Both the position numbers and the translations under genes were made by a program. The notes below the pieces were generated by a model. That model saw only the letters and a list, made by a program, of their open reading frames with translations. It made no database searches and had not been told where the DNA came from. From IMG/VR virus record IMGVR_UViG_3300037258_000374, positions 10,805 to 74,804 of that record: a DNA stretch of 64,000 nt, one strand, 5' to 3'. Positions 1-64,000 of this stretch are shown in pieces. The stretch is from a virus. Each line of letters starts with the position of its first letter. Position 1 is the first letter of the stretch.

Positions 1-455
1 TGGAGCAGCTCTTCGAGTTCGTCGTGCTCGATGCCGATGCCTTCGAAGCTGGCGCCAGCATCCTGGAGTTCCCGCAGGAAATCGCCGACGTTGTCGGCCC
101 ATCCGGCGCGCATTGTGTTCGCGTTGTCGGCGACAAGGTAGGCGTCTCGCTCGACCTCGTTCTCGAATTCGATGCCGCGCAGCACGGGAACCAGCCACTC
201 TCCACGCTCGTTGATGCCGATGCCCATCGGGACGGCGACTCTGGCCGCGCGCATCGACTCTAACGCTTCGCAGCGGCCATGTCCGGCGACGAGGATCTGC
301 GTGCCCTCGTCGATCGTCGGCGGCGCGACGAATCCCCAGCGCTTGATCGAAGCAACGAGATCAGGGATCGAATGCTCCTTCGGATTCTTCTTGTGTCGCA
401 TCTCGAGCAGGCTCGGCAGCGGCATCATCTCGGTCGTGATCGCAACTCGCTTCAT
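1..455 (-). CDS. ParB/Srx-like N-terminal domain protein (runs off the window)
   Basis: Not in the ORF track because it has no stop in the window. My translation from ATG 455: MKRVAITTEMMPLPSLLEMRHKKNPKEHSIPDLVASIKRWGFVAPPTIDEGTQILVAGHGRCEAL, which has the ParB-like 'SI..wGF..P......lvAGHGR..A' pattern. TAGATT -10 box lies 6 nt upstream. Confidence 0.75.
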   Translation of the reverse strand, partial: MKRVAITTEMMPLPSLLEMRHKKNPKEHSIPDLVASIKRWGFVAPPTIDEGTQILVAGHGRCEALESMRAARVAVPMGIGINERGEWLVPVLRGIEFENEVERDAYLVADNANTMRAGWADNVGDFLRELQDAGASFEGIGIEHDELEELL

Positions 456-780
456 CGGTAGAATCTACGCTGGTTTTTAGCTCGGGCGGCAGCTGGTTCG
501 CCTGCGTCATCGCGCCGCCATCGAAGTCCCATCCGGTGCCGCCGATCCAGACGCCTGGATAGAGCTGCTGCGCGCGCCGGCCGAGCGGCTTGCTCGACTC
601 GAAGATCATCGAGCCGTAGACGCGGCCCCACCCGGGATCGCCGAGCTCGGGCTCTAGCGATTTCATATTTCCGGCGTTGCGGAGCACGACGCGATCGCCG
701 GCAGCTCGATGCCACGCCGCGAGCTTCATCAGCGCGAGGTTCGGCATCTTGCCGTCGAAGCGGAGGAGCAGAACGTTCAC
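361..780 (-). pseudogene. Truncated phage radical-SAM protein (N-terminal part only)
   Basis: DGKMPNLALMKLAAWHRAAGDRV...VYGSMIF...IGGTGWD...LPPE is the typical N-terminus of this phage family. No CxxxCxxC follows; after about nt 480 the frame runs into unrelated sequence overlapping the ParB-like gene. Confidence 0.65.
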
Positions 781-1073
781 GGGAGAGCCCGAGCAGCCTT
801 CGCGCTGAGATAGATGCCGTGGGCGACGCACCACTCTTCGTGCTCGGACTCGGTCTCCGCCTTCACGATCGGCCAGAGACAGAGGCAGCTTCCGGCCATG
901 CCCTGGATGAGCGCTCGCGCGCGGAACGCCTCATCGCGCTGCGCGCGTGTGCCGCTCTGCGTGTGCAGCGACGCTCGCTCCTTCAGCACCTCGCGCATCG
1001 GCCTTTGCTCGAGTTCGGCGGACTCCGTGTACGCGACATCTTCGACGTTCCGTTTTACGCGCTCGTCGCTCAC
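777..1073 (-). CDS. Hypothetical protein
   Basis: GTG start overlapping the upstream stop (GTGA); about 98 aa. Confidence 0.5.
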   Translation of the reverse strand: MSDERVKRNVEDVAYTESAELEQRPMREVLKERASLHTQSGTRAQRDEAFRARALIQGMAGSCLCLWPIVKAETESEHEEWCVAHGIYLSAKAARALP

Positions 1074-2658
1074 TGCGCGCCGCCGGCATCGAACAGCGCG
1101 TTGTCGGCGAGCAGTCCGGCGCGTCCTTCGTCGATGACGTAGTCGAGGTTCACCAGCTTGCGCATCGCCGCCGATGTCGGTCCGCTGTCGGAATACCCGG
1201 CGCGCGCGCGGATCTCTTCGCGCGTCAGCGACTGCGGCCACGCATCGCAGATCACCGTGAGCATATTCTTCTCTGCGGTGTTCAGCCTGGATCCCGACAG
1301 CAGCATTGCGCGGAGGGCGTCTCCCTTGGGAAGCGGCGTGAACGGCCCGAGCGCCTGGAGGCCGGCGTTCGTCACAATGAGTAACTCTCGCTCCTTGATG
1401 GCCCAGCCGTTGGTGACGAGCGCGCGGATCGCGGCCGAAGTGGGGCCGCTGTCGGCGTAGCCGGTCGCGATGCGGAGCTTCTTGAGCGTCAGGCCCTCCG
1501 GGCGCTCGGCAAGCGCGGTCAACATCGACCGCTGGATGCGAGGTATCGCCCCGTCCGTCCGCGGCTTGGATTCGCGCCACGTCACGGTTCCATCGCCGTT
1601 ATCGACGAGCGCGACCTTGCGCATGCGCATCGGCGCCCCCGTCGGCGGCGGCATCTTGATCAGCGTCGACTGCGATGGCATCGGCGGTAGCTGCGTGAGC
1701 GCGGTCGGCCGCGTCATCTTGACGAGGATCGCCATGATGGTGCGGTCGGTCTCGGCGCGGATGCCTTCGACGCGCTTGAGAACCGCCTCGGCGTCGGCGC
1801 CGAGCTGGCTGGAGACATCCTGCAGCCGCTCGATCATCTTGTCGGCGCGCTTCGGATCGAGCTGGACGATCTTCGCAGGCTTTGGTTGCTTCGTGGTCAG
1901 CGCGGCCGACGCACGTGCGGCTAGCTGCTTCTCGAGGTCGATGACGCGCGCCCGGAGCGCCCTCGGATCGTTTGCCTTCATCTGTTCGACCGTGGCGGCG
2001 ATCGTTTTGCCAAGCCGAGCGATATCGACCTGGGCCAGAACCTTGGGCGCGAACGCACGCTCGCCGGCCTTCGGTCGACCTGGCCGAGGACGTTCTTCGA
2101 TAGCACCTGCGGGCACTGCGTGATCAGCGTGCAGCCGATGCCGCGCTGGCGACCACGGCGCACGATGTCTTCGGCGGCTCCGAGCGTGCGGGCTTCCTCT
2201 CCGAACGGCCGCTGCGGCGCGACTGTGTCGGCCTCGTCGATGAACAAGTGCAGCACGTCGCGGTTACGGCGGTACAGCGTCTCGAGGAACGCCGCCATGA
2301 ACCGCAGCGCCTCGCCCTTACGGAACGCCGACAGGTCAACGATCGCCGAGAAGTGCTCTGTCGCGATCGCATCGGCGATCACCTCTCCAGCGGTTGGCTC
2401 GAGCGGCACGTCGCCATGCTCGCCACCGAGGACCGCGATCGGATAGCCCGCCGATTTACCATCCGCTGATGAACGAAGCCCATGCCAAGCGCCTACCGGG
2501 TCGACGACCACAATCTGCTGTCCAGCGTCGAGCAGTTCCTCGGCCTCGACACTAGCGGTGTAGCTCTTGCCACTGCCCTTTTTGGCGAGGATCGCCTGCG
2601 TCCATGTGACGAAGCCTATCGGCAGCGAGAACGTCGGAGAGATTTTCAGCTTCTTCAT
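1070..2658 (-). pseudogene. HerA/FtsK-like ATPase with C-terminal winged-helix repeats, broken near nt 2074
   Basis: Walker A AKKGSGKS, Walker B LFIDEAD and RRGRQRGIG..LITQ lie in ORF 1978..2823 (likely ATG 2658). The C-terminal half (PKAGERAFAPKVL..., two similar GYxDSGPTSAA HTH units) is in another frame, 1070..2116. Confidence 0.7.
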
Positions 2659-2984
2659 GATGGTTGCTTGTGCTCCACGATCAGCGTTGAAAGCTTGGTG
2701 CGCGAGAAGTCGTATTGGATGCGGATCGGCGGCTCCCCGCGCAGCGCGGCCGATTGGTCGAGCGAGCATGTCACGGTGAGCGCCATCATCTCGGCATGCT
2801 TGGTGACGCCGAGCTTGCTCCACATCCCGAGACCGACCTGGACAAGGACCGCCGAGCGAATCATCAGCGCGAGCCGGCGCAGTGCGCTGTCATCGGCCTC
2901 GATGCCTTCGAGCTTGGATACTGCTGCGCGATGCGCGATGTCGATCAGTCGAGTCGCCTCGACGTTGGTCTGGAACTCACGCAT
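2655..2984 (-). CDS. Hypothetical protein
   Basis: 109 aa ORF with overlapping start/stop coupling on both sides. Confidence 0.55.
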   Translation of the reverse strand: MREFQTNVEATRLIDIAHRAAVSKLEGIEADDSALRRLALMIRSAVLVQVGLGMWSKLGVTKHAEMMALTVTCSLDQSAALRGEPPIRIQYDFSRTKLSTLIVEHKQPS

Positions 2985-3228
2985 CGGCAGCCTTTCTGCT
3001 CATCGCTGCGTGAAGATCCGCGATCAAGCCGGCCGCGCCCTCGCCGCACTGGCATTCGTTGACGTGCTGGCCGATGAACGAGAGCTGCATCAGCCGAGCG
3101 TGCGCCGGCCACTTGTCCATGATGGCGGCGATGCCGGAGAAAAACTGCGCCTGCTCGTCGTCGGTCATCGCGCAGAACGACATCGCGAGTTCGGCTGGAG
3201 ATAGCTGGACATCGACCGTGACCTTCAT
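2977..3228 (-). CDS. Hypothetical protein
   Basis: ATG 3228 overlaps the upstream TGA; MKVTVDVQLSPAELAMSFC... Confidence 0.55.
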   Translation of the reverse strand: MKVTVDVQLSPAELAMSFCAMTDDEQAQFFSGIAAIMDKWPAHARLMQLSFIGQHVNECQCGEGAAGLIADLHAAMSRKAADA

Positions 3229-4328
3229 GCCGCCGCCTTCGGGAACGCCGCGTGCTGGACGCCGTCGAGATACGGCAGCTCGATGACACCGCCGCTCTTG
3301 CGTTTGGAGCCGTCGCCGGCCCCGAGTGGAACGCCGACTCCATCTTCGGGTCCCTCGACGGTGCAACCGCACGAGTACACCGCCGTGTCATGGGACACGA
3401 CGTACGCTTTCACCGGCCGTCCGCACGGCCTGTCGCCGTTCGGGTTGTCGGAGTCGCCGCATCTGCCGAGGTCGGTCTCTTGCGCCTGTTTTAGGAAGTA
3501 CGGCACGCCAGCCGCCGCGCACTGATCGCGGATCGATCGCAGCCATTCGACGTTGCACGGCCGCGCTCCAGGTCCGCTCTCGCAGCCGGCGATTACCCAG
3601 TCGACGCCGCAGCAGTGGTCGCTCGTAAGCCAATCTAGGCCGTCCTCGTGGAGCGTCACCGGACCGAGCAGCGGCTCACAACTCAGGAACCGCACCGCGG
3701 CCGGTGTCAGCAGTAGCTCCGGGATGCGCTCGTCGGCCGCTTCCTGATTCTCGACGCTGACGCCTAACCACAGATTCTCCAGCGGCCAACTCGAGCAGGT
3801 GTCTTCGGTCCCCTCGCAGTGCTTGAGCCACGCATCGCCAGTCATGCCGGCCTTCGACGCGAGGTGATTCAGATAGGTCGCATCGTAGAGCGCCGGAGAT
3901 GTACGCGTCACGATGCCGTCGCTGGCAGCCCACTCGAACCACTCGCGCATCCGCTTCGCGCGCTTGGTCAACATCTGGTACGTGTGCTGCGGCGTCGCGG
4001 CCATCACGCCGAAGACCGCGGCGATCTGCTCGTTGGAATAGCCCTCGTGGAACATGTCGGTCATCGAGTTGACGAACACCGTGCTCGGCTGTCGCCATCG
4101 CATAGGCTCGCCGAGCTTGTGCGGAGCGAGCCGGACCGTGCCGTTCCACTTGCCCGTGCGCAAGTTGATGAGGCCCTGCGACCAGCCGCTCTCCGCGAAC
4201 CGCGCGGCAAGGCGTTCGGCATAACACGCCTGGCACCCCGCGCTCACGCGCGAGCAGCCCTGGCCCGGGTTCCACGAGCGACCGACGGTGCCGGGGCGAT
4301 GCGTCCAGCTGATCGAGGTCTCACCCAT
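3225..4328 (-). CDS. Phage Gp37/Gp68 (DUF5131) family protein
   Basis: TSISWT..WNPGQGCSRVSAGCQACYAE, VFVNSMTDMFHE, HTYQMLTKR, NLWLGVSVENQ, RFLSCEPLLGP, DWVIAGCESGPGARP. Confidence 0.9.
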   Translation of the reverse strand: MGETSISWTHRPGTVGRSWNPGQGCSRVSAGCQACYAERLAARFAESGWSQGLINLRTGKWNGTVRLAPHKLGEPMRWRQPSTVFVNSMTDMFHEGYSNEQIAAVFGVMAATPQHTYQMLTKRAKRMREWFEWAASDGIVTRTSPALYDATYLNHLASKAGMTGDAWLKHCEGTEDTCSSWPLENLWLGVSVENQEAADERIPELLLTPAAVRFLSCEPLLGPVTLHEDGLDWLTSDHCCGVDWVIAGCESGPGARPCNVEWLRSIRDQCAAAGVPYFLKQAQETDLGRCGDSDNPNGDRPCGRPVKAYVVSHDTAVYSCGCTVEGPEDGVGVPLGAGDGSKRKSGGVIELPYLDGVQHAAFPKAAA

Positions 4329-4995
4329 CGGAGCCGTCTCCTGGAATCGGCATCACGATCGGCGTCGGCAGCTCCTGGCGCCTGGGGACTGGCTGCGGGA
4401 TCGGCCCCATGATCAGACGCTCCGGCAACAGCTTGAGCCGCTCGTCGAATGAGCGCTGGCCAACCTCGTCGATCACGCGTCTTAGATCGTCGATGTCGCT
4501 GTTCTCGTTGCACAGCGCGACTGCGGCTGCAGCAACCGGATGGTCGGCGCCGAGCTGGGCGAGCAGCTCGCGGATCCACTCCGCCTGCGCCTTGAGCACG
4601 CGCCCCATCTTCGCCATGTCGGGCACGAGATGAGCCGGCAGCCCAGGCGGCGGCGGAATCGGAACACCGCTAGCGGTGCCGATGCCCATCGAGCTGCCGG
4701 CGTCTTCCGACACGCGCCGCGGACCCGACCTCGGCCCACGGTCGCGCACGGCATCCTCGAGATTCTCGATCTTCGTGATCGCGTGCTCGATGTTCCAACG
4801 CGTGCGCTTGACCTCTTCGGCGAGCTTGCTGTCCTTTAGCCATTCGCGACGTCGCCATCGCAACTCCGACGCCATCGCTGCGATCTCATCGGAGTCGGAG
4901 TCGGCATCGTGCGCCACGGCCGATGCTTCGATCTGCACGAGTCGATCGTCGCTGAGGTGACCAGATTCTGCCTTGGATTTGCTCATGGTCATCAC
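4321..4995 (-). CDS. Hypothetical protein
   Basis: 224 aa ORF packed in the operon. Confidence 0.55.
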   Translation of the reverse strand: MMTMSKSKAESGHLSDDRLVQIEASAVAHDADSDSDEIAAMASELRWRRREWLKDSKLAEEVKRTRWNIEHAITKIENLEDAVRDRGPRSGPRRVSEDAGSSMGIGTASGVPIPPPPGLPAHLVPDMAKMGRVLKAQAEWIRELLAQLGADHPVAAAAVALCNENSDIDDLRRVIDEVGQRSFDERLKLLPERLIMGPIPQPVPRRQELPTPIVMPIPGDGSDG

Positions 4996-4996
4996 C

Positions 4997-6295
4997 TCAT
5001 GCCTGCGAGCAGGCGTAGCACTGCGCGCCCTGCGGATCGGCCCTCGGTACCTCGATCACGACTCCGCACTTGGCGCAGTTGCGATCTTCGTAGCCATCCT
5101 TCGGCTTCGAGTCGGACATCCAGCCTGGCTCCTTCTCGGGATCGGAGCCTTCAACGAAAGCCTTCGGCGCCGTGGCGCCATCGGCCGGCGTCGTTTTGGG
5201 CTCCGCGGCAGGCTTGTCCTTGAGCGCAGCCTTCGCTGCGGCGGTTCCCTTGCCGCCGCTCTTCTGGCTCTGCGCTCCAGGATGCTCGGTCTTCGGGTGA
5301 TCGGTCTTCTCTGGAGCCGCAGCGCCGTTTCCGTTTGAGGCCGGCGCCGATGGCGCTGCGGGCTGCGCCTTGGGCGCTGGGGCCTTGACGCGGTCGCCCT
5401 TCGCGCGCGCCTTCTGTGCCTCTTCCACCGCCGACTCCCAGCTGATGTGCCCGTCGCGGATCGCGATCCACAGATTGCGGAGCTCGGTGGTCTCGTGCGG
5501 CGTGATGCGCTCGATCGCGTGACCGAGCCACTGCTCGAGGTCGCTCGGCAAGATGTCGAGCTTGGAGAACCCGTCGAAGACCTCGTTACGAGCAGCATCC
5601 GGATCGCGCGCGTCGGCTTTCGCCATCGTGGCTTCGCAGATTTTCTCGCACTCGGACTGGATGTTGCCGGGGACGAGCCGAAGGATCGCGGTGCGCGCAG
5701 CCTTCGAGATCATCGCAGCCTCCTTGGTGGCCACGTCGTCGTCGTTCGCATCGACGATGTAGATCATATCGCCGTAGCTGTTGACGCGCGTGCGCAGCGC
5801 CCGCTGGCCGCGCTGGAGTTGCTTGCGTTCGATGGTCTTCTTGACCGTGATGTCGCGGTGCCAGCTCGCGTTCGTCTCGTAGTCGGTCGCGGTCACGCGC
5901 ACGAGCCGCTCCTCGTCGCTGTCGAACAGCGTCTGCGCCTCGCACGACATGTTGCCCATGCAGCGCATCGCGACCTCGGCGAAGCGGATGGAGAGGCCGG
6001 TGATTTTCGAACCGCCACGCGGAATCGTATACATCGCCTCCTTCGCAAAGGACGGCCGCTCGCACTCCTTGGTGATGAGCTGGCGGACGTCCTTCGGATT
6101 GCGCGGCCGCCGCATTGCCATTACCCACCGCGCTTGGATATCGGCCGTGGCCTTCGCGATGAGCGCCTGCGTCGCAGCGTTTTCGCCAGCGACCTCGATG
6201 CCGCCGAATCCGCGGCGAACCAGCGTGTTCGTCTGCGGCGCGTCGTAGTCGTCTTCGTCGTGTCCGTTGCCGTCGTTTCCGTTGTCGGTAGCCAT
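4997..6295 (-). CDS. Putative recombination (single-strand annealing-type) protein, partner of the YqaJ exonuclease
   Basis: Directly downstream of YqaJ; conserved-looking core AMYTIPRGG..ITGLSIRFAE; disordered Ala/Pro/Lys linker and C-terminal CxxC-CxxC. Function inferred from position. Confidence 0.55.
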   Translation of the reverse strand: MATDNGNDGNGHDEDDYDAPQTNTLVRRGFGGIEVAGENAATQALIAKATADIQARWVMAMRRPRNPKDVRQLITKECERPSFAKEAMYTIPRGGSKITGLSIRFAEVAMRCMGNMSCEAQTLFDSDEERLVRVTATDYETNASWHRDITVKKTIERKQLQRGQRALRTRVNSYGDMIYIVDANDDDVATKEAAMISKAARTAILRLVPGNIQSECEKICEATMAKADARDPDAARNEVFDGFSKLDILPSDLEQWLGHAIERITPHETTELRNLWIAIRDGHISWESAVEEAQKARAKGDRVKAPAPKAQPAAPSAPASNGNGAAAPEKTDHPKTEHPGAQSQKSGGKGTAAAKAALKDKPAAEPKTTPADGATAPKAFVEGSDPEKEPGWMSDSKPKDGYEDRNCAKCGVVIEVPRADPQGAQCYACSQA

Positions 6296-6309
6296 GATCG
6301 TCTCCTTGG

Positions 6310-7479
6310 TTATGCAGCCGTGTTGGTCTTGCCCCAGTAGCGCGGGCAGTTGAATGGCCTGTTACCAGGCACCTCTGACGTGTGCTCTTCTTCGACCGCG
6401 GTCCCGGCGATCGCCTGCAGCGATTCGACGATCGCGCCGAGCGCAGTTGCGATGACCGGTCGCTCGATGCGATCGATCTCGGCATCCCAAACGGGAGCAG
6501 TCAGACGATCGATCGCGTGCTGCAGCGTGCCCTCGTGCGCGCCGAGCGTGAGCGCCGCGCGGTCCTTGCGGTCCTTGGCGATCGCGGCGTGATCGACGAC
6601 GATGCTCGGCTTGTTGAACTGCCACTTGATTGTGGACATCTGCGCTTTGTTGGAGCGCGAGATCGGCCGGCCCTGGTCCTTGTAGGTGATGCCGGCGTGC
6701 CCGTCGATGATCCGCTTGACGTGCTGGGACAGCTCCTTGACGCGCGTCTCGTCGCGATCGAGCGCAGCCTTCGCATCGCGCAAATCGGCGATGATCGACA
6801 GTGTGTACTCGTCATCGACGAGCAGGATTTTGTCGTCTGGCTTTGCGAATCGCTGCTCGAGATAGCGCGTCCAGGAGTCGCTGCCGTCGGGCTCGGGCGG
6901 CGTCTTGCTCTGCACATGGTCGCGCCAGAACTTCTCCGCTCGCTCGGCGAGCATGCCGAGCAGCTCGTCGTCTCGCTGGATGACGAACTCGGATGGTGAG
7001 CCGCCGAGAAAGGCGACGAGGTCCCAGCGGTCGAGCCCTGTGACCCCCATGCCCCAGACGCACTGGAAGAGCTCGTGGAGCGGAACTTGGTCGGTGCCGG
7101 GGTCTCCGTAGCTTAGGACCCGCAGCGCCTCGGGGCCGTGGACCTTGATCTCGAGGCCGCGGTCGGGCTCGATCGAACCGCGCGGATAAACGAGTCCGTC
7201 CGGTGTCGCGAGCCACCAATCGTGGTGGCGATGCTTCAGCGTGCCGGTCAGGTCGACGCGCACCTGATGGATCTCCTCGTAGTCGTCGCGGATGATTGGC
7301 TCGAGAAGCATCCCCCATTTCGTTTTCAGGTTGCCTTCGAACGGCGGAGCCGCGCCGGTCTTGTCGAGCCACACATCGATCTCGCGCTTCCACGGGTTGA
7401 CGCCGCAGATCGCCGAGATGTCGGTCGCCGTGATGCCGCCGAGCCGCTGCTCCAGCTGTTCAGGGCTCAGGCCGCTCAC
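6310..7479 (-). CDS. YqaJ-like viral recombinase / lambda-type exonuclease
   Basis: RLGGITATDISAICGVNPWK, WGMLLEPII, LATPDGLV, GLEIK; GTG 7479 overlaps the upstream TGA. Confidence 0.88.
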   Translation of the reverse strand: MSGLSPEQLEQRLGGITATDISAICGVNPWKREIDVWLDKTGAAPPFEGNLKTKWGMLLEPIIRDDYEEIHQVRVDLTGTLKHRHHDWWLATPDGLVYPRGSIEPDRGLEIKVHGPEALRVLSYGDPGTDQVPLHELFQCVWGMGVTGLDRWDLVAFLGGSPSEFVIQRDDELLGMLAERAEKFWRDHVQSKTPPEPDGSDSWTRYLEQRFAKPDDKILLVDDEYTLSIIADLRDAKAALDRDETRVKELSQHVKRIIDGHAGITYKDQGRPISRSNKAQMSTIKWQFNKPSIVVDHAAIAKDRKDRAALTLGAHEGTLQHAIDRLTAPVWDAEIDRIERPVIATALGAIVESLQAIAGTAVEEEHTSEVPGNRPFNCPRYWGKTNTAA

Positions 7480-7709
7480 TTGGGCACCTGGACTGGACGC
7501 AGCGACGCCGCGCGCGGGTGGTACAGGCGTCCGTTGACGCGCACGATGTACCATTCGTGATCGCGCGGCACCTGATAGCCGAACTTGTTCGGCGGGCGTG
7601 CGTTGGGAGGCACGATCACGACGACCTCGCCGATCTTGTCCTTCCGCCGTCCGCTGGCCTGTGACTTCCAACGGACGCGATCGCCGACCCTCCACGTGCG
7701 CGGCTTCAC
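7476..7709 (-). CDS. Small hypothetical protein (SH3/KOW-like)
   Basis: WRVGDRVRWKSQ..KIGEVVVIV..YIVRV. Confidence 0.5.
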   Translation of the reverse strand: MKPRTWRVGDRVRWKSQASGRRKDKIGEVVVIVPPNARPPNKFGYQVPRDHEWYIVRVNGRLYHPRAASLRPVQVPK

Positions 7710-7861
7710 TGGCGCACCTCGCTCGCTGCGGCGATCTGATGCCGGAGCGCGGACTCGGTGAACTCGGAGAGCGAGACCTCTTGCTCTGCTGCGGTGGCCT
7801 TCGCGAGTTCGAACAGCTCGCGGTTGAGCGATACCGACCGTCGTGTCTGCTTCTTTGCCAT
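7706..7861 (-). CDS. Ribbon-helix-helix DNA-binding protein (Arc/CopG-like)
   Basis: My translation (51 aa, below the ORF-track cutoff): MAKKQTRRSVSLNRELFELAKATAAEQEVSLSEFTESALRHQIAAASEVRQ. First gene of the left arm; TGA-TAGGGT extended -10 lies 6 nt upstream. Confidence 0.7.
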   Translation of the reverse strand: MAKKQTRRSVSLNRELFELAKATAAEQEVSLSEFTESALRHQIAAASEVRQ

Positions 7862-7956
7862 ACGCGCACCCTATCAGGAGGGCCTGACATCGGACCGCCA
7901 TCGCCATGGCTAGGCGCCATGTTCCAACGTCAGACCGTTGTGGTAACTCCGTGGGC
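7862..7956. promoter_or_regulatory. Divergent control region between left and right early arms
   Basis: Gene orientation switches here. Leftward -10 TAGGGT at 7868-7873; imperfect inverted repeat CTGACATCGGA (7884-7894) / TCCAACGTCAG (7923-7933). Confidence 0.55.
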
Positions 7957-8256
7957 ATGCCGAAGACGCCGATCCCGCTGAGGTCAAATGACCGGATATC
8001 CCCGAAGACCACGCTCGTCAATCTCGCGAACAATTCGCTGCTCGACGCGCTGACAGGGCCGCAGCTCGTCGTCTATCTCAGGCTGCTGCGCGCGGTCGCG
8101 GAGCAGAGGTCGCGCAGCGTGCAGATCATCAACAGCTTGCTGTACCGCGACGCGCGCACGGCCGCTCGCGCATTACGCGAGCTCGAAGACATGGGGCTCA
8201 TCAAGGTCGAGCAGGGCGCGCGTCCGCTCGATCGGAAGATCGAGGTATCGCGATGA
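7957..8256 (+). CDS. Winged-helix DNA-binding protein
   Basis: LTGPQLVVYLRL...RTAARALRELEDMGLIKVE. Confidence 0.6.
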   Translation: MPKTPIPLRSNDRISPKTTLVNLANNSLLDALTGPQLVVYLRLLRAVAEQRSRSVQIINSLLYRDARTAARALRELEDMGLIKVEQGARPLDRKIEVSR

Positions 8257-8449
8257 GCCTCGGAGTCTGCGAGGTCTGCCGCGGAATCGGTGCAACCGAG
8301 ATCCGATGCGGCGCCATCACAACCTGCGAGCGGTGCGGCGGTCGAGGTCTCGTGCCGCCGAGTCCTCCGCTGCCGCCGCTCGGCATCGTCTGGACCGATG
8401 CGCAGTGGGCGGCGGAGAAGCCGTGGCGGCCGGCGGACCGGAGCGCGTC

Positions 8450-8848
8450 GTGAGTGTGACCCGGGCCGACCTCCAGCGCTGGAAGGTGCTCGCGGTCTCG
8501 GCGACGCCGGGGCCGTGGCGTTACGACGGCGTCGACATCGATCAGCTCACCGATGCCGGCAAGGGCTACCCGCTCGACGCCTACCCGGACTCGCACACCG
8601 TCGTCGTCGGCAAGTGCGAGTGCGGCAATCTGAATGTCGCGATCATGCGGCGAGACGACGCCGCTTTTATCGCTGAGTCCCGCGTCGCCGTCCCCGCGCT
8701 GATCGCGGAGGTGGAGAGGTTGCGGGCGGCGCTGCGCGAGGCGTGCGACCTAGCCGACGAAGCGAACGGCGATCCGTCCCAGTGCTCGCACAACGTACCG
8801 ATCGGCGAGCGCATCGACGAGCTTCGGAAAGTCGCAGGCCAGCCGTGA
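8450..8848 (+). CDS. Ea22/ead-like phage protein
   Basis: ATPGPW...DAAFIAESRVAVPALIAEVERLR. Confidence 0.6.
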   Translation: MSVTRADLQRWKVLAVSATPGPWRYDGVDIDQLTDAGKGYPLDAYPDSHTVVVGKCECGNLNVAIMRRDDAAFIAESRVAVPALIAEVERLRAALREACDLADEANGDPSQCSHNVPIGERIDELRKVAGQP

Positions 8849-10617
8849 AGTTCGCGTGGCGCGTCGGTCCGCCTCTGGGCGCCGATGCCGAGTACTCGCT
8901 CACCGTGATCGAACGCGAACTGTTTCGGCAGTGGAAGACACTCGCCGAACTCGAGGTCAAGGTCGAGCGGCTGAAGTCCGCGCTGCGCTACCTGCGCCGC
9001 AAGATCGACGGCTACGACGGCACATTCGAGGCGTGCGGCTTCGAGGAATTCAAGGAGTCGCCATGACCCTACTCTCTGACCTCGAGCGCGAGCACGAGTC
9101 CGACCTCCGCAAGCTCCTCGAGGACCACGCCGCGAGGCTGCGGGCAGCGCTGACGAAGATCAGCGCGATTCGCGACAGCATCGTCGGCATGCAGGGATTC
9201 AATTTCTCCGAGCATGCCTATCCGCTCGTCGCGGCGCTCGGCGAGGCTGGATTCGATGGTGCGGGATATGAGATCGCGCGCGTTAATCTCGGCACACTGA
9301 TCGAGCAGCGCGATCGCGTCGTCGCCGAGCGCGACCAGCTGCGCGGCGAGGTAAAGCGCATGCGTCCCGTGTTCGATGCGGCGCTGGCTTGGAACGCGAA
9401 TGAGCGCGCTCTGTTCTCGTGCGAGTTGCCAGAAGGCTCCACGCACCTCACGCGACTTCGGCAGGGCGAGTGGCAAACAGTCAACGCACTTCGTGCGGCC
9501 GTCGACGCTGCCCGCGACGGGGAGGGATAGCCGTGGCGAGCGTCCAAATTGATCCAGCCTCGATTCGCCATTCGACGCCGTGGGTCAAGCTTCCAAACAG
9601 TGACGCGCCGAGGGCGTGTCCACATGCATGGGAGTTTCACCTTTGGGATGACAGCGAAGCGTACTGCCCGCTGTGTGGGTCGTTCGCGACGTGCACGAAT
9701 CACCCGCACGCTACAAAGGAGCCCTAGCCGTGGCGAGACTGACTGACGAATACGTCAACGAGATCTGTCGCGACACCGGCGATTCCTATGGACCGTCCTT
9801 CGCGACCGCCGACGAGGTGCGATCGATGGCCGCCGAGCTGCGCGAGCGCCGCGGCGCCGACCTGACCAGCGAGGAGCGAGAAGCGTTGCGGACAGCCCGC
9901 GCGATGATCGAGGTGCGCTTTCCGAGCGGTCACGTCGCCCGGTTTGCGCTTTCCGCGCTCGACAAGCTGCTCGGAAAGGCTGACTCGTGATCGCGTCGGA
10001 GGTGCCCCCGCGCGAGCACAAACGTTGCGGCTGTCCGGCATGTTGCCGCGCGGATCGCGCGGGTCATGCGCCGGCGCCGGATTGGCCGGTGGATCCCGAG
10101 AGCGGCCGACTGATCTGCACGCCAGATCGTCCGATGCCGGGCGGCTCCAGGGGGCAATGGCTGCACCCTGGAGCCGAGATCGTCGGCGGATGGGGAACCG
10201 GATGCTGCGACGACATGCGATGCCCGGCGTGCGGCGCGGAGTGGCGCGTGGAGTGGTCAGATTGAGCCGCTGCATCACGCCGAGCGGTCGCCACCGCTGG
10301 CTCGATGTCGCCGGTCAGCCACCAATGCAGTTCGACGATCCGGCCGAGCGCTGCTGCTGCCACTGCGGCGCGCGCGGCCGAGTCGACAAGCAGGGCGTCG
10401 TGAAAGCTGTCCCAGCTCTATGAAGCGGTGGAAAGTGGATGTGTACGGCTACGATTCCGCCGCCTTCGATGCTGTGTCGCGAGGAGCTGCGCGATACGCG
10501 GCGTTCCGCGCCTTCCGTGAAGCCTTCGGTCAGAGCATCAGTTTTCGCGATTTCATCGCGCGTGGCGTTCGCGTCGTGCCGCTCGAAGATGAGGTCGCTC
10601 GTGTCGGTCTACGTTGA
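8845..10617 (+). other. Run of small coupled hypothetical phage ORFs, several Cys-rich
   Basis: Approximately 8845-9066, 9063-9530, 9533-9727, 9730-9990, 9987-10265 and 10420-10617, mostly with ATGA/GTGA overlaps. Confidence 0.5.
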
Positions 10618-10891
10618 TCGCTCGCTCTACAGCTGGGTCATGTGCCACATGATTGCTGATACGCCGACCGAGCTCGTCGCAATGGCGGACCGCATCGGCG
10701 TCGCGCGCCGCTGGTTTCAGTCCAAGGCGAGCGCTCCGCACTTCGACATCGCGAAGTCGAAGCGCGAGCTCGCGGTCGCGGCCGGCGCGCTCGAGGTCGA
10801 TCGCGTGGCCTTCGTCGAAGTCGTCCGCCGCATCCGCACAACCTGGCCGCGCGCGAATGATGCGTGGCTCCTCACTGACTCGAAAGGATGA
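10601..10891 (+). CDS. DUF4031 family protein
   Basis: MSVYVD..MCHMIADTPTELVAMADRIGVARRWFQ..PHFDI..KRELAVAAGA. Confidence 0.8.
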   Translation: MSVYVDRSLYSWVMCHMIADTPTELVAMADRIGVARRWFQSKASAPHFDIAKSKRELAVAAGALEVDRVAFVEVVRRIRTTWPRANDAWLLTDSKG

Positions 10892-11325
10892 ACGTGTCAA
10901 CGCAGATCACTATCGACATCACGCAGGAAGAAAACGTCAAGATCATCTGCGGCAGCTGCGAGCGCCGCGTCGAGATCGTCTGGCGAGAATGTCAGCCCAG
11001 CGGTTTCCTCGGACTGATCGCTCACATCCGATGCCACGGTGTCGATCGCTTCGTCGAGATTTCGCAGTTCCAAGTTCGAGTCGCCGAGTACTGCGGGCTG
11101 CCCCGGCTCGTGCTGCTGTGGGAGCAGCTCGGCGACATGGACAATCCCGCCGCGGCGGCGCGCTTCCTGGACGAGCGCCTCGCCGAGATCGCATCCGATG
11201 CGAGGCGAAACGATCCGGAGATCGCCCACGTAATCAGACGCGCCGAGGATCTGCTCGGGGCGCGCCGCGATGCCATTCGACGCTTCGTCGCCGCGAAGGA
11301 GCGCGCGTGCGCGTCATCTCGCTGA
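10888..11325 (+). CDS. Hypothetical protein
   Basis: 145 aa ORF, ATGA-coupled. Confidence 0.5.
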   Translation: MNVSTQITIDITQEENVKIICGSCERRVEIVWRECQPSGFLGLIAHIRCHGVDRFVEISQFQVRVAEYCGLPRLVLLWEQLGDMDNPAAAARFLDERLAEIASDARRNDPEIAHVIRRAEDLLGARRDAIRRFVAAKERACASSR

Positions 11326-11363
11326 GCCAGCCGATCAGACCGATCGCATAGGACTAGAGGAGT

Positions 11364-12416
11364 ATGAGTTACACGAAGCTGTTCGGCAGCATCATCGGAT
11401 CGACGATCTGGCGTCAGTCTCTCCACGTAAAGGTCGTGTGGATCACCATGCTCGCGATGAAAGATCAGGACGGCATCGTTGAGGTGTCGCTCCCCGGCCT
11501 TGCGCATCTTGCTGGTGTAACCCTGGAGCAGGCCACCGAAGCGATTCGTGATCTGATGGCGCCTGACCCCCATTCGAGCACCAAGGATCGCGAGGGTCGC
11601 CGCATCGAAGAGGTCGATGGCGGGTGGCGAGTTCTGAATCACTTCAAGTACCGGGACAAGGAAGACCAGGACGAGAGACGTCGCAAAGATGCGGAAAGAC
11701 AGCAAAGGAAGCGTGGGCGTGGGCGTCACGCCCTGTCACGGACAGTCACGGACAGTCACGGTGTGTCACGCGTGGTCACGCCATCAGATACAGATACAGA
11801 TCCGGAACAGGACTCTATATCGGTTCCGGATCGGGCCTTAAGCCCTTTCAAGCTTCCGGATCCGGATCGTGGGCCCCTGCGAGATCTAGTACAGGCGCCC
11901 CCTCCGGTTGATCGCTCCGCCGCGCGCGACTCCGGCCGCCGCATTCCAGCCGCTCCCGCGCTCCCAGCCGCGTCCGCAGGCCCGGACGCGCCGTTGCCGC
12001 CGGCAGCCCCGCGCACGGCAGCGCGGCTCGTGGCGCTCTTCGTGGAGCTCGTCAACGCGGCTCGCGCGCGGGTGGCCGAGCACCACCGCGTGCAGCTGCG
12101 GCCGATCTACGAGCAGGGGGTAGGAGCCCCCGAGTTGCTGGCGCGCATCCGAGGCGCGCCCGATCCCGAGGCCGAGGTAAGGCACGCGATAGCCGCCGCC
12201 GAGGCGCAGGCGATCAGGGACCCTGACGCGGCGCGCTGGCTGAGCTGGTCGATCGCGGAGCCGAAGGCATGGCGCGCGCATCTCGCCGCCGCGCCAGCGC
12301 GCACGCGCAGCAAAGCCGGACGAAGCGAGCCAGTCCGCCGCTCCGGTGCCGAGGCCTCCGCGGAGGCTGCCGAACTCGGTGTCGACATGAAATCCTACGG
12401 CGAGGAGGACGACTGA
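11364..12416 (+). CDS. Phage replication initiator protein
   Basis: GAGGAG SD; N-terminal YTKLFGSII.STIW...WITMLAMKDQDG...GRRIEEVDGGWRVLNH wHTH-type domain; internal iterons; followed by a DnaC-like gene. Confidence 0.8.
   Translation: MSYTKLFGSIIGSTIWRQSLHVKVVWITMLAMKDQDGIVEVSLPGLAHLAGVTLEQATEAIRDLMAPDPHSSTKDREGRRIEEVDGGWRVLNHFKYRDKEDQDERRRKDAERQQRKRGRGRHALSRTVTDSHGVSRVVTPSDTDTDPEQDSISVPDRALSPFKLPDPDRGPLRDLVQAPPPVDRSAARDSGRRIPAAPALPAASAGPDAPLPPAAPRTAARLVALFVELVNAARARVAEHHRVQLRPIYEQGVGAPELLARIRGAPDPEAEVRHAIAAAEAQAIRDPDAARWLSWSIAEPKAWRAHLAAAPARTRSKAGRSEPVRRSGAEASAEAAELGVDMKSYGEEDD
11725..11870 (+). repeat. Iteron array / probable replication origin
   Basis: Six GTCACG at exact 10-bp spacing (11725, 11735, 11745, 11755, 11765, 11775), then CAGATA repeats and several TCCGGA palindromes, all inside the initiator gene as in lambda O. 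Confidence 0.75.
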
Positions 12417-13090
12417 TGGCGAGCGAGCGCGAGAACAAGCCGGTGACGGCCGCCGAGGCTCTACAGCGCGTGCTGTCCGGGCTGCCGATGCCGGAGGTCG
12501 ACGGCGCTCGCCCGGATTTCGAGATCGAAGATCCCGTCGATCCGATCGCAGAGATCGCCGACATGCGCGCTAGGCAGATGCGAGCGAAGCTCGAGGTCTT
12601 CGGCTGGCCGACACGCGCGCTTGAGATCGCGGCCGCTGCCGATCTCGAGCGGCCGGCGCTGAAGGCGATCCGAGGCTGGGATCACCGCAGCGGAGGAGCG
12701 CTCGTGATCAGCGGCGGCATCGGCGTCGGAAAGACCGTCGCGGCGGCGTGGATCGCCGCCGACCGCGGACTGCGCTGCAGCTTCCTTCGGGCCGCAGAGT
12801 TTGCGCGCACATCGCGCTACGACGCCGAGGCCTTCGGGGCCGTGCTCGGTGCTGCTGCGCTGTGCCTCGACGATCTCGGATCGGAATGGGCGGACGAACG
12901 GGGTTCCTTGCGCGTAAGCCTCGACGAGCTGATCGACCGCTTCTACGCAGAGCGGCGCGTGCTCATCGTGACCACGAATCTCGGCGTTGCCGAACTCACT
13001 CAGCGCTACGGCGAGCGCGCGGTCGATCGCCTCCGCGAGTGGGCGACGTGGGCGCACGTCGGCGGCAAGAGCATGCGAGGCCGCAAGTGA
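12416..13090 (+). CDS. DnaC/IstB-like AAA+ helicase loader
   Basis: Walker A GGIGVGKT, Walker B LCLDDLGSE, IVTTNL, RYGERAVDRL. Confidence 0.85.
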   Translation: MASERENKPVTAAEALQRVLSGLPMPEVDGARPDFEIEDPVDPIAEIADMRARQMRAKLEVFGWPTRALEIAAAADLERPALKAIRGWDHRSGGALVISGGIGVGKTVAAAWIAADRGLRCSFLRAAEFARTSRYDAEAFGAVLGAAALCLDDLGSEWADERGSLRVSLDELIDRFYAERRVLIVTTNLGVAELTQRYGERAVDRLREWATWAHVGGKSMRGRK

Positions 13091-13437
13091 CCGCCGTGCT
13101 TACAACGCCGTGCGGCGAGTGCCTGTGCTGCCAGGCCGGGAAGCGGTGCGCGCGGATGCTGATGCTGTCGCCGAAGGACAACAAGGCGCTCGCGAAGGTG
13201 TCGCGCATCGCGGGCCCGACTCCTGGCGAGCGCAACATCGATCTTCGCCCTCGCGCGATCGTCGAGGAGCGGCAGCGTCACGCCGACGAGCCGACGATCA
13301 CGGCGAAGTGCTCGCGATGCGGCGACGACATGAAGGTGCTCGCGTTCATCGCGCACTCGATGAAGCTGCGCGGGATCCCATTGCCGCCGTGCGAGTACTG
13401 CCGCGGCGCCGCGCCGGAAAGGGCGGACCTTCGATGA
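13087..13437 (+). CDS. Cys-rich hypothetical protein
   Basis: CGECLCC, CSRC and CEYC motifs. Confidence 0.5.
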   Translation: MTAVLTTPCGECLCCQAGKRCARMLMLSPKDNKALAKVSRIAGPTPGERNIDLRPRAIVEERQRHADEPTITAKCSRCGDDMKVLAFIAHSMKLRGIPLPPCEYCRGAAPERADLR

Positions 13438-13782
13438 TGGATCTTGGTGATGATCAAGGCTCTGCGCCGATCGATGCGCTGCGCGCGCCATTCCCATGGT
13501 TCGGCGGCAAGAGCCTCGCGGCGCCGTTGATCTGGCGAGCCTTCGGCAACGTGCGAATTTTGTCGAGCCATTCTGCGGATCGCTCGCTGTTCTTCTCGCG
13601 CGCCCGCACGCGCCGAAGGTCGAAACGGTCAACGACAAAGACGGATTCATCGCGAACGTATGCCGCGAGGATGGACGCAGATCGCGTGGCGCTCGAAAGG
13701 CAGCGGCAAGAACCGCGGCAAAGAACGGATCTGGTTCTCGCCGCTCTGCGAAGCCTCACTCGCGCAAGGGAGTCTCTTCTGA
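13434..13782 (+). pseudogene. DNA adenine methyltransferase (Dam/D12-like) remnant
   Basis: Three pieces in three frames: APFPWFGGKS...FGNV; (frameshift ~13552) NFVEPFCGSLAVLL...ETVND.DGFIAN; (junction ~13659) MPRGWTQIAWRSKGSGKNRGKERIWFSPLC*. The catalytic DPPY-containing middle is absent. Confidence 0.8.
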
Positions 13783-14210
13783 TGGGCCGGCAACCAACGC
13801 TCGTGCACATCTGCGTCGACTGCGGCGCTCGGGGCCAGCTCGGCGCGCTGCAGGCAAAGCGTGCAGGATGGAAGCTGTGGATCGGCGGCGGGTGGTGTCC
13901 GAAGTGCTACCCAAAGCACGAACCGCAGATCCGAACGCCGCAGCCGACGGGCACGCAGCCAGATCCGGTCTACGTGCGATGTTCGGCGTGTGGACGAGCC
14001 CCGCTACGCGGTGCGGAGATGACCCCCGACGCGTGGTGGCCAACGTTTCACTGGCTAGCGACCGAAGAGAACAAGCTCGCGCTCAAGGAGCGCAAGCGTC
14101 CTATCCCGCTGTGCCCGGGCATCCACAGGCCGGGCGCCGTCGTCAAGGTCGAGCGCGTTCCTCTCGACGAGGAGCAAGGAGACCGCGATGCGCCTGTTGA
14201 GGCACCATAG
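13782..14210 (+). CDS. Zn-finger hypothetical protein
   Basis: CVDC, CPKC and CSAC motifs. Confidence 0.5.
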   Translation: MGRQPTLVHICVDCGARGQLGALQAKRAGWKLWIGGGWCPKCYPKHEPQIRTPQPTGTQPDPVYVRCSACGRAPLRGAEMTPDAWWPTFHWLATEENKLALKERKRPIPLCPGIHRPGAVVKVERVPLDEEQGDRDAPVEAP

Positions 14211-14543
14211 TCCGATGTCAGACGAGAACGGTATGCATCAAGCGATGGCCGATTTGCTTGATGACGACGCGGAGGGCTGGGCACGCCTTCAAGGCTTGTT
14301 CGCGATGCTCGCCCTTCCCCTCATCCACGATAGCGACGGTCGCTTTCGCAAGCGGATCATCGAGGTCGAGATCTCGGCTGGCCGATGGATAGCGATCGAT
14401 GGCGCCGCGCTCGAGATGCAGCGGCTGATCGTGTGGTCGGGGATGAACGGTACGCGCAGCACCTATGAGTTCCGTCGCTCCGAAGGCGTCCCGCAGTGGC
14501 GCGCTCCGAAGGAGGAGTCGCGCGCGAAAGGATTCATCGTCCC

Positions 14544-15089
14544 GTGATCAGGATCGTCTTCCTCGACTTTGACGGCGTGCTGAACAGCACCGACTGGTAC
14601 AAGCGGCGCCCGAACAAGGTCGAGTGGGCCGCGCGCCTCGGCATCTCCGAGGAGCAGTTCTGGAACGACCGCTTCGAGTGGGCTCTGCGATCGATCGACC
14701 CGGACGCGGTCGCGGCGCTTAACGATCTCGTGACGAAGACGCAGGCGCGCGTCGTCATCAGCAGCACGTGGCGCACGATGTGGTCGCTGCCGAAGCTCGA
14801 GAAGATACTCCGGTGGTTCGGGTTCGCTCACCATCTCGTCGGCGCGACGCCAGACCAGTGCGAGCAGGTCGATGGTGGACTGTTCGTCGGCGCGCGCCGC
14901 GGCAACGAGATCGCGGCGTGGCTCACCACGATGTTCGGAGCAGTCCGACCGGCAGATGTCGAGTTCGTGATCATCGACGACGACTCCGACATGGGCCCGC
15001 TCTGCGACCGGCTGTTCAACACGAGCCACGATGTCGGCCTCCGCGTGGGCGACGTCGAGGCGATCGCGGCGATGTTCGAGGTCGCGTGA
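14544..15089 (+). CDS. HAD-family phosphatase (Swiss Army Knife RNA-repair-like HAD domain)
   Basis: IVFLDFDGVLN, VVISSTWR, RGNEIAAWL, FVIIDDDSDM. Confidence 0.85.
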   Translation: MIRIVFLDFDGVLNSTDWYKRRPNKVEWAARLGISEEQFWNDRFEWALRSIDPDAVAALNDLVTKTQARVVISSTWRTMWSLPKLEKILRWFGFAHHLVGATPDQCEQVDGGLFVGARRGNEIAAWLTTMFGAVRPADVEFVIIDDDSDMGPLCDRLFNTSHDVGLRVGDVEAIAAMFEVA

Positions 15090-15502
15090 CCGCCTGCGCC
15101 AAGTGCGGCTACGACTCCGATGCCGTCGTCGTGGCCTCGTGGTCGTTCTTCATTGACCGCGATCCGCCGTCGCTCAACAGCCGCGTAATCAACCTCGGCG
15201 CGACCCGCTGGCGATACGCGAAGGAGCGCGATGCGTGGGGATGGGAGTTTCGCGCGGTGCGACTGATGAAGAAGATCCCGCCAGCGGAGGGCCTGCGCCG
15301 AGTGACGCTGACGCGCTGCTACTACGGGCGCCAGCAGGAGCGAGATCGAGACAACCTCGCGGGCGGCATGAAAAATTGCGTCGATGCCATGGTGCTGGAG
15401 CAACTGCTAACAAGCGACGACCCGGCGCACGCGGAGATCCACTACCAACAGGAGCGCGGCTCGCCGACCGGCCTGCGCGTGCTCATCGAGGAGCTAGCGT
15501 AA
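15086..15502 (+). CDS. RusA-like Holliday junction resolvase
   Basis: PPSLN, RDRDNLAGGMKNCVDAMV..LLTSDD. Confidence 0.75.
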   Translation: MTACAKCGYDSDAVVVASWSFFIDRDPPSLNSRVINLGATRWRYAKERDAWGWEFRAVRLMKKIPPAEGLRRVTLTRCYYGRQQERDRDNLAGGMKNCVDAMVLEQLLTSDDPAHAEIHYQQERGSPTGLRVLIEELA

Positions 15503-15698
15503 TGGCACGAGGGAAGCTGCTCAGCGATGTCGAGCAATACGTGCTCGAGATGAACCAGCTCTGCGAGGGCGTGCTCGCGCTACGCAGACGCGGCACGAGG
15601 ATCTGGAACCGCGCAGCCCACGGCGCGCCGCCGCTGACGAACGTCGAGATCCAGAAGATGCGCGCCGCACTTAAGCGGCTGCAGACGGTGGCGCGAAC

Positions 15699-16163
15699 GT
15701 GAACCATCTCGCCGAATCGGACCGCGCGCGAGCTCGCGCGTACATCGAAGCGCGATCGATCCCGGTCCCGCACTGCGGGTGCCGCCTCTGGCTGCTCGCG
15801 CCGCGCTCGAACGGATACGGAGCAGCGACGTTCAACGGCGAGCAGTGGACGGCCCATTGCCTAGCGTATGAGGCTTGGGTCGGTCCCGTCCCGGATGGCG
15901 CGCTCCTTGAGCACCGCATTTGCGACGAACGGATGTGCTGCGAGTGGACGCATCTGCGGCCAGGCAGCATCGCGAGCAACATGGACGACGCGGCGCGGAA
16001 GCTGCGGCTTGGGCAGAAGCTGAACGCCGTCCAGGTACGCGCGATCCGCGAGCGCTACGGAGCAGGCGGCGTCATCAGCCTGCGACGGCTCGCGCTCGAA
16101 TACCGCGTATCGAAGACGTCGATCGCGATGATCGTTCGCCGCGAGCATTGGAGCTACGCGTGA
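15699..16163 (+). CDS. HNH endonuclease with C-terminal HTH
   Basis: CRLW...NGYG...AHCLAYEAWVGPVPDG..LEHRICD...HLRPGS..SN; KLNAVQVRAIR..LALEYRVSKTSI. Confidence 0.8.
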   Translation: MNHLAESDRARARAYIEARSIPVPHCGCRLWLLAPRSNGYGAATFNGEQWTAHCLAYEAWVGPVPDGALLEHRICDERMCCEWTHLRPGSIASNMDDAARKLRLGQKLNAVQVRAIRERYGAGGVISLRRLALEYRVSKTSIAMIVRREHWSYA

Positions 16164-16338
16164 GGACGTGGCTCTTCTGGCTCCTCGTGCGCGGCGGCGT
16201 TTTGTATGTGCTGAACTGGCTGTGGTTCAACGAGGCCGAGGCGACGATCGCGCTGTTCATCGTCTTCTCGATGTTCCACGCGATGACCATCTACGAGCGG
16301 CGCGCCGAGGAGCGCGAGCGCTGGAGGACGATCGAACG

Positions 16339-16530
16339 ATGAGCAGAGCATCGACCAAGCCGATCGCGAGCGACCTCTTCGCAGCGGGCTGGCTCTCGCC
16401 CAACGCTGCGGCCGACGCTCTCGGTATCACCCTGCGTCAGCTCGAGCTTCGAGCGCGCCGCCGCGAGATCAAGCGGCGCGAGCTCGCGCCGGGCACCGGC
16501 CTGTATCTTTACGAAGTGGCGCGGCGATGA
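16339..16530 (+). CDS. Small HTH (excisionase-like) protein
   Basis: WLSPNAAADALGITLRQL. Confidence 0.5.
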   Translation: MSRASTKPIASDLFAAGWLSPNAAADALGITLRQLELRARRREIKRRELAPGTGLYLYEVARR

Positions 16531-16979
16531 CCGAGCCGGCTCGCGAGGCAATCAACGCGGTTCGCCGCGCGCTGTCGGGCTACGTGTTCCAGGTCGACGA
16601 CGAGGCGAGCGTTCAGCGGCAAGTGCTCCAGGCGCTCGGCGAGCGCGGAGTCGAAGTGCTAGGCAGCGAAGTGATCGCGCGCGTGCCGGAGAAGCGCGAG
16701 CCCGCGCCTCCGCGGCTGCGTAACATGCCTGCACCGAAGGGTGGACGATACGACATCTTGGTGTGCCACGCCGGCGTGCGCCTCGTGCTGGAGTTGAAAG
16801 TCTCGGGCTCGGCGCCAGCCGTCGAGCGCCAGGCGCAGCGCTACGCCTTGACGCATGGGATCGATGCCGTGGCGCTGGTGACGACCTCCAACCGCCTCGC
16901 GCGCGGGGTCGCTGCGATCGAGGACGACGAGATGCTCGGCGGTAAGCCGTTCGGCGTCGTGCTCCTCCGGTGCTTCTGA
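16527..16979 (+). CDS. PD-(D/E)XK nuclease-like protein
   Basis: E..VQ, GRYDILV, LVLELKV, QAQRYA. Confidence 0.6.
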   Translation: MTEPAREAINAVRRALSGYVFQVDDEASVQRQVLQALGERGVEVLGSEVIARVPEKREPAPPRLRNMPAPKGGRYDILVCHAGVRLVLELKVSGSAPAVERQAQRYALTHGIDAVALVTTSNRLARGVAAIEDDEMLGGKPFGVVLLRCF

Positions 16980-18862
16980 TGCGGCCGGGCAGCATCTCGC
17001 TCGATGGCGCAGGCGACTTCGTCGTCCGCTGTCCGCCGCACGTCGCGATCAAGCTGCGGCGCGTGTTCGGCGGCGTGCAACGGCGCGGTGCCGGCTATTT
17101 CACTATCAGCGCGACGTCGGGCAATGCGTACGAGCTGCAGTGGTTCCGGCAGCGGTATCCGCTCGATCTGGAGCAGGACGCGGCCGACAGGTTCGAAGCT
17201 CTGCGCCTAGCCGAGGAGCATCGGCTCGCGTCGATCGCCGAGCTCGAGGCGGCCGACTACATCCCTCGGAAGTTCGATCTCGCGCTGCCGCCGCGCGAAT
17301 ACCAGCGCGTCGCGGCGGACCTCGCGCTGCGCACGGGCTCGCTGCTGGTCGCCGACGAACTCGGGCTCGGCAAGACGATCACCGCGATCTGCGCGCTGAC
17401 GGCGGAGGGCAAGCTGCCGGCGCTCGTCGTGACGATGACGCACCTGCCGAGGCAGTGGGAGGTTCAGCTGCAGAAGTTCGCGCCGTCGCTGCGCGCGCAT
17501 CGCATCCGCAAGGGAACGCCGTACGACTTCGCGAAGATCAAGTTCGAGACGGACGCGAGCGGCAAGCGCATGCGCATCCCGCGGCCGGGCATCCCAGACG
17601 TGATCATCTGCAACTACCACAAGCTGTGCGGATGGGCCGATACGCTCGCGCAGCTATGCAGGTCGGTCGTCTTCGACGAGGTCCAGGAGCTTCGGCACGC
17701 CGGGACGAACAAGTACATCGCGGCGCACGCGATCGCCGGCAGCGTCCCGCTCCGAATCGGGCTGTCGGCGACGCCGATCTACAACTACGGCGCCGAGATC
17801 TACTCGGTCGTCGAGGCGATCGCGCCCGGCGCGCTCGGCACGCGCAAGGAGTTCTACGACGAGTGGTGCGGCGGCGCGAACCCTGGCTCCGACCAGGACG
17901 CCCGGAAGGTCTGCGTCGCGGATCCGGTCGCGCTCGGCACGTATCTGCGCGAGTCCGGCCTCATGATCCGCCGCACGCGGAAGGAGGTCGGTCGCGAGCT
18001 GCCGCCGCTGACCATCGTGCGGCATGCGATCGAGGTCGACCCGGCGCGCATCAACGAAGCGACGGCGGACGTAGCCGAGCTCGCCTCGCGCGTGCTCGCG
18101 CGCACTGGCAGCAACTTCGAGCTGATGAAGTGGTCCGGCGAAATCGACTACCAGATGCGCCAGGCGACCGGCATCGGCAAGGCCGGCGCGGTGATCGACT
18201 TCGTGCGGATGCTCGTCGAGGCCGGTGAGCGCGTGGTGCTCTACGGCTGGCATCATGAGGTCTACGCGCTGTGGCGCTCGGCACTCGACAAGCACGGCAT
18301 CTCCTTCGCGATGTACACGGGCAGCGAGAGCGAGACGCAGAAGTCTGATAGCGTGCAGGCGTTCATCGATCACAAGGTCAACGTGCTGATCATCTCGCTG
18401 CGTGCTGGCGCCGGGCTCGACGGGCTGCAGCACGTCAGCCGCACGGTGGTGATCGGCGAGCTCGACTGGTCTCCGCAGGTCCATCAGCAGAACATCGGCC
18501 GCGTCTATCGCGATGGCCAGCTCGAGCCGTGCGTTGCGTACTACCTCGTCGCCGAGGAGGGCAGCGATCCGGTGATCGCCGACGTGCTCGGGCTGAAGGA
18601 TGCGCAGGCGACCGGCATCATCGATCCTGATCGCGCGGGCGTCGCGCATCTGGTCGGCTCCTCCGAGAGCCACGTGCGAAAGCTCGCCGTCGAAGTGCTG
18701 CGCCGGCGCGGTATCGAAGTGCCAGACGAACAAGACGACTGCTCGCAAGGCGATGATCGCGGCTGCAGCATGCACGGCGATCCCGGCAATTGCCCAGCGC
18801 CACCGGAGCCGTCGCTCGAACTGGCTCCGCAACTCGGCCTAGCGCTAGGGTCCTCGCGATGA
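16979..18862 (+). CDS. SNF2-family helicase/ATPase
   Basis: PREYQ, LLVADELGLGKT, VVFDEVQ, LSATPIYN, SLRAGAGLDGLQ, QNIGRVYRDGQ. Confidence 0.9.
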   Translation: MRPGSISLDGAGDFVVRCPPHVAIKLRRVFGGVQRRGAGYFTISATSGNAYELQWFRQRYPLDLEQDAADRFEALRLAEEHRLASIAELEAADYIPRKFDLALPPREYQRVAADLALRTGSLLVADELGLGKTITAICALTAEGKLPALVVTMTHLPRQWEVQLQKFAPSLRAHRIRKGTPYDFAKIKFETDASGKRMRIPRPGIPDVIICNYHKLCGWADTLAQLCRSVVFDEVQELRHAGTNKYIAAHAIAGSVPLRIGLSATPIYNYGAEIYSVVEAIAPGALGTRKEFYDEWCGGANPGSDQDARKVCVADPVALGTYLRESGLMIRRTRKEVGRELPPLTIVRHAIEVDPARINEATADVAELASRVLARTGSNFELMKWSGEIDYQMRQATGIGKAGAVIDFVRMLVEAGERVVLYGWHHEVYALWRSALDKHGISFAMYTGSESETQKSDSVQAFIDHKVNVLIISLRAGAGLDGLQHVSRTVVIGELDWSPQVHQQNIGRVYRDGQLEPCVAYYLVAEEGSDPVIADVLGLKDAQATGIIDPDRAGVAHLVGSSESHVRKLAVEVLRRRGIEVPDEQDDCSQGDDRGCSMHGDPGNCPAPPEPSLELAPQLGLALGSSR

Positions 18863-19428
18863 TCGCAGCGCTGATCCGGTGCCTCGCGCTCGCCGCCCGC
18901 GCCCATGCGGCGTGGCCGGAGTACTCGATCGCGGACGTAACCGCCGCATCCTGCGCGGCGGTTGGCGCCGCCGATCCGGGCGTCCCGGCCGAGCTCCTGC
19001 TCGCAATCGCGCAGCACGAGAGCGACCTGCATCCCAATGCGGTGAGCTGGGTCGCGACCAGCGGCCGAAGGGTGGATATCCTGTGGACGCGCGACCGCGC
19101 GCCGCCTGAAAACAAAGCGTTGGCATGCGGTTACGGGCAGACGATTGTCCACACCAGCCGCGCGTGCGCCGATGTGATCGCCGATCACGGTGGTCTCGTG
19201 ACCGCGGAGCACGAGCTCGCCGCGTGGCTGCGGTCGCCGCTGAGCGGCGGTTCTCTGCGTGTCGCGCTCGGCGGCTACGCCGGCGGGATCGCTGGCGCGC
19301 GCGCGGCGCGCGAGGGTATCGACGCTCTGGCGGTCCGCTTCGCCGATCTCTTCATCGCTCGCGCGAGACGGTTAACGATGCAGTCGGTGACTGTCATAGT
19401 AGGGTCCAATCAGTGGAGGAATCGATGA
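18859..19428 (+). CDS. Lytic transglycosylase (SLT)-like protein with N-terminal signal-like segment
   Basis: GVPAELLLAIAQHESDLHPNAVS (catalytic ES motif), ACGYGQ, ALGGYAGG. Confidence 0.6.
   Translation: MIAALIRCLALAARAHAAWPEYSIADVTAASCAAVGAADPGVPAELLLAIAQHESDLHPNAVSWVATSGRRVDILWTRDRAPPENKALACGYGQTIVHTSRACADVIADHGGLVTAEHELAAWLRSPLSGGSLRVALGGYAGGIAGARAAREGIDALAVRFADLFIARARRLTMQSVTVIVGSNQWRNR
19400..19405 (+). promoter_or_regulatory. -10 box (TAGGGT) upstream of the first pentamer unit
   Basis: Same hexamer that precedes many other genes in this genome; predicts a start near 19412, ahead of unit 1 and the Cas7-like gene. Confidence 0.5.
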
Positions 19429-19436
19429 TCTAACCG

Positions 19437-19506
19437 CACCCCGCACCGCGTCGCAGCGCAGCGCTGCGCCCCGCAGCACAGCGCAAAGCAGAGCCCTAAC
19501 GGGTCA
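19437..19506 (+). ncRNA. Putative guide-like RNA unit 1: (CGC-NN)x11 plus hairpin
   Basis: cacCC cgcAC cgcGT cgcAG cgcAG cgcTG cgcCC cgcAG cacAG cgcAA agcAG, then AGCCC-TAAC-GGGTCA. The repeat is seen directly; RNA function is inferred. Confidence 0.6.
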
Positions 19507-19583
19507 ATCGGCCAGCGAGTCCAGTACCGACATTATGTCCGTCAGCGACTCCAGCGCCCCAAACGACAGCAAGAGGAATCTCA

Positions 19584-20168
19584 ATGCAGACGGTACGCGC
19601 AGTTCTGAAATCCATCAGTCCCTATTCGCAGTCCAAGTATGTCGACAAAGACGAGCACCCCAAAAACGGCAAGGAGAGCGCCGACGACTACGAGAAGCGC
19701 ACGTGGCAAGCGCGAGTGCATCTCGACGACAAAGGCGCTCCGTACATGCCGCCGATGGCGCTGAAGAAGTCGCTCGACGCCGCGAGTGCCTACCTCGGGA
19801 AGATTCCCGGCGAGCGCAATGCGACCTACGTGAAGCGATTCAAGTCTGGGCTGCTCGTTACCGACAACATCCCGCTCCGATCGAACGGCAAGCCGGTCAC
19901 GAAGATCGACGACTTCGAGGGCGAGTGGCTATTTCTCGATGCTGGTGGCAAGGCCGGCCAAGGATCAACGCGCGTCAAACGCCGCATGCCTCGGCTCCGC
20001 GAGTGGGAGGTCACAGCAACGATCTATCTGATCGACGAGATCATCACACTCGATGTGCTGCGCCGCGCCCTCGAGGATGCCGGCCGCTTCGTCGGCGTCG
20101 GTCGCTTCCGCCCGCAGGTCGGAGGATTCTACGGTCGCTTCCTCGTCAAATCGCTGGAGGCGGTATGA
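19584..20168 (+). CDS. Stand-alone Cas7/RAMP-like protein
   Basis: AAGAGGA SD. N-terminal strand VRAVLKSISPY; PYMPPMALKKSL resembles the RAMP 'P.IPgsslKG.lR' motif; thumb-like GGKAGQGSTRVKRRMPRL; C-terminal Gly-rich loop AGRFVGVGRFRPQVGGFYGRF. Confidence 0.7.
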   Translation: MQTVRAVLKSISPYSQSKYVDKDEHPKNGKESADDYEKRTWQARVHLDDKGAPYMPPMALKKSLDAASAYLGKIPGERNATYVKRFKSGLLVTDNIPLRSNGKPVTKIDDFEGEWLFLDAGGKAGQGSTRVKRRMPRLREWEVTATIYLIDEIITLDVLRRALEDAGRFVGVGRFRPQVGGFYGRFLVKSLEAV

Positions 20169-20659
20169 CGTTCAAGAGCGGTCGCCGGCCGATCGAAATC
20201 GTTTCGAATCGTCAACCTCACAAGCTCGCGATCATCGCGCTCGTGGTCACGACCAAGCCAGGCGATATCATCCACGATCCAGAGATCGATCGCGCAACGA
20301 ACTCCACGCTACAGGTCTGGAGCAGCGCCATGCAGTCTGCTCGGCGCGTGCTCGCCGTGGAGCACGGCATCGAGCTCAAGCGCGAGACGAAGCTCGGATA
20401 TCGGCATCTCAAACCGGAAGAGAAGCCTGGCGCGGCAGATCGTCAAATGAACCGCGCGCGCAACCGCGTGAAGACCGCGAAGCGAATCGTCGATTCGATG
20501 ACACAGGGCCAGTTTGACGAGCTGACGCCAGCCAATCAGTCGGTGCACGTCCAGACCCGCGCGCGCGTGCTCTTGACGCATGACATGATGTCGCCCAAGC
20601 GTCAGCGCGAGATCGCGGTCGCGGCGAACTCGAAGGAGAGGCCGATGCTGCCCAAGTAG
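20165..20659 (+). CDS. Basic 164-aa protein coupled to the Cas7-like gene
   Basis: ATGA overlap with the Cas7-like stop; MTFKSGRRPIEIV...; wHTH-like first half (SARRVLAVEHGIELKRETKLGYR) followed by a helical half. Confidence 0.65.
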   Translation: MTFKSGRRPIEIVSNRQPHKLAIIALVVTTKPGDIIHDPEIDRATNSTLQVWSSAMQSARRVLAVEHGIELKRETKLGYRHLKPEEKPGAADRQMNRARNRVKTAKRIVDSMTQGQFDELTPANQSVHVQTRARVLLTHDMMSPKRQREIAVAANSKERPMLPK

Positions 20660-20670
20660 AATCGACGATG

Positions 20671-20811
20671 CGCAGCGCTTCGCCTCGCATCGCGTCGCTC
20701 CACAACGCACTGCAGAGCCCGCAAGGGTCACCAACGATTTCATCGCCACGCGGCGCGTCGCTCCGCATCGCGGCGCATCGCAACGCATCACAGAGCCCGC
20801 AAGGGTCACCA
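20671..20811 (+). ncRNA. Putative guide-like RNA units 2 and 3: (CGC-NN)x9 and x10, each plus hairpin
   Basis: Unit 2, 20671-20733: NN = AG TT CT AT GT TC AA AC AG. Unit 3, 20744-20811: NN = CA GG GT TC AT GG AT AA AT AG. Both end in the identical CAGAGCCCGCAAGGGTCACCA. Confidence 0.65.
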
Positions 20812-20847
20812 CGCAGCCGACGCCGACAATGAAGTATCGTCGGCGTC

Positions 20848-21294
20848 ATGAAACCGCCCGAAGAGCTGGTCGCAGCGTTCCGCGCGCTCGTCGACAAGGC
20901 GAGCGAAGGGATAGCGATGCTGCTGGTCGACAATGGATTCGACGCCGCGACGATGCGCGTGCTCGCGGCGTGGCCGCATCTCGAGCATGGGTGGGAGCAG
21001 CCGAAGCGGCCGTGCCCGAGCTCGATGCCCACGCCTGCCGCATGGCGCTGGCTTGTCAGCGGACACCGATACGAGGCGCAGCAACTCGCCGACGCCGCCG
21101 GCGTAACGATTGCGATCGCACGCGCGAAGGCCACGATGCTGCTCGGCGCTCGGCTCGCGCTGCCGGACGGGACGATCACGTCCAGCGCGAGCGCCGCTCT
21201 CGCAGCGCATGCACGGCGCGCGCTGGGGCTCAAGTCGAAGGCCAAGGACAAGCAGTCGCGCGGTCGAATCGCTAGCGATGACGATGCGAACTGA
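20848..21294 (+). CDS. Hypothetical protein
   Basis: 148 aa; TATCGT -10 lies 7 nt upstream of the ATG. Confidence 0.55.
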   Translation: MKPPEELVAAFRALVDKASEGIAMLLVDNGFDAATMRVLAAWPHLEHGWEQPKRPCPSSMPTPAAWRWLVSGHRYEAQQLADAAGVTIAIARAKATMLLGARLALPDGTITSSASAALAAHARRALGLKSKAKDKQSRGRIASDDDAN

Positions 21295-21670
21295 GGCACG
21301 ATGCCGATCGATGCCGTGTCCGCACAGCACGCGTCCCGATGCAGATCCGAAGTCGTGTTCGCTTTGCATCGGCGCAGTCGCGCGACCTGTGTGCCGCGAT
21401 CCGATCACCGGCCTCTTCACGATCGACGGGAAGCTAGTCACCACGCGCGCGTTTCAGCCACCGACCGCATCACGCTACGCTCAGGTACTGAAGCGGCGCC
21501 GAAGCGCTGGCGAAGATCCAGACGAGTAGTTGCGTTCGCGATCCGCTCCGGACTATCGGATGCACGGGATGCGTGAACGTCAGCGGCGGATGGACCAGCT
21601 GATCGGTGAGCTCGTGGCGATGAGGCTCCGAGTCGACGAGATGTCAGCTGCCCGTGATAGGGTTCGCAGC

Positions 21671-21871
21671 ATGGAAAACAAACCGACCATCGGGCGCATC
21701 GTGCACTTCCTCCACAGCGATGGAGGCAAGCGCGCCGCTATCATCACCGCCGTCCACAACGACGAGTGCGTGAACCTCGCGGTCTTCCCGCCGAGCGGTC
21801 CTTCGTACAGCGAGACCAGCGTGCTGATGGGCGCCGACGCTGGGCGCTGGTGCTGGCCGACGCGCATCTGA
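21671..21871 (+). CDS. Small conserved phage protein
   Basis: KPTIGRIVHF...AAIITAV...VNLAVF...WCWP; leaderless -10 TAGGGT. Confidence 0.65.
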   Translation: MENKPTIGRIVHFLHSDGGKRAAIITAVHNDECVNLAVFPPSGPSYSETSVLMGADAGRWCWPTRI

Positions 21872-22271
21872 GGATTGCCCCGGTACGCGACACAGCCAAG
21901 CTGCTGTACGAGGCGTACATCGCCAACAGCGAGGGCCTGAACTACCAGGGCTTGCCGTGTCCGCAGTGGGATGACCTGACGCCAGCGGTGCGCTCGCATT
22001 GGTGCGCGTCCGCGATCGCCGCGACCACCGGTCAGCCAGTGATCAGCCTACGCGCGCAGGGTGTCGACTGCGGGATGTGCGAAGACAACGTGCCGCACAT
22101 CCACGTCCACCAAGCTACGCCAGCGCAGCTCGTGCTCGCGCTCGGCGAGGCTTCCACGGCCCATCGCCAGCTCGTGCTCGACAACATGGCGCTCAAGCGA
22201 AAGGTCCAGCACTGGAGGCAGCGCGCCGCTCAGCATGGCTGCAACATCGATGGCGGCGACGCGGACTGCGG

Positions 22272-23015
22272 ATGATCGCGTACCTGAGCCACACGCTCGG
22301 CAGCTCGAACGGCATCGATTCCGTTCGCCGACAGGACAACATCGCGAACGCGATCTCGTGGCTCGACTTCCTCGTGATGCACACGACCTGGGCGATCACG
22401 TTGCCGTGGCTGCCGTTCGTCATGACCGAGCACGGCGCGCGAGAGGTGCATCGGCCGCGCGGTTTCGCGGACCAGATTCGCATCCTGCAACGATGCGATG
22501 CGATCGTGCTGGTCGGCGGCATTATCAGCCCACACATGAACCACGAGATCGACATCGCTCGTCGAGGCCACATCGCCATCGTCGACCTGAGCGATCTTGG
22601 ACGGCATCCGCCGGACAGCGAGGTTACGGACAATGCGTTCCGAGCGCTGCTAGCCGATCGCGCCCCGCGCTGCGCTCGCCGAGCGTGCCAGCGCGCAGTA
22701 GGTGTTCGCGCGGGGCGCCGCGCCCGTGTTAGCCTGCTCGGCATGCCGACCAACGACGAGACCAAGAAGCCGGACGTGGCCGGGAACGCCCCGGGCACGT
22801 CGCCGGAGACCAGGAAGCCGGACGTGGTAGCCGCGAGCGCGAAGGCGGTCGAGCCATCCAGGGCCGAGGCCGCGAAGCCGGCCGCGCCGGTGGCGCGCGT
22901 GATGCGCACGGACACGCCAGCGCGCCCTTCGATGAAGGCGGCCGCGCCCAAGAAGGGCGGCAGCAAGCCGCCGTGGAAGGGCGGCCACTGGAGGCACTTC
23001 CACCCCTGGAAGTAG
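22272..23015 (+). CDS. Nucleoside 2-deoxyribosyltransferase-like (DUF4406-like) domain reading through into a separate low-complexity ORF (ATG 22743)
   Basis: IAYLSH, ILQRCDAIVLVGGIISPHMNHEIDIA; the second part has its own TGT-TAGCCT-N7-ATG. Confidence 0.5.
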   Translation: MIAYLSHTLGSSNGIDSVRRQDNIANAISWLDFLVMHTTWAITLPWLPFVMTEHGAREVHRPRGFADQIRILQRCDAIVLVGGIISPHMNHEIDIARRGHIAIVDLSDLGRHPPDSEVTDNAFRALLADRAPRCARRACQRAVGVRAGRRARVSLLGMPTNDETKKPDVAGNAPGTSPETRKPDVVAASAKAVEPSRAEAAKPAAPVARVMRTDTPARPSMKAAAPKKGGSKPPWKGGHWRHFHPWK

Positions 23016-23059
23016 CGCCGCGGCGCTGATCGTCAGAGCGGCGCAGTAGGGTCGCTCGC

Positions 23060-23677
23060 ATGTCACACGCGAAACATGCAGAGCAGATCTACGGCGCTGT
23101 GGAGCCGGGCTCGATCGAGCCGCCCGCGCCGATTCCATTTCGACCAGCGGGCGACCGCATCGTGGTCAAGCAGAACGCGCTCGACCCGATGACGGTCGGC
23201 GGCGTGATCAAACGACCAGACCGCGAGTCGGACTGGACCGCGTTTGGTGTCGTGGTCGCTGTCGGGCCCGGCGAACGCAACAAGCTCGGCGAGCGCATCC
23301 CGCTCACGCTCAAGGTCGGCGATCAGGTCGTGTACGACTTCCGCCGCGGGCGCGAGGAGCGCGAGGTGCAGCACATCTGCGGTCCTCGGATGGTGATCCT
23401 GCACGAGCACGAGGTCGCAGCCGTGATCGACGCCGATGACACGTGCGAGCATCCTGCGCTCACGCGGTGCACGAGCTGCGCGACGGTGATCTGCAGCGAC
23501 TGCATCGAGCCCGTGCTCGAGCATCGGTTCGCGAGCAGCTACATGCGCGAGAGCGGCGCGACGTGCATGCCATGTCGTGTCGCGACCGAGGATGTCGACG
23601 ACACCAACAGGTTCAAGCGCGAATCCGATTGGACCGCGCGGGACGCGGCCGGCGTGCCGGATGGCGGTCCGGCGTGA
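23060..23677 (+). CDS. GroES/Cpn10-like co-chaperonin with C-terminal Cys-rich extension
   Basis: FRPAGDRIVVK, TVGGVI, GVVVAVGPG, LKVGDQVVY, ILHEHEVAAVID. Confidence 0.8.
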   Translation: MSHAKHAEQIYGAVEPGSIEPPAPIPFRPAGDRIVVKQNALDPMTVGGVIKRPDRESDWTAFGVVVAVGPGERNKLGERIPLTLKVGDQVVYDFRRGREEREVQHICGPRMVILHEHEVAAVIDADDTCEHPALTRCTSCATVICSDCIEPVLEHRFASSYMRESGATCMPCRVATEDVDDTNRFKRESDWTARDAAGVPDGGPA

Positions 23678-24797
23678 TGTCGTCATCGCTGATTGGCCGC
23701 ATCGCGTGGTTCATCGGTGCTGAACTCGAGCACGAGCAAATCGGCCAGATCGTTGCGGTCAATTTTCGCGAGGTCGGCGCCGAGCTGCTCGTGTTGCTTG
23801 GCAACGGACGCCTTCAGGTGTGGCCGACCGATCGGGTAGAAATCAACAAGCCCGTGGAGAAGCCGTACGAGCGACCACCGCCAACGAGCATGCCTGGCTC
23901 CGACAAGAGCATAAAATGAACGGCTACCAGACCCCGGACGGGACCCGTTACGTCATCGGGCCCGGCGGTGATCCGGTGCGCGCGCGGTTCCACATGATCC
24001 TCGGGATGACGTGGATCGGATGGCTGAACTTCTGCGTGCTGCAGTGGTTCGGCGTGCGCCTGATCTACACCGTGCGCGACGATGGAGGCATGCGTGTCAA
24101 AGGCGCTCGGCTGCGGTGGCCGATGACGCGCTGGCACATGACGTGGGACCTCGCGGGCATCGTGCCGCTGATGTTCAGCTTGCCGGTGCTCGTGATCGCC
24201 GCGCTGGTATGGTGGTGGGCATGCAGTATGTGATCGCCATCATCGGATTCGTTACGATCGTCTCGCTTGCGGTGTTCGCGGTCGTCCACCGCAAGCCGAG
24301 CGTGATGCACGCGCCGACTCCGATGCACTGCCCGGATGCCCTGGACAGGTCAATGGAGTGCGTGGGCGACGACCAGCGCGTGTACATCTGCGTGAAGGAG
24401 TACGGCGACGAGCAGCTCGACATCTTCTGCGCGGTGCGCACGCCGTGAAGGTCGGTAAGTTGCCCGAGTCGCTGCCAGCGGTGCGGACGCGAGCGCTCAC
24501 GTTCGACGACCTCGACGACCTGCTCCGGCAGATCCGCGAGTCGGTGAAGGCGCCCGAGCCGTGGCCTCGAGCGCCGAGACCGGTGCAGCGATGAAGCGCC
24601 TGCTCCTGCTCCGCATACTCGTGCACCTCGTGATGCGTGCGCGCTCGTACGCGATGCAGGCAGCGATGGACCTATGCGCCCGAGGCGAGCCCGTACCCGA
24701 GTTTTTGCTGCTGTACGAGCGGGCGCTCGACTACCTGCTGACCCCCGAGTCGGCGGTGTACGGCCGGGGCGCACAGCCAACGCGCGAAGGCCGATAG
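23677..24797 (+). other. Run of small hypothetical ORFs, two with predicted TM segments
   Basis: Approximately 23677-23919, 23916-24233, 24221-24448, 24445-24594 and 24591-24797. Confidence 0.5.
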
Positions 24798-25058
24798 CCC
24801 GCACGTCGGAGCCGGAGCCGACCCCGAGGCCGAGCCCGCGTTCGACCTCGACCTCCGGCGCTGTCCGTGCGGGTCGACTATCGGGGTGCCCGTCGTCGCA
24901 TGATCCCGCTGTGCTCGATCGATGGCCCTTGAAGGGCGGAGAGCAGGCAGATCCTCGTCACGACCCGCGGTAGCTACTCTGAGCGTGTGGCGTTATGCCC
25001 GTCAAGTCCGGAGTGGTTTCGGCGCCACGAATCCGGAACAGACCCCATCCGTAGCGTC

Positions 25059-25124
25059 GTCACGCGATGTCACGCGATGTCACGCGATGTCACGCGATGT
25101 CACGCGACGTCACGCGACGTCACG
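25059..25124 (+). repeat. Intergenic 10-bp tandem repeat (GTCACGCGAY) with 7 GTCACG cores
   Basis: GTCACG at 25059, 25069, 25079, 25089, 25099, 25109 and 25119. Confidence 0.9.
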
Positions 25125-25252
25125 CCCGTTCCGAACAGGGCTGCGTCCGGCCTCCGCGCTGCTGCGTCGGTCCTGACCTCGCTCCGTAAGTTCGCGATTC
25201 CTCGTTCGTGGTAGGGTCAGGATATCCGGACCAAGCCGGGTCAGCCGTGTCG

Positions 25253-25702
25253 ATGACCTCGAAGCCCCACAAGCCGCCTAGTGCTCGAACGCTGCGCGCG
25301 ATGGAGCTGATGCGGCAGATGCGCCGGTCGGAGGCGGTGCGCGAGCAGATGGCGCAGTGGAAGATCGGCCGCACGCAGGCGCAAGAGGACATGAAGGCGG
25401 CGGAGCTGTTGCTCGCGGCCGAGCTCGTCGAGAAGCTGCCGGCCTACCGCGCCGTGAGCATCAATCGCCTGGAGCGGTTGCTGGACAAGGCCGAGGACAT
25501 CGGCGACCTGCGCGCGGCTGCGCTGCTCCAGCGCGAGATCACGCGCATCTCCGGCATCGCGGCTCCGCAGGAGATCAAGCACAGCGGCGCGATCGACACG
25601 CGGCCTAGCGAGCAGAGCTACGCCGACCTCGAGCAGCCCGAGCTCGACCTGCTGGCCAAGATCGGCGCGATCCCTGCGCCGGCGAGCACGACCGAGCACT
25701 GA
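25253..25702 (+). CDS. Probable terminase small subunit
   Basis: N-terminal HTH-like region, helical middle, C-terminal GIAAPQEIKHSG..YADL...ELD typical of TerS; first gene of the late region. Confidence 0.65.
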   Translation: MTSKPHKPPSARTLRAMELMRQMRRSEAVREQMAQWKIGRTQAQEDMKAAELLLAAELVEKLPAYRAVSINRLERLLDKAEDIGDLRAAALLQREITRISGIAAPQEIKHSGAIDTRPSEQSYADLEQPELDLLAKIGAIPAPASTTEH

Positions 25703-25731
25703 AGTCAGCCCCGCGTTGTAGGGTCGCGATC

Positions 25732-26733
25732 ATGAAGACCCAGCACAACGACATCCCGGCCAAGGCGAAGGTCAACTTCGACCTCGCGCTCGTGAAGCTC
25801 TACAGCGGCAGCCACGGCAACGACATCCCGAGCGGTCCAGACGACTGCGCGGTGTGCTTCAACGAGCTCGTCTCGCTGTTGCCCGGTGGTCATTCGAAGC
25901 CCGAGATGACGGACCGCCCGGACAGCGAATGTCCGGCTCTCAACGAGTTCACGATCTGGCTGAATGATCGCTGGTCCGACGAGGACCGCCAGAAGCTGAT
26001 CCAGTTCGCCAACCTCGTGATCGGGACGCGTGGCTCGGACGCGTTGACGAAGGCGCGCCGCGAGTTCCTCGCCGATGGCTCGCTCAAGATCTTCGCCCAG
26101 TTCTTCCGCGAGCTGCCCGGCGCGCCCCAGAACGACGTAGCCGACCGCATCGCGAACCTGCCGTTCAACGATCGCGCGGCGCTACTCCGCATCTTGTACG
26201 ATCAGACGAACGAGGCCATCCGCGTGTCACTGCCCAAGCTGCTCCGCGAGCTCGCGCACAAGCCTCGTCCCGACATCGCTGTGCGGCTCGAAGCGCTCGC
26301 GCCGATCATCGACCTCAATACCGCGCGCCTCGCGCGAGATCTTGTTTGGCGTATCAGGGACGAGAACGGTTGGTACGGCTGGACGTGGCGATCGCTGATC
26401 AGGAAGGCGGTCGAGGCGGTCGAGGCGGGCGCGGCGGGCGCGGCGGTCGCGGCGGGCGCGGCGGTCGCGGCGGTCGCGGCGGTCGCGGCGGTCGCGGCGG
26501 TCGCGGCGGTCGAGGCGGGCGCGGCGGTCGAGGCGGTCGCGGCGGTCGCGGCGGTCGCGGCGGTCGCGGCGGTCGAGGCGGGCGCGGCGGTCGAGGCGGT
26601 CGCGGCGGTCGCGGCGGTCGAGGCGGTCGAGGAAGATCTTGCGCCGAAGTATCGCGAGCTGCAGCAGCGCACCGTCGAGCGCACGCTCGCGCTGTTCAAG
26701 GCGGCGATCGAAATCCAAGAGCCGCCCCAATGA
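25732..26733 (+). CDS. Hypothetical phage protein with Ala/Val-rich repeat
   Basis: N-terminal GSH...CFNELVS...DRP..CPAL..F.IWLND..SDEDRQKL..LVIGTRG; leaderless -10. Confidence 0.7.
   Translation: MKTQHNDIPAKAKVNFDLALVKLYSGSHGNDIPSGPDDCAVCFNELVSLLPGGHSKPEMTDRPDSECPALNEFTIWLNDRWSDEDRQKLIQFANLVIGTRGSDALTKARREFLADGSLKIFAQFFRELPGAPQNDVADRIANLPFNDRAALLRILYDQTNEAIRVSLPKLLRELAHKPRPDIAVRLEALAPIIDLNTARLARDLVWRIRDENGWYGWTWRSLIRKAVEAVEAGAAGAAVAAGAAVAAVAAVAAVAAVAAVEAGAAVEAVAAVAAVAAVAAVEAGAAVEAVAAVAAVEAVEEDLAPKYRELQQRTVERTLALFKAAIEIQEPPQ
26407..26631 (+). repeat. 9-bp coding tandem repeat (GCGGTCGCG/GCGGTCGAG/GCGGGCGCG) encoding AVA/AVE/AGA
   Basis: About 25 units seen directly. Confidence 0.9.
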
Positions 26734-27836
26734 CGCCAGGCGATGATGAAGCGATCGACAGCGACTTCTTCATCTCGACAATCCGCGAGCACCAACACTG
26801 GTGCGCGTGGCTCGTCATGTGGGGCTGCGTCGGCATTCGCTACGCGATGGGCGGCTGATCGATGACACGCGCCGAAGCCAGTTCGAATCTTTACGATGCG
26901 GCCTACAGAGTGATCGAGGCAGGCGACGACAAGCGACACCTTGATCGCGTCGCGCTCGCGTTCACTCTGGCTTACATGCAAGAGCGCGATGATCGATGAC
27001 GCCACGCTGCAGTGGATGGTGCGTAAGTTCGAGGAGGACGACGCGCTGTATCCCGAGGTCAGCGATGACTTGGCACCATGATCAGAAGCCCGGAGCGCGC
27101 TACCTGCGCTTCGAGCGCGATGGGGAGTTTCGCGAGCGCCTGCGCGTGATCGGCGCTCCGCACTACATGCTCGTCAGCAAGGCGCACGACACGCTGGACG
27201 AGTACGCATGGGACAGTCACCGCATGCAGCGGAGAATCGTCGAGGACGAAGCATGAGCAACGAAAAGCAGCCGACGTCATTCGATATACGAGGCCAGCTC
27301 GATGGGCTGACGCTCTCGCCGATCGTCGACGACGCTGGGAAGCTGATGTGCATCGACGCGACCTGCGATCGATTGCCCGGCCTGCGGCTCACCGTCCAGG
27401 CTGGTGCAGCCGAAGAATTGTGGACCGCGCTCGGCGCGCTGCTCGGCAAGGACAGCCTACTACCGCGATGACCAGGATCATCAAGGTCCATCTGCCAGGC
27501 GAGCTCGGCGACCCGACGCTGTGCAACCTGAAGTGTCGACGCTGGCTCCGCGGCGAGCTCGTAGCGACGTCGCCGACGATCGTCACGCGCCAGGAGTTCG
27601 ATCGGCTGCCAGAGCACGAGCGATGCGGGCGCTGCGTCTCGAAGACGAGGGCCGCGTGATGGTCTGGCCGCTCGCATCCTGGTGGCGGCTCGACGGCAGC
27701 GATCGCGGCGCGCAGCTGCTGTGGCTGACGTCGACGCGAGCGCGTCGAGTTCAAGTTCGCCGACGAGTCGCATCCGCGCCGGATGAGCGCGCGCGGGTTC
27801 CTAGTCAAGTTCAGGCGCGTATCGTAAGCTGGAGCG

Positions 27837-28136
27837 ATGATCGGCCGTCGCCTTCCGCTCGGGCAGTTCCCGCAGCAGCCCGGCGACTACATGGGACCGA
27901 TCGACGGCTACACTGGCGACAAGCCGGCGGTGTTCTTCTACAAGCCGAACGCGCGAGATCCTGGCGCGCCTGCAGTAACTCGAGCGATGCAGCACGTCGT
28001 CTCGCCTCCGCATCGGTTCCGCGAGTGCCCGGACGGCAGCTTAGAGATCCGCGAATCGCTCGGCGACATGCACAACGGCAAGAGCGACGGGTGGCACGGC
28101 TTCCTTGATGCCGGCCACCGCTGGCGCAAGGTCTAA
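27837..28136 (+). CDS. DUF6527-like small protein
   Basis: PDGSLEIRESL...GWHGFL..GHRWR. Confidence 0.5.
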   Translation: MIGRRLPLGQFPQQPGDYMGPIDGYTGDKPAVFFYKPNARDPGAPAVTRAMQHVVSPPHRFRECPDGSLEIRESLGDMHNGKSDGWHGFLDAGHRWRKV

Positions 28137-28213
28137 GCAATCAGTCCGCGACCGCGCGCGAGCTCGGCATCCCGCGCGGCCGGCTACGTCGCTGGCTCAA
28201 GAAGCGGCCGGAG

Positions 28214-28621
28214 CTACGAACCGCCAGGCTCGTTGACCAGCCGTGACGTCTTCGCGCGCGCGTTGATCATCGAGCGGCGCTCGGGATGCGCGAGCACCTC
28301 GGCGGCATCTCGAACGACATGCGGGTTGAAATGCTTCCAGCTGTCGCCGTGCCCAATGAGAACGTGACACTCGTGCTTGTCCATGCAGAGCGTGATCAGA
28401 TTGCGCTCGTCGAGCTCGAGCTCGGGATGCGAGTGGAACGGCTTCTCGTGGTGCACCTGTAGCTTCGTGCGTCCGCCACACGCCGCGCACGTCGGGTGCG
28501 CCTCGAGATGATGCTTCTCGACTGTCCGCCAGTGCGGCGAGCGCGTAATGCCGTCGCTCTTCTCGCGCTCGTGCTTGTTCGCCTGGTGGACGCGGATCAG
28601 ATGCCTGAGGAACGCGATCAT
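28214..28621 (-). CDS. HNH endonuclease
   Basis: RSPHWRTV..HPTCAACG..LQVHH..PELELDERNLITLC..CH; own leaderless -10 TAGCAT. Confidence 0.85.
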   Translation of the reverse strand: MIAFLRHLIRVHQANKHEREKSDGITRSPHWRTVEKHHLEAHPTCAACGGRTKLQVHHEKPFHSHPELELDERNLITLCMDKHECHVLIGHGDSWKHFNPHVVRDAAEVLAHPERRSMINARAKTSRLVNEPGGS

Positions 28622-28680
28622 GCCGCGATGCTACAGGGAGCGCGTGACCGTGAACAGCGGGCCGCGGTAGGCTCAGCCGC

Positions 28681-29076
28681 GTGATGGTTCACGTGCTGTG
28701 GTCGGAGCAGACCGGCCCCATCGTTTGCTACTGCGACAAGACGAAGGCTGAGAATCACCAGCGCACGATGCTCGGCGTCGAGCTCGCGATGTGCGCCGCC
28801 GACTTCGGTAGCGTCGCTGCAGGCAGAATGGTCAGCGTCGTGTGGTCGAAGACCAGCGGACCTATCGCTGCATTCGTCGAGGCCGCGTCGGCACACTCGG
28901 CCGCAATGCTCGTCGAGACGATGATGGTCAACTCGTGCGAGGTGCGCCGCGACTTGCCAGATATCGTCACCGATGACATCGCATCTGACTTCGACGGAGA
29001 CGACGACACGCCAGAGATCGCGAGCGACGAACACCACGAGATCGATGTGCGGATCGTGGATATCGACGACGCTTGA
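28681..29076 (+). CDS. Hypothetical protein with internal duplication and acidic tail
   Basis: MVHVLWSEQTGPI / MVSVVWSKTSGPI. Confidence 0.55.
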   Translation: MMVHVLWSEQTGPIVCYCDKTKAENHQRTMLGVELAMCAADFGSVAAGRMVSVVWSKTSGPIAAFVEAASAHSAAMLVETMMVNSCEVRRDLPDIVTDDIASDFDGDDDTPEIASDEHHEIDVRIVDIDDA

Positions 29077-29108
29077 CGCGGCGTGTTCCACGTGTTCGGC
29101 TTGCTGCC

Positions 29109-30128
29109 ATGCACAGTGTGTTCGCCCCGCACCTCAACAAGAATATCAAGCTCGGCGGCCGCAAGGCGCCGCGCATCCCGCACACCAAGCTGAAGGCGTC
29201 GAAGGTGATCGACGTGCCATCGCTCGTCGTGCCGGACACGACCAGCTTTCGCAACAGCGCGCCGACCGTTCTGCGGAACGTCTATGGCAATGACGAGCTC
29301 GGCGACTGCGTGCCGGCGTGGCTCGGGCACTTCCTTGGCCTCGTCACCGCGAACGCGGGCGATCCGTTCACGCCGACGCTCGACCAGGTCATCGCGATGT
29401 ACTCGGCGATCGGCGGCTACAAGCCCGGCGACCCGAGCACCGACCAGGGCTGCGACGAGGACACCGCGATCAGCTACGTCGAGCAGACCGGGTGGCCGAA
29501 CGGTACCAAGGCGCTCGGCGCGATCTCGGTCGACGCGACCAACGCAGCTGAGGTCCACGCGGTCAACTGGCTGTTCGAGGGCACGATGTTCGGAGTCGGT
29601 CTGCCCGAAGCGTGGATCTCTCCGTTCCCGTCTTCCGATGGCGTCGTGTGGGATGTCGCTGGCGATCCGGTCCCGGAGAACGGCCACTGCTTCGGCGGCG
29701 TCGACAACGATCCGCGTGGGCTCGTGGTCGATAGCTGGGGGCTGTTCCTCATCGTCACGTTCGGGGCGATCGCGAAGTACGCGGTGAGCAACTCCGGCGG
29801 TCAGCTGTTCGCGATCCTGACGCCCGACCAGCTCGCCAAGGGCATGGCGAAAGCGCCCAACGGCGTGGACTGGGCGACCATCATCCAGTCGTTCGACGCG
29901 CGTGGCGGCAGCGTGCCGATGGTGACGCCGCCGGCGCCACTGCCGCCCGCACCGCCAGCCCCGATGCCGCCGCCGGGCCCGGCGCCGAGCACGCCGACGC
30001 TGCAGCAAGCCGAAGCTGCCGTCGCGCACGGCATCGGAAGCGTCGCGGGGTTCGGTCCGTACATCCAGAGGAACTCCGCGCAGCACGCGGCGCAGGCGGC
30101 GCTCGTCAGCCTGTTCGAGAAGCCGTAG
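29109..30128 (+). CDS. Papain-like cysteine peptidase
   Basis: GNDELGDC (Cys), DQGC, ENGHC (His), VDSWG; Pro-rich linker. Confidence 0.7.
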   Translation: MHSVFAPHLNKNIKLGGRKAPRIPHTKLKASKVIDVPSLVVPDTTSFRNSAPTVLRNVYGNDELGDCVPAWLGHFLGLVTANAGDPFTPTLDQVIAMYSAIGGYKPGDPSTDQGCDEDTAISYVEQTGWPNGTKALGAISVDATNAAEVHAVNWLFEGTMFGVGLPEAWISPFPSSDGVVWDVAGDPVPENGHCFGGVDNDPRGLVVDSWGLFLIVTFGAIAKYAVSNSGGQLFAILTPDQLAKGMAKAPNGVDWATIIQSFDARGGSVPMVTPPAPLPPAPPAPMPPPGPAPSTPTLQQAEAAVAHGIGSVAGFGPYIQRNSAQHAAQAALVSLFEKP

Positions 30129-30154
30129 CCGACACGTTGTAATCTGTAGTTCGG

Positions 30155-31894
30155 ATGTCCGCGGCTGCAGCGCCGAGAATCTCAGCGGAGGCACGCACCG
30201 CCATCGCGGGTGGTGCGTGCGCCGAGATCATGCGGCGCAGCTTCCTCGCGTTCGTTCGCGGCGGAGCCTACGAACAGATCGACGGCACGCCGCTCGAGGA
30301 CAATCCTCACATCGACGCGATCTGCCTGCATCTGCAGGCGGTGTTCTTCGGCTGGCTCGTCGCCGAGGGCCGCGTCAGCGAGAAGACCGCGCGCGGGCGC
30401 CAGATCATCCGCGAGGTCAACGCGCATTGGGCGAGCCACGGCCTCGGCCGACATCGCGGCGAGCTGCTCGTCCAGAACCTGCTGATCAACATCGCGCCTG
30501 GCACGCTCAAGAGCCGCATCGTGATGGTGCTATTCCCGGCGTGGGTCTGGCTCCACGCGCCGGGATTCAAGTGGGGATGCGGAAGCGCGAGCGACCAGAA
30601 CGTCGAGCGTGATTCTAGCGATCACAGAGCTGTCGTAGAAAGCTCCTGGTACCGCGAGACCTTCGACGTTGAATGGACTGTCCACAAAGACAAGGGCGGC
30701 GTCAACAGGTGGTCGACGACAGCGGGCGGTCTACGCAAGAGCCACACCATGCTGTCCAAAAAGTGGACTGGCATGCATGCCGATGGAATCCTGGTCGACG
30801 ATCCGGACGATGCCCACGGCGTGTTCAACCAGCCAGAGCGATTGAATACGCAGAGCAAGTGGACGAAGGCGATGGAGAACCGCATCGTCTCTCCGATTCG
30901 CAGCTTTCGAATCATCATCCAGCAGCGCGTTCACGTTCATGACCTAAGCGCATACGTGCTTGCGCAGAAGCGGTGGTCGAAGGTCCATCGTGATGGGTGG
31001 GCATGGCTGTGTATTCCGCTCGAGTGGGGCAAGCAGCCGGCGAACGCCCCGGCCGAGACTCCATTCGGATGGAGAGACTGGCGGACCGAAGAAGGAGAGG
31101 TGCTCCAACCCGAGCGCTTTACGGCTCGGGTCATCGCCGACAACAAGCTGACGCACGGCTTGCACGGATACGAGTCGCAGTACAATCAGAACCCCGAGCC
31201 GATCGACGGCGGCATGATAAGCCGCGGATGGTTCGGGTGGTTCCGTCCGTACGACATGCCAGATAACGGGCGAACTCGTCCGGATGGCTGCGCGAAGGAT
31301 AATGACTCGCCGCTCGTCGAGCTCGGACCGAAGCTCGATGGACGCGGCTACGCACTCGACGAGTTGGTCATCAGCATCGATTCGACCTTCGGCTCCACGT
31401 CAACGACCGCGAGCGCGGTTGGCTTGCTGGTGGTCGGCGTCAAGGACCTGAAGTTCTACGTTCTCGAAGACCTTACCGAGGTGCGCAGCTTTGACAAGAC
31501 GCTCGATGCGCTGCGCGAGATAGTCGTCCGCTGGAGACCGCGCAAGCTGCTGATCGAAGACAAGGCGAACGGCGATAGCGTGATGTCGACGCTGCGGCGT
31601 GAGATCGCCGAGGGCAAGATCAAGGATGCCGATGGCGCGCCGATCATCGTCGTGATCGAGCCGTACAACCCCGGCAAGGACAGCAAGGAAGCGCGCGCGC
31701 ATGCGCTGTCGATCCACGTGCAGGCCGGGCTCGTCTATCTGCTGCAAGGCGCCCAGTGGCTCGACGATTTTCTCGCCGAGGTCTGCGTCTATCCGAAGTC
31801 GCCGCGCGACGATCGCGTCGACGCGCTCGGCCAGGTCGTCGCGCGCTACCTCAAGAAGAAGAGCATCAATCCGCTACTCGCATCGCGGTGGTAG
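30155..31894 (+). CDS. terL: Terminase large subunit
   Basis: LLINIAPGTLKS, ILVDDPDD, IIIQQRVHVHDL, YESQYNQNP, nuclease residues ISIDST, LLIEDKANG, DDRVDA. Confidence 0.92.
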   Translation: MSAAAAPRISAEARTAIAGGACAEIMRRSFLAFVRGGAYEQIDGTPLEDNPHIDAICLHLQAVFFGWLVAEGRVSEKTARGRQIIREVNAHWASHGLGRHRGELLVQNLLINIAPGTLKSRIVMVLFPAWVWLHAPGFKWGCGSASDQNVERDSSDHRAVVESSWYRETFDVEWTVHKDKGGVNRWSTTAGGLRKSHTMLSKKWTGMHADGILVDDPDDAHGVFNQPERLNTQSKWTKAMENRIVSPIRSFRIIIQQRVHVHDLSAYVLAQKRWSKVHRDGWAWLCIPLEWGKQPANAPAETPFGWRDWRTEEGEVLQPERFTARVIADNKLTHGLHGYESQYNQNPEPIDGGMISRGWFGWFRPYDMPDNGRTRPDGCAKDNDSPLVELGPKLDGRGYALDELVISIDSTFGSTSTTASAVGLLVVGVKDLKFYVLEDLTEVRSFDKTLDALREIVVRWRPRKLLIEDKANGDSVMSTLRREIAEGKIKDADGAPIIVVIEPYNPGKDSKEARAHALSIHVQAGLVYLLQGAQWLDDFLAEVCVYPKSPRDDRVDALGQVVARYLKKKSINPLLASRW

Positions 31895-32199
31895 GCTCGC
31901 GGCATGGGCGATCAACCAACGAAAGATCCGATCCTGTTCGGCACCGAGAAGGACTATGCATGGGACGCGTACGAGAAGGCGTTCGACGCGAACGCGCTCC
32001 AGCCGGACCACGCAGTCTTCGACAAGTGGTTCGACGACGTATATCTGCAGCTCGGCTCGTACAGCCTGCACGATCGGCTACACGCCGCGTGGGGAGCTGG
32101 CGTTCAAGCGAGGAACATCGCGTGCACCGTTGGATTCGGCGCGTGGTGGCAGAAAATCCTCGACTCGCAGCCGGTGATCAGCGAGCAGCAGCAGCCATC

Positions 32200-32406
32200 A
32201 TGAAGCTTCGCATGACGAGTGGTCGCGACGAGCGCGAACCGAAGCAAGGCGACGTGGTCAAGCTCGCGAGCGGCGGACCGCAGATGACGGTCTGCAAGAT
32301 CAGCGATGACGGGAACGCATGCACGTGCGTATGGTTCCCCGATCACGCATCGAAGCCCGAGCGATCGAGCTTCGAGACCTACCTGCTCGTGATCGTCACT
32401 CCCTGA
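32200..32406 (+). CDS. DUF2158/YodC family protein
   Basis: GDVVKLASGGPQMTV...CVWF. Confidence 0.8.
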   Translation: MKLRMTSGRDEREPKQGDVVKLASGGPQMTVCKISDDGNACTCVWFPDHASKPERSSFETYLLVIVTP

Positions 32407-32671
32407 TACAGCCGTCGATCGTCAGCACAGGCACGCGCACATCGGTGTCGTCGTTCACCACGACCAGCTCGTAGCATTGGACCACTTGCTCGACGATGAC
32501 CGGCGCGACGATCTGCGTCGCACGCGAGAGCATGGCGGCGATCGAGATGATGATCACCGCGACGACTGCGGACGAGACGCACGCCGCAAGCAGGAGTTGT
32601 GTTGGCGTCGGCGGTGGTGGCAGTACCTCGGAGCGAAGCGTTGGATCTTGTTCGAAAGGCGACATCCTCAT
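32396..32671 (-). CDS. Small membrane protein
   Basis: One TM segment; TATCAT -10 lies 6 nt upstream. Confidence 0.5.
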   Translation of the reverse strand: MRMSPFEQDPTLRSEVLPPPPTPTQLLLAACVSSAVVAVIIISIAAMLSRATQIVAPVIVEQVVQCYELVVVNDDTDVRVPVLTIDGCIRE

Positions 32672-32750
32672 GCTCGGATGATAGCCGAGCGCAATGACAT
32701 CTTGTTCGGCGGTTTACAGCCGTGGTTCTGCGTGGGATAGGATGCTCGGT

Positions 32751-34955
32751 ATGTCAACCTGGTTCGGTCGCATGTTCGGCCGCCGCGATGCCGCACCGCG
32801 ACAGCTGAGCAGCGGCGAACTCCGGCCGTTCTCGGGCGCGCAGCGCCTCGATTCATTCCTGGCGGAGCGTAGCGACGGATGGGGCAACGTCATCACCGGT
32901 CTGATGACCGGTCGTGACAAGCGCCGCGGCGCGGTGCAGCAGTACCGGCCGATGGTCGACCTCGAGGCGCGCGAGTGGTGGCTCGGCGACGACATCGCCA
33001 AGCGCATCATCGAGACGCTGCCGAAGCTCGCGATGCATCGCGGCTACGACCTCAAGATCGCCGACGACGAAGACAGGGAGATGTCCGAGCAACTCGTCGC
33101 CAAGATGGAAGATCTGCAGTTCGATCAGAAGGTCACCAAGGCGATGATGATGAAGCGCGCGTACGGGGGCGCCGCGCTGTTCCCGGTCATCGATGGCGCG
33201 CAAGACGATCTGCGCCTGCCGATCGACCTCACCAGGATCCGCAATGTGGTCGCGCTGCATCTGCTCGAACCGCGCGAGCTGCTGCCGACGAGCTGGTACA
33301 CCGACCTTCGGAATCCGAAGTTCGGTACGCCCGAACGGTTCATGTTCATCCCGGTGCTCACGGGTGGAGTGCCGCCGCCGCAGACGCTGTCGGAGATCCA
33401 CGAGTCTCGGCTCATCCTGTTCCAGGGCACGAAGGTCAGCCGCCTGTACCAGCCCGGAGATCGCATCGGCTGGGGCGACAGCGTCCTCACGCCGATCCGC
33501 GACGTGATCATGGACTTCGGGCTCGCGTGGAGCTCGGCGTCTGCGCTGCTGCAGGACTTCGCGCAGGCCGTGCTCAAGATCGAAGGGCTCGCGAATCTGA
33601 TCACCACCGATCAGGACAAGGTCGCGCGCGCGCGCATCGAGCAGATCGACTTCATCCGCTCGGTGATGCGGATGATCGTGATCGACAAGAACGACGAGTT
33701 CTCGCGCGAGGAGACGCCGATCAGCGGGCTCGCGCAGCTGCTCGATCGCTTCTGCGTGCGCATGGCCGCTGGCGCCGACATGCCGATCACATGGCTGATG
33801 GGCCAGTCGCCAGCGGGACTGAATTCGACCGGCGAGAGCGACCGCGAGATCATGTACGACCGCGCGCGCGCCGAGCAGCACGAGACGGAGCCGCAGATCG
33901 AGCAGGGCATCCGGCTCGTGATGCTCTCGAGTGAGGGTCCTTGCGAAGGCAAAGAGCCCGACGTGTGGGGTATCAACTTCCGACCGCTGAGCTCGCCGGA
34001 CGATCAGGACATCGCGAAGACGCACAACCTCGACGCGGTCAGCGATGACTACTACATCAAGAACGGCACGCTCACGACGGACGAGGTGCGCAATCGCTGG
34101 CGCGGCGACAAGTACGGCGACATCCAGCTCGACGACGATGCGTGGCAGAAGCAACAGGACCTGCAAGCGAAGCAGATCGACGCTGCTGCGCGCGCCGCGC
34201 TCAAGGCTCCGGCGGACAGCGCGACCGGCGGCGGCACAGCGCGACCGCTCGACGTGCCGAACGCCGACGGGAAGGTGCAGCCCGGCGACTCCACGCAGAA
34301 GCTACCCGACAGCGACAATGCGCCGGCGCAAGGCGTTACGCCGCTCAACGCCGGGGCCGGCCAAATCATGATCAAGCCGCACGTCCGCAGCATCCCGAAG
34401 CGCGGCGCGATCGCGGCGCCGGTCACCGCCGGCGGCAGCGCGGCTGGACGAGCCGATCGCGATCGGTTCGATGACGAGCTCGCGGACGAGATCGCCAAGG
34501 AGCTAGCCAGCGACTATCCGCCCGAGGCGCTCACGTGGATTCGCTCGATCAAGTGGGAGGGACCGGAGCGCGTCGACCTGGCCGACATCGACTTCTCGAA
34601 CGCCGATCAGTGGCAGGCATCGCGCGAGCCGGACAAGGTCGAGAAGTTCGTGCAGCGCATCAACGCCGGATGGTCGAAGCCGATCCTGCTCGTCAAGCGG
34701 CCCGGGATGGACAAGCTGATGATCGTCGATGGCCACCATCGCGCGCTCGCGTATCAGAAGCTCGGCCGCCGCGTCATCGCATTCGTGGGCACCGCGACGA
34801 GCAACGTCGGGCCCTGGGATGACTTCCACAATTCGCAGCGGAGCAGCCCGGATAAGCAGATCCAGCGCGCAGCAATGACGAACGGAACCGCCGCAGCGCC
34901 ATCCACCGACACTGCGGCACCGATGGCGCAACCGGTCGCGTCGTCGATGAGGTAA
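32751..34955 (+). CDS. Portal protein (DUF1073 type) with C-terminal ParB/Srx-like domain
   Basis: Follows terL; RAYGGA, IHESRLI, GWGDSVL, ADMPITWLMGQSPAGLNSTGESD; tail KPILLV...MIVDGHHRALA. Confidence 0.88.
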   Translation: MSTWFGRMFGRRDAAPRQLSSGELRPFSGAQRLDSFLAERSDGWGNVITGLMTGRDKRRGAVQQYRPMVDLEAREWWLGDDIAKRIIETLPKLAMHRGYDLKIADDEDREMSEQLVAKMEDLQFDQKVTKAMMMKRAYGGAALFPVIDGAQDDLRLPIDLTRIRNVVALHLLEPRELLPTSWYTDLRNPKFGTPERFMFIPVLTGGVPPPQTLSEIHESRLILFQGTKVSRLYQPGDRIGWGDSVLTPIRDVIMDFGLAWSSASALLQDFAQAVLKIEGLANLITTDQDKVARARIEQIDFIRSVMRMIVIDKNDEFSREETPISGLAQLLDRFCVRMAAGADMPITWLMGQSPAGLNSTGESDREIMYDRARAEQHETEPQIEQGIRLVMLSSEGPCEGKEPDVWGINFRPLSSPDDQDIAKTHNLDAVSDDYYIKNGTLTTDEVRNRWRGDKYGDIQLDDDAWQKQQDLQAKQIDAAARAALKAPADSATGGGTARPLDVPNADGKVQPGDSTQKLPDSDNAPAQGVTPLNAGAGQIMIKPHVRSIPKRGAIAAPVTAGGSAAGRADRDRFDDELADEIAKELASDYPPEALTWIRSIKWEGPERVDLADIDFSNADQWQASREPDKVEKFVQRINAGWSKPILLVKRPGMDKLMIVDGHHRALAYQKLGRRVIAFVGTATSNVGPWDDFHNSQRSSPDKQIQRAAMTNGTAAAPSTDTAAPMAQPVASSMR

Positions 34956-34959
34956 CCGA

Positions 34960-36873
34960 GTGGTCGCGAAGGCCATCAAGCCGCTCAAGCTGTCGCAGCT
35001 GTCGCCGGACGGACAACGGTTGCACCGTCTCGTCCACATGCACCGCTCGATCGGAACCGCGTCGGCTCCGACACTGATCCCGCGCGTGCAGTATCCGCAC
35101 GCGCTCGAAGTGAGCTACGCGAATCAGCTCGTCGGGATGATCACGGTCGCCCGCGAGGCCACCAAGCCAGCGATGGACCAGCTCGGCAAGCTGCTCGATA
35201 GCGCCCGCGCCGCGCGCGGTGACGCCGACGATCCATCGCCGTCCCGGCAGCAGTGGTACGCCGGGCTGCCGGTCGTAGTCGAGAATCCTGCCGGCAGTGT
35301 GCGCCGTTGGACCGACGAGCACGACAACACGACCGGCGAGACGCGTATGCACTACGCGTACGGCTATATCGACGGCGTGCGCGGAGCCGATGGCGAAGAT
35401 GTCGACTGCTATCTCGGGCCCGACGAGAACGCGCCGTGGGTCTACATCGTCCGGCAGCTACGGCCGCAGCAGGCCGAGCCTGACAAGGGCCTTGGTGATC
35501 GACGGGGGTTTGACCTTCAAGCGACGCGCGATCTCAGCGCGTGTGAGCCCTCGGCCGAAGAGCTCGACCAGCTTCGCGCGATCGAAGCGCAGTTTTCGTG
35601 GCGGAGCGGAGGTGGAGTATCCGCGGCGCTTGAGCACGCGGTTGATCGCGCTATCGCTAACGCCAAAATGGCGCGCGATGCTGGCAATGGTGGCGCCCTT
35701 AGCGCGGAGGCGAAGTGCTTTCTGGATGTCCCAGAGGCGAGGTCCTCCGTGCTCGCGTCGATGGTCGGCTTGCTTCATGACGCTAAGATTCGAGATGTCG
35801 TTGTTGAGACCGTTCCCGTCGATATGGTGAACGATCTCATCTCGAGAAAGACTTCGCCCGAGCGAGCGCTCCATGACTACGCGGTGCTCCAGGCGCTGGC
35901 GTCCGCAATCGTAGATGAGGCGATAGAGCGTGTCACCACCGAGCCTTCGAACGTGTCCATTCTTGCGCGGCCTGCCCATGAAGCCGACCATAACTCATCA
36001 TCGTTGCCGTGGGTCTTTGACGAGCAAAAGATCATGCTTGGATTTTCGAGCGCAGACATCGCGAAGGCGGCCTACCTGCTCCAGTACGATGATCCGAAGT
36101 TCTACGGCGGGATGACCGTCATGTCGCTCGACGACTTCAAAGCCGAACTCGCCGAGCACACGGGCGGCATGATCTCGCACAGAGATTCGGCTCCGCGCGC
36201 ATGGCGCATGGACGCCGGCGAAGGAGCTCGAGCGCGCGCGCTGATCGAGGGAGCTCGGCTGAGGTTGACGGATGCGATCCATCCGAATCGCGTCGACGCG
36301 ATCGCAACGAAGTTCGCCAAGCAGACGAGCGATTGGCAGCGAATGCAGCTACGCCGACAGGCGAAGGCCGCGCTCGGCATCGACGTCACGACGACCGACA
36401 CCAACATCCCGGCGCTCATCGAGCACTTCGTCTCGGAGAACGTCTCGCTGATCAAGTCATTCGGCAACAAGACGATGGACGATGTCGAGAAGATCGTCAC
36501 GCGCGCCATCACGAGCGGCCGCCAGACCGAGGATGTAGCGAAGGACATCGGCGATCGATTCGACATCGGTGAGCGGCACGCTCGGATGATCGCGCGAGAT
36601 CAGATCGGCAAGCTCAACGGCCAGATCAGCGCGACTCGGCACCGCGAGCTCGGCCTGCGCCGATTCATCTGGCGCACGGTCGGCGACGACCGCGTGCGCG
36701 ACGAGCATACCGACCTGCAAGAGGAGAGCGAGTCGGAGCCGTTCGAATACGGCGATCCGCCGGACACCGACGACGGCCCGGCGATGCCAGGCGAGCCCAT
36801 CCTTTGTCGTTGCAGCGACGAGCCGGTGTATGCCGACATCACGGATCCATCCGGCGAAGACGACAACGACTGA
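34960..36873 (+). CDS. Head morphogenesis (MuF/SPP1 gp7-like) protein with an inserted inorganic-pyrophosphatase-like domain, itself interrupted by an in-frame insertion
   Basis: C-terminal ARMIARDQIGKLN...FIWRTVGDDRVRDEH...PGEPILCRC; central VENPAGSVR...YGYI...GADGEDVDCYLG // FDEQKIMLGF. Confidence 0.85.
   Translation: MVAKAIKPLKLSQLSPDGQRLHRLVHMHRSIGTASAPTLIPRVQYPHALEVSYANQLVGMITVAREATKPAMDQLGKLLDSARAARGDADDPSPSRQQWYAGLPVVVENPAGSVRRWTDEHDNTTGETRMHYAYGYIDGVRGADGEDVDCYLGPDENAPWVYIVRQLRPQQAEPDKGLGDRRGFDLQATRDLSACEPSAEELDQLRAIEAQFSWRSGGGVSAALEHAVDRAIANAKMARDAGNGGALSAEAKCFLDVPEARSSVLASMVGLLHDAKIRDVVVETVPVDMVNDLISRKTSPERALHDYAVLQALASAIVDEAIERVTTEPSNVSILARPAHEADHNSSSLPWVFDEQKIMLGFSSADIAKAAYLLQYDDPKFYGGMTVMSLDDFKAELAEHTGGMISHRDSAPRAWRMDAGEGARARALIEGARLRLTDAIHPNRVDAIATKFAKQTSDWQRMQLRRQAKAALGIDVTTTDTNIPALIEHFVSENVSLIKSFGNKTMDDVEKIVTRAITSGRQTEDVAKDIGDRFDIGERHARMIARDQIGKLNGQISATRHRELGLRRFIWRTVGDDRVRDEHTDLQEESESEPFEYGDPPDTDDGPAMPGEPILCRCSDEPVYADITDPSGEDDND
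35458..35991 (-). mobile_element. Antisense HNH homing-endonuclease-like gene nested inside the head morphogenesis gene
   Basis: EHRVVMERSLGRSLSRDEIVHHIDGNGLNNDISNL plus two HTH units; codon style differs from the flanks. Confidence 0.85.
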
Positions 36874-36952
36874 CCGGAACGCTCGACGGTAAACGGTCGC
36901 CTGAACCTGAGGGTCTTGTTCCCGGAACGGTGTTGGTGTTAGCGTGCTCTTC

Positions 36953-38440
36953 GTGTTCGGTTTCCGAACTGATGTAGCAACGCTCCGGCCCCCTAAGCGC
37001 ATGCCCGATGGAAGGCTGCGCTTCGATGCGTTCATCACGAAGCCCGGCGTCTTCGAGTATGCCGACCCGACGTATCCGGGCGGCATTCGTCGCGAGCTCC
37101 GTGACGATCGCGAGGTGTACTCGCAGCGCACGATGGAATCGTTCGCGCAGGTTCCGGTCACGCATGGTCATCCGCCGACCATGCTCAATGCCGAGAACGC
37201 GAAGTACCACATGGTCGGCAGCACGGGCGATCAGGTGCAGCGCCTGTCGCCTGGCGTGGGCGAGCCGGACCATCTCGCGACCTCGGGCATGGTCGCCGAC
37301 CGCGCGACGATCGATGCGATGGAGTCGGGCGACACCGAGGTCAGCTGCGGCTACGGCTGCGCGATCGACGAGACGCCGGGCACGCATCCGGTGTACGGCA
37401 AGTACGACTGCGTTCAGAGCAATATCATCGGCAATCATCTCGCGGTGGCGGTCGGTCGCGGCCGCGCAGGTCGCACGGCGCGCGCGCGCATGGATGCCGA
37501 ACTCACCGCAGACGAGCGTAACAAGCTTCGCGATTCGCAGTTCGCAGTTCCCAGCACCGGTCAGCTGCCGATCAACGACGAAGCGCACACGCGCGCGGCG
37601 ATGTCTCGCTACAACCAAACCGACTTCCCGTCAGCCGCGGCGAAGAAGACGGCCTACGACAAGATTTGCGCGGCGGCGAAAAAGTTCGGCATCGACTCGA
37701 CGGACTTCGAGAAGAAGTACGGCGGGGACGATCGGGCCGATTCACATCAACGAGGAGCCAGTATGGCGGACGAGAAGAAGAACGAGACCACGACCACCAC
37801 CACCGCTCCCGCCGGCGACATGTCGATCGCCGTGCTCGGCCACAAGCTGCGCGACGCCGAGACGCGCGCCGACGCTGCCGACCGCGCGCGCGACGAAGCC
37901 GTGACCGCTCGCCAGCACGCCGAGGGCAAGGTCAAGACGCTCGAGGAGCAGATCGTCGATCTGCGCACCCAGGTCTCGGCCCGCGTCGACGCGACCGAGA
38001 CGGCCGCCATCACCGCGATGCGCGAGCGCGCGCAGACGGCCGAGGCTGCGGTCTCGCACTTCGACTCGCGCTTCGACGCAGCGGTCAAGCAGCGCGTCTT
38101 GATCGTCGCGAAGGCGCAGGCGTACCTCGGCCCGAAGTTCCGCTTCGACGACATGAGCGAGCGCCAGATCATGGCGGCCGTCGTGTCGAAGCTGAACCCC
38201 AAGGCCGACGTGAGCGCGAAGGTTCCCGACGGCGAGATCAAGGGCCGCTTCGATGCCGAGACCGAGCGCGAAGACGGCTATGCGCAGAGCCTCGCGCGTT
38301 CGGCCGAGGTGCTCGCGGCCAACGTCACCGAGAAGCCGCGCACCGACGCGAAGTCCCAGTCGCAGGAGACGCTGCGCAACCTCTGGAAGCAGCCGCTTCC
38401 CAACGACATCCGTGCCGCGCACATCGCCGGCGGAAAGTGA
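36953..38440 (+). CDS. Prohead protease/scaffold (DUF2213 type) with a DUF6582-like insert
   Basis: GVFEY, PVTHGHP, EVSCGY, NHLAVAVGRGRAG; LTADERNKLRDSQFA...LPINDEAH insert; coiled-coil scaffold tail. GTG 36953 is supported by TAGCGT-N7. Confidence 0.85.
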   Translation: MFGFRTDVATLRPPKRMPDGRLRFDAFITKPGVFEYADPTYPGGIRRELRDDREVYSQRTMESFAQVPVTHGHPPTMLNAENAKYHMVGSTGDQVQRLSPGVGEPDHLATSGMVADRATIDAMESGDTEVSCGYGCAIDETPGTHPVYGKYDCVQSNIIGNHLAVAVGRGRAGRTARARMDAELTADERNKLRDSQFAVPSTGQLPINDEAHTRAAMSRYNQTDFPSAAAKKTAYDKICAAAKKFGIDSTDFEKKYGGDDRADSHQRGASMADEKKNETTTTTTAPAGDMSIAVLGHKLRDAETRADAADRARDEAVTARQHAEGKVKTLEEQIVDLRTQVSARVDATETAAITAMRERAQTAEAAVSHFDSRFDAAVKQRVLIVAKAQAYLGPKFRFDDMSERQIMAAVVSKLNPKADVSAKVPDGEIKGRFDAETEREDGYAQSLARSAEVLAANVTEKPRTDAKSQSQETLRNLWKQPLPNDIRAAHIAGGK

Positions 38441-38449
38441 GCTGACGCC

Positions 38450-38989
38450 ATGACGATGCCCGTTCCTCAGACCTCGGTGCTGACCAGCCAGGACTTCGGC
38501 GTCCCGGGTCAGCTCGCCGATTTCCAGTCCGTCTCCGATGCGGTCGTCGACATGGCGATCAACACGGACACCGTCGACATGCCGTTCGGCACCTGCGTCA
38601 AGCAGGGCACGAGCGACGACGGTGCGCTCATGCCGACCTCGCTCGCCGACTTGCTCAAGGGCATCGTCGTGCAGGCGAACGACTTCGAGCGGCTCACGCA
38701 GCTGAACTCGGACGGCATCACGCCGGGCACGCCGCTCGGCCTGCTGAAGCGGGGGCGGGTGTGGATCCTCCCCTACACCGACGTCACGCCGACGAGCGAA
38801 GTGCACGTGCAGGTCGTCGCGAACACCGACCATCCGGTCGGCACGATTCGCGGCACGGCCGACGCGAACAAGACGCTCGATATCACCGCGTTCGCGAAGT
38901 GGCTCACCACGGCCACGGTCGCGAGCGGCAATCCCGCCAAGCTCGACGTCGACTTCACGAACGTCAGCCTCGCCACCCAGGACACCTGA
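38450..38989 (+). CDS. Capsid decoration/cement protein
   Basis: Between protease and MCP; G.PGQLAD, MPFG, LLKRGRVWI. Confidence 0.75.
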   Translation: MTMPVPQTSVLTSQDFGVPGQLADFQSVSDAVVDMAINTDTVDMPFGTCVKQGTSDDGALMPTSLADLLKGIVVQANDFERLTQLNSDGITPGTPLGLLKRGRVWILPYTDVTPTSEVHVQVVANTDHPVGTIRGTADANKTLDITAFAKWLTTATVASGNPAKLDVDFTNVSLATQDT

Positions 38990-39009
38990 GAGAAAGGGCC
39001 GACGCCACC

Positions 39010-39981
39010 ATGCGCGCATACAATCCTCCCCAGTCCATCGGGCGTCTGGATGCAGACGACACGATGTTCTTCCTCCGCGAGCTGGAGTCGATCGACCAGC
39101 GTCCGTACGAGGTGCTGTTCGCGGCCATGCTCGGTCGCCGTTACCTGCCGATGCAGGACGGCGTCGATCCGACCGCGGACGTGTACACGTACCGGATGTA
39201 CGAGCGACACGGCTCGGCGAATCTCGGCGGACCGCGTTCGAACAACTTCAACACCGTCAACGTGACCGGTGCGGAGCGCTCGAGCAACATCCGCCAGATC
39301 CCGGTCGGCTACGGCTGGTCGGTGCGCGAGATCCAGCAGGCGGCGAAGCTGAACAAGCCGCTCGACCAGCTGACGATCCGCGCAGCGCAGGCGGCCGTTG
39401 CTCGTCGCGTCGACAACATGCTCGCGTTCACGGACGCGCAGGCGGGCACGACCGGCATCTACGGATCGCAGGGCACGCCGATCGGCACCGCGTCGACGGC
39501 ATCCTCGAAGACGACCGCCCAGAAGTGGACGGACTCCGAGGACCCGACGAAGATGCTCGCGGACCTCAACACGATCGTCAACGACACCCACGGCCGGCTC
39601 AAGCAGGCGGGTGACGATGCGGCCGTGTTCCCGCGCTTCCTGCTCGTGCTGCCGAGCAACGAGTACGCCATCGCGGCGTCGACGCCGCGCTCGGCGAACT
39701 CGGACACCACGATCCTCAAGTACGCGATCCAGAACAACCCCTGGATCGAGTCGATCGAGGAGTGGTGGCAGGGCGAGACCGCGGGCGCGAGCTCGGCTCC
39801 GCGGTTCATCTGCTTCCCGCGTGACCCGCTGTGCCTCGCGGCGATCATCCCGCAGGAGTTCACGTCGCTCGCGCCGCAGCCGGAGGGGTTGAACATCAAC
39901 ATCCCGGCGTACGGCTCGTGCGGTGGCCTCGCGATCCGCTACACGGTCGCGATCGGCTACATGGACATCGCGCAGAGCTGA
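39010..39981 (+). CDS. Major capsid protein (DUF2184/encapsulin-like HK97 fold)
   Basis: FFLRELESID, GYGWSVREIQQA, TILKYAIQNNP, CGGLAIRY. Confidence 0.88.
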   Translation: MRAYNPPQSIGRLDADDTMFFLRELESIDQRPYEVLFAAMLGRRYLPMQDGVDPTADVYTYRMYERHGSANLGGPRSNNFNTVNVTGAERSSNIRQIPVGYGWSVREIQQAAKLNKPLDQLTIRAAQAAVARRVDNMLAFTDAQAGTTGIYGSQGTPIGTASTASSKTTAQKWTDSEDPTKMLADLNTIVNDTHGRLKQAGDDAAVFPRFLLVLPSNEYAIAASTPRSANSDTTILKYAIQNNPWIESIEEWWQGETAGASSAPRFICFPRDPLCLAAIIPQEFTSLAPQPEGLNINIPAYGSCGGLAIRYTVAIGYMDIAQS

Positions 39982-40019
39982 ACGAGCAGGAGTTCGGGCC
40001 GCTGTGTCGGCGGCCGTGC

Positions 40020-40092
40020 TGCGGGGTGGAGCAGTTGGTAGCTCGTCGGCCTCATAAGCCGAAGGTCGCTGGTTCGAGTCCGGCCTCCGCAA
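40020..40092 (+). tRNA. tRNA-Met(CAT), initiator-like, no encoded CCA
   Basis: Cloverleaf TGCGGGG...TCGGC-CTCATAA-GCCGA...GCTGG-TTCGAGT-CCGGC-CTCCGCA-A; closely resembles bacterial tRNA-fMet. Confidence 0.9.
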
Positions 40093-40101
40093 CGAAGATA
40101 G

Positions 40102-41133
40102 ATGCGCAACATCCAGTTCCAAACCGGCTCGCCCGCGCTGCTCTGCAGCGCTGCGACGGCGCTGGCGTTGCCGCCGCCCGACTTCGCGCTCGTGCCGGGG
40201 TACTGGTCGGGCAAGGGCACCACGGTGCCCGAACTGGAGGTCGCGATCTGGGCGGATGGCGCGGTCGACCTTACCGGCGCGACGCTCTACGGCGCGCAGC
40301 TGCGGCCGTACGCGCCGTCCGCACTCGCTGTGACCGGCACCGCTGCGGTCGCTGGCAGCCTCGACCTGTCCACGAAGACCACGGATTGCGACACGGTCAT
40401 CGAGGCTGGCATCGCAGGCGCGGCGCCGACCGAGCCGGGCGACGGCATCACGATCGCCTTCGCTCATTCCGTCGGCGCGCCGAACGCCGGGGTTCTGACG
40501 AATGTCGGGCTCGCATACACGTTCACCTTCAAAACGGCGGTCACGACCGTCGCGAACTTCGAAGCTGCGATCGCTGCGCTGCCCGCGAATCCTGCGACCG
40601 GTCGGCCGGACCTCGTCGTCAAGACGCCCGGCACCCCGACGAACGTGCTCGCGGTAACCGTCGACGAGTTCGCTGCGGCGCCGCTCACGGGCGCAGCCGA
40701 CGCGGTCCTGACGCACACCGCGCATGGCTTGCTGATCGGCGATGGGCCGTTCCAGCTGACCGATGCCGGCGGGTCGCTGCCGACTGGCCTCGCGCTCCTC
40801 ACCGACTACTACGTGGTGAAGGTCGGCGCGAACACCTTCAACGTGGCCACGAGCATCACGACTGCGCTGAGCGGGGTCGTCGTCGAGTTCACCACGAACG
40901 GGACCGGGACGATCGACCTCAACTCCAGCTCCTCCACCAAGCGCGTGCACTGGCACTCGATGGGGCTGCTCGGGCTCGCCGGCGACGGCGCGATCGACCT
41001 CGATGCGCAGTCGTCGTACTGGGACGTGCGCAAGCACAGCCCGATGACGATCGCCTACGCGCTCGTCGCTACGATCGCGAGCGGCAGCGGCGCCATCACG
41101 GCCGGCATCATCCCGCGCGTCGACCGCGAGTGA
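40102..41133 (+). CDS. Virion structural/decoration protein
   Basis: Thr/Ala/Gly-rich; shares two domains with neck and sheath proteins (see findings). Confidence 0.65.
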   Translation: MRNIQFQTGSPALLCSAATALALPPPDFALVPGYWSGKGTTVPELEVAIWADGAVDLTGATLYGAQLRPYAPSALAVTGTAAVAGSLDLSTKTTDCDTVIEAGIAGAAPTEPGDGITIAFAHSVGAPNAGVLTNVGLAYTFTFKTAVTTVANFEAAIAALPANPATGRPDLVVKTPGTPTNVLAVTVDEFAAAPLTGAADAVLTHTAHGLLIGDGPFQLTDAGGSLPTGLALLTDYYVVKVGANTFNVATSITTALSGVVVEFTTNGTGTIDLNSSSSTKRVHWHSMGLLGLAGDGAIDLDAQSSYWDVRKHSPMTIAYALVATIASGSGAITAGIIPRVDRE

Positions 41134-41136
41134 TCC

Positions 41137-41505
41137 GTGGCCTCGATCACCTGGGATGACGTCAAGGCGGTCGCGGCGAATGACCCAAAGGTGTCCTCGG
41201 CGCCGCCAGCGACGCAGGCGATCGTCCTCGCGTACGTCAACGCCGAGCTCGATCCGTGTGCGTTCCAAGGCGGCGAGGGCGGACCTCGCATCAAGATCGC
41301 ACGCGCCTACCTGGCGGCGCACCTCGCGTCGCTTGGACCGCATACGGCGGTGCTGACGTCGATGAAGGAAGACGACGTGTCGATCGGCTATACGCTGCCG
41401 CCGATCCCTGTCGGCGATGACCCGTTCTGGCAGCGCACTGCGTACGGCTCGGCATACCGCGCGCTGGTGAACACGAGCTACGCTCGCTTGCCGTTCGTGA
41501 CCTGA
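41137..41505 (+). CDS. Head-tail adaptor (DUF4054-like)
   Basis: AYLAAHL, DDVSIGY, FWQRTAYG..Y. Confidence 0.75.
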   Translation: MASITWDDVKAVAANDPKVSSAPPATQAIVLAYVNAELDPCAFQGGEGGPRIKIARAYLAAHLASLGPHTAVLTSMKEDDVSIGYTLPPIPVGDDPFWQRTAYGSAYRALVNTSYARLPFVT

Positions 41506-42194
41506 TGCTCGCCGATGAGATGAATGGTGATCTGGCGACGGTCATCGACACCTTCGGCACCGGCAGCTATCAGGTCTGGCGGACGGCATCTGGCCCGATC
41601 ACGAACGGCAACTACGCGAGCGGATCGTTCAGCTACTTCGCTGTCGCCGGCAGCATGCGACCAGACAACGGCGCCGAATTCCAGAACATGCCGGACTCCA
41701 CATACGGCCTGGAGATCCGCAAGCTCTACCAGCACGATGCCGCGCTGTGGACCGTCCGGCCCGGATACGAAGCGGACAAGGTGCTCGTCGGGACGCTGTC
41801 GGCGTCGATCGATCTGGGCGAGCACACGGCGCACGCGGATGGCGTCCTGAGCACGATCGCCTTTGGCGCACCCACAGATGTCGTGACGCTCCAGCTCGAG
41901 GCCGGCTCCGTCGCGGAGGCAGGCGTGCTCGATGAGAGCGCCTATCCGGCGATCGTCTACACGTTTCTCGATGGCGTGACGACCGAGCTCGACCTCGAGA
42001 CGGCCATCACCGAGACGTCGCGGTACCTCCAGGTCGCCACAGCCGGAACGCCGACGAATGTGCTGCACGCAAGCGGCGATGTGCTCGCAGCGACCAACCT
42101 CACGGGCGGCGATGGCGAATGGTGGCGCGTCATCAAGGCGAAGGCGCTGTCGACGTTCTGGAAGGCGTGGATCGATCGCCTTCCGAAGCCGTAG
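41505..42194 (+). CDS. Head closure protein with inserted domain
   Basis: Position; ADKV // GEWWRVI split by an insert of about 100 aa. Confidence 0.6.
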   Translation: MLADEMNGDLATVIDTFGTGSYQVWRTASGPITNGNYASGSFSYFAVAGSMRPDNGAEFQNMPDSTYGLEIRKLYQHDAALWTVRPGYEADKVLVGTLSASIDLGEHTAHADGVLSTIAFGAPTDVVTLQLEAGSVAEAGVLDESAYPAIVYTFLDGVTTELDLETAITETSRYLQVATAGTPTNVLHASGDVLAATNLTGGDGEWWRVIKAKALSTFWKAWIDRLPKP

Positions 42195-43065
42195 CGATCG
42201 CCGCATCGAACGCCATCGACCAGCAGGGCGCGACCTGCGACCACGTGCGCTGCTCGAGCATGCGCTCCGCGTTTGCTCTGCCGGCAGTGCGCACGAAGTC
42301 GAGGTGGCCGCGGCACCAGTCGAGCGCGAGCGTGAAAGCTTCGGGCGTGCGCTCGACGACGAGGCCGTCGATGCCATCGCGCACGAGCTCGGGCACGATT
42401 CCCACATCCGTGGTCACTGGGAAGCAGCCGGATGCCATGCTTTCGATCAGCGTGCGCGGATCGCCCTCGGCTCGGGATGCGATCACGAACACGTCCAGGT
42501 CGTTGTAGAAATCGCCCATCTCACCCTGCGTGAGACAGCGGTCCGCGACGAGCATCCCCGGTGCCGCAGCGCGCAGGACCTCCACGTGCTTGTCGGCCGC
42601 GTCGGCATTGCCAGCCCAGCCGATGCGCATGTCGCGGCCGTTGCGCCGGCGTTGGTCCATGCAGACGGACGGTTCGAACCCCTTGGGACCGAGCGCGATC
42701 GATCTCGCTGGTACCGGGTCATGCTTGGTGAGCAAGCGCTGCAGGCGAACCGACGGGACGATGACCGAGCAGTCCTTCGCGTACCGCTGCAGCATATTCG
42801 TCGCGCTCAGCCCGCGCCAGCGCGTCTGCGACCAGCGGTGGCTGCTGATCTGCTTCAGCACCGGAGCGTGCGTCTTCCGAATCGCGCCGTGCCACCACAT
42901 GTCGACATAGAGGTCAGCGGGCCACGAGTTCATCTCGCCGTTCATCAACGAATACGAGTACGCGATGCGGATCTCGTGGCGGCCGCGGAGCTCGCGCTGC
43001 AGCGCCTTCGCTGCCGTGTCGTACGACCAGCCGGGGCTGTAGGCGATCATCCAGATCTTCGCCAC
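42133..43065 (-). CDS. GT-B (family 4-like) glycosyltransferase
   Basis: IGWAGN, FYNDLDVFVIASRAEGDPRTLIESMASGCFPVTTDVGIVPELVRDGIDGLVV. Confidence 0.85.
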   Translation of the reverse strand: MAKIWMIAYSPGWSYDTAAKALQRELRGRHEIRIAYSYSLMNGEMNSWPADLYVDMWWHGAIRKTHAPVLKQISSHRWSQTRWRGLSATNMLQRYAKDCSVIVPSVRLQRLLTKHDPVPARSIALGPKGFEPSVCMDQRRRNGRDMRIGWAGNADAADKHVEVLRAAAPGMLVADRCLTQGEMGDFYNDLDVFVIASRAEGDPRTLIESMASGCFPVTTDVGIVPELVRDGIDGLVVERTPEAFTLALDWCRGHLDFVRTAGRANAERMLEQRTWSQVAPCWSMAFDAAIATASEGDRSTPSRTSTAPSP

Positions 43066-43087
43066 GCCGGCAGCGTATCCTCAGCTC

Positions 43088-43582
43088 GTGCCCAAGTCGA
43101 TGAAGACCACGGCCGACGACCGCGTGTGGCGTCGGCTGCGCGCGAAGGTCAAGGACGTCAACAAGCGCATCGTCAAGGTCGGCATCCTGTCCGGCGAGGC
43201 GTACGAGGACGGCACGACGATCGCCGAGGTCGGCGCGTTCCACGAGTACGGCTCCGCTGATGGCCGACTGCCCGAGCGGAGTTGGATGCGGCGCACGTTC
43301 ATCGAGCAGCGTCAGAAGCACATCCGCCTTCTCGCGGACCTGGCGCGCAACATCCTCAGCGAACGCATGAGCCCAGACAAAGCGCTCGGAGTACTCGGCT
43401 CGTGGGCGGTGACAGCTATCCGCACGACCATCAGGCAGAACATCCCGCCAGCGCTGAAGCCCGAGACCATCAGGCGCAAGACCGTCGGCGGCAAGCAGGG
43501 ATTCATCGCACTCATCGACACGGCGCGTCTGTGGAACAGCATTACGTGGGCGCTCGGTAGCCGATCAGGCAGCGGAACGTAA
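43088..43582 (+). CDS. Neck/tail completion protein
   Basis: VKVGI, AEVGAFHEYG, LPERSWMR, PALKPETIRRK, LIDTARL. Confidence 0.8.
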   Translation: MPKSMKTTADDRVWRRLRAKVKDVNKRIVKVGILSGEAYEDGTTIAEVGAFHEYGSADGRLPERSWMRRTFIEQRQKHIRLLADLARNILSERMSPDKALGVLGSWAVTAIRTTIRQNIPPALKPETIRRKTVGGKQGFIALIDTARLWNSITWALGSRSGSGT

Positions 43583-43629
43583 GCCAGCGAACAGGGCTGC
43601 CCTGTTCCGCGCGAGGTTCGGGTGTTACG

Positions 43630-44523
43630 ATGGCGCCGCGCATGCCGGCGATCGACTGGACTACCATCGCGAACGCGATCCAAGCGTGGGTCGTCGCGGG
43701 CTCTGGGCTCGCGGCCGACCACGTCATCTGGTCGTTCAAGGGGCCAGGTCGACCGAGTACGCCGTACATCCAGCTGAACATCATCGCCGTGCGTCCGGTC
43801 GGATTCGACTACGAGGTGCGCCAGGACAACACGTTCACCTTCGAAGCGATGCCGATCGAGGTGGTGGACGTGGACGGCAACCGGTTGCAGATCACCGGCC
43901 ATGGCTTCATCACTGGCGACGGTCCCATCGAGCTGGAGCTTGGCGGTGGAGCAACGGCGCCGGCGCCGCTCGCGCAGCTGACCAGCTACTGGGCGATCGT
44001 CCTCGATGCGAATCACATCCAGCTCGCGAGCACCTTCCAGAACACCGGCGGCAACTACGAAGGCAATCCGATTACGCCGATCGTTCTGGAGTCGACCGGC
44101 AGCGGCGATCTCAGCATCATCGACACCGACGACACGGTGCACGCTGGCATCGAGCTGGAGAATCGAGCGCGAGGAACGCGCGAGGTCTCCATCAGCATGC
44201 AGTGCTTCCCGCCGGAGAACAGCGGACTGCAGTCGATGCAGATCATGACCGACGTCGGCGCATCGCTGCAGTTGCACATCGACGATCTCGACGCTGCTGG
44301 ATTCGGCGTATCCGATCTGAATGGGGCCTACTTCGAGGGCGGCGCCAAGCTCGTCGAAGGTCGCCTCGGCAGCATCCTCGAGCCGCGCACGGTCTGGACG
44401 ATGACGGGCTACGTCGCGTCCGAGGTCGTCGGCTTCGAGACGTTCGTCGAGAAGGTCTCGGTCACGTTCACGGAGACCAGCACGGACACGGAGACGACCT
44501 TCCCAGTTCTTCCGCCACCCTGA
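43630..44523 (+). CDS. Tail terminator-like protein with inserted domain
   Basis: Directly upstream of the sheath; VIWS...RPSTPYIQL. Confidence 0.6.
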   Translation: MAPRMPAIDWTTIANAIQAWVVAGSGLAADHVIWSFKGPGRPSTPYIQLNIIAVRPVGFDYEVRQDNTFTFEAMPIEVVDVDGNRLQITGHGFITGDGPIELELGGGATAPAPLAQLTSYWAIVLDANHIQLASTFQNTGGNYEGNPITPIVLESTGSGDLSIIDTDDTVHAGIELENRARGTREVSISMQCFPPENSGLQSMQIMTDVGASLQLHIDDLDAAGFGVSDLNGAYFEGGAKLVEGRLGSILEPRTVWTMTGYVASEVVGFETFVEKVSVTFTETSTDTETTFPVLPPP

Positions 44524-44538
44524 CGAGGAGCAGATCCA

Positions 44539-46194
44539 ATGGCCGGCATCGACCAACACATCAGCATCACGATCTCGATCAAGAACACCGGCATCGCTCG
44601 CGCGGGATTCGGGCTCGCGATGATCTTGTCGTACAGCAGCGTGATCGCGCCCGACTTCACGCGCCTGTACAGCGATCCGTCGGACATGGTCAACGATGGT
44701 TTCGCAGAAGACTCGCCCGAGGTGCTGGGCGCGGAGGCGCAGTTCGATCAGACGCCGCACGTCACAGGCGTGCTGATCGGCCGCGGCACGAACATCCCGA
44801 CGCTGAAGTATCAAGTGTCCGCCAACCAGGTCGTCAACAGCGCGGCATACGGGGTTAACGTGACCGGCGAGGGCGTCACGCCGAGCTCGCCGTCGATCAC
44901 GTCGGCCGCGGACGCGACGCTGCAGGAGATCCATAACGATCTTCTGACCGCACTCAACGCTGTCGTGGGAGCTAACTACACGGCGGCGTTCGCGCCGCTG
45001 GCGTCGCTGACCGCGAAGAATTTCACGGCAGACCACACCACGCCTGCGCTCACCTCCGCCGCCCACGGGTGGAACACCGGTGACGGGCCGCTTCAGCTGT
45101 CGGAGGTTGGTGGCGCGCTGCCGACGGGACTCGCAGCAGCCACGAACTACTGGGTGATCAAGCTCACCGCCAACACCTTCCTGCTCGCGTCGACGCTCGC
45201 GAACGCGCTGGCCGGCACTGCGGTCGCGTTCAGCGACAACGGATCAGGCACCTTGACGGCCACGCCACAGGGCGCGTGCCTGTCGCCGATCCTTCCGTTC
45301 TTCGTGACGGCCAACGCTGCCGGCGACTACTTCACGCTCGAGGCGGTCAAGCTCCGCTACGTGCGTATCGCGATCGTCAACGTCGACCCCGGCGTGCAGG
45401 CGGACCTGACGAACATCCTCACCGAGGACAACACCTGGTACGCGATCGTGACGCCGATGCTGTCGAGTGCGATCGCGCTCGAGGTGGCGGCATGGACCGA
45501 GTCGAACGGCGCGCACGTCTACTTCCTCGATCTGAACGAGAGCGACTCGGTCAACACCAGCGTGACCGATGCGACCGACACGCTCGCGCAGCTGCTCGCG
45601 CTCGGATACAAGCGGACGCTGTACAGCTTCCATCACTCGCAGGCCGAGCAGATGAGTTCGGCGTGGCTCGGCGTGCTGCTGCCGAAGACGCCCGGCACGT
45701 GGAACGCCAAGTTCAAGTCGCTCGCCGGCGTGACGGTCACCAAGCTCGATGACACGCAGCGCGCCAATCTGATCGCGCGCCGCGGCAACGCGTACACGAA
45801 CGATGGCGTCCCGATGACCTGGGAGGGCACCGTTGCGAACCTGGTCTACGGCTTCATCGACGTCGTGGATAGCCTCGACTGGTGGTTCAATGCCGCGCAG
45901 ACCAACGTGCTCGGCGTGCTCGTCGGCCACGACAAGATCGGATACGACGATCACGACATCGCGATGGTCGGCGGAGCGATCGAGGCCTCGCTGCACGATG
46001 GCGTCGAGAGCACCGTGTTCGCGCCCGGCACGCCGGGCGACCCCAACGACCCGGCGCCCGAGGTCGACGTGCCGCTCGTCGCGAGCATCGATCCGAGCGT
46101 GCGCGCGCTGCGTGAGTTGCCCGACATCAACGCGAGCGCGCGGCTCGACGGATCGGTCAACAAGGTCTTCATCAACGCCACGTTCACCTTCTAA
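44539..46194 (+). CDS. Tail sheath protein (DUF3383 type)
   Basis: RAGFG, TWNAKFKSLAGV, FIDVVDSLDW, KIGYDDHDI. Confidence 0.85.
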   Translation: MAGIDQHISITISIKNTGIARAGFGLAMILSYSSVIAPDFTRLYSDPSDMVNDGFAEDSPEVLGAEAQFDQTPHVTGVLIGRGTNIPTLKYQVSANQVVNSAAYGVNVTGEGVTPSSPSITSAADATLQEIHNDLLTALNAVVGANYTAAFAPLASLTAKNFTADHTTPALTSAAHGWNTGDGPLQLSEVGGALPTGLAAATNYWVIKLTANTFLLASTLANALAGTAVAFSDNGSGTLTATPQGACLSPILPFFVTANAAGDYFTLEAVKLRYVRIAIVNVDPGVQADLTNILTEDNTWYAIVTPMLSSAIALEVAAWTESNGAHVYFLDLNESDSVNTSVTDATDTLAQLLALGYKRTLYSFHHSQAEQMSSAWLGVLLPKTPGTWNAKFKSLAGVTVTKLDDTQRANLIARRGNAYTNDGVPMTWEGTVANLVYGFIDVVDSLDWWFNAAQTNVLGVLVGHDKIGYDDHDIAMVGGAIEASLHDGVESTVFAPGTPGDPNDPAPEVDVPLVASIDPSVRALRELPDINASARLDGSVNKVFINATFTF

Positions 46195-46208
46195 CCCGGA
46201 GAACGACG

Positions 46209-46667
46209 ATGCTCCTCAAGTACAATCCAAAGCGCGTGACGCTGTCGTTCACCGGCACGCTGCCGAGCGGCAAGAACTTCGCCGTGCAGTTCGAGGCATT
46301 CATGGACGGCACGATGATCGAAGCCGAATTCGACGTCGATCAGGTGACCAAGCATGTCGGCGGCGATGGCGTTGCCACGGCCACGCTCAGCGCCAACCGT
46401 GGCGTCAAGGTCACGGCGACGCTGCTGCAGGGCTCGCCGACGAACGACGACCTGACGCTCCTCATCCCGAACGCCGATCTCAACTATCTACCGGTCGGCG
46501 TGCTCACACTGCGTGATCTCAACGGCACCGCCAAGCTCGTCGTGAAGAACGCGTGGATCGTCAAGCCGCCGAAGATCGAATACGCCGTGGCCGTCACCGG
46601 TCGGCCGTGGATGTTCGATTGCGAGAAGGCCGACGCGTATCAGGTCGGCAGCGCCGGAGAGTTCTGA
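46209..46667 (+). CDS. Tail tube protein (DUF3277-like)
   Basis: YNPKRV, VGGDG, TLLQGSPTN, DLNG, AWIVKPP. Confidence 0.85.
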   Translation: MLLKYNPKRVTLSFTGTLPSGKNFAVQFEAFMDGTMIEAEFDVDQVTKHVGGDGVATATLSANRGVKVTATLLQGSPTNDDLTLLIPNADLNYLPVGVLTLRDLNGTAKLVVKNAWIVKPPKIEYAVAVTGRPWMFDCEKADAYQVGSAGEF

Positions 46668-47388
46668 TGGCACGTCGCAAGACAGAGACGTTCGAGTTCG
46701 AGGGCGCCACCGTCGAGGTGACCGAACTGCCGTGGGACAAATCGGAGGACCTACTCCCCGAAGTGTGGCAGCTCGTCACGGTCGTCTTCGAAACGATGCG
46801 CGGGCACGCCGATGCGCTCGCTCTGCTCGAGATGCTAAAGGAGAACGCCGAGCAGGAGCTGGCGGCCGCGCTGCCAGCGATGCTGCCCAAGCTGATCCCG
46901 ATGCTCACCGAAGCGGCAAGCGCGATCGGCGTGAAGCTCGGCAACGGTCGGCTCAAGGCGCTGGCGCCGCAGCTGCTCTCCTCCACCAAGGTGATCCTCA
47001 CCGATCCGGAGACCGGCCAGAAGGAGCGCTGCGAGCTCGCGCGCGCCGAGGACCGAGCGAAGGTATTCGAGACGTACCGCTACCTCTACTTGCCGGTGCT
47101 GTTCTTGGCCGGCAAGGTCACGTACGCCCCTTTTTTCTCCGGACGCGCCCTCCCCAAGTCCCTCGGGAAGGCGAGCACGTAAAGCTCGAGGGGCTGCAGC
47201 CCGAACACGAGAAGTACTGGAGGGGGTACCGGCTCGTCGTCGACGAATTCGCAACATGGTCGGAGGTCACAGAGATGAGTCTCAACGAAATCGACCTCGC
47301 GAATCTGTTGCTCGACGCAGTGGCTGAAGCGCGCGCGCGCGCCAACAAGGGCAAGAAGCACGACCACGAAGAAGTGGTGATCCCGTGA
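46667..47388 (+). CDS. Tail assembly chaperone pair (G/GT type): short form 46667-47182, -1 frameshift form to 47388
   Basis: In-frame slippery C CCT TTT TTC at 47128-47137; the -1 frame is open to 47388; lies between tube and tape measure. Confidence 0.8.
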
Positions 47389-48911
47389 TCGTAGCCGAAT
47401 TTGCCGCGGCCTTAGGCCTTAACGTAAACGAGGGCGAGTTCGCCAAGGGCGACAAGCTCATGGATGGGCTGCGCCACGCCGTCGAGATCTTCATCGGCGT
47501 GGAGGCGATCCGCAAAGTCGGACAGATGGTGTCCGGCTTCGTGGAGTCGGCCGTCGCGGCGAAGCGACTCGGCGAGCGCATCGGAGATACCGCGCAGGCA
47601 GTCCAGGAGCTCGGCTATGCCGCACAGACCGAAGGCGCGAGCGCCGATGACCTTCAGGTCTCGATGCAGCACCTCGCGGTCGCACTTCAGGAGTTGCAGC
47701 GCAGCGGGACGGGCCCAGCCGCCGACGGGATGCGCGCGCTCGGCGTCAGCGCGGCGGCGCTGAAGAACAAGAAGCCGTCCGAGGTGCTCGGGATCCTCGC
47801 CGATCACTTCGCAAAGCTGCCGGATGGATCCAAGAAGACCGCCGCTGCGATGGACCTGTTCGGGCGCTCTGGCACCGCGCTGATCCCACTGCTGAACAAG
47901 GGCAGCGCCGGCATCGCCGATCTCCGGGCCGAGGCCGAGAAGCTCGGCGTGGTCATCGGCGAGGATGCCGTCAAGAACGCGGAGAAGCTCGAGAAGGAGA
48001 ACATCAAGCTCCACGCGTCGTTGACCGGCATCAAGAACCAGGCGATCTCCGCGCTGCTGCCGGCGATCACCGAGCTCGTCGAGCAGATGTCGGCGTGGAT
48101 TGCGAAGAACAGGGACCTGATCGAGTCGCTGATCGAGGGCGTCGTTACCGCGCTGACGTACGTCGGCAAGGGGCTCGCGATCTTCATCCAAGCAGTCGGC
48201 TCCGCGATTGGCTTCCTGCAGGAGCACAAGGATCTCGCCGAGGCGGTCCTTGTAGCGCTCGGTACGGTCATCACCGCATTCGCGGTACAGGCCGCGATCG
48301 ACTGGCTGCTCGCGTTCTGGCCCATCCCGCTGATCATCATCGCGATCGCTGGGGTGGCCTACGGGGTCAAGAAGCTGTGGGACCTGATCAAGGCGAATTG
48401 GCACTACGTCGTCGACGCCTTTCACCGAATCAAAGACGTTGTTGTCGAACTATTTCACGCGCTCACCGATGTGCCGCTAGAGGTCTTTGAACGCTTTAAG
48501 AGCGGAGCAGAGAACGTGAAAAAGAAGTTCGAGGAGGTCATCGACTGGATCAAGAAGAAGATCAACGAGAGCGAGGATTGGTTCAACAGCAGTTGGTTTG
48601 GCAAGGCGATCAAATGGAGCTACCACAACAGCCCTGTCGGATTGGTCCGCGATCATCTGATGAGCAACGGCAGCGCTCCGCCTGGCCCCTCTGCGAACAC
48701 GACCGGATGGATGAACCCCTATCGGAATGGCGTGATGGGACAAGCCGGCGCCACCTACACCTTCACGGGCGACATCAACAGCAACGTCACCGCGAAGACT
48801 GACTCCGACCCGGTCCAGATCGCGAACGCCAGTGCGGCGCAGACGAAGAAGATGATCGAGGAGCAGCTTCGCCATGCGAGAGGCTCGCTGATCTCTGGAG
48901 AGAAGCCGTAG
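47385..48911 (+). CDS. Tape measure protein
   Basis: 508 aa, helical; AMDLFGRSGTALIPLLNKG; Trp-spaced C-terminal repeats. Confidence 0.85.
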   Translation: MIVAEFAAALGLNVNEGEFAKGDKLMDGLRHAVEIFIGVEAIRKVGQMVSGFVESAVAAKRLGERIGDTAQAVQELGYAAQTEGASADDLQVSMQHLAVALQELQRSGTGPAADGMRALGVSAAALKNKKPSEVLGILADHFAKLPDGSKKTAAAMDLFGRSGTALIPLLNKGSAGIADLRAEAEKLGVVIGEDAVKNAEKLEKENIKLHASLTGIKNQAISALLPAITELVEQMSAWIAKNRDLIESLIEGVVTALTYVGKGLAIFIQAVGSAIGFLQEHKDLAEAVLVALGTVITAFAVQAAIDWLLAFWPIPLIIIAIAGVAYGVKKLWDLIKANWHYVVDAFHRIKDVVVELFHALTDVPLEVFERFKSGAENVKKKFEEVIDWIKKKINESEDWFNSSWFGKAIKWSYHNSPVGLVRDHLMSNGSAPPGPSANTTGWMNPYRNGVMGQAGATYTFTGDINSNVTAKTDSDPVQIANASAAQTKKMIEEQLRHARGSLISGEKP

Positions 48912-48913
48912 CC

Positions 48914-49912
48914 ATGGCCGGTCCGAGCAAATTCGTGATCGATGGGTACCCCATCGATGTACAGATTCGATTCGAAGGCCGCTACGAGAGCGAGGTCACG
49001 AAGTTCCCCGTCGAGAAGGGTAGCGATCCAACCGACAACATCCGCCAGAGGCCGCGCGTGATCGATGTCGAAGGCGTGGTCAGCTCGACGCCGATCGGAG
49101 CCATCGCGCTCGACCCGACTCGCGCATCGCTCCAGGGCTCGAAGCTGCCGCCGACCGATGCGTATCAGCGGATGATCGCGATCTGGACTGCGAAGCGATA
49201 CGTCACCGTCCAGACGACGCGCGACACGTATCAGAACATGGCGATGACGTCGTTCGTCGACACCATCGAGAGCGGCGAGGCGAACTCGCTCATGTTCCAG
49301 GCGACTTTCGAAGAGATCGTCATCGTCGACACGCAGCGCGTCACGGTCAACAGCATCCAGCACCAGGGCCTCGGCTTCATCGCGCCGACAATCGCAAACC
49401 TCAACGCCTTCGGAAAGTTCGTGCTGAGCAAGGTGAGGGAATCGGATTTCGCCGGCTACTCGTACGAAGGGAATGCAGATACGGGGACACCGATCATCAA
49501 ATACACGAAGCACATCCCAGTCAACGACAGCATCTATGGCAGTCCGGTGCTTTCGACGACCCACGAAGACCGAATCGCGACGAACGGCTACGATCCGTTC
49601 CCCGGATTGAACTGGGTCGATCACTACATCATCCCTGGCATCACCAACGACGAGAGCGACAAGAAGCGAACTCTAGTCGACGGATACATCCAGACTCTCG
49701 ATCAAGGCGTCAATCAGGCCAAGGGCTACTATGCGATTGCCCTAACGCGGAGTCAGGCGCCGACGGGGTCAAAACAAACCAACAGCGCGCCGACGCAGAA
49801 CTACGGAGATGGGACCGTTCGCAACAGCAGTGGGCAGTCCATTACGCAAGCCCCGCCTGCGCCGAGCAACGTCACCACGTGGAATCATCTGGCCGAGAAC
49901 GACGGAACATGA
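48914..49912 (+). CDS. Baseplate/tail-tube initiator (Dit-like N-terminus)
   Basis: EVTKFPVEKGSDPTDNI, VTVQT...YQNM, FEEIVIV. Confidence 0.7.
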   Translation: MAGPSKFVIDGYPIDVQIRFEGRYESEVTKFPVEKGSDPTDNIRQRPRVIDVEGVVSSTPIGAIALDPTRASLQGSKLPPTDAYQRMIAIWTAKRYVTVQTTRDTYQNMAMTSFVDTIESGEANSLMFQATFEEIVIVDTQRVTVNSIQHQGLGFIAPTIANLNAFGKFVLSKVRESDFAGYSYEGNADTGTPIIKYTKHIPVNDSIYGSPVLSTTHEDRIATNGYDPFPGLNWVDHYIIPGITNDESDKKRTLVDGYIQTLDQGVNQAKGYYAIALTRSQAPTGSKQTNSAPTQNYGDGTVRNSSGQSITQAPPAPSNVTTWNHLAENDGT

Positions 49913-50289
49913 TCACCGAATATATATTGCCGTTGTCGCCATCGATTCCATCGTACGATTTTATCGCTACGATAGAAGGCCGCGCATTAGCATTCAATGT
50001 CCGGTGGAATCAACGAGAGCCGTCTTCGAACCCCGTCGGCGCTGGCGCATGGTTCATGGACATCGCCGAGATCGACGCCACTCCGATCATGACCGGAATC
50101 AAGATCGTTCTCGGAGCATTCCTCGGTCGCGAGTCAACGCACATCATCTTCAAGCGCGGCGTGTTCATCGCCTACGACACGAGCTCGAATCAACAGGACG
50201 CTGGATACGACGACCTCGGAACGCGCGTGATGGTCAAGTACATCCCGGCGATCGATTGGCTTCGTCGACTCACACAAGAGACGCTGTGA
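49909..50289 (+). CDS. Small baseplate protein
   Basis: FNVRWNQR, WFMDI, GIKIVLG. Confidence 0.7.
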   Translation: MITEYILPLSPSIPSYDFIATIEGRALAFNVRWNQREPSSNPVGAGAWFMDIAEIDATPIMTGIKIVLGAFLGRESTHIIFKRGVFIAYDTSSNQQDAGYDDLGTRVMVKYIPAIDWLRRLTQETL

Positions 50290-51179
50290 CACTGCTGTTC
50301 GGACGCGTCGCGCGCATGACCTTCTGGCGCCAGCCCGCGCCGGCAACGTTCATCGGCGCGAATCCGCAGTTCTTCGACAGGATCGATAACGGCATCGAGA
50401 TCACCGCGCTCCGATTCAAGTTCTCGGTCGACAAGCACATCGGCCCGGAGCCGAATACGTGTGACATCACGCTGTTCAACGCAAACGACGAAACGCGCAG
50501 CTTCATCGACCACAAACCGATGATGGTCAAGCTCGACGCCGGCTACGACGGCATCTATCGCAACCTGTTCATCGGGAACATCAGGTACAGCGACAGCATC
50601 CGCAAAGGAACCGAATGGGAGACCACGATGCAGGTCGCCGATGGAGCTCGGGCGTTCTCGTTCGGCCGGATGAATCGCAGCTACAAGAAGCCGATCAGCG
50701 TGCTCCGCGTGCTCCAGGATGCCGCCAACTCGATGAGCCTGCAGCTGCCGCCTGAGGTCGAGCAGAGCGTCGAGCTGAAGCAGGCGCTCTCGACCGGGAT
50801 TTCGATGCACGGTCCGGCGCGCGATATCCTGACAAGGCTGCTGGCGCCGTACGGCTACTCGTGGAGCATTCAGAATCAGCGCCTGCAGATCCTCCGCGAC
50901 GATCAGGTTCGCGAAGACCAGGCGGTGCTCATCAACCAGGGCACCGGGCTCGTGGGAACGCCAGCGCGCTCGACTCCGACGAACGACGGCAAGCCGTCCA
51001 CGGTGTCGTGCGTCGTGCTGCTCTATCCCGAACTGACTCCTGGTGCGAAGATGAAGCTCCAGAGCCAGAAGATCAACGGCGAGTTCCGCATGCAGAAGAT
51101 CGTATCGGAGGGCGACACGCACGACGACGGGGAGACCTGGACCTCGAAGATCGAGGCGCGTCCGCTAGGGCCTGCCTGA
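50286..51179 (+). CDS. Baseplate hub protein
   Basis: FSVDK..PNTCDITLFN, LDAGY, WSIQN, GLVGTP, GDTH. Confidence 0.8.
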   Translation: MTLLFGRVARMTFWRQPAPATFIGANPQFFDRIDNGIEITALRFKFSVDKHIGPEPNTCDITLFNANDETRSFIDHKPMMVKLDAGYDGIYRNLFIGNIRYSDSIRKGTEWETTMQVADGARAFSFGRMNRSYKKPISVLRVLQDAANSMSLQLPPEVEQSVELKQALSTGISMHGPARDILTRLLAPYGYSWSIQNQRLQILRDDQVREDQAVLINQGTGLVGTPARSTPTNDGKPSTVSCVVLLYPELTPGAKMKLQSQKINGEFRMQKIVSEGDTHDDGETWTSKIEARPLGPA

Positions 51180-51859
51180 TGCCGGAGCGCTCGCTAACCG
51201 TTCGACTCGAGGAGCTCGTGCGAGACGCCGTGCAAGAGCAACTCTACGTGGTGCGCGTCGCGATGCCGGCGATGATCACCGAGTACGACAACACGACGCA
51301 GTTCGCCTCGGTGCAGCCGCTCATCAAGCATGGCTATACGAACGAACAGGGCGACCGCATCGCGGAGACGCTACCGATCATCCACGATGTTCCGGTGCAC
51401 ATGTTCGGAGGATTCGGCGGGAACGCCCGCATCACGTGTCCGGTCCAGAAGGGCGACGTCTGCCTGATGGTGTGCAGCTCGAGCGCGATCGATCGCTGGC
51501 TGCAGCGAGCCGGCGCGGCCATCACCGATCCTATCGATGATCGGCGACACGACATCAACGACGCGATCGCGTACGTCGGGCTCCACAACTACAAGACGGT
51601 GCCGACGACGGCGCCGCTCGATGCTCTCGTGCTCCATGCGTACAACGGTATCCTGATCCGGCTCGGCAGCCCTGATGCGGCCGGGGATGTCGTTGTGCAG
51701 TCCGCCCTTGACGACTTCGGCACTGCACTTGGGACGGCGATCATCGCGCTCGGCGCCAATCCTGCCGCTGCTGCGCTCACGGCGCTGCAGACCGCGCTCG
51801 GAGCCCTCAATACCGGAGCTGGCTGGAAGGCCGGAACCACAAAGACGAAGGCGGAGTGA
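51179..51859 (+). CDS. Baseplate spike (Gp138-like N-terminal OB fold)
   Basis: VAMPA, VQPLI, DVPV, PVQKGD, RRHDINDA. Confidence 0.8.
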   Translation: MPERSLTVRLEELVRDAVQEQLYVVRVAMPAMITEYDNTTQFASVQPLIKHGYTNEQGDRIAETLPIIHDVPVHMFGGFGGNARITCPVQKGDVCLMVCSSSAIDRWLQRAGAAITDPIDDRRHDINDAIAYVGLHNYKTVPTTAPLDALVLHAYNGILIRLGSPDAAGDVVVQSALDDFGTALGTAIIALGANPAAAALTALQTALGALNTGAGWKAGTTKTKAE

Positions 51860-51860
51860 C

Positions 51861-52244
51861 ATGGCGACGACGACGCTACCGCTCGAGACCGACTTCATCT
51901 GCTGGGCGATCGATCCGATCACGGGCGATCTGATCTTCCCGATCGTCTGGCTGTCGGGCATCCCTGCGATCGTTCAGGGCGTCACGTGCCGGTTGCGCCT
52001 GTTCCTCGGAGAATGGTTCCTAAAGCTGACCGATGGTGTGGACTGGCAAGACATCCTCGGCGAGAAGTTCAACGAGACGCTGCTGTACACCGAGGTCTCG
52101 AAGCAGATCCTCGCAACACCAGGAGTCACCGGCATCGTGTCGCTGACGGCTACTTTCGACAACCCGAGTCGAGCCGCGACTGTTACCTTCGTCGCGAGTT
52201 CGGAGTTCGGCAACACGCCTTCGACGACCCTCACCGTGCCCTAG
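51861..52244 (+). CDS. Baseplate gp25/W-like sheath initiator
   Basis: RLRLFLGEWFL..GVDW..ILG, ILATPGVTGI. Confidence 0.8.
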   Translation: MATTTLPLETDFICWAIDPITGDLIFPIVWLSGIPAIVQGVTCRLRLFLGEWFLKLTDGVDWQDILGEKFNETLLYTEVSKQILATPGVTGIVSLTATFDNPSRAATVTFVASSEFGNTPSTTLTVP

Positions 52245-52252
52245 GAGCTGCC

Positions 52253-53602
52253 ATGGCCACCCCAGGATTGTCCCCGACCGGCCTCGTCATCGACACGATC
52301 GATACGATCATGGCGGCCATCACCGCCGACGTCCAAGATCGGTGGGGGCAATCGATCGACAACAGTTCGGCGACGCCGAACGGGCAATTCTCCGGGATCG
52401 TCGCCGAGCGACTAGCATCGGTCTGGCAGGGACTCGAGTCCGTGTACTCGGCATGGGATCCCGACAAGGCGACGGGGCAGGGTCTCGACGCCATCTGCAA
52501 GATCACCGGAACGTTTCGAACGCCGGCCACGAGCTCGACGGTCACCGAGACGCTTGCCGGAGATCCATCGACGGTGGTTGCGGCTGGATTCACCGTGGCG
52601 ACCTCGAGCACCGAGGAGCCATTCGTCTCCCAGGTCGACATCTCGCTCGATGCGCTAGACGATTGGGCGACCTCTACCAGCTACGATCTGGACGATCGAG
52701 TCACGGCGAATGCACGCTGCTACCAGTGCATCACCGCGGGCGAGAGCGACTCGACCGGCAGCGGACCGAGCACGACTGATGCCGACATCACGGACAACGA
52801 TGCTCATTGGACGTACATCGGAGACGGCACGGCGGTCGGCGATGTGGTCTGCGCGAGCCAGGACACGGGGCCGATCGTCGGCACCGCGCGCGACATCACG
52901 GACATCCAGACGCCGCTCGGTGGCGTGAACACGGCCATCAATATCGATGACGCCGAACTCGGATCGCTCGAGATGAGCGATCAGAACCTGCGACTTCTCC
53001 GCGAGGAAGAACTCGCGAAGCCGGGGTCGACGACGCAGGATGCGATTCGCGCGCTGCTGCTCGAGATCAGTGGCGTTACCAGCGTGACCGTCTACATGAA
53101 CGTCGACGACGTCACCGACGATAACAGCGTGCCGCCGCACGCGGTGATGGCGCTCGTCGTTGGCGGTGCCGATCAGGACACCGGGAACGCGCTTTGGCAA
53201 TTAGGTGTCGCCGCCGGCATCAAGACATCCGGCGGCACATCGGTTTCAGTGGTCGACAGCGAAGGCAACACCCAGACGGTGAAGTTCTCGCGCGTGACCG
53301 GCGTCCCTATCTCGATCATCATCACGCTGACGAAGGACCCCGACACGTACATCGGCGATGCGAACGTCAAGACGCTGATCGCGACCTGGGGCAACGCAAA
53401 CGGGATCGGCTTCGACGCGGTGTCGTCGGCGATCGGCGCGCAGGCGTTCGGCGATCCCGGCGTGCGCGAGGTCGTCACCACGTATATCGCTCTGTATCCC
53501 GCTACGCCGGTCAGCAGCACGAAGATCTCCATCGACTTCTTGCATCAGGCCACCTACGACACCGTCAACATCACGGTCAACAGCTCGGATTTCACGCCGT
53601 AG
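52253..53602 (+). CDS. Baseplate J-like wedge protein with CBM-like insert
   Basis: ATGQGLD, EMSDQNLRL, VPPHAV, AAGI.TSG. Confidence 0.85.
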   Translation: MATPGLSPTGLVIDTIDTIMAAITADVQDRWGQSIDNSSATPNGQFSGIVAERLASVWQGLESVYSAWDPDKATGQGLDAICKITGTFRTPATSSTVTETLAGDPSTVVAAGFTVATSSTEEPFVSQVDISLDALDDWATSTSYDLDDRVTANARCYQCITAGESDSTGSGPSTTDADITDNDAHWTYIGDGTAVGDVVCASQDTGPIVGTARDITDIQTPLGGVNTAINIDDAELGSLEMSDQNLRLLREEELAKPGSTTQDAIRALLLEISGVTSVTVYMNVDDVTDDNSVPPHAVMALVVGGADQDTGNALWQLGVAAGIKTSGGTSVSVVDSEGNTQTVKFSRVTGVPISIIITLTKDPDTYIGDANVKTLIATWGNANGIGFDAVSSAIGAQAFGDPGVREVVTTYIALYPATPVSSTKISIDFLHQATYDTVNITVNSSDFTP

Positions 53603-53638
53603 CGGTGTCCTTGTTCGGGGTGGCCACGCCGTGTTCTG

Positions 53639-54526
53639 ATGGCGGGGATGACGCACGGCCGCGAGACCCAGACCATCGGAGCGAACGACGTGGGCGATGC
53701 GCGCGAGCTGCTGAGCGCCTCCACGCTGCCAGAGCGCCCCACACACGCCGCGATCGACGGGCATCGCCACCTCATCACGGTGATCGAGGACGCTGGCCCG
53801 GACTCCGCGCACACGCACCGCGTCCGATTTGGCTGCGGCCTCGCATTCGACGTCCGCGGCGAGCACCAGTTCGTGGCGCATGCGGTCGGGGCGAGCACCG
53901 CTCCGCATGCGACTACGCCTGATGAGATTCGAGAGCTCGCGCACAAGGCTCGCCAGCTCGCACAGCTAGCGGCCAGCGCGAACGACAGACTCATCGAGCT
54001 GCGTGATGGCCGCGAGCTCGCGCTCGTTGTCCGCAAGCCATCGTGGCTGCGCCGGCAGATGGATCGCTTGCTTCGCCGCGGCGGCGTCGGCGTCGATGAC
54101 AGACTGAAGCGCCTCGTCGAGCTCGACCGCCAGGCGCACGAGGCGAGGCTCGAGAGCGCGGTGGCGAATGAGCAACTGCATACAGCGCGTGATCCGCGCG
54201 ACCACGAGCGCTGGCTCACCGCGACCGCCGAGGCGCCCATCAAGGCCGACTGCGCTCACTGCGCCGGCGTGGAGCGCGCCGAGCTCGCCGCCATCGCTCC
54301 TCCGGTGGTCGGGCGCCGCGTGCGCGAAGCGGATATCCGTACCGGGCTGCCGTGCCCGGAGTGCGGCAGCGAGATCCGTATCCGCCGCCACAACGGCACG
54401 GCATCGTGCACCCAGGAGGGTCACGACTTCACGATCCCAGAGGTCCAGGCTTCGGCGTTCCGACTGCTCGCGCGACTCGCCGGCGGTGCGAGCGTGACGA
54501 TCACGCCCACCAAGAAAGACGCGTAG
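53639..54526 (+). CDS. Hypothetical protein with CxxC motifs (non-structural-looking)
   Basis: CAHC, CPEC...C...H; Arg/His-rich. Confidence 0.55.
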   Translation: MAGMTHGRETQTIGANDVGDARELLSASTLPERPTHAAIDGHRHLITVIEDAGPDSAHTHRVRFGCGLAFDVRGEHQFVAHAVGASTAPHATTPDEIRELAHKARQLAQLAASANDRLIELRDGRELALVVRKPSWLRRQMDRLLRRGGVGVDDRLKRLVELDRQAHEARLESAVANEQLHTARDPRDHERWLTATAEAPIKADCAHCAGVERAELAAIAPPVVGRRVREADIRTGLPCPECGSEIRIRRHNGTASCTQEGHDFTIPEVQASAFRLLARLAGGASVTITPTKKDA

Positions 54527-54528
54527 TC

Positions 54529-55551
54529 ATGGGCCTGCCGACCGTCTCGCTCTCGTGGGACTTCACGAAGATCAACCAGCGCGAGACCTACTCCAGCGTC
54601 AACGACGCGACCGGATTCGCGCTCTTTACGCTATGGCGATACGCGATCGACGTGCTCGGCTGGACCGTCAAGTACACGTGCGACGGCACGACGGGCCCGA
54701 GCAGCTCGAGCGACCACACCGACCGTCTGACCACGAAGGCCAAGTGCATCACGCGCGGCACGAGCACGACCGCTGCGCAGTCGTTCGGCGTCGCTACGGA
54801 TGGAGGCGGCGCGGATCATCTGTTCGCATACCTCGGATCCGGCAGCTCGCCGACCGGAGACGATCTGTTCTACATCGCCTACTCGCCGACCGGCGTTTAT
54901 GTGCCGGCAGGAACCGCGACGAACACGCCGACCGCTACCGACCAAGTGCTGGTGATGAACTCGCTGACGCTGGTCGGCACGGGCACGAATGATCGCGTTG
55001 TGACGATCGTTGGCGACACCACCAAGAAGCATCTGCATCTGCTCATCTACAGCAACGGCGCGCTAGTGCGCGAGTACTGGATCACGCGCTGCACCTCCAC
55101 GGTTCTCTCAGCATGGAACTGGAACGATCCGCTGATCGTCGGTCAGGTGACGGCGGTTACGGCGTCAAACGCTGCAGCCACCGGCGGCGGAAGCATGGCG
55201 CTTCCGGCCGGCTCCACGCAGGGCTCAACCGGAAACGCCTACGCGAAGATCGGTACGACGATCGCGGCAGTCGGCGGCGGAGGGGAGCACCCCGTCGGGA
55301 CCGGAGCAGGCGGCACCTTTGCTGTCGCTAATCCAGAGCTAAACGGCGGCGCGCCGATCGTTCCGATCACGTTCGGCACGGCAACGACAAACGTTGAAGG
55401 TAAGCTCGGCAACGCGATCGACGAGTGGTTTCCGTATTCGACCGCCATTCCAGACGGAAACGCGTTCGGATCGTCGCCGAGCTTCCAGTTCATATATGCG
55501 AACACGAGCATGATCGCGTGGGATGGCGTCAACCCGCTGGTGACGAGCTAG
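54529..55551 (+). CDS. Virion structural (tail fibre-associated) protein
   Basis: Thr/Gly/Ser-rich; in the tail module. Confidence 0.6.
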   Translation: MGLPTVSLSWDFTKINQRETYSSVNDATGFALFTLWRYAIDVLGWTVKYTCDGTTGPSSSSDHTDRLTTKAKCITRGTSTTAAQSFGVATDGGGADHLFAYLGSGSSPTGDDLFYIAYSPTGVYVPAGTATNTPTATDQVLVMNSLTLVGTGTNDRVVTIVGDTTKKHLHLLIYSNGALVREYWITRCTSTVLSAWNWNDPLIVGQVTAVTASNAAATGGGSMALPAGSTQGSTGNAYAKIGTTIAAVGGGGEHPVGTGAGGTFAVANPELNGGAPIVPITFGTATTNVEGKLGNAIDEWFPYSTAIPDGNAFGSSPSFQFIYANTSMIAWDGVNPLVTS

Positions 55552-55554
55552 CCG

Positions 55555-57099
55555 GTGTCGATCGCAGTCGCCGCGCTTGGCGGCAACAAGGGATCTGGGT
55601 CCAGCGCGATCTCAGCATCGTTCGGACCGGCGGTCGGCGACATGATTCTCGCGTTCACCGCGATGAACGGCAACACGAGCACGCGCGGATCGTTCTCGGA
55701 CAACGCTGGCGATGGTGGGGGATGGGGCGAGCTCGCCGAACTGTCCAACGCCAACGGCAGAATCACGGCATGGGTCCGATCAAAAGGACCACCAAACCAG
55801 ACCATCGCGTTCACCTTCACGCCCGACGCAGCCGCCAACGACGCCGCGTTTTACGTCACGAACTGGTCGGGCGCGAGCCTCGTTGGCTCCGATGGCGTAC
55901 GCCAGAGCGCGACCGGATCCGGGTCATCTAGCGCGCCAGCGACAACGTTCGGCGTAGCCGCCCGCACGCAGGATGCGATCCTCGTCGCGGAGGTAGACTT
56001 CGGCAACAACGCTAGCGCCCTGACTGCGCCGACGAGCTACGCATCCGCGCTCGCCGCGACACAGAACGGCATCCGCTTATCGGTGTCGTCTCGAAACACC
56101 GGCGAGACCGGAACCACGATCACGTGGGGGGCAACCTCCGGATCCTCGGCCTGGTTGGCTATCGCCATCGAGCTGATCCCCGGCAACGAAGGCACCACGG
56201 TCAACAGCAATCCGTCATCGATGGCGCAAGGGGTTGTCCACGGAATGTGGGCATACGACATGATCGCGGGCTATCCGCGACAGTGGAGCAAGCCGATGGT
56301 GATCGTTCCTTGGAAGCTGAGCACCGCGATCGATCTCCGCGTTCGCATGCTGAGCAAGATCTCGAGCAGACCGATGACCGGCCTGTCCGGATTCACGTGG
56401 ACGGTGCAAGGCAAGAAGACCGGCGGCTCGCTAGCGACTATCACGCCGAGCAGCATCGTCGAGGACGGCGACGGCTGGTACACGGTATCGCTGCCATCGA
56501 GCGCCGAGAACACGCTCGGATTCGTCACGATGTACATCGATGTCGCTGCGCAGGTCGGCACCGAAGGCGCGTTCTGTCCGAGCGATATCGTGCTGGATGT
56601 CGTCGCGTACGATCAGCAGGATGGCGTGCGGCTCGGGCTCACGGCATTGCCTAATGCCGCGGCTGGAGCGAACGGCGGCCTGCCTCTCGTCGGATCGCAG
56701 ATTCCGAACGCCAACGTGGGCGCGGCGAATGGTCTGCTGACGCAGGGAAGCGGCACCGCTCAGATCGACACCGATGGCGACGGCAACGTGCCCGTCAACG
56801 GCGGCACCGTCACGGTCAGCGGCACGGTCGTTGTGGGCTCGTACGACACCGGCCAGGAGCCTGGCGGTCAGATCAAACCGAACAGCTTGGTCGACAACAA
56901 CGTCTACGGCATCAGCGGTGGGTCGAACGGAAAGGTGGTCAGCTGGAGACTCCGCGTGTTCGAAACGAAAGCGGACCGCATCGCTGCCACCCCGGGCGCA
57001 CCGAACAACACGGACGGAGAAATCGAGCGCTACCTCGGCTCGGCCACGTACAATAGCGACGGAACGTTGGCGACCTACGCGAATGACAAGGATCTCTGA
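55555..57099 (+). CDS. Virion structural (fibre/appendage) protein
   Basis: Beta-rich; ALPNAAAGANGGL repeated twice. Confidence 0.6.
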   Translation: MSIAVAALGGNKGSGSSAISASFGPAVGDMILAFTAMNGNTSTRGSFSDNAGDGGGWGELAELSNANGRITAWVRSKGPPNQTIAFTFTPDAAANDAAFYVTNWSGASLVGSDGVRQSATGSGSSSAPATTFGVAARTQDAILVAEVDFGNNASALTAPTSYASALAATQNGIRLSVSSRNTGETGTTITWGATSGSSAWLAIAIELIPGNEGTTVNSNPSSMAQGVVHGMWAYDMIAGYPRQWSKPMVIVPWKLSTAIDLRVRMLSKISSRPMTGLSGFTWTVQGKKTGGSLATITPSSIVEDGDGWYTVSLPSSAENTLGFVTMYIDVAAQVGTEGAFCPSDIVLDVVAYDQQDGVRLGLTALPNAAAGANGGLPLVGSQIPNANVGAANGLLTQGSGTAQIDTDGDGNVPVNGGTVTVSGTVVVGSYDTGQEPGGQIKPNSLVDNNVYGISGGSNGKVVSWRLRVFETKADRIAATPGAPNNTDGEIERYLGSATYNSDGTLATYANDKDL

Positions 57100-57653
57100 T
57101 GTCGGCCGAAGCGATCAGCACCGAAGGATTCATCGCGGGCTCGATGGGCGGCGACATGACCGCTCCGACGATCGCTGTCGTCTCGCCCACGCCGTCGACG
57201 CCGCCCGGCACCGACGACGGATTCCCGGCCGATTTCACCAGCGCGGCCGCCACGCCGATCATCATCGACATCACCGACGCGGATCCTGGCGTCGCGTTCA
57301 TCGTCATCACGAACGAGACCAGCGGAGAGGTTACGGTCTTCCGAGGGCTGAACTTCCTCGGCGACTACATCGCGGAGGGCTCTTCGGATGCGATCTCAGA
57401 CGGCTACGAACTCTCGATCCTGCCGAGCGCCGGCTGGCCGAAGCCGAGCGATGTGACCGCTCAGAGTTTCATCAAGCTGCGCGTCGACGCGATCGACGGC
57501 GCCGGCAATTGGGCGACAGCCTCCTTCGTCTGGACGCTGCCGGCTCCTCAGACCGCCGTGGTTCCCTCAAGCGAGCCGATCGAAGGCATCGACCACGTGG
57601 CGCTAGCGATCGACCGCCTCGCCTATCAGTTCAGGGGAAACACGGGCACATGA
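57099..57653 (+). CDS. Ig-like virion protein ending in the N-terminal helix of a DUF2612-type wedge
   Basis: DMTAPTI...DAIDGAGN Ig-like signature; C-terminus IDHVALAIDRLAYQFRG. Confidence 0.6.
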   Translation: MSAEAISTEGFIAGSMGGDMTAPTIAVVSPTPSTPPGTDDGFPADFTSAAATPIIIDITDADPGVAFIVITNETSGEVTVFRGLNFLGDYIAEGSSDAISDGYELSILPSAGWPKPSDVTAQSFIKLRVDAIDGAGNWATASFVWTLPAPQTAVVPSSEPIEGIDHVALAIDRLAYQFRGNTGT

Positions 57654-58201
57654 CGACGAACTTCAACACCGGGCGCAACACGGTCGACTTCCTGTCGATC
57701 ATCATCTCGCCGTTCCAGACGCTCGAGGACACGCTCCAGCAGATGCTGACGATGCGCACGGTCGACACCGCGCAAGGCGTCAACCTCGACATCATCGGCA
57801 AGATCGTCGGCCAGGGACGCAGTGGCTCGGCCGTCGACAGCGACGACATCTATCGGCAGTACATCCGAGCTCGCATCGCGACCAATCTCTCGCGTGGGCT
57901 GCCGCAAGACCTCTACACGATCGCTCGCCTCATCACTGGCACAACGCCGCTCGTGAACGGCCGCATCATCGTGCGCACGGTCTGGAACGCGACGCTCATC
58001 CTTGAGCTGCAGGACATCGCGGTTGACGAAGACACCGCGATCGTGTTGCAAGAGATGCTCGTGGCGGCAACCTCGGCAGGCGTGCGTATCATCATCGTCT
58101 ACAGCGCGCGTCCGCTCGCTCAGACATTTCGCTTCGACGTCGGGCCCGGCTGGGACCAGGGCCATCTCGCTCGAGGCATCGACTACAGGAGCACACCGTA
58201 A
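57650..58201 (+). CDS. Baseplate wedge protein (DUF2612-like)
   Basis: VDTAQGVNLDIIGKIVGQGR, DDIYRQYIRARIATN, AGVR. Confidence 0.8.
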   Translation: MTTNFNTGRNTVDFLSIIISPFQTLEDTLQQMLTMRTVDTAQGVNLDIIGKIVGQGRSGSAVDSDDIYRQYIRARIATNLSRGLPQDLYTIARLITGTTPLVNGRIIVRTVWNATLILELQDIAVDEDTAIVLQEMLVAATSAGVRIIIVYSARPLAQTFRFDVGPGWDQGHLARGIDYRSTP

Positions 58202-59001
58202 TGGCTGCACCGAGCGTATATCCCGACTGGGACACCAACCTCACGAACACGACTGCGATCGCCAGCGGTCACACCACCGACGGTTACGACACCGACGAGG
58301 TGCCCGACAGCGACGAATTCAACCAGTGGATGGCGTACGTCGGCCTATGGATCCGCTACCTCGGATCGTTCACGCCTGGCACGAGGATCGGGTACCAGAT
58401 CAAAACCGGAAGCGGAACCTACACGCCGACTACGGGGACGAGGAGAGTTCGGCTCCGCGGAATCGGCGGCGGCGGCAGCGGCGGCGGCGCCAGTTCGGTT
58501 TCGTCTCAGTACGCGGCGGCCGCTGGCGGCGGCAGCGGCGTCTATATCGAGAAGTGGATCGATCCTGCCGCGCTGATCGTCGGAGGCGCATACGTCTGCG
58601 GCGCAGGCGGTTCCGATAGCGCAGGCGGAGACTCCACGATTTCGATTCAATCGACGACATATACCGCAGCGGGTGGCGCCCTCGGGGAGGGCGACACTGG
58701 ATCGGCAAGTTCGCATTTGTCTCGCGGCTTCGTGACCGGACCGTCGGGATCTACTGGCGACATCATACAGAGCGAGTTCGGCGGTAATGGACTCGTTATC
58801 GCAAACGAAATCAACAGGGGCGGGGATGGCGCCAGTGGACCGTGGGGAACCGGGGGCGATGGAGCCTCAATGTCATTTGACGGCAATCCAGCCCTCGGAC
58901 ACGGAGCTGGCGGTGGTGGTGGCGTTTCGACAAACGCTGCAGGCACCGCCGTTGGAGGTGTCGGAAGCGCTGGTATGTGGATCATTGAGGAGTTCGCGTA
59001 A
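58201..59001 (+). CDS. Glycine-rich tail fibre protein
   Basis: P.SDEFNQW, GSGTYTP, GIGGGGSGGG, GHGAGGGG, GMWIIEEF. Confidence 0.75.
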   Translation: MAAPSVYPDWDTNLTNTTAIASGHTTDGYDTDEVPDSDEFNQWMAYVGLWIRYLGSFTPGTRIGYQIKTGSGTYTPTTGTRRVRLRGIGGGGSGGGASSVSSQYAAAAGGGSGVYIEKWIDPAALIVGGAYVCGAGGSDSAGGDSTISIQSTTYTAAGGALGEGDTGSASSHLSRGFVTGPSGSTGDIIQSEFGGNGLVIANEINRGGDGASGPWGTGGDGASMSFDGNPALGHGAGGGGGVSTNAAGTAVGGVGSAGMWIIEEFA

Positions 59002-59018
59002 CGCGAAGAAGTATCGCG

Positions 59019-59516
59019 ATGGGCGACAACCGAGATTTCCGCAAGCCGCCGCCTCCGCTGATCCCTCCGCGCAAGCCTGAGGATGATCCGGAGAAGACGC
59101 CGATCGATGGATCGGCAGCGTACGAGTTCCGTCTGCGGAAGGTCGAGCAGACCGGAAGGCAGACGACCAGCGCCATCACAGGTATGAAGACCGAGGTCAC
59201 TGGCCTGACGACCGAAGTGGCTGGCGTCAAGACCGAGGTCGAGCGCGTGCACACGCGGCTCGATGGCCTTCACGATACGCTGAGCGACACGCTGATCAAA
59301 TCGTTGGGCGAGATCCAGACGAAGCGCGCGACCACTGCCGTCGACGTTCAGGCGAAGCAGCAACAGTCGGACATCGACATCACGACCGCGAAGAAGAAGA
59401 CGCGCCACGTGTTCTGGATGTCGATCCTCGGCAAGCTGACGATCGGCATGATCGGCCTCGCGATTGCGGCCGGCACGCTGCTCGTGGAGAGCTGGATCAG
59501 AGGCCTGCTCAAGTAG
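59019..59516 (+). CDS. Coiled-coil protein with C-terminal TM (lysis-module membrane protein)
   Basis: Heptad-like TEVTGL/TEVAGV/TEVERV, then a hydrophobic helix. Confidence 0.55.
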   Translation: MGDNRDFRKPPPPLIPPRKPEDDPEKTPIDGSAAYEFRLRKVEQTGRQTTSAITGMKTEVTGLTTEVAGVKTEVERVHTRLDGLHDTLSDTLIKSLGEIQTKRATTAVDVQAKQQQSDIDITTAKKKTRHVFWMSILGKLTIGMIGLAIAAGTLLVESWIRGLLK

Positions 59517-59659
59517 CGTTCCACGTGGAACAGCGCACCGCGCCGGGCAGAATAGAGGGGTCAGCCCATCTCGCCGCCACGAGATGTCCTGCCCGGCGCG
59601 GAACATGGTCAGGATGGGTCGTTTGTGTTCGGACGTCAAGCTGTGGCACCATCCTGGCC

Positions 59660-60544
59660 ATGAGAACTCGCCGCCTGATCATGCTGCTGCTGTTCATGCT
59701 TTTGCCCGCCGTCGCCTTCGCCGGACCGCTCGTCGATCCGACCGCCGACCCGGTAGCGTTCGTGACGCAGGTGATCGGCTTCGTGCATACCTGCTGGCCG
59801 CTCGCGCTCGCGCTCGGCGCCTACGGCGCGCTCGAGGTGGTCGTGTGGCTCGGAAAGAACGTGCCGTTCCTCGCGTGGCTCGACACGGGCCGCAAGACGA
59901 TGGTCATCGCAGGCGTGATCGGCGTGCTCGGTGCGGGTCTGAACTCGTACATGGGTAATCCGAATCTGCAGTCAGCGTTCATCGCGGTGCTCGGCGCAGT
60001 CGCAGCCTACTGGCATCCGCAGGCGGGGGCGTCGCTGACTGATGATCAGGTCGAGAAGCTGGCGACTGCTCGAGCTCTCAAGCGCGCGAGCAACAAGAGC
60101 GGCGGCTTTACCATTCGCGAGATGATGTTCGCGCTCGCGGTGATCGGCACGATGGGGATGGCGATCCTGGTGTCGCAGCCGAGCTGCTCGAAGGTCGACA
60201 GTGCTGCGACCACGGTGGAGAACGATATCGTCGACTGCACGAAGGGCGAGCTCGCGAAGGCAGAGACGATCGCAGTTGGGCTCGCGCCAGCGGTGTTCAC
60301 CGGCGCGATCACGATCGCATCGGTCGAAGCAGCTGCCCTGCTGGTGGGCGGCGATGTCGGCGTGTGCATCCTGACCGACCTCGGCGATCAGATCGCTCAG
60401 CTCGCGACGGGCAACGGCTCGGGCTCGGGCTCGGGCAGTGCGGCCAAGATGAAGGCGCCGATCGATATCGGTCAGGTGATCGACGACTACCGCAAGCAGT
60501 CCGGTTACAAGAAGCACGTCCACGGCGCGACGCACGACTACTAG
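59660..60544 (+). CDS. Multi-pass membrane protein, holin/spanin candidate
   Basis: Signal-like N-terminus and 3-4 TM segments, directly upstream of the endolysin. Confidence 0.55.
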   Translation: MRTRRLIMLLLFMLLPAVAFAGPLVDPTADPVAFVTQVIGFVHTCWPLALALGAYGALEVVVWLGKNVPFLAWLDTGRKTMVIAGVIGVLGAGLNSYMGNPNLQSAFIAVLGAVAAYWHPQAGASLTDDQVEKLATARALKRASNKSGGFTIREMMFALAVIGTMGMAILVSQPSCSKVDSAATTVENDIVDCTKGELAKAETIAVGLAPAVFTGAITIASVEAAALLVGGDVGVCILTDLGDQIAQLATGNGSGSGSGSAAKMKAPIDIGQVIDDYRKQSGYKKHVHGATHDY

Positions 60545-60546
60545 CC

Positions 60547-61365
60547 ATGCTGACGATCGTCGACTATGCAGTGGTCGACGGGGACGCCCCGCCGGTCTTC
60601 TCGGCAGCGCGCTCCGCTGGCGCGGTCGCCGTGGCGATCCGTGGGGCGTGGGGTTACAAGGGGCAGGCTGCGGCCGACAAGACGCTCGCGCGTGACGCCG
60701 CGCCGGCGCGCGCCGCTGGGCTCCAGGTGCTCTCGTACCTTTTCCTCGACTACGAGACCAACCCGGAGCTTCAGGCGGATGTGATGGCCGCTGCGTACGC
60801 GCGCGCTGAGGGCGACCTGCCAGTGGCGCTCGACCTCGAAATTGATACGCCGCCGCTGGGCACCACGCCGGCTAGCCGCTTGGCGATCGCGGAGCGCTGC
60901 CTTACTCGCCTGCAGCAGCACTTCGGCGCGCGCGGCGTGCAGATCTACACGAGCCTCGAGCAGTGGGGCGACCACTTCGGCGACCTGCCGAGCTCGGCGC
61001 TTGGCGCGTGCCCGCTGTGGCTCAAGATCCCGTACGCGTGGAAGGCGCGCAATGCGCCGCATCTGCCGGGGCCGATGACCGAGCTGCCGCGGCCGTGGCG
61101 TGATGCGAGTTCGCCTGGAGCGTGGAGCGTTCAGTTTCAAGGAGACGCGCTCGGCTTCCCCGGCTTCTCCAGCACGGTCGACCTGTCGTACTTCGTGCCG
61201 TTCCGCGCTGGAGCCCCCGATGCGCGCGCGCCGTACGTAGCCAGCGCGATCGCATGCGCCGGGCCCGAGGTGCTGCCGACCGCGCTGCCGGCGTGGCAGG
61301 CGGCGCATGGGCTCGCGGCCGACTCGATCGGCGGCCCGGCTACCTTCGCGGCCTTGACCCGTTGA
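60547..61365 (+). CDS. Endolysin, GH25 muramidase with peptidoglycan-binding tail
   Basis: IVDYA, LSYLFL, LPVALDLE, QIYTS, CPLWL; WQAAHGLAADSIGGPAT. Confidence 0.85.
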   Translation: MLTIVDYAVVDGDAPPVFSAARSAGAVAVAIRGAWGYKGQAAADKTLARDAAPARAAGLQVLSYLFLDYETNPELQADVMAAAYARAEGDLPVALDLEIDTPPLGTTPASRLAIAERCLTRLQQHFGARGVQIYTSLEQWGDHFGDLPSSALGACPLWLKIPYAWKARNAPHLPGPMTELPRPWRDASSPGAWSVQFQGDALGFPGFSSTVDLSYFVPFRAGAPDARAPYVASAIACAGPEVLPTALPAWQAAHGLAADSIGGPATFAALTR

Positions 61366-61767
61366 GGATCGCAGCAGGGGCGCCGGCCTCGATGAGCGTG
61401 GCATTTCGTCGAGCCGCCGCCTGACGTTCGGCGTGCGTCAGCCAGACGGCCTCCAGCATCCCGCGCTGGTCGAGCTTGATGAAATCCGGGACCGGAAGAT
61501 GGCGGATGTAGCCGCGCTCGATCTCCCACGATGACGAGATGAATGCCTTGTCGACGTGTCGATCGTTCACGGTCCCCAGTATAGCCGCATCAGCGCGGCG
61601 TCATCGATCTCGCCAACAAGCTCGACGATGAACACATGGCCGCACGCGCACTCCACACGGCGCACCGGAGGCGGGCTCCAGTACGACCCGCCTTCCACGT
61701 GCAGGTCAGCCGAATCGGCCTCGAATCGCTTACGCGCGCCGCATTTTTCGGCATGCGACGACGCAGC

Positions 61768-62169
61768 TCACCGCATTTCGCAGTCGTGGAACTCCGGAAC
61801 CGCTTGCGCGTCGCACCACGACGGAGCGTGCAGGACAGGGTTCGTGTTCGGGATGTCGCAGGTCAGCGGTGGACCGTACTCGTCGGTAGCTTCCCAGATC
61901 CTTCCGCTCTGGAAGTTGCAGCCCCACTTCCACGCGAGCGCGGCGCGCGCGGCCTGGTAGTCGCCCGGTTCGAGTACGTCCTGCGAGCCCGCAGCGACGC
62001 AGATCGTCGTCTGCACGTCCGTCTCCGGCAGGATGCCATTGCTGCACTGCGCTTGCGTGTACATCGTATACGCGCGTCCGATGCTGACCTCGTCCGGCGA
62101 TGTTGGCGCGGTCGTGTCGGTGGTGCATGCGGCGGTGAAAGCGATCGCGATCGTGAGCATCTTCAACAC
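61768..62169 (-). CDS. Putative lipoprotein
   Basis: MLKMLTIAIAFTAAC lipobox; several Cys. Confidence 0.6.
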   Translation of the reverse strand: MLKMLTIAIAFTAACTTDTTAPTSPDEVSIGRAYTMYTQAQCSNGILPETDVQTTICVAAGSQDVLEPGDYQAARAALAWKWGCNFQSGRIWEATDEYGPPLTCDIPNTNPVLHAPSWCDAQAVPEFHDCEMR

Positions 62170-62172
62170 GGT

Positions 62173-64000
62173 TCATCTCCTCTTGAGCGTGAGCTCGTAG
62201 CTGGGGTCTGCAATCTCGGCGGCGAGCTGGTCCTGTACTTGGGCCAGCGCTTCCAGCCAGACACGGTTGTGAGCGGCGCGCGCGTCGTCGCCGAGCGCCT
62301 TGGGGATGTTGGTGCGCCATGCCTCGAGCGTGGTGCGCGTGTCGGATGCGGCGCGGCGGAGCGCGTCGATCAAGACACGTCGATGGTCGCGGTCGAACGT
62401 GCGCGGTCCGTTTGGCGGAGGCGGCGGGCGAGTCGGAGGCATGTTCACGACAGCCTCTGATCGTCGTAGTCGACCGACCTGCCGATCGAGAACTCGTCGG
62501 TCGGCTTGAGAGGCATCGTCCCAGGCGGGAATATCAGCATCGTTGCGTGACAGCGCTGACATGTGGCGATGTGCGTGGGGCGAAGCTGACCTCCGCCGTT
62601 GATCGTCCAGATGGATAGGTCGCGTGATGTGACCTGTTCGAACACCACTACGTAACCGCACATCATGCACGGCATGCGCTCGCGATCGTCCTGCTCGTCG
62701 CCCGGATCGTGGTCGGCGATCATCGCTCCCTCGGAAACATCTTGCCGCGCGCCCCATCGGTCAGCGCTGCGAGCTCGTCGAGTAGCTTGCCGTTGACGCC
62801 CTCTTGCGCGCGCCAGTGCTCGCCGATCTGATCGACGACGGTGAGCAGCCGTAGCATCTGCGCAGCGTCGACGTCGTGGATGGTGGCGTTCCTCGGCAGC
62901 TCGACTGAGGCAAGCGAGCCGGGCTCGATCGGCGCTTCGAGGACGAGCCCGCGGCGGACGATGCACCACATCAGCGTCGCGTTCGGATCGCTTCCGAATC
63001 CGCCCTCGGCCGGCGGCGGGAACTCCTTGAGGAAGCGGTCCCACTCCTTGTCGGTGACAGCGAAGCGACCGCACATCGGGCGATTGCCTTTGGGTCCGGG
63101 TCCGAGCACGGTGACGTGCACGTGGCCACCTTGCAGCTGACCGACGAACGTGAGCTGAGCGATTTCGATCTCGGTGGTCATTTTGCGAAACCCATTCCTT
63201 CCATGATGCTCGGCCAGTGGTCGTCGTTGTGGCCGCGCTCGCGACGACAGTTCGACCACAGCCCGTCGGCTCCTTTCACATAGGCATCGCACGGCGAAGA
63301 CATCGTGCGCGCAAGGAACTCCTCTTCGGTAACCGGTCGCTCGTGCGGCGCGATGTTGTAGCTGCGTCCGTAGAAGCCGTGCTCATCGGGTTGATTCCAC
63401 CAGTGCTGCGGCGGCGATTCGCTTGCGTAGCTCGATCCACAACTCCGCATCGTTCGCGAACACCTCGCCGCCTTCGCGTAAGACGCTCTCCGGCCGGTTG
63501 CACCAACGACGAGCAAGATCGTATACCGGCCGCATCTTCTCGACCTCGGCGTGGAGTGCTAGGGCTGCGTGGGCGAGCTTCGGCGTCGTATCGGTGCGAA
63601 GCGGAGGCGAATTACCTCCGGTCAGGTAGCATTTGGCTAGACTAATCGCGTGCTTGATCTCGTCGTCGGTCATGGCGCCCTTCTGTTCGGTGGAGTTAAC
63701 CCGACAAGCATGGTAGAAGCGCCGCAGTTCAAGCGGCTGATCGGCCTCGCCCGGCGACGACATCGAGCAGCGCTCGCACTCGCGGACGCACCACTTGTTC
63801 ATCTGCTCCGCGTTCGTCACCGGGATCAACGGCTTGAGGTGGCCGCCCTCGCTGGTTCCCGGTTCCTGTGGCGCGTCGCCGACCTCAGCGTCTCCGAGGA
63901 AGGCGTAGTCGTCGGGGTCGTCGGAGAGCTGGACCTTTGGCCGCGTGCTGGAGCCGAACGCCTTCTCGCATCTTCCGTCGCACGCGACCTTGGCGCGCTG
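62173..64000 (-). other. Run of small minus-strand hypothetical phage ORFs, last one partial
   Basis: Approximately 62173-62442, 62445-62723, 62720-63181 and 63383-63673, plus a Cys-rich frame entering from the window end. Confidence 0.5.

Follow-up and report, generated by a model that had tools for sequence, protein, structure and literature searches.

A probable VIPR system with C-G-C guide RNAs in a complete soil phage genome

A cassette in the early region of a soil phage genome very probably constitutes a VIPR system (Viral Interference Programmable Repeat). Systems of this class silence DNA under the guidance of RNA, were first published in 2026, and have G-G-Y as their fixed letters according to the preprint text (bioRxiv 10.64898/2026.04.26.720920,.720927). 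The genome (IMG/VR record IMGVR_UViG_3300037258_000374) measures 74.8 kb, has a GC content of 65% and direct terminal repeats, and is rated 100% complete by CheckV. Its TerL shares about 30% identity at most with known phages, and the locus is contained in one public run only, a DNA metagenome from soil. An earlier note on this DNA had pointed to a VIPR system with GGY-NN repeat RNAs; that system does exist, although the scaffold here is CGC and the published one GGY. The observation made in the note is real and its reading essentially right.

All elements of the cassette that had been described earlier (the tracts, the two genes, and the tails) were located again at the same positions, and the architecture, in the order vrRNA1, vipr, vap, vrRNA2, vrRNA3 on the plus strand, is established as follows, together with further candidate signals:

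19400-19405, plus strand: candidate -10 hexamer TAGGGT for vrRNA1, proposed from the letters (alternative CATAGT, 19395-19400)
19420-19429, plus strand: leader motif AATCGATGAT, immediately upstream of unit 1
19437-19491, plus strand: vrRNA1 tract, 11 pentamers, NN = CC AC GT AG AG TG CC AG AG AA AG
19489-19506, plus strand: vrRNA1 3' tail, CAGAGCCC-TAAC-GGGTCA, with a 4-bp GCCC/GGGU hairpin
19584-20168, plus strand: vipr, a 194-aa RAMP of the Vipr family with an RRM core, a thumb at about residues 120-130 and a G-loop at residues 171-186
20165-20659, plus strand: vap, 164 aa, winged helix at about residues 17-81 and helical bundle at 84-155
20657-20662, plus strand: possible -10 hexamer TAGAAT for unit 2
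20660-20669, plus strand: leader motif AATCGACGAT, 5' of unit 2, the same motif as AATCGATGAT
20671-20715, plus strand: vrRNA2 tract, 9 pentamers, NN = AG TT CT AT GT TC AA AC AG
20713-20730, plus strand: vrRNA2 3' tail, CAGAGCCC-GCAA-GGGTCA
20744-20793, plus strand: vrRNA3 tract, 10 pentamers, NN = CA GG GT TC AT GG AT AA AT AG
20791-20808, plus strand: vrRNA3 3' tail, CAGAGCCC-GCAA-GGGTCA
20819-20847, plus strand: strong hairpin closing the cassette, with a 9-bp GC-rich stem (fold of 20740-20850, z = -1.9)

The three tracts comprise 30 pentamers, in which the fixed triplet is CGC 24 times, CAC four times, and AGC and TGC once each; C occupies position 1 in 28/30, G position 2 in 26/30, and C position 3 in 30/30. 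Pentamer entropy (n = 30) is 0.42, 0.57, and 0.00 bits at positions 1-3 and 1.67 and 1.90 bits at positions 4-5, and these values and the counts agree with units of 9-11 pentamers in which CGC is near-constant and the last two bases are free, as had been claimed. Across both strands of the window, by which is meant the whole 64-kb stretch of DNA that was analysed, at least 6/9 in-phase CGC triplets were encountered in the three tracts only (top score 9/9), and 100 random sequences from a first-order Markov model gave an in-phase maximum of no more than 7; the phasing is far beyond chance. A motif-agnostic periodicity scan recovered the same three tracts, along with one 10-bp repeat at 25059-25125 that is iteron-like and unrelated to them. 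A search of Rfam matched no family and no hammerhead. A degenerate pentamer, AACCG, lies by the vrRNA1 tract at 19432, and another, CGATG, by the vrRNA2 tract at 20666-20670.

Each unit is closed by CAGAGCCC-NNNN-GGGTCA, a pattern with exactly three matches in the window, and the shared ending with a GCAA or TAAC loop and GGGTCA reported previously is thereby borne out. A minor correction applies, in that the last pentamer AGCCC of each unit doubles as the 5' arm of the hairpin. The tail is a simple hairpin in which no pseudoknot is evident. This structured and invariable 3' element has three copies in this phage and four in the closest relative (L044/L180), with a constant stem and a loop of TAAC, GCAA, or, in that relative, GAAA. 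Across IMG/VR, the tail pattern CAGAGCCCNNNNGGGTCA accompanied real vrRNAs in one other contig (L180, which is the L044 contig), and the remaining 90 matches had no repeats preceding them. The leader motif upstream of units 1 and 2 may indicate where a transcript starts or is processed. As for the -10 box said to precede unit 1, a suitable hexamer is there (TAGGGT or CATAGT), but the consensus sigma-70 scan makes no call, and consensus promoter and terminator scans likewise gave none for any of the three units. The hairpin at 20819-20847, which abuts the ATG (20848) of the next open reading frame and has no T-run, is possibly a terminator, although the terminator scan makes no call.

The genes vipr and vap form a two-gene operon in which the start of vap and the stop of vipr overlap in ATGA. 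The 194-aa product, which had been taken for a RAMP/Cas7-type protein, proved homologous in sequence to the Vipr of SUSP1, whose structure is solved (PDB 36pp, "SUSP1 Vipr protein"), with an E-value of 4.5e-5 by phmmer from the single sequence and of 9e-10 from a profile of 38 homologues. Alignment by hhalign to the Vipr of wV8 gave 97.4% (E 1e-11, 168 columns) and to that of LESphi2 98.9% (E 2.4e-17), and homology to Vipr is established. The closest solved folds besides Vipr are Csm3 and type VII Cas7, the closest metagenomic homologues share 78-84% identity, and Pfam and PADLOC matched neither Vipr nor Vap. The aromatic residue that stacks in the G-loop is retained (SUSP1 W178, here F175), as is the arginine of the Y3 pocket (SUSP1 R179, here R176). 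Three of the four residues that read G1 and G2 in SUSP1 are replaced (H17 by S17, D177 by R174, R138 by M135), all three being kept by the Vipr proteins of LESphi2 and wV8; the manner in which the present protein would read its scaffold is therefore extrapolated.

Homology of the partner gene is established more weakly. The AlphaFold2 model of Vap (pLDDT 91) weakly matches the winged helix of ScpB, MarR, and OmpR-type proteins, and its profile aligned by hhalign to the LESphi2 partner gene at 93.8% (E 1.7e-7), with a weak link to wV8 gp095 at 77%. A gene of the Vap family adjoins vipr in 69 of 105 loci.

Linkage between the tracts and vipr is established from the relatives. The proposal that homologues should carry adjacent pentamer units was upheld, tracts of 5-nt period adjoining vipr on the same strand in about 90 of the 105 homologous loci, and so was the expectation that NN would vary more than the scaffold, the maximum column frequency among relatives being about 0.3-0.5 at NN vs 0.75-0.95 in the scaffold. 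In L044, four units keep the CGC scaffold and the tail with its stem, with NN entirely different. It might be argued that the tracts act as DNA and not as RNA, that is, as protein-binding sites or iterons for the winged-helix partner, considering that Vap has a predicted DNA-binding fold and that the phage has other short tandem repeats as iteron-like sites. Such a reading is barely credible, because binding sites would conserve the whole unit and would not leave two of five positions free, because the tracts, closed by a conserved hairpin, are strand-locked to vipr in some 90 loci, and because relatives have NN strings that correspond to foreign genes when read in a 3-nt register. The homologous tracts of SUSP1 are, moreover, described in the preprint text as transcribed and protein-bound (10.64898/2026.04.26.720920 /.720927).

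The most direct evidence on targets was obtained from these relatives. When exact 8-repeat sub-guides of the CGC-type relatives were compared with other loci, 14 matches skipped one base between successive pairs, one skipped none, and none skipped two; removal of eight circular or low-complexity cases from the 14 left six, derived from four guides. The guides that follow this NNx (1-nt-skip) rule on DNA belong to L028, L052, L053, and L104. The L028 guide has a match of at least 20 nt in rival vipr genes, across the codons of the G-loop (FRPRNNGYYG), and the Arg codons in L028's own vipr are recoded; those of L052 and L053 address one SNF2-helicase gene in L091 from opposite strands. For the guides of L028, L052, and L053, the skipped base is the wobble position of the codon. 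Being mRNA-sense, the L028 and L053 guides can pair with DNA only, and the skip-1 matches to vipr and SNF2 genes thus support DNA targeting and establish the 1-nt-skip DNA code in the relatives. A ribonucleoprotein that targets RNA, as type III and type VII Cas7 filaments do, would accord with the nearest solved folds outside Vipr, given that Csm3 and type VII Cas7 line RNA-targeting complexes. That alternative is nevertheless highly improbable: guides that are mRNA-sense in two CGC-type relatives, and two guides that meet one gene on opposite strands, fit recognition of DNA and not pairing with mRNA, a nuclease or Cas10-like partner is absent, and SUSP1 Vipr binds double-stranded DNA according to the preprint text (10.64898/2026.04.26.720920 /.720927).

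The claim that NN spells a discontinuous target accordingly stands for the CGC-type guides of relatives, which have natural targets, but not for the three guides of this phage, for which no target was found. At skips of 0, 1, and 2, the latter matched their own 74.8-kb genome no better than shuffled guides did, and no self-targets are described in the systems of the VIPR preprint text either (10.64898/2026.04.26.720920 /.720927). In IMG/VR, exact NNx patterns gave 0 matches for vr1 (20 and 18 specified bases) and for vr3 at 18 specified bases. At 16 specified bases, vr3 returned seven matches, all on contigs of 37-52% GC, and vr2 returned two at 18 specified bases, on contigs of about 40% GC; as real targets, these vr2 and vr3 matches were rejected and judged to be chance. 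With mismatches allowed, the own guides equalled shuffled controls across about 2.7 Mb of related loci. The guides of relatives gave nothing against this phage beyond the skip-0 and skip-2 controls, and the guides decoded to degenerate peptides gave nothing above shuffles against the phage six-frame translation.

That no rival-phage target was found in IMG/VR or in the related loci might suggest a working VIPR directed at the host, whether at its defence or regulatory genes, or at regulation of the phage's own genes, rather than at rival mobile elements. We regard this as unlikely. Against it stand the lack of any self-target above shuffled controls in this phage, the natural targets identified for CGC-type guides in relatives, namely the vipr and SNF2-helicase genes of rival VIPR-bearing elements, and the published natural targets, which are mostly satellites and prophages according to the preprint text (10.64898/2026.04.26.720920 /.720927).

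The same want of a match for the own guides, together with several degenerate pentamers (CAC, AGC, TGC), could equally befit a decayed or idle VIPR remnant, the guides of which are unloaded or without a living target. This is improbable for a complete phage genome in which both open reading frames are intact, every pentamer has C at position 3, and the tails of the three units hardly differ. The protein also retains the 24 columns that are invariant in the family alignment, though the comparison was made against this protein and yields that result by construction, and functional vrRNAs often have degenerate units themselves, as stated in the preprint text (10.64898/2026.04.26.720920 /.720927).

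The preferred reading is hence a functional VIPR system, in which the cassette would encode Vipr, a winged-helix Vap, and three vrRNAs of approximately 65-75 nt, the first ahead of vipr and the other two beyond vap. By analogy, all three units are presumably transcribed and loaded. To judge from homology with SUSP1, one Vipr protomer would occupy each pentamer, sequestering C-G-C and presenting NN, with a GCCC-NNNN-GGGU mini-hairpin capping the 3' end of each guide. The resulting filament would read double-stranded DNA discontinuously, with two paired bases followed by one skipped base, and would silence transcription of the bound gene, repression being the outcome expected by the same analogy. 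As to the three guides of this phage, we infer that their likeliest targets are genes belonging to a phage, prophage, or satellite that competes with it in the same host.

Among the 74 confidently typed loci sampled from this Vipr clade, the scaffold that occurs most often is CGC, in 25 of them. The fixed triplet has switched at least 27 times among 69 clade proteins, with CGC and GGC systems recurring as each other's sisters. The H17/D177/R138 triad by which SUSP1 reads G-G is absent across the whole clade. Two associations between residue and scaffold serve as leads, R174 going with G at position 2, and V118-P119 with G at position 1 as against L/A-N with C; a phylogenetically independent-pairs test of such links was underpowered, with one or two pairs on supported branches. 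The replacement of D177 by R174 was considered as the cause of the change from G1 to C1 and rejected, since members with a GGC scaffold also carry R174, which ties this residue to scaffold base 2 and not to base 1. Scaffold identity may conceivably serve as a fast-evolving "lock" that renders co-infecting VIPR systems orthogonal, a notion advanced here with more doubt than conviction. If it were true, the CGC system would be a natural, separately addressable Vipr/vrRNA pair, and scaffold switching would be an escape from the "solo" or decoy vrRNAs of rivals that borrow Vipr in trans.

Compared with the Cas7 backbones of class 1 CRISPR systems (Csm3 of type III-A and type VII Cas7), the period is 5 nt here and 6 nt there. 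The earlier assertion that there is no CRISPR and no cas1, cas2, cas5, or cas6 holds as far as the search of the whole 74.8-kb record extended, which covered repeat-spacer arrays, Cas1, and Pfam RAMPs and matched none of them. Large and small subunits and Cas10 are also absent. Guide information in VIPR is discontinuous, two of each five nucleotides carrying it; the guides are written into the genome and not acquired, and the target would, by analogy, be double-stranded DNA read in a 3-nt register.

Several features are shared with type II VIPR (Escherichia phage SUSP1, Felixounavirus wV8, and the Pseudomonas fulva clade). Vipr is again the sole RAMP, measures about 195 aa, and has a thumb and a G-loop, and next to it or overlapping it stands a small accessory gene with a predicted DNA-binding fold. 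The guides consist of 9-12 pentamers in which three letters are fixed, the third of them a pyrimidine, and two are free, and an unvarying 3' tail comes after the repeats. The setting is phage-borne, no CRISPR array or cas genes were found in it, and the CGC-type relatives follow a 1-nt-skip rule in which the skipped base falls on the codon wobble position. As in wV8 (SUSP1 clade), and in SUSP1 as described, a vrRNA comes first and is followed by vipr, vap, and a vrRNA array. The differences lie in the scaffold, which is C-G-C here and the experimentally validated G-G-Y there, and in the tail, a 4-bp tetraloop hairpin here and a pseudoknot of about 40 nt in SUSP1. The proteins themselves are distant, with only about 29% identity to LESphi2 Vipr and a similarity to SUSP1 and wV8 that is detectable mainly in the C-terminal 60 residues.

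The canonical GGY (YNNGG) scaffold is thus replaced in this phage by CGC in 24/30 pentamers and by CAC, AGC, and TGC variants. GGY is typical of the VIPR family and not defining, because other scaffolds are included in it: alternative repeats "YNNNG" are given in the Methods of the VIPR preprint (10.64898/2026.04.26.720920), and 21 non-canonical clusters with cores including GAC, CAC, WGT, and TGH are described in the text of a further one (bioRxiv 10.64898/2026.10.21.760802). The C-NN-C-G of this phage fits the "YNNNG" repeat, and its tracts resemble the non-canonical arrays in their 5-nt period, fixed non-GGY trinucleotide, repeat number of roughly 10, and adjacent Vipr-like fold. A CGC/NN core is not named in the text of the VIPR preprints and may appear in their figures. 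With VIPR and non-canonical scaffolds both already in the 2026 preprints, the locus reveals no new kind of system; it is a complete-genome example of VIPR with C-G-C guides instead of G-G-Y, from a branch in which CGC is common and the CGC-type guides of relatives share the published two-read, one-skip DNA code. The SUSP1 scaffold-reading residues are not conserved here, which makes scaffold recognition testable with natural variants and points to orthogonal pairs of Vipr and guide, with which programmable DNA binding could be multiplexed.

An earlier note, made from the sequence alone, had described a cassette in which three units of CGC-NN pentamers surround two coupled genes, with CGC near-constant, NN free and a common closing tail, and all of these elements are present. 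The units are candidate guide RNAs, and the two genes between units 1 and 2, termed vipr and vap, have ends that overlap by ATGA.

19437-19491, + strand: repeat tract of unit 1, 11 CGC-NN pentamers
19584-20168: vipr, 194 aa
20165-20659: vap, 164 aa
20671-20715, + strand: repeat tract of unit 2, 9 CGC-NN pentamers
20744-20793, + strand: repeat tract of unit 3, 10 CGC-NN pentamers

Across the 30 pentamers of the three units, position 1 is C in 28/30, position 2 is G in 26/30 and A in 4/30, and position 3 is C in 30/30, as against entropies of 1.67 and 1.90 bits at NN positions 4 and 5, respectively. Each tract ends 3' in CAGAGCCC-NNNN-GGGTCA (loops TAAC, GCAA, and GCAA in units 1, 2, and 3), a pattern matched nowhere else in the window. 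The same three tracts were recovered by a motif-agnostic periodicity scan; in-phase CGC reached 9/9 in the tracts versus at most 7 in 100 composition-matched random sequences, and no other site attained at least 6/9 over the whole window on both strands.

The window was taken from a complete phage genome in IMG/VR, 74,804 bp long and bearing direct terminal repeats, and the locus was found in a single public run, a soil DNA metagenome. No match to Cas1, the Pfam RAMPs model, or a repeat-spacer array was obtained anywhere in the 74,804-bp record, in keeping with the absence of CRISPR repeat-spacers and cas1 first remarked upon. The flanks of the units contain the following signals.

19400-19405: promoter-like hexamer TAGGGT, read by eye
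19420-19429 and 20660-20669: motif AATCGAYGAT, immediately upstream of units 1 and 2
20657-20662: promoter-like hexamer TAGAAT, read by eye
20819-20847: strong GC-rich hairpin, directly 3' of unit 3 and abutting the ATG of the next ORF
20848-21294: ORF of 148 aa with a faint hint of a TetR-type HTH

The motif common to units 1 and 2, with ...AACGATTTCAT at unit 3, could be a transcript start or processing signal, and the hairpin may end the cassette transcripts. Neither of the hexamers nor AATCGAYGAT was called by consensus scans. Elsewhere in the window, a tandem GTCACGCGAT repeat (10-bp period, 6.7 copies, 25059-25125) and related GTCACG repeats some 13 kb away (11720-11781) look iteron-like and unrelated to the pentamer guides. 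A 9-bp unit, GGCGGTCGC, occurs in about 25 tandem copies with 91% matches (26406-26629) and overlaps a + strand ORF (25732-26733); if this ORF is a real gene, the array encodes a tripeptide-repeat region.

The 194-aa protein had been read as Cas7/RAMP-type, and VIPR, a class of RNA-guided DNA silencers with GGY-NN repeat RNAs, had been named as a comparison. A Pfam search returned no match for it, and a PDB search retrieved chain 36pp_D, the “SUSP1 Vipr protein” (E 4.5e-5, improving to 9e-10 with a profile of 38 homologues). Full-length profile comparisons with the Vipr of Felixounavirus wV8 (SUSP1 clade; 97.4% probability, E 1e-11) and of Pseudomonas phage LESphi2 (98.9%, E 2.4e-17) support homology to Vipr proteins.

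Homologue-encoding loci, 105 in all, were gathered from genomes, IMG/VR, and metagenomes. Both checks that had been proposed on such relatives were borne out: 5-nt-periodic tracts flank vipr, on the vipr strand, in about 90 of the 105, and the maximum column frequency across these tracts is 0.75-0.95 at three fixed positions versus 0.3-0.5 at two free ones. The fixed triplet differs between loci.

Scaffold triplets among the 74 confidently typed loci
CGC: 25/74
GGC: 19/74
GAC: 13/74
CTC: 6/74
CAC: 3/74
GTC: 2/74
GTT, CGT, CGA, GAT, GCA, ATT: 1/74 each

Since GGC-type members show G-G-C on the vipr strand, the RNA strand is fixed for the family. On the poorly resolved protein tree, the scaffold changed at least 27 times, with repeated sister relationships between CGC and GGC systems. 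L044, the nearest relative for which context is available (67% identity, sister to the window's protein with full support), carries four downstream units with a CGC scaffold, the same tail (loop GAAA), and unrelated NN; AAAGATTTGG precedes each of its units.

According to the SUSP1 reports (10.64898/2026.04.26.720920 /.720927), each repeat is bound by one Vipr protomer, the GGY bases flip outward and are kept in place, and NN pairs with double-stranded DNA with every third target base skipped, resulting in transcriptional silencing of competing elements. For the skip rule of non-GGY guides, all tracts were divided into 2,458 eight-repeat sub-guides, of which exact matches were sought in the collected loci (2.9 Mb, both strands). 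Matches in other loci numbered 14 for skip-1 (two paired target bases, then one skipped), versus 1 and 0 for the skip-0 and skip-2 controls. Eight of the 14 were discarded, four as circular (loci fetched with the same pattern) and four as low-complexity; the six that remained trace to four guides, each of them CGC-type.

L028:4589-4650: guide from a Rhodospirillales MAG, with targets at L083:797-830 and L015:4475-4510
L091:1733-3292: SNF2-family helicase gene adjoining vipr, with targets at 2666-2700 and 3047-3085

Within the vipr genes of L083 and L015, 10-11 NN pairs in a row agree with the L028 guide, which spells the first two letters of each of the G-loop codons F-R-P-R-N-N-G-Y-Y-G; the vipr of L028 itself codes for this peptide and escapes because the Arg codons are swapped (AGG/CGG). 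Guides aimed at vipr were previously reported for the SUSP1 family. The guides of two sister viral contigs converge on L091: that of L053 is matched at 25/26 NN positions, and that of L052 matches the same helicase gene on the opposite strand. For all three guides the skip falls on the wobble position of the codon, and those of L028 and L053 have the same sense as the mRNA, so that pairing is possible only with the template DNA strand. The skip-1 excess, wobble skipping, and mRNA-sense guides thus show that CGC-type VIPR systems use the published skip-1 code on DNA in these relatives, whose natural targets also agree with the proposal that NN pairs spell a discontinuous target. An SNF2-family helicase (630 aa, 16970-18862), the same family as the L091 target, is encoded just upstream of the window's cassette; its best PADLOC matches are DpdE and ZorD-type helicases, and no match to it was found among the relatives' guides.

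The window's own three guides yielded no credible target in the phage itself, in IMG/VR (exact NNx patterns, i.e., skip-1), in the collected related loci with mismatches allowed, or in the phage's own proteins at the peptide level. The lack of a self-target accords with the published description of VIPR systems without self-targets (10.64898/2026.04.26.720920 /.720927).

The 164-aa partner belongs to a diverged family of 160-175 aa that adjoins vipr in 69/105 related loci, whatever the scaffold. In its predicted model (pLDDT 91), a helical bundle follows a winged helix, and the DNA-binding domains of ScpB, MarR, and OmpR-type proteins are weak but consistent fold matches. In profile comparison, the family resembles the gene that follows vipr in LESphi2 (93.8%, E 1.7e-7); the match to wV8 gp095 is weaker (77%). 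These profile matches agree with the description of type II, VI, and VII Vaps as predicted DNA-binding proteins (10.64898/2026.04.26.720920 /.720927) and with the reported necessity of Vap1 for SUSP1 VIPR function.

SUSP1 contact residues were transferred to the window's Vipr through alignments.

SUSP1 contact residues and their window counterparts
H17: S17
E71/M72: M58/A59
R138: M135
D177: R174
W178: F175
R179: R176

H17, D177, and R138, described as reading scaffold bases G1 and G2 in SUSP1 (10.64898/2026.04.26.720920 /.720927), are kept in SUSP1, wV8, and LESphi2, whereas they are replaced throughout the window's clade (S17, M/F135, R174). R174 occurs together with G at position 2 of the scaffold in 42/43 clade loci; F, S, T, or Q takes its place when that base is A or T. 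In the GGC loci, G at position 1 goes with V118-P119 in 17/17; among CGC loci (n=24), V118 occurs in 1/24 and P119 in 4/24. That R174 may track base 2 and V118-P119 base 1 is offered as a pair of leads rather than findings because the independent-pairs test was underpowered.

No mention of a CGC core was encountered in the running text of the VIPR preprints. Beside Vipr-like folds, 21 clusters of non-canonical cores, GAC and CAC among them, are described (bioRxiv 10.64898/2026.10.21.760802, October 2026), and 10.64898/2026.04.26.720920 gives NNNGG, YNNNG, and NNNNG as alternative repeats, of which YNNNG fits the window's C-NN-C-G pattern. The interpretation of the locus as a VIPR-like RNA-guided system is supported: it fits every testable defining feature of VIPR except the canonical GGY triplet, in place of which it carries CGC.

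What the first reader, a model, noticed from the sequence alone, without database searches (positions are those of the whole stretch)
19437..20811. Three distinct dinucleotide messages in the pentamer units, with a covarying terminal hairpin
Seen: unit 1 NN = CC AC GT AG AG TG CC AG AG AA AG; unit 2 = AG TT CT AT GT TC AA AC AG; unit 3 = CA GG GT TC AT GG AT AA AT AG. The last AG is fixed and probably belongs to the handle. The NN strings differ between units and in units 2-3 are much more AT-rich than the genome, which slippage of a microsatellite would not produce. The hairpin keeps the GCCC/GGGT stem but swaps the loop (TAAC vs the GNRA loop GCAA), suggesting selection on RNA structure. Speculation: read as NN-x triplets, the reverse complements give plausible codon-position-1/2 peptides (unit 1 L-F/L-L-L-G-H/Q-L-L-T-V-G; unit 2 L-V-F/L-D/E-T-I/M-S/R-K/N-L), so the gap could skip the wobble base. 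A few spot checks found no self-target, but I did not search the window exhaustively.
Basis: partly seen in the sequence, partly recalled or inferred. Interest (0 to 1): 0.85.

Follow-up and report, generated by a model that had tools for sequence, protein, structure and literature searches.

The report
Phage VIPR guide RNAs, CGC-scaffold type
The three pentamer-repeat units are guide-RNA genes of a VIPR system, a CRISPR-like RNA-guided DNA silencer of phages first described in 2026; this copy uses C-G-C instead of the published G-G-Y as its fixed letters, and its targets could not be found.

Summary
Three intergenic units (19437-19507, 20666-20731, 20744-20809) each hold 9-11 CGC-NN pentamers followed by the same tail, AG-AGCCC-N4-GGGTCA. 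They flank two overlapping genes.

The first gene (19584-20168) is a small RAMP/Cas7-like protein. Its family profile matches the solved 'SUSP1 Vipr protein' (PDB 36pp, E 1e-10), and its model matches Cas7/Csm3. All 12 viral relatives found in IMG/VR carry period-5 arrays beside the gene. This is a VIPR system: Vipr, a vap-like winged-helix partner and three vrRNAs. VIPR was described in bioRxiv preprints from April to October 2026, and this scan has already met it in at least 402 genomes.

I could not show it here. There is no self-target, no exact IMG/VR match for guides 1 and 3, and the matches for guide 2 and for guide 1 in metagenomes are at control level.

The hairpin is conserved but shows no compensatory change, so it is not 'covarying'.

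The local variants are a CGC scaffold, Arg where SUSP1 has the G1-reading Asp177, and a simple tetraloop tail. It is a new member of a known kind.

The parts
19437..19507 (+). vrRNA1. It has 11 pentamer units in the register scaffold-NN: CAC-CC, CGC-AC, CGC-GT, CGC-AG, CGC-AG, CGC-TG, CGC-CC, CGC-AG, CAC-AG, CGC-AA, AGC-AG. The 3' tail follows: AGAGCCC-TAAC-GGGTC at 19490-19505. The unit lies between the stop of the upstream SLT-like ORF (19431-19433) and vipr.
   Evidence: Same position as the single upstream vrRNA of SUSP1 (paper 10.64898/2026.04.26.720920, read).
19584..20168 (+). vipr gene (P0001, 194 aa). It encodes a minimal RAMP/Cas7-like protein with the G-loop G171-V-G-R174-F175-R176-P177.
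   Evidence: The family profile A1 hits PDB 36pp_D 'SUSP1 Vipr protein' at E 9.7e-11. The single sequence hits it at 4.5e-5, aligned 126-183 to 129-186. The AF2 model has pLDDT 94.2. Foldseek top hits are type VII Cas7 and Csm3, E 3e-7, probability 1.00. The protein matches phrog_4652 and no Pfam family. It has 334 homologues, all unnamed.
20165..20659 (+). vap-like partner gene (P0002, 164 aa). Its start overlaps the vipr stop (ATGA). The model shows a winged helix at residues about 18-81, then a helical hairpin.
   Evidence: A partner of about 160-170 aa follows vipr in 9 of the 15 other loci examined. P0002 is 28% identical to the L004 partner, E 1e-10. Its similarity to the LESphi2 partner is weak, E 1e-3. 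The AF2 model has pLDDT 77 with an H-E-H-H-E-E topology. Foldseek gives only weak winged-helix hits, E >= 0.03.
20666..20731 (+). vrRNA2. It has 9 units from 20671: CGC-AG, -TT, -CT, -AT, -GT, -TC, CAC-AA, CGC-AC, TGC-AG. A degenerate CGA-TG unit may precede them at 20666. The tail AGAGCCC-GCAA-GGGTC lies at 20714-20729.
20744..20809 (+). vrRNA3. It has 10 units: CGC-CA, -GG, -GT, -TC, -AT, -GG, -AT, -AA, -AT, CAC-AG. The tail AGAGCCC-GCAA-GGGTC lies at 20792-20807. With vrRNA2 it forms a two-unit array downstream of the genes.

Best explanation
The region 19437-20809 is a complete VIPR (Viral Interference Programmable Repeat) locus of an uncultured 74.8-kb soil phage. It holds vipr, a vap-like winged-helix gene and three vrRNA genes, one upstream and two downstream, all on the + strand.

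By homology with the SUSP1 system, one Vipr protomer should bind each pentamer of the transcript. The fixed triplet, here C-G-C, would be flipped out and held between neighbouring protomers. The two variable bases of each unit would be presented for pairing. The filament would then recognise double-stranded DNA that reads NNxNNxNN..., with one base skipped per unit, usually the wobble base, and silence transcription of that gene. The target is most likely in a rival phage, prophage or satellite. The constant AG-AGCCC-tetraloop-GGGTCA end is the 3' tail that caps the filament.

Shown here: protein homology and fold, array anatomy, fixed scaffold against variable NN, linkage of arrays to the gene in all relatives found, and no self-target. 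Inferred from the family: transcription, filament assembly, the 1-nt skip rule for a CGC scaffold, and silencing. Unknown: the targets and the host.
For: (1) Protein. Profile A1 matches PDB 36pp 'SUSP1 Vipr protein' at E 9.7e-11 and P0001 alone matches at 4.5e-5. The AF2 model has pLDDT 94. Its best structural matches are Cas7 of type VII and Csm3, E about 3e-7.

(2) Linkage. All 12 IMG/VR loci with a homologue, and Pseudomonas phage LESphi2, carry period-5 arrays next to the gene on the same strand. One of the two genome hits (Allocoleopsis, L017) also has arrays. The other (Bryobacterales, L016) has none within 4 kb.

(3) Array statistics. Over 376 units in 35 arrays of 7 CGC-type phages, information content is 1.60, 1.34 and 1.88 bits at the three scaffold positions and 0.05 and 0.00 bits at the NN positions. 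The units per array here (9-11) fall in the published range of 9-16.

(4) Diversity of NN. The nearest relative in hand (L004, Vipr 67% identical) has the same tail, and its four arrays spell NN strings unlike the window's three.

(5) Architecture. One vrRNA upstream and an array downstream of vipr-vap is the SUSP1 layout.

(6) Self-targeting. The best 1-nt-skip matches in the phage's own genome are 16/22, 13/18 and 14/20. That is shuffle level and below the 80% threshold used in the papers.

(7) Scaffold readers. In the alignment, F175 and R176 stand where SUSP1 has W178 and R179, which contact G2 and Y3. Those two bases are kept here. Asp177, which reads G1, is Arg174 here, where the base is C. 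LESphi2, which has GGC arrays, keeps Asp.

(8) Composition. NN GC is 0.45 against locus GC of 0.55-0.68. Of the three codon phases, positions 1-2 fit best.
Against: No target was found. Guides 1 and 3 have no exact 1-nt-skip match in IMG/VR.

Guide 2 (16 specified bases) has 40 matches, of which 20 are distinct and 1 lies in a GC-rich contig. The control with the same units in reversed order gives 31, 20 and 1.

Guide 1 has 9 exact matches in JGI metagenomes. They fall into about 4 independent groups, near my rough estimate of about 2 in-frame matches by chance, which was not tested with a control scan.

The NN composition fits a uniform model (-4.0 bits) slightly better than the codon position 1-2 model (-4.08).

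The scaffold is not the GGY for which the skip rule was measured. The equivalents of SUSP1 H17 and R138 are absent or replaced.

No sigma-70-like promoter was found before any unit.
Confidence: 0.85

Rival explanations
1. It is a VIPR-family locus, but the CGC scaffold is decoded differently from SUSP1. The skip length could differ, the substrate could be RNA or single-stranded DNA, or only some of the units could be used. The published NNx rule would then not predict its targets.
For: The residues that read the scaffold differ: D177 becomes R174, R138 becomes M135, and the H17 loop is missing. No 1-nt-skip target was found in IMG/VR or in one metagenome scan. NN composition is near uniform and not clearly codon-like.
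Against: The skipped target base in SUSP1 is set by a thumb-bundle pocket, not by the scaffold pocket (paper .720927). The period of 5 and the two variable bases are unchanged. Missing targets are expected for a soil phage with an unknown host. The 0-, 2- and 3-nt rules also found nothing in the phage's own genome, apart from each guide matching itself at 3 nt. The 0- and 2-nt rules found nothing in the relatives' loci either.
Confidence: 0.1
2. The arrays are not guides. They are binding sites, on RNA or DNA, for a multimeric regulator, as with TRAP's 11 triplets spaced by 2 nt or with iterons. They would control expression of the two enclosed genes, and the NN bases would be mere spacers.
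For: A triplet plus a 2-nt spacer repeated 9-11 times resembles the TRAP site (my own knowledge of the system). In relatives L012 and L013, arrays often end just before an RBS and start codon.
Against: The adjacent protein is a RAMP homologous to a solved Vipr, not a TRAP-like or DNA-binding fold. Spacer bases that carry no information would drift with the genome's 65% GC, but NN GC is 0.45. This rival does not explain several arrays per locus that share one tail yet spell different NN strings.
Confidence: 0.03
3. The units are a degenerate mini-CRISPR-like array. The hairpin AGAGCCC-N4-GGGTC would be the repeat, and the stretches of about 57 nt between hairpins would be spacers. Alternatively they are a microsatellite made by slippage.
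For: Two hairpins lie 78 nt apart. There is a weak Rfam CRISPR-DR20 hit at 20737-20774, E 7.6, well below the gathering score.
Against: The 'spacers' are themselves strictly periodic, with 8-9 exact CGC at period 5. That is not a property of acquired spacers. I saw no cas1 or cas2 among the neighbouring genes scanned. Slippage gives identical units, not fixed triplets with random dinucleotides.
Confidence: 0.01

Closest known systems
Type II VIPR system of Escherichia phage SUSP1 (Vipr, vap1, four vrRNAs; PDB 36pp; bioRxiv 10.64898/2026.04.26.720920, .720927 and 10.64898/2026.10.15.759431)
   Same: A small single-RRM RAMP with a G-loop and thumb. A small partner gene downstream. One guide upstream and an array downstream. 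Guides of 9-16 pentamers with three fixed and two hypervariable bases, followed by a constant 3' tail. Encoded by a phage. No self-target.
   Different: The scaffold is CGC, not GGY. The G1-reading Asp177 is Arg174, the thumb Arg138 is Met135, and the His17 loop is absent. The tail is a 4-bp stem with a tetraloop rather than a pseudoknot. Only the C-terminal half aligns by sequence. Transcripts, binding and targets are untested here.
VIPR locus of Pseudomonas phage vB_Pae_LESphi2 (OQ594955.1; genes annotated as hypothetical)
   Same: The Vipr homologue is 194 aa and 29% identical (tblastn E 2e-8). A 163-aa partner overlaps its stop, as here. The arrays lie on the same strand as the gene.
   Different: It has three canonical GGC-NN arrays, all upstream, with a GGGCTG tail. 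The G-loop reads C-D-Y-R.
Non-canonical VIPR arrays reported from genomic-language-model surveys (YNNNG, NNNGG and NNNNG in 10.64898/2026.04.26.720920; GAC/NN, CAC/NN, WGT/NN and TGH/NN in 10.64898/2026.10.21.760802)
   Same: Period-5 arrays of about 10 units with an alternative fixed trinucleotide, next to a protein with a Vipr-like fold. C-NN-CG fits the published pattern 'YNNNG'.
   Different: CGC/NN is not named in the text I could read of the two papers I searched for it. Figures are not held. No experiment exists for any non-GGY scaffold.
Class 1 CRISPR backbone proteins (Cas7 of type VII, Csm3 of type III)
   Same: Same fold, and the best structural matches. A thumb that breaks the guide-target duplex periodically.
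   Different: I saw no CRISPR array, cas1/cas2 or other cas genes in the neighbouring genes scanned. The period is 5 with 3 guide bases sequestered, not a period of 6 with one base flipped.

Membership tests
VIPR system | Vipr protein: a minimal RAMP (single RRM, glycine-rich loop, thumb) homologous to described Viprs | tested here: met
   Profile against PDB 36pp 'SUSP1 Vipr protein', E 9.7e-11. Single sequence, 4.5e-5. AF2 pLDDT 94. Foldseek hits Cas7/Csm3 at E 3e-7.
VIPR system | vrRNA genes: 9-16 tandem pentamers with a fixed trinucleotide alternating with hypervariable NN | tested here: met
   There are 11, 9 and 10 units. Clade-wide information is 1.6, 1.3 and 1.9 bits at the scaffold against 0.05 and 0.00 bits at NN.
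VIPR system | Canonical GGY scaffold (YNNGG) | tested here: not met
   The scaffold is CGC (C 0.94, G 0.88, C 0.98). It fits the alternative 'YNNNG' named in the methods of 10.64898/2026.04.26.720920. The locus is therefore a non-canonical member, not an exclusion.
VIPR system | Invariable 3' tail after the repeat tract | tested here: met
   AG-AGCCC-N4-GGGTCA follows all 3 units and all 4 units of L004. It is a simple hairpin, unlike the SUSP1 pseudoknot.
VIPR system | Two-gene locus with an accessory vap gene predicted to interact with DNA | tested here: inconclusive
   P0002 overlaps the vipr stop, and a partner of about 165 aa is syntenic in most relatives. The model shows a winged-helix topology, but Foldseek hits are weak, E >= 0.03. 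No sequence of a published vap was available for comparison.
VIPR system | vrRNAs are transcribed and co-purify with Vipr | not testable with these tools
   The only run that holds the locus is DNA from a soil metagenome.
VIPR system | NN strings match DNA of rival mobile elements under the 1-nt skip rule (>=80% of NN), with no self-target | tested here: inconclusive
   No self-target: best matches are 70-73%. No target above control level was found in IMG/VR, in one metagenome scan or in related loci.
CRISPR-Cas | Array of identical repeats of 25-40 nt with unique spacers, plus cas1/cas2 or an effector cas operon | tested here: not met
   I saw no such repeats. The only Rfam hit is CRISPR-DR20 at E 7.6. 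Neighbouring genes are a helicase, an SLT-like gene, a GroES-like gene, terminase and portal.
TRAP-type RNA-binding attenuation site | An 11-mer ring protein of the TRAP fold that binds (G/U)AG triplets | tested here: not met
   The adjacent protein has a RAMP fold, and the triplet is CGC.

The most novel reading that the evidence does not exclude
The fixed triplet of the guide and the Vipr pocket that reads it have co-diversified within one Vipr clade. The pairs seen are CGC with G-loop Arg, CTC with Thr, GAC with Ser or Phe, and GGC with Asp. This would create mutually orthogonal Vipr-vrRNA pairs. A rival phage or satellite could then not load its own 'solo' guides onto this phage's Vipr, which is the hijacking described for SUSP1 satellites. 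Under this reading the CGC scaffold is a lock-and-key escape variant, and residue 174 is a specificity switch that could be used to build orthogonal programmable silencers.
Probability: 0.3. Interest if true: 0.55.

Novelty: new member of a known kind. Interest (0 to 1): 0.3.

Why it matters
It settles what the odd pentamer units are: three guide-RNA genes of a VIPR system. The two enclosed 'hypothetical' genes therefore get names. It also shows that a reader without tools re-derived the published gapped code from the sequence alone.

For the VIPR field the locus adds a clean, compact example of a non-GGY scaffold: two genes, three guides, a 16-nt tail. Alongside it comes a set of relatives in which the scaffold triplet changes together with one G-loop residue. 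That is a direct lead to how Vipr reads its scaffold and to orthogonal Vipr/guide pairs. It does not change the picture of the system itself, which is already in print.

Tried and rejected
1. TRAP-like or iteron-like protein-binding array. This was my first reading. I dropped it once the neighbouring protein proved to be a Vipr homologue.

2. Rfam scan of 17000-24000 at E <= 10. It gave only chance-level hits.

3. Self-target scan of the whole 74.8-kb genome with gaps of 0-3 nt against 200 shuffles. Nothing was found except each guide matching itself at gap 3.

4. Exact 1-nt-skip scans of IMG/VR.
- Guide 1 (20 nt) gave 0 hits and guide 3 (18 nt) gave 0 hits.
- Guide 2 (16 nt) gave 40 hits, nearly all in AT-rich, unrelated phages.
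- The one GC-rich hit of guide 2 (L142/G001, 17/18, skip bases on wobble positions of ORF 857-1195) is matched by one GC-rich hit of the reversed-order control.
- The other two guides do not hit that contig.
- The 2-nt and 0-nt versions gave 17 and 22 hits.

5. Scan of JGI metagenomes with guide 1. It gave 9 hits. Five are one gene family, a flippase-like membrane protein of about 490 aa in contigs of 73-76% GC. The total is near my rough chance estimate, and guides 2 and 3 do not converge there.

6. Relatives' loci as targets. None was found.

7. Host assignment.
- The large terminase has no close isolate (best 32%; Myxococcus phage Mx4 30%).
- GTDB genomes gave only Bryobacterales and Allocoleopsis MAGs at 42-44%.

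The closest homologues (77-84% identical) could therefore not be fetched to compare their NN strings.

9. No RNA holder is listed for the locus.

10. The promoter and terminator scan found nothing before the units.

Full report
WHAT IS THERE. The window is part of a complete 74.8-kb IMG/VR virus record with direct terminal repeats. It comes from a soil metagenome. Almost all genes run on the + strand, and GC is about 65%. Between an SLT-like ORF that ends at 19433 and an ORF that starts near 20848 lie two overlapping genes. These are 19584-20168 (P0001, 194 aa) and 20165-20659 (P0002, 164 aa). They are flanked by three non-coding units.

There are 11, 9 and 10 pentamers of the form CGC-NN, and in a few units the scaffold is CAC, TGC or AGC. 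Each tract is followed by AG-AGCCC-N4-GGGTCA. That 16-mer motif occurs exactly three times in the phage genome and nowhere else. Perfect period-5 CGC runs occur only here.

HOW IT WAS IDENTIFIED. Twelve IMG/VR contigs encode a homologue of P0001 at 37-67% identity. A blind scan for any trinucleotide repeated at period 5 found arrays in every one of them, on the same strand as the gene. The fixed triplet depends on lineage:
- CGC in most loci.
- GAC in L008 and L015.
- CTC in L009, L010 and L017.
- GGC in L007 and in Pseudomonas phage LESphi2.

P0001 has no Pfam family. It has 334 unnamed homologues. A profile of 39 of them hits one solved structure, 36pp, 'SUSP1 Vipr protein', at E 9.7e-11. 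P0001 alone hits it at 4.5e-5. The AlphaFold model (pLDDT 94.2) matches Cas7 of type VII and Csm3 of type III at E about 3e-7 and probability 1.00.

A text search for 'pentanucleotide repeats' in phage papers led to the VIPR preprints. In those, Vipr is a minimal RAMP. vrRNAs are 9-16 YNNGG repeats with a constant 3' tail. One protomer binds each repeat, the GGY bases are sequestered, and the NN bases pair with double-stranded DNA while skipping every third target base, usually the wobble base. The result is transcriptional silencing of rival phages and satellites. The SUSP1 locus has vipr, vap1, one vrRNA upstream and an array downstream. That is the layout seen here.

MEMBERSHIP. The features met are:
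- The protein.
- The array anatomy and unit number.
- Fixed scaffold against variable NN. Over 376 units from 35 arrays in 7 CGC-type phages, information is 1.60, 1.34 and 1.88 bits at the scaffold and 0.05 and 0.00 bits at NN.
- A constant tail.
- A phage location.
- No self-target. The best matches are 70-73% of NN, which is shuffle level and under the 80% threshold of the papers.

The partner gene is probably a vap. A gene of about 160-170 aa follows vipr in most relatives. P0002 is 28% identical to the L004 partner (E 1e-10) and weakly similar to the LESphi2 partner (E 1e-3). Its model (pLDDT 77) has winged-helix topology followed by a helical hairpin. That agrees with the 'predicted DNA-binding' vaps of type II, but Foldseek support is weak.

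The feature not met is the canonical GGY scaffold, because the triplet here is CGC. Written as C-NN-CG, it fits the 'YNNNG' alternative named in the first paper's methods. A later preprint reports 21 clusters with other fixed triplets, such as GAC/NN and CAC/NN. CGC/NN itself is not named in the text I could read of the two papers I searched for it. The figures are not held.

WHAT IS SPECIFIC TO THIS COPY. The HMMER alignment to SUSP1 Vipr is gap-free across the G-loop. SUSP1 G174-V-G-D177-W178-R179-P180 aligns to G171-V-G-R174-F175-R176-P177 here. According to the cryo-EM paper, D177 and H17 read G1, W178 and R138 hold G2, and R179 holds Y3. In this phage G2 and Y3 are kept, and so are the aromatic residue and the arginine. 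G1 is C, and D177 is Arg.

The residue before the thumb proline is Met instead of R138. The stretch that holds H17 in LESphi2 is an insertion that this clade lacks. Across the 16 aligned Viprs the residue at position 174 follows the scaffold:
- Arg in all CGC loci.
- Thr in the three CTC loci.
- Ser or Phe in the two GAC loci.
- Asp in LESphi2 (GGC), as in SUSP1.

L007 (mixed GGC/CGC arrays) and L016 (no arrays) also carry Arg. This pattern is confounded by phylogeny and rests on few lineages. It is still a concrete lead to the scaffold-specificity determinant.

The tail is a 4-bp GCCC/GGGU stem with loop UAAC, GCAA or, in L004, GAAA. The stem never varies, so there is no covariation. Its folding energy alone is unremarkable.

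THE 'MESSAGES'. The three NN strings differ from each other and from the four strings of L004, which shares the tail. Between the very close pair L012 and L013, homologous arrays differ at 22 of 182 NN positions against 14 of 273 scaffold positions. NN GC is 0.40 in the window and 0.45 in the clade, far below the locus GC of 0.55-0.68. Among the codon phases, positions 1-2 fit best. A flat distribution fits slightly better still. So composition is compatible with the wobble-skip logic but does not prove it.

- Own genome: nothing at any gap.
- IMG/VR exact scans at a 1-nt gap: 0 hits for guides 1 and 3.
- Guide 2 in IMG/VR: 40 hits, of which 20 are distinct strings and 1 lies in a GC-rich contig. 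The same units in reversed order give 31, 20 and 1. The 2-nt gap gives 17 hits and the 0-nt gap gives 22.
- The GC-rich hit of guide 2 (G001, 17/18, skip bases on wobble positions of an unnamed ORF): the other guides do not support it.
- Guide 1 in JGI metagenomes: 9 exact matches in about 4 independent groups. The largest group is the first transmembrane helix of a flippase-like gene in 73-76% GC contigs. The total is near my rough estimate of about 2 in-frame matches by chance, which was not tested with a control scan, and there is no convergence of other guides.

No target is identified. Given an unknown host and a soil origin, this does not weigh much against the family assignment. It does mean that the code is inferred here, not shown.

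VERDICT. This scan has reported VIPR loci in at least 402 other genomes. The locus is a new, tidy member of a known kind with a non-canonical CGC scaffold and a simple hairpin tail. The most useful by-product is the co-variation between scaffold and G-loop residue among its relatives.

Noticed in passing
L004-L017 and L160 (relatives of the vipr gene): The fixed triplet of the arrays depends on lineage: CGC, GAC, CTC or GGC. It tracks the residue after the second glycine of the Vipr G-loop: Arg, Ser/Phe, Thr or Asp. The third scaffold base (C) and the following Arg are kept throughout.
   Followed up: partly
L012 197-3011 and L013 1790-5268: These two related phages carry 10-11 arrays each, spread between several genes. 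Their short tail is CGCAACGCAACG. Several arrays end just before an RBS and start codon, and some abut each other. They may be the 'staggered' architecture named in the VIPR paper.
   Followed up: no
L016 (Bryobacterales MAG, CAVOPN010000020.1) 4001-4555: A Vipr homologue (44% identical) with a partner gene but no period-5 array within 4 kb on either side.
   Followed up: partly
L160 = Pseudomonas phage vB_Pae_LESphi2 OQ594955.1, locus 2094-3573: This isolated P. aeruginosa LES prophage has an unannotated canonical VIPR locus. Three GGC-NN arrays lie upstream of two 'hypothetical' genes, next to the cI/cro region.
   Followed up: partly
window 20819-20847: A 9-bp GC-rich hairpin (GACGCCGAC...GUCGGCGUC) lies directly after vrRNA3. 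It spans the candidate start codons (20829, 20848) of the next gene and has no U-tract. It could mark the 3' boundary of the guide array or occlude the start codon.
   Followed up: no
L152, L153, L155, L157, L158 (JGI metagenome contigs, 73-76% GC): Guide 1 decoded at a 1-nt skip matches exactly (20/20) the codons for FLLGQLLTVG. These lie at residues about 27-36 of a flippase-like membrane protein of about 490 aa. I judged the match to be chance-level.
   Followed up: partly
window 23060-23677 and 21999-23015: The phage encodes a GroES/Cpn10-like protein with a C-terminal extension that gives weak B-box zinc-finger hits. It also encodes a 338-aa protein with weak DUF7768 / nucleoside 2-deoxyribosyltransferase-like similarity.
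   Followed up: no

Follow-up and report, generated by a model that had tools for sequence, protein, structure and literature searches.

How can an HNH endonuclease gene lie inside the coding sequence of a phage head protein, on the opposite strand, and leave the host reading frame open? The usual view is that a homing endonuclease gene must reside in a self-splicing intron, an intein or an intergenic site if it is to spare the gene that it enters. The locus described here lies in a stretch of 64,000 nucleotides (the window; positions 10,805 to 74,804 of IMG/VR record IMGVR_UViG_3300037258_000374, with all coordinates below counted from its first letter). The phage genome is complete: it measures 74.8 kb, has terminal repeats and is put at 100% by CheckV. 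Its GC content is 65%, and long antisense ORFs are frequent across it.

The reading that we favour, to which we assign a probability of about 70%, is that of a homing endonuclease gene without intron or intein, placed antisense and codon-aligned inside a coding sequence. The anatomy of the locus, the empty alleles, the recurrence at the same site, the correlation between lineage and site, the avoidance of stops and the selection acting on each strand are established as far as sequence comparison allows, while read-through translation, the lack of splicing, the activity and specificity of the nuclease and antisense transcription are inferred.

The host ORF and the boundaries of the insert

The host ORF (34960..36873, plus strand) encodes 637 aa and is located between a portal gene (32694-34955) and a DUF2213 gene (36944-38440). 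As the preliminary description of this DNA had stated, the plus strand remains open, with no stop anywhere across the insert. The protein is laid out as N-terminal helices followed by an InPase (OB-fold pyrophosphatase-like) domain and a Phage_Mu_F / SPP1 gp7-type head morphogenesis domain; Pfam recognised InPase as two separate stretches (PF18823, 97 bits) and placed Phage_Mu_F (PF04233, 53 bits) at residues 508-619 (36481..36816, plus strand). The N-terminal part of InPase (35245..35457, plus strand, residues 96-166) ends in ...APWVYIVRQ and corresponds to a Pfam stretch at 100-173 and to positions 3-74 of a custom InPase HMM, whereas the C-terminal part (36016..36156, plus strand, residues 353-399) begins with FDEQKIMLGF and matches HMM positions 80-127. 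In the AF2 model of the host protein the InPase strands are confident on either side of the insert, up to residue 169 and again from residue 351, and residues 172-349 have a pLDDT below 50.

Ten insert-free relatives of this protein (432-473 aa, 43-83% identity) read WVYIVHQ, then 8 to about 30 aa, then YDEDKVMLGF, indicating that the loop tolerates variable length; in the closest ones (P0002 at 83% and another at 68%) it has 8 aa where the window has 186. Alignment to such relatives, which had been suggested as a check, fixed the insert at residues 167-352 of the host ORF (nt 35458-36015). The earlier claim of an insert that splits the pyrophosphatase-like domain holds in substance, its coordinates (35455-36012) being 3 nt to the left of the true ones, and the gain of about 180 aa by the host protein was borne out.

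A stretch of 24 nt (35992..36015, NSSSLPWV in the host frame) separates the start codon of the HNH gene from the point at which InPase homology resumes, and could be either the 5' leader of that gene or a remnant of the native loop; other inserts at the same site likewise end in xWV or xMV before xDEDK. We also found an 11-nt exact direct repeat, GCCGTGGGTCT, on the plus strand, with one copy at 35433..35443, where it reads PWV, and the other at 36006..36016, at the right end of the insert. A transposon was considered and rejected: terminal inverted repeats are absent from the insert ends, and the direct repeat does not bracket the ancestral site, because a deletion between its copies would take out a conserved strand.

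The empty allele was not seen in the only sequencing run that contains the window's DNA (probably its source soil metagenome, searched as contigs), which is not evidence of its absence; there, the source contig crosses the region without differences and no contig joins across the insert. No RNA run is listed as containing this DNA. Using P0002, the closest empty allele, as a query against viral contigs returned no related locus, and the host-frame peptide of the insert gave no match by tblastn to 50,697 GenBank phage records.

On both sides of the insert, the window retains every InPase residue that does not vary among the relatives (alignments A1 and A5), which favours an InPase domain that is apparently not decaying, with a tolerated surface loop, over a dead domain. 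The insertion adjoins the catalytic residues D354, E355 and K357, and with this position InPase activity may be impaired. Separate translation of the downstream part from a Met near 36208 had been raised as an outcome that would refute the original proposal, and we rejected it: this Met is a conserved residue of WRMDAGEG, present in the empty alleles too, and no Shine-Dalgarno sequence lies upstream.

The antisense HNH gene

The minus strand of the insert carries an intact gene for an HNH_3 endonuclease with two helix-turn-helix (HTH) domains (35458..35991, 177 aa plus TAG), which occupies residues 167-344 of the host frame and is codon-aligned with the host ORF (35458-34960 = 498 = 3x166). 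Its stop TAG is the reverse complement of CTA, the codon of host Leu167 (35458-35460), as the preliminary description had noticed, and its start ATG is the reverse complement of CAT, the codon of host His344 (35989-35991).

The HNH_3 catalytic domain (35755..35886, minus strand, residues 36-79 of the HNH protein) matched PF13392 with an E-value of 1.1e-9 and 38.2 bits against a cut-off of 24.8, and the first HTH domain (35626..35724, minus strand, residues 90-122) matched HTH_23 with an E-value of 3.3e-11 and 43 bits. The second HTH domain (35476..35556, minus strand, residues 146-172) is weak, its MarR_2 and MarR-type matches only just reaching or exceeding the curated cut-offs (28.2 vs 27 and 25.1 vs 24.6) with no single stretch passing the E-value threshold. 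The intact 177-aa protein that had been predicted, with its HNH_3 and HTH_23 domains, is therefore supported by Pfam, and the second HTH only weakly so.

Homologs of the HNH protein align over the full length at 45-70% identity, and residue H36 is invariant, as are, in 12 homologs, H55, H56, N63, N64, N68, H77 and H81; the AF2 model has a mean pLDDT of 85, exceeding 90 across residues 20-70, with helices at 89-172, including 138-172. With full-length homologs, invariant catalytic residues and a confident fold, the gene is real and intact, nuclease activity being inferred. The beta-beta-alpha-metal HNH motif with its conserved His, Asn and His, on which membership of HNH_3 depends, is present, and so is the attached sequence-reading DNA-binding module of I-HmuI-like HNH_3 endonucleases, in the form of HTH_23 and the second HTH. 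Foldseek placed I-HmuI (1u3e) first, as a weak match (E 0.014, below significance), and in PDB sequences a profile search picked up HTH proteins alone. By tblastn, the HNH protein found only free-standing annotated endonucleases, of Flavobacterium phages, at no more than 35% identity over most of their length, and no cultured model phage came to light.

The GC3 of the HNH gene (0.73) is below that of the host genes (0.82-0.86), which suggests a foreign origin. Upstream of the HNH start neither a sigma-70-like promoter nor a Shine-Dalgarno sequence could be recognised, and the one match of the promoter and terminator scan lies inside the ORF; a candidate noticed by eye, TTGCTC-19-GATGAT-5-ATG, is too weak to claim. 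The HNH protein of the window is absent from the protein database.

Recurrence of the insert at the same InPase site

A profile of the host-frame (read-through) peptide matched 622 protein clusters at E≤1e-3, for most of which only the host-frame peptide is available, with no DNA behind the match; among the best 150 of these 622 clusters, 116 are of at least 1000 aa. In seven clusters (P0049, P0054, P0056, P0063, P0075, P0081 and P0132) InPase is split at the same HMM position (about 74-82). The two of them that were scanned with Pfam, P0049 and P0056, are Mu-portal-InPase fusions and not MuF fusions, and in all seven divergent hosts the InPase motif is intact on both sides of the insert. When 149 proteins were ranked by blastp against the window's insert, precisely these clusters took the first seven places, an outcome with a chance of about 1/C(149,7). 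The same-site clusters are thus the nearest relatives of the window's insert, as would be expected of a site-specific homing lineage. Presence and absence among close alleles at a constant site, as required of a homing endonuclease, is met by the empty alleles at 83% and 68% identity together with the seven same-site clusters.

Stop avoidance and selection on each strand

In the codon-aligned antisense phase, stops in the host frame would come only from the codons TTA, CTA and TCA of the HNH gene, all of which have synonyms and none of which the HNH gene uses. When HNH codons were redrawn from host usage, the simulated chance of obtaining no stop was 0.135 for the window, 0.117 for L124 and 0.055 for L125; the analytical value for the window was 0.155, and neither window value includes the further 1-in-3 chance of landing in frame. 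The open sense frame of the window alone is thus only modestly improbable for a 65% GC phage (P about 0.14, times 1/3 for the frame), and it is only through the homologous inserts that the arrangement becomes clearly non-random.

This leaves room for a chance shadow ORF over a damaging insertion, that is, a high-GC accident in which the insertion disables InPase or the entire protein, or leaves two halves that function on their own, and the phage copes with the loss. Long antisense ORFs are common in this genome of 65% GC, the chance of no stop is about 0.14 for this gene, and in some phages MuF/gp7-type proteins and the InPase module play an accessory part. Of the alternatives this one survives best, and we still hold it to be unlikely, owing to what the other loci display. 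The same layout, an intact HNH ORF antisense and codon-aligned in an open host ORF, is found at L124, L125 and L204-L211, in host ORFs of 938 to 2373 or more aa and at a locus GC of 0.44-0.64; L204 duplicates the HNH gene of L124 and L207 that of L206, and the non-redundant embedded set has n=9. Down to a GC of 0.44, all nine embedded genes lack TTA, CTA and TCA, against 4 of 44 (9%) free-standing HNH_3 genes with a GC3 of at least 0.4, used as controls; the depletion of sense-strand stops that had been foreseen for homologous inserts is therefore complete. About 110 further loci with similarity to the HNH domain only have no long spanning antisense ORF. Also against an accident are the InPase motif kept in the seven divergent same-site hosts, the full set of invariant InPase residues in the window, a genome complete with terminal repeats and the absence of any stop after the N-terminal part, which makes the fused product the ribosome's default.

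Per-strand dN/dS, another of the checks proposed at the outset, was computed (NG86) for seven pairs of other family members, the window's own HNH gene not being among them. The HNH frame gave values of 0.19-0.39 and the host frame values of 0.82-1.12, which shows purifying selection on the HNH strand and neutrality of the host strand apart from stop avoidance. The original idea of a homing element that spares its host gene by keeping the opposite frame free of stops is supported by the empty alleles, the stop avoidance in nine of nine genes and these ratios; that the host gene is essential, or the invaded domain dispensable, has not been shown.

Domestication and splicing as alternatives

Purifying selection on the HNH gene of the relatives would also suit a domesticated nuclease, recruited by the phage (to help package DNA next to portal and terminase, for instance, or to exclude competing phages) instead of homing selfishly. 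The gene is located in the head module, and packaging in many phages needs an HNH protein beside the terminase and portal genes (PMC3592412). The distribution is sporadic, however, with no HNH gene in the nearest relatives of the host gene (83% and 68%), and the tie is to the insertion site and not to a genome position, since the same InPase site is filled in Mu-portal fusions and in larger proteins. Moreover, HNH_3 plus HTH is the I-HmuI-like homing architecture and not the HNH type involved in packaging, and the lower GC3 suggests a foreign origin. We consider domestication improbable, and the HNH gene is probably selfish.

Weakest of all is cryptic self-splicing, in which the insert would leave either the mRNA (for instance as a degenerate group I intron whose endonuclease gene runs antisense to it) or the protein, and the frame would be open only incidentally: group I introns often carry phage HNH genes, inteins with antisense endonuclease genes are known (bioRxiv 10.1101/2025.01.02.630785), and more distant HNH_3 genes lie antisense inside terminase inteins at L013-L015 and L166, but a search of Rfam 15 at E≤10 yielded neither a group I nor a full intron match (only a lone 18-bit D5 fragment, at chance level and outside the insert), the fold z-score of the insert is -1.16, a mere 24 nt of it lie outside the HNH ORF, the host-frame peptide is neutral except for stop avoidance, which an intron would not need, no Hint or intein Pfam match is found in the host protein at E≤0.01, the junction residues L167 and V352/F353 are no splicing nucleophiles, and the antisense HNH gene accounts for the whole 186 aa, leaving no room for a splicing domain. 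The ribozyme core or secondary structure that defines a group I or II intron is not met by the insert, nor are the Hint domain, N-terminal Cys/Ser and C-terminal His-Asn followed by Cys/Ser/Thr of an intein, as the insert runs from Leu167 to Val352 and is followed by Phe353; the lack of intron and intein hallmarks reported in the preliminary description was thereby confirmed.

Proposed mechanism and significance

For the antisense homing gene that we favour, the proposed element is a 534-nt HNH_3+HTH ORF plus 24 nt, placed in the loop between two InPase strands of a MuF-type head protein. The host frame is unbroken because the HNH gene lacks TTA, CTA and TCA and its stop and start read as Leu and His. 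The ribosome would read straight through to give a 637-aa protein with a 186-aa loop of unconstrained sequence bulging from the InPase fold, and the MuF part, and probably the InPase part, would stay usable. An antisense transcript would supply the HNH protein, whose expected targets are the insert-free InPase alleles of co-infecting relatives; it would cut or nick them at the conserved ...GTCTACATCGT.CA.CA. / TACGACGA.GACAAG..., after which recombinational repair would copy the HNH gene into the cut allele.

With somewhat less confidence, we think it rather probable that a large HNH homing lineage has found a third way beside introns and inteins, being antisense and codon-aligned inside essential coding DNA and avoiding TTA/CTA/TCA, with the host read through as a neutral loop and with sub-lineages for each site, the InPase catalytic loop among them. 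The window's HNH gene needs neither an intron or intein nor an intergenic site, as the genetic code gives one antisense phase in which stops are avoided without cost, and the whole HNH lineage seems to exploit this phase.

Gene callers give only one of two overlapping genes, and the HNH gene of the window is missing from the protein database, so antisense HNH elements go systematically unannotated and their read-through peptides swell the 'unknown' regions of giant phage proteins. The locus also offers a natural and testable long bidirectional overlap, in which selection acts on one strand and the other need only stay free of stops. The window is well suited as a test case, having a small host protein (637 aa), a target defined by empty alleles at 83% identity and an insert within a folded catalytic domain that can be assayed.

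Comparison with known systems

The invasion of coding DNA without intron or intein looks like a mode that has barely been described. The closest known case comes from the DNA methylase genes of mycobacteriophages, which can carry the ShiLan domain and related 'hidden HNH' insertion elements (Arsenault, Gosselin & Gogarten 2025, Genes 16:178, PMC11855218). In both ShiLan and the window the HNH gene fills nearly all of an in-frame, stop-free insertion in a phage gene, no intron or intein features are detectable, the insertion is sporadic among close relatives, the host-frame product is predicted to be unstructured or a looping excursion, and the route by which the HNH protein is translated is unknown. 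However, the ShiLan HNH is on the same strand in the third frame, whereas that of the window is on the opposite strand, codon for codon; the ShiLan host is a methylase and its HNH protein has zinc fingers, whereas the window has a virion InPase/MuF protein as host and an HNH protein with HTH domains. The ShiLan paper is silent on antisense forms: the terms antisense, anti-sense, opposite and reverse complement are absent from it. An in-frame, stop-free insertion made up almost entirely of HNH, without splicing hallmarks, is thus shared with that type, and a same-strand, out-of-frame HNH is not; we treat the window's element as a variant of the ShiLan-type hidden HNH and not as a member, because its HNH gene is on the minus strand and codon-aligned.

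Endonuclease genes that run antisense inside inteins have been reported for LAGLIDADG (Gorbalenya 1998, Gogarten et al. 2002) and VSR-like enzymes (Gosselin et al., bioRxiv 10.1101/2025.01.02.630785). As in the window, a homing endonuclease is antisense to a host frame that must stay open; in those inteins protein splicing removes the read-through peptide, whereas the window lacks both a Hint domain and splicing residues. The antisense HNH_3 genes that inteins carry at L014 and L166 are, moreover, in an antisense phase different from the window's.

Free-standing phage HNH homing endonucleases include I-HmuI and the mobE of T4 and Aeh1, together with the 'genes-in-pieces' split of nrdA (PMC2790892). 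They share with the window an HNH nuclease with a C-terminal DNA-binding module and an inferred intron-less homing into a conserved coding site. Those genes are intergenic, or split the host into two separately translated pieces on the same strand, whereas in the window one host frame is kept through the antisense gene.

An antisense HNH gene within the head-protein ORF

The 74,804-bp IMG/VR virus record, of which the window covers bases 10805-74804, carries direct terminal repeats and is 100% complete according to CheckV. In its head module the portal gene (Phage_portal_3, 32694-34955) precedes a 637-aa host ORF (34960-36873, plus strand) whose product has a Phage_Mu_F domain and an InPase domain, the latter matched by PF18823 in two disjoint stretches, and a DUF2213 gene lies downstream. 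The 753-aa portal protein runs ~300 aa past its Phage_portal_3 match; a Pfam search of this C-terminal extension gave no match at E<=0.01, and a ParB/sulfiredoxin-like stretch was recognized in it by eye (…LMIVDGHHRALAYQKLG…, window 34500-34800).

The preliminary description had proposed that the minus strand encodes an intact 177-aa protein with one HNH and two HTH domains, that its TAG falls on a host Leu codon, and that the insert splits the InPase domain; all three claims were confirmed. The gene (35458-35991, minus strand) matches HNH_3 with 38.2 bits (cut-off 24.8) and HTH_23 with 43 bits, the second HTH being a weaker match. It is codon-aligned with the host ORF on the opposite strand, its stop TAG being host codon CTA (Leu167) and its start ATG host codon CAT (His344). 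Judged by position-specific GC, the strand that codes inside the insert is the minus one (GC3 of 0.73 in the HNH frame vs 0.66 in the host frame). Genes native to the phage reach 0.82-0.86, and the lower value of the HNH gene is what a foreign origin would predict. Upstream of the HNH start, neither a consensus promoter nor a Shine-Dalgarno sequence was recognized. The HNH protein is absent from a collection of 5.8 billion proteins in which the 637-aa ORF is present; gene callers keep just the longer of two overlapping ORFs, thus leaving embedded nucleases of this kind unannotated.

Boundaries of the insert

Relatives of the host protein were sought in the same collection. Those without insert (432-473 aa; top identities of 83% and 68% for proteins P0002 and P0003) all read WVYIVHQ-(loop)-YDEDKVMLGF, the loop measuring 8 aa in those most similar to the window's protein and as much as ~30 aa in the rest, thus it is free to vary in length. 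The window holds 186 aa at this position (residues 167-352), which fixes the insert at 35458-36015, composed of the 534-nt HNH ORF and 24 nt. All residues invariant among relatives are kept on both flanks, and the InPase-motif acidic and lysine residues retained include D144, D149, E355 and K357. AlphaFold2 modeled the InPase strands confidently to residue 169 and again from 351, with pLDDT <50 for residues 172-349. The DNA flanking the site is conserved among empty alleles (GTCTWCRTCGT.CA.CA. and TACGACGA.GACAAG.T.ATGCT.GG); homing targets are usually conserved DNA, which these flanks fit. A 698-aa InPase-MuF relative (P0009) bears an intein (PF14890) in the C-terminal CRC motif of its MuF domain, indicating that classical mobile elements also target this gene family, though not at the same place.

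Alternative explanations

That the insert lacks intron and intein hallmarks, as first described, is supported by our searches. An intron was rejected, given that no match was found in 34900-36900 with Rfam 15 at E<=10, that the sense RNA of the insert folds no better than shuffles (z = -1.16), and that the HNH ORF leaves just 24 nt of the insert uncovered. A transposon was discarded as well, since the insert has no flanking terminal inverted repeats. An exact 11-nt direct repeat (GCCGTGGGTCT, 35433-35443 and 36006-36016, PWV in the host frame in both copies) does not bracket the ancestral site; its first copy precedes the left junction by 15 nt and its second sits at the insert's right end. 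The remaining same-site inserts likewise finish in xWV, and the repeat could be chance, a remnant of a co-converted flank or a piece of the HNH leader. An intein was dismissed, since no Hint or intein domain was matched in the host protein and junction residues Leu167 and Val352/Phe353 cannot serve as splicing nucleophiles.

Stop avoidance and selection on the two strands

In the codon-aligned antisense phase, the genetic code is such that a host-frame stop can arise only from HNH codons TTA, CTA or TCA. None is present among the 21 Leu and 11 Ser codons of the HNH gene, an outcome with a chance of 0.155 analytically, or 0.135 by simulation, under phage codon usage; taken alone the open frame is unremarkable, and the comparative data decide. 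Full-length HNH homologs were fetched with their flanks, and two are embedded likewise: a 179-aa HNH in an open 2373-aa polyvalent protein ORF (locus L124) and a 215-aa HNH in an ORF of >=1996 aa (L125). The host-frame peptide, used as query against viral contigs, recovered eight further loci (L204-L211, GC 0.44-0.64), each with an intact codon-aligned antisense HNH ORF, in open host ORFs of 938 to >2113 aa; L204 repeats the L124 HNH and L207 repeats L206. All three codons are absent from 9/9 non-redundant embedded genes, vs just 4/44 free-standing HNH_3 ORFs (GC3 >=0.4), which bears out the expected sense-strand stop depletion. The viral-contig search also turned up two free-standing HNH genes (L212 and L213), in which the antisense frame closes after 60-83 aa, and no long spanning antisense ORF was found in ~110 loci similar in the HNH domain only. 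Such avoidance is sensible only if ribosomes must cross the insert, which argues against RNA splicing and against expression of the host protein in two pieces.

With the two frames in codon register, a single alignment of codons suffices for both strands. By the Nei-Gojobori method, seven pairs gave dN/dS of 0.19-0.39 for the HNH frame, showing purifying selection on the nuclease, and of 0.82-1.12 for the host frame; the read-through peptide is a passenger evolving neutrally, its sole constraint being the absence of stops.

Site specificity and proposed mechanism

Scoring 1.84 billion cluster representatives with a profile built from three host-frame peptides gave 622 clusters at E<=1e-3 (182 at E<=1e-10). 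Among the best 150 of the 622, 116 are at least 1000 aa long and 43 have an InPase domain, split at the HMM position of the window (~74-82) in seven (P0049, P0054, P0056, P0063, P0075, P0081 and P0132). Their junctions read ...Y[IV][IV]HQ, then the insert finishing in ...x[WM]V, then xDEDK; in P0049 and P0056 the InPase domain is fused to a Mu-type portal instead of MuF. These seven are precisely the top seven blastp matches to the window's insert among 149 other proteins (chance ~1/C(149,7)), thus the insert lineage tracks the insertion site across differing host architectures, which is the hallmark of homing endonucleases that are site-specific.

A second intra-InPase site (HMM position ~46-50) is occupied in P0077, P0093, P0138, P0152, P0173 and P0195, and many other inserts lie directly before or after the domain (e.g. 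L124/P0048, P0067, P0071, P0089, P0167 and P0196); the DNA coding for InPase appears to be a hot spot for such inserts.

The comparisons establish an intact, selected HNH+HTH gene inserted precisely, minimally, antisense and codon-aligned at a conserved site, together with empty alleles, same-site relatives, stop avoidance, a neutral host-frame peptide and retained host motifs. We infer that the host protein would be translated across the insert, which would form a floppy loop of 186 aa, and that the antisense gene would have its own transcript, both without expression data, and that the HNH may cut empty alleles and spread via repair. A homing element that needs no splicing is thus an interpretation supported by comparative, not experimental, evidence.

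Comparison with known systems

Our literature search found no description of an antisense form lacking both intein and intron, nor is it mentioned where the InPase domain was defined, in a survey of polyvalent proteins (PMC5512222). Antisense endonuclease genes have been described only within inteins, of LAGLIDADG and VSR-like types, and no antisense HNH appears among the non-canonical intein endonucleases listed there (bioRxiv 10.1101/2025.01.02.630785). We also observed inteins in ORFs for the terminase large subunit, 804 and 773 aa long (L014:2784-5198, also L013 and L015, and L166:2397-4718; for example C-VAKGTEVLMGDG ... VYDITVADENHFITKEGLVNRN|C), with an intact HNH_3 gene occupying the endonuclease slot of each on the opposite strand and the host frame free of stops (simulated chance <0.001); these genes use a different antisense phase (offset 2) from that of the window's HNH. 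Of the systems described so far, the nearest is ShiLan, a 'hidden HNH' in mycobacteriophage methylases (PMC11855218), likewise in-frame, stop-free and without intron or intein features, although there the HNH shares the strand of its host gene and is read in frame 3. The window contributes a small host gene, insertion within a folded catalytic domain, empty alleles in close relatives and a defined same-site lineage.
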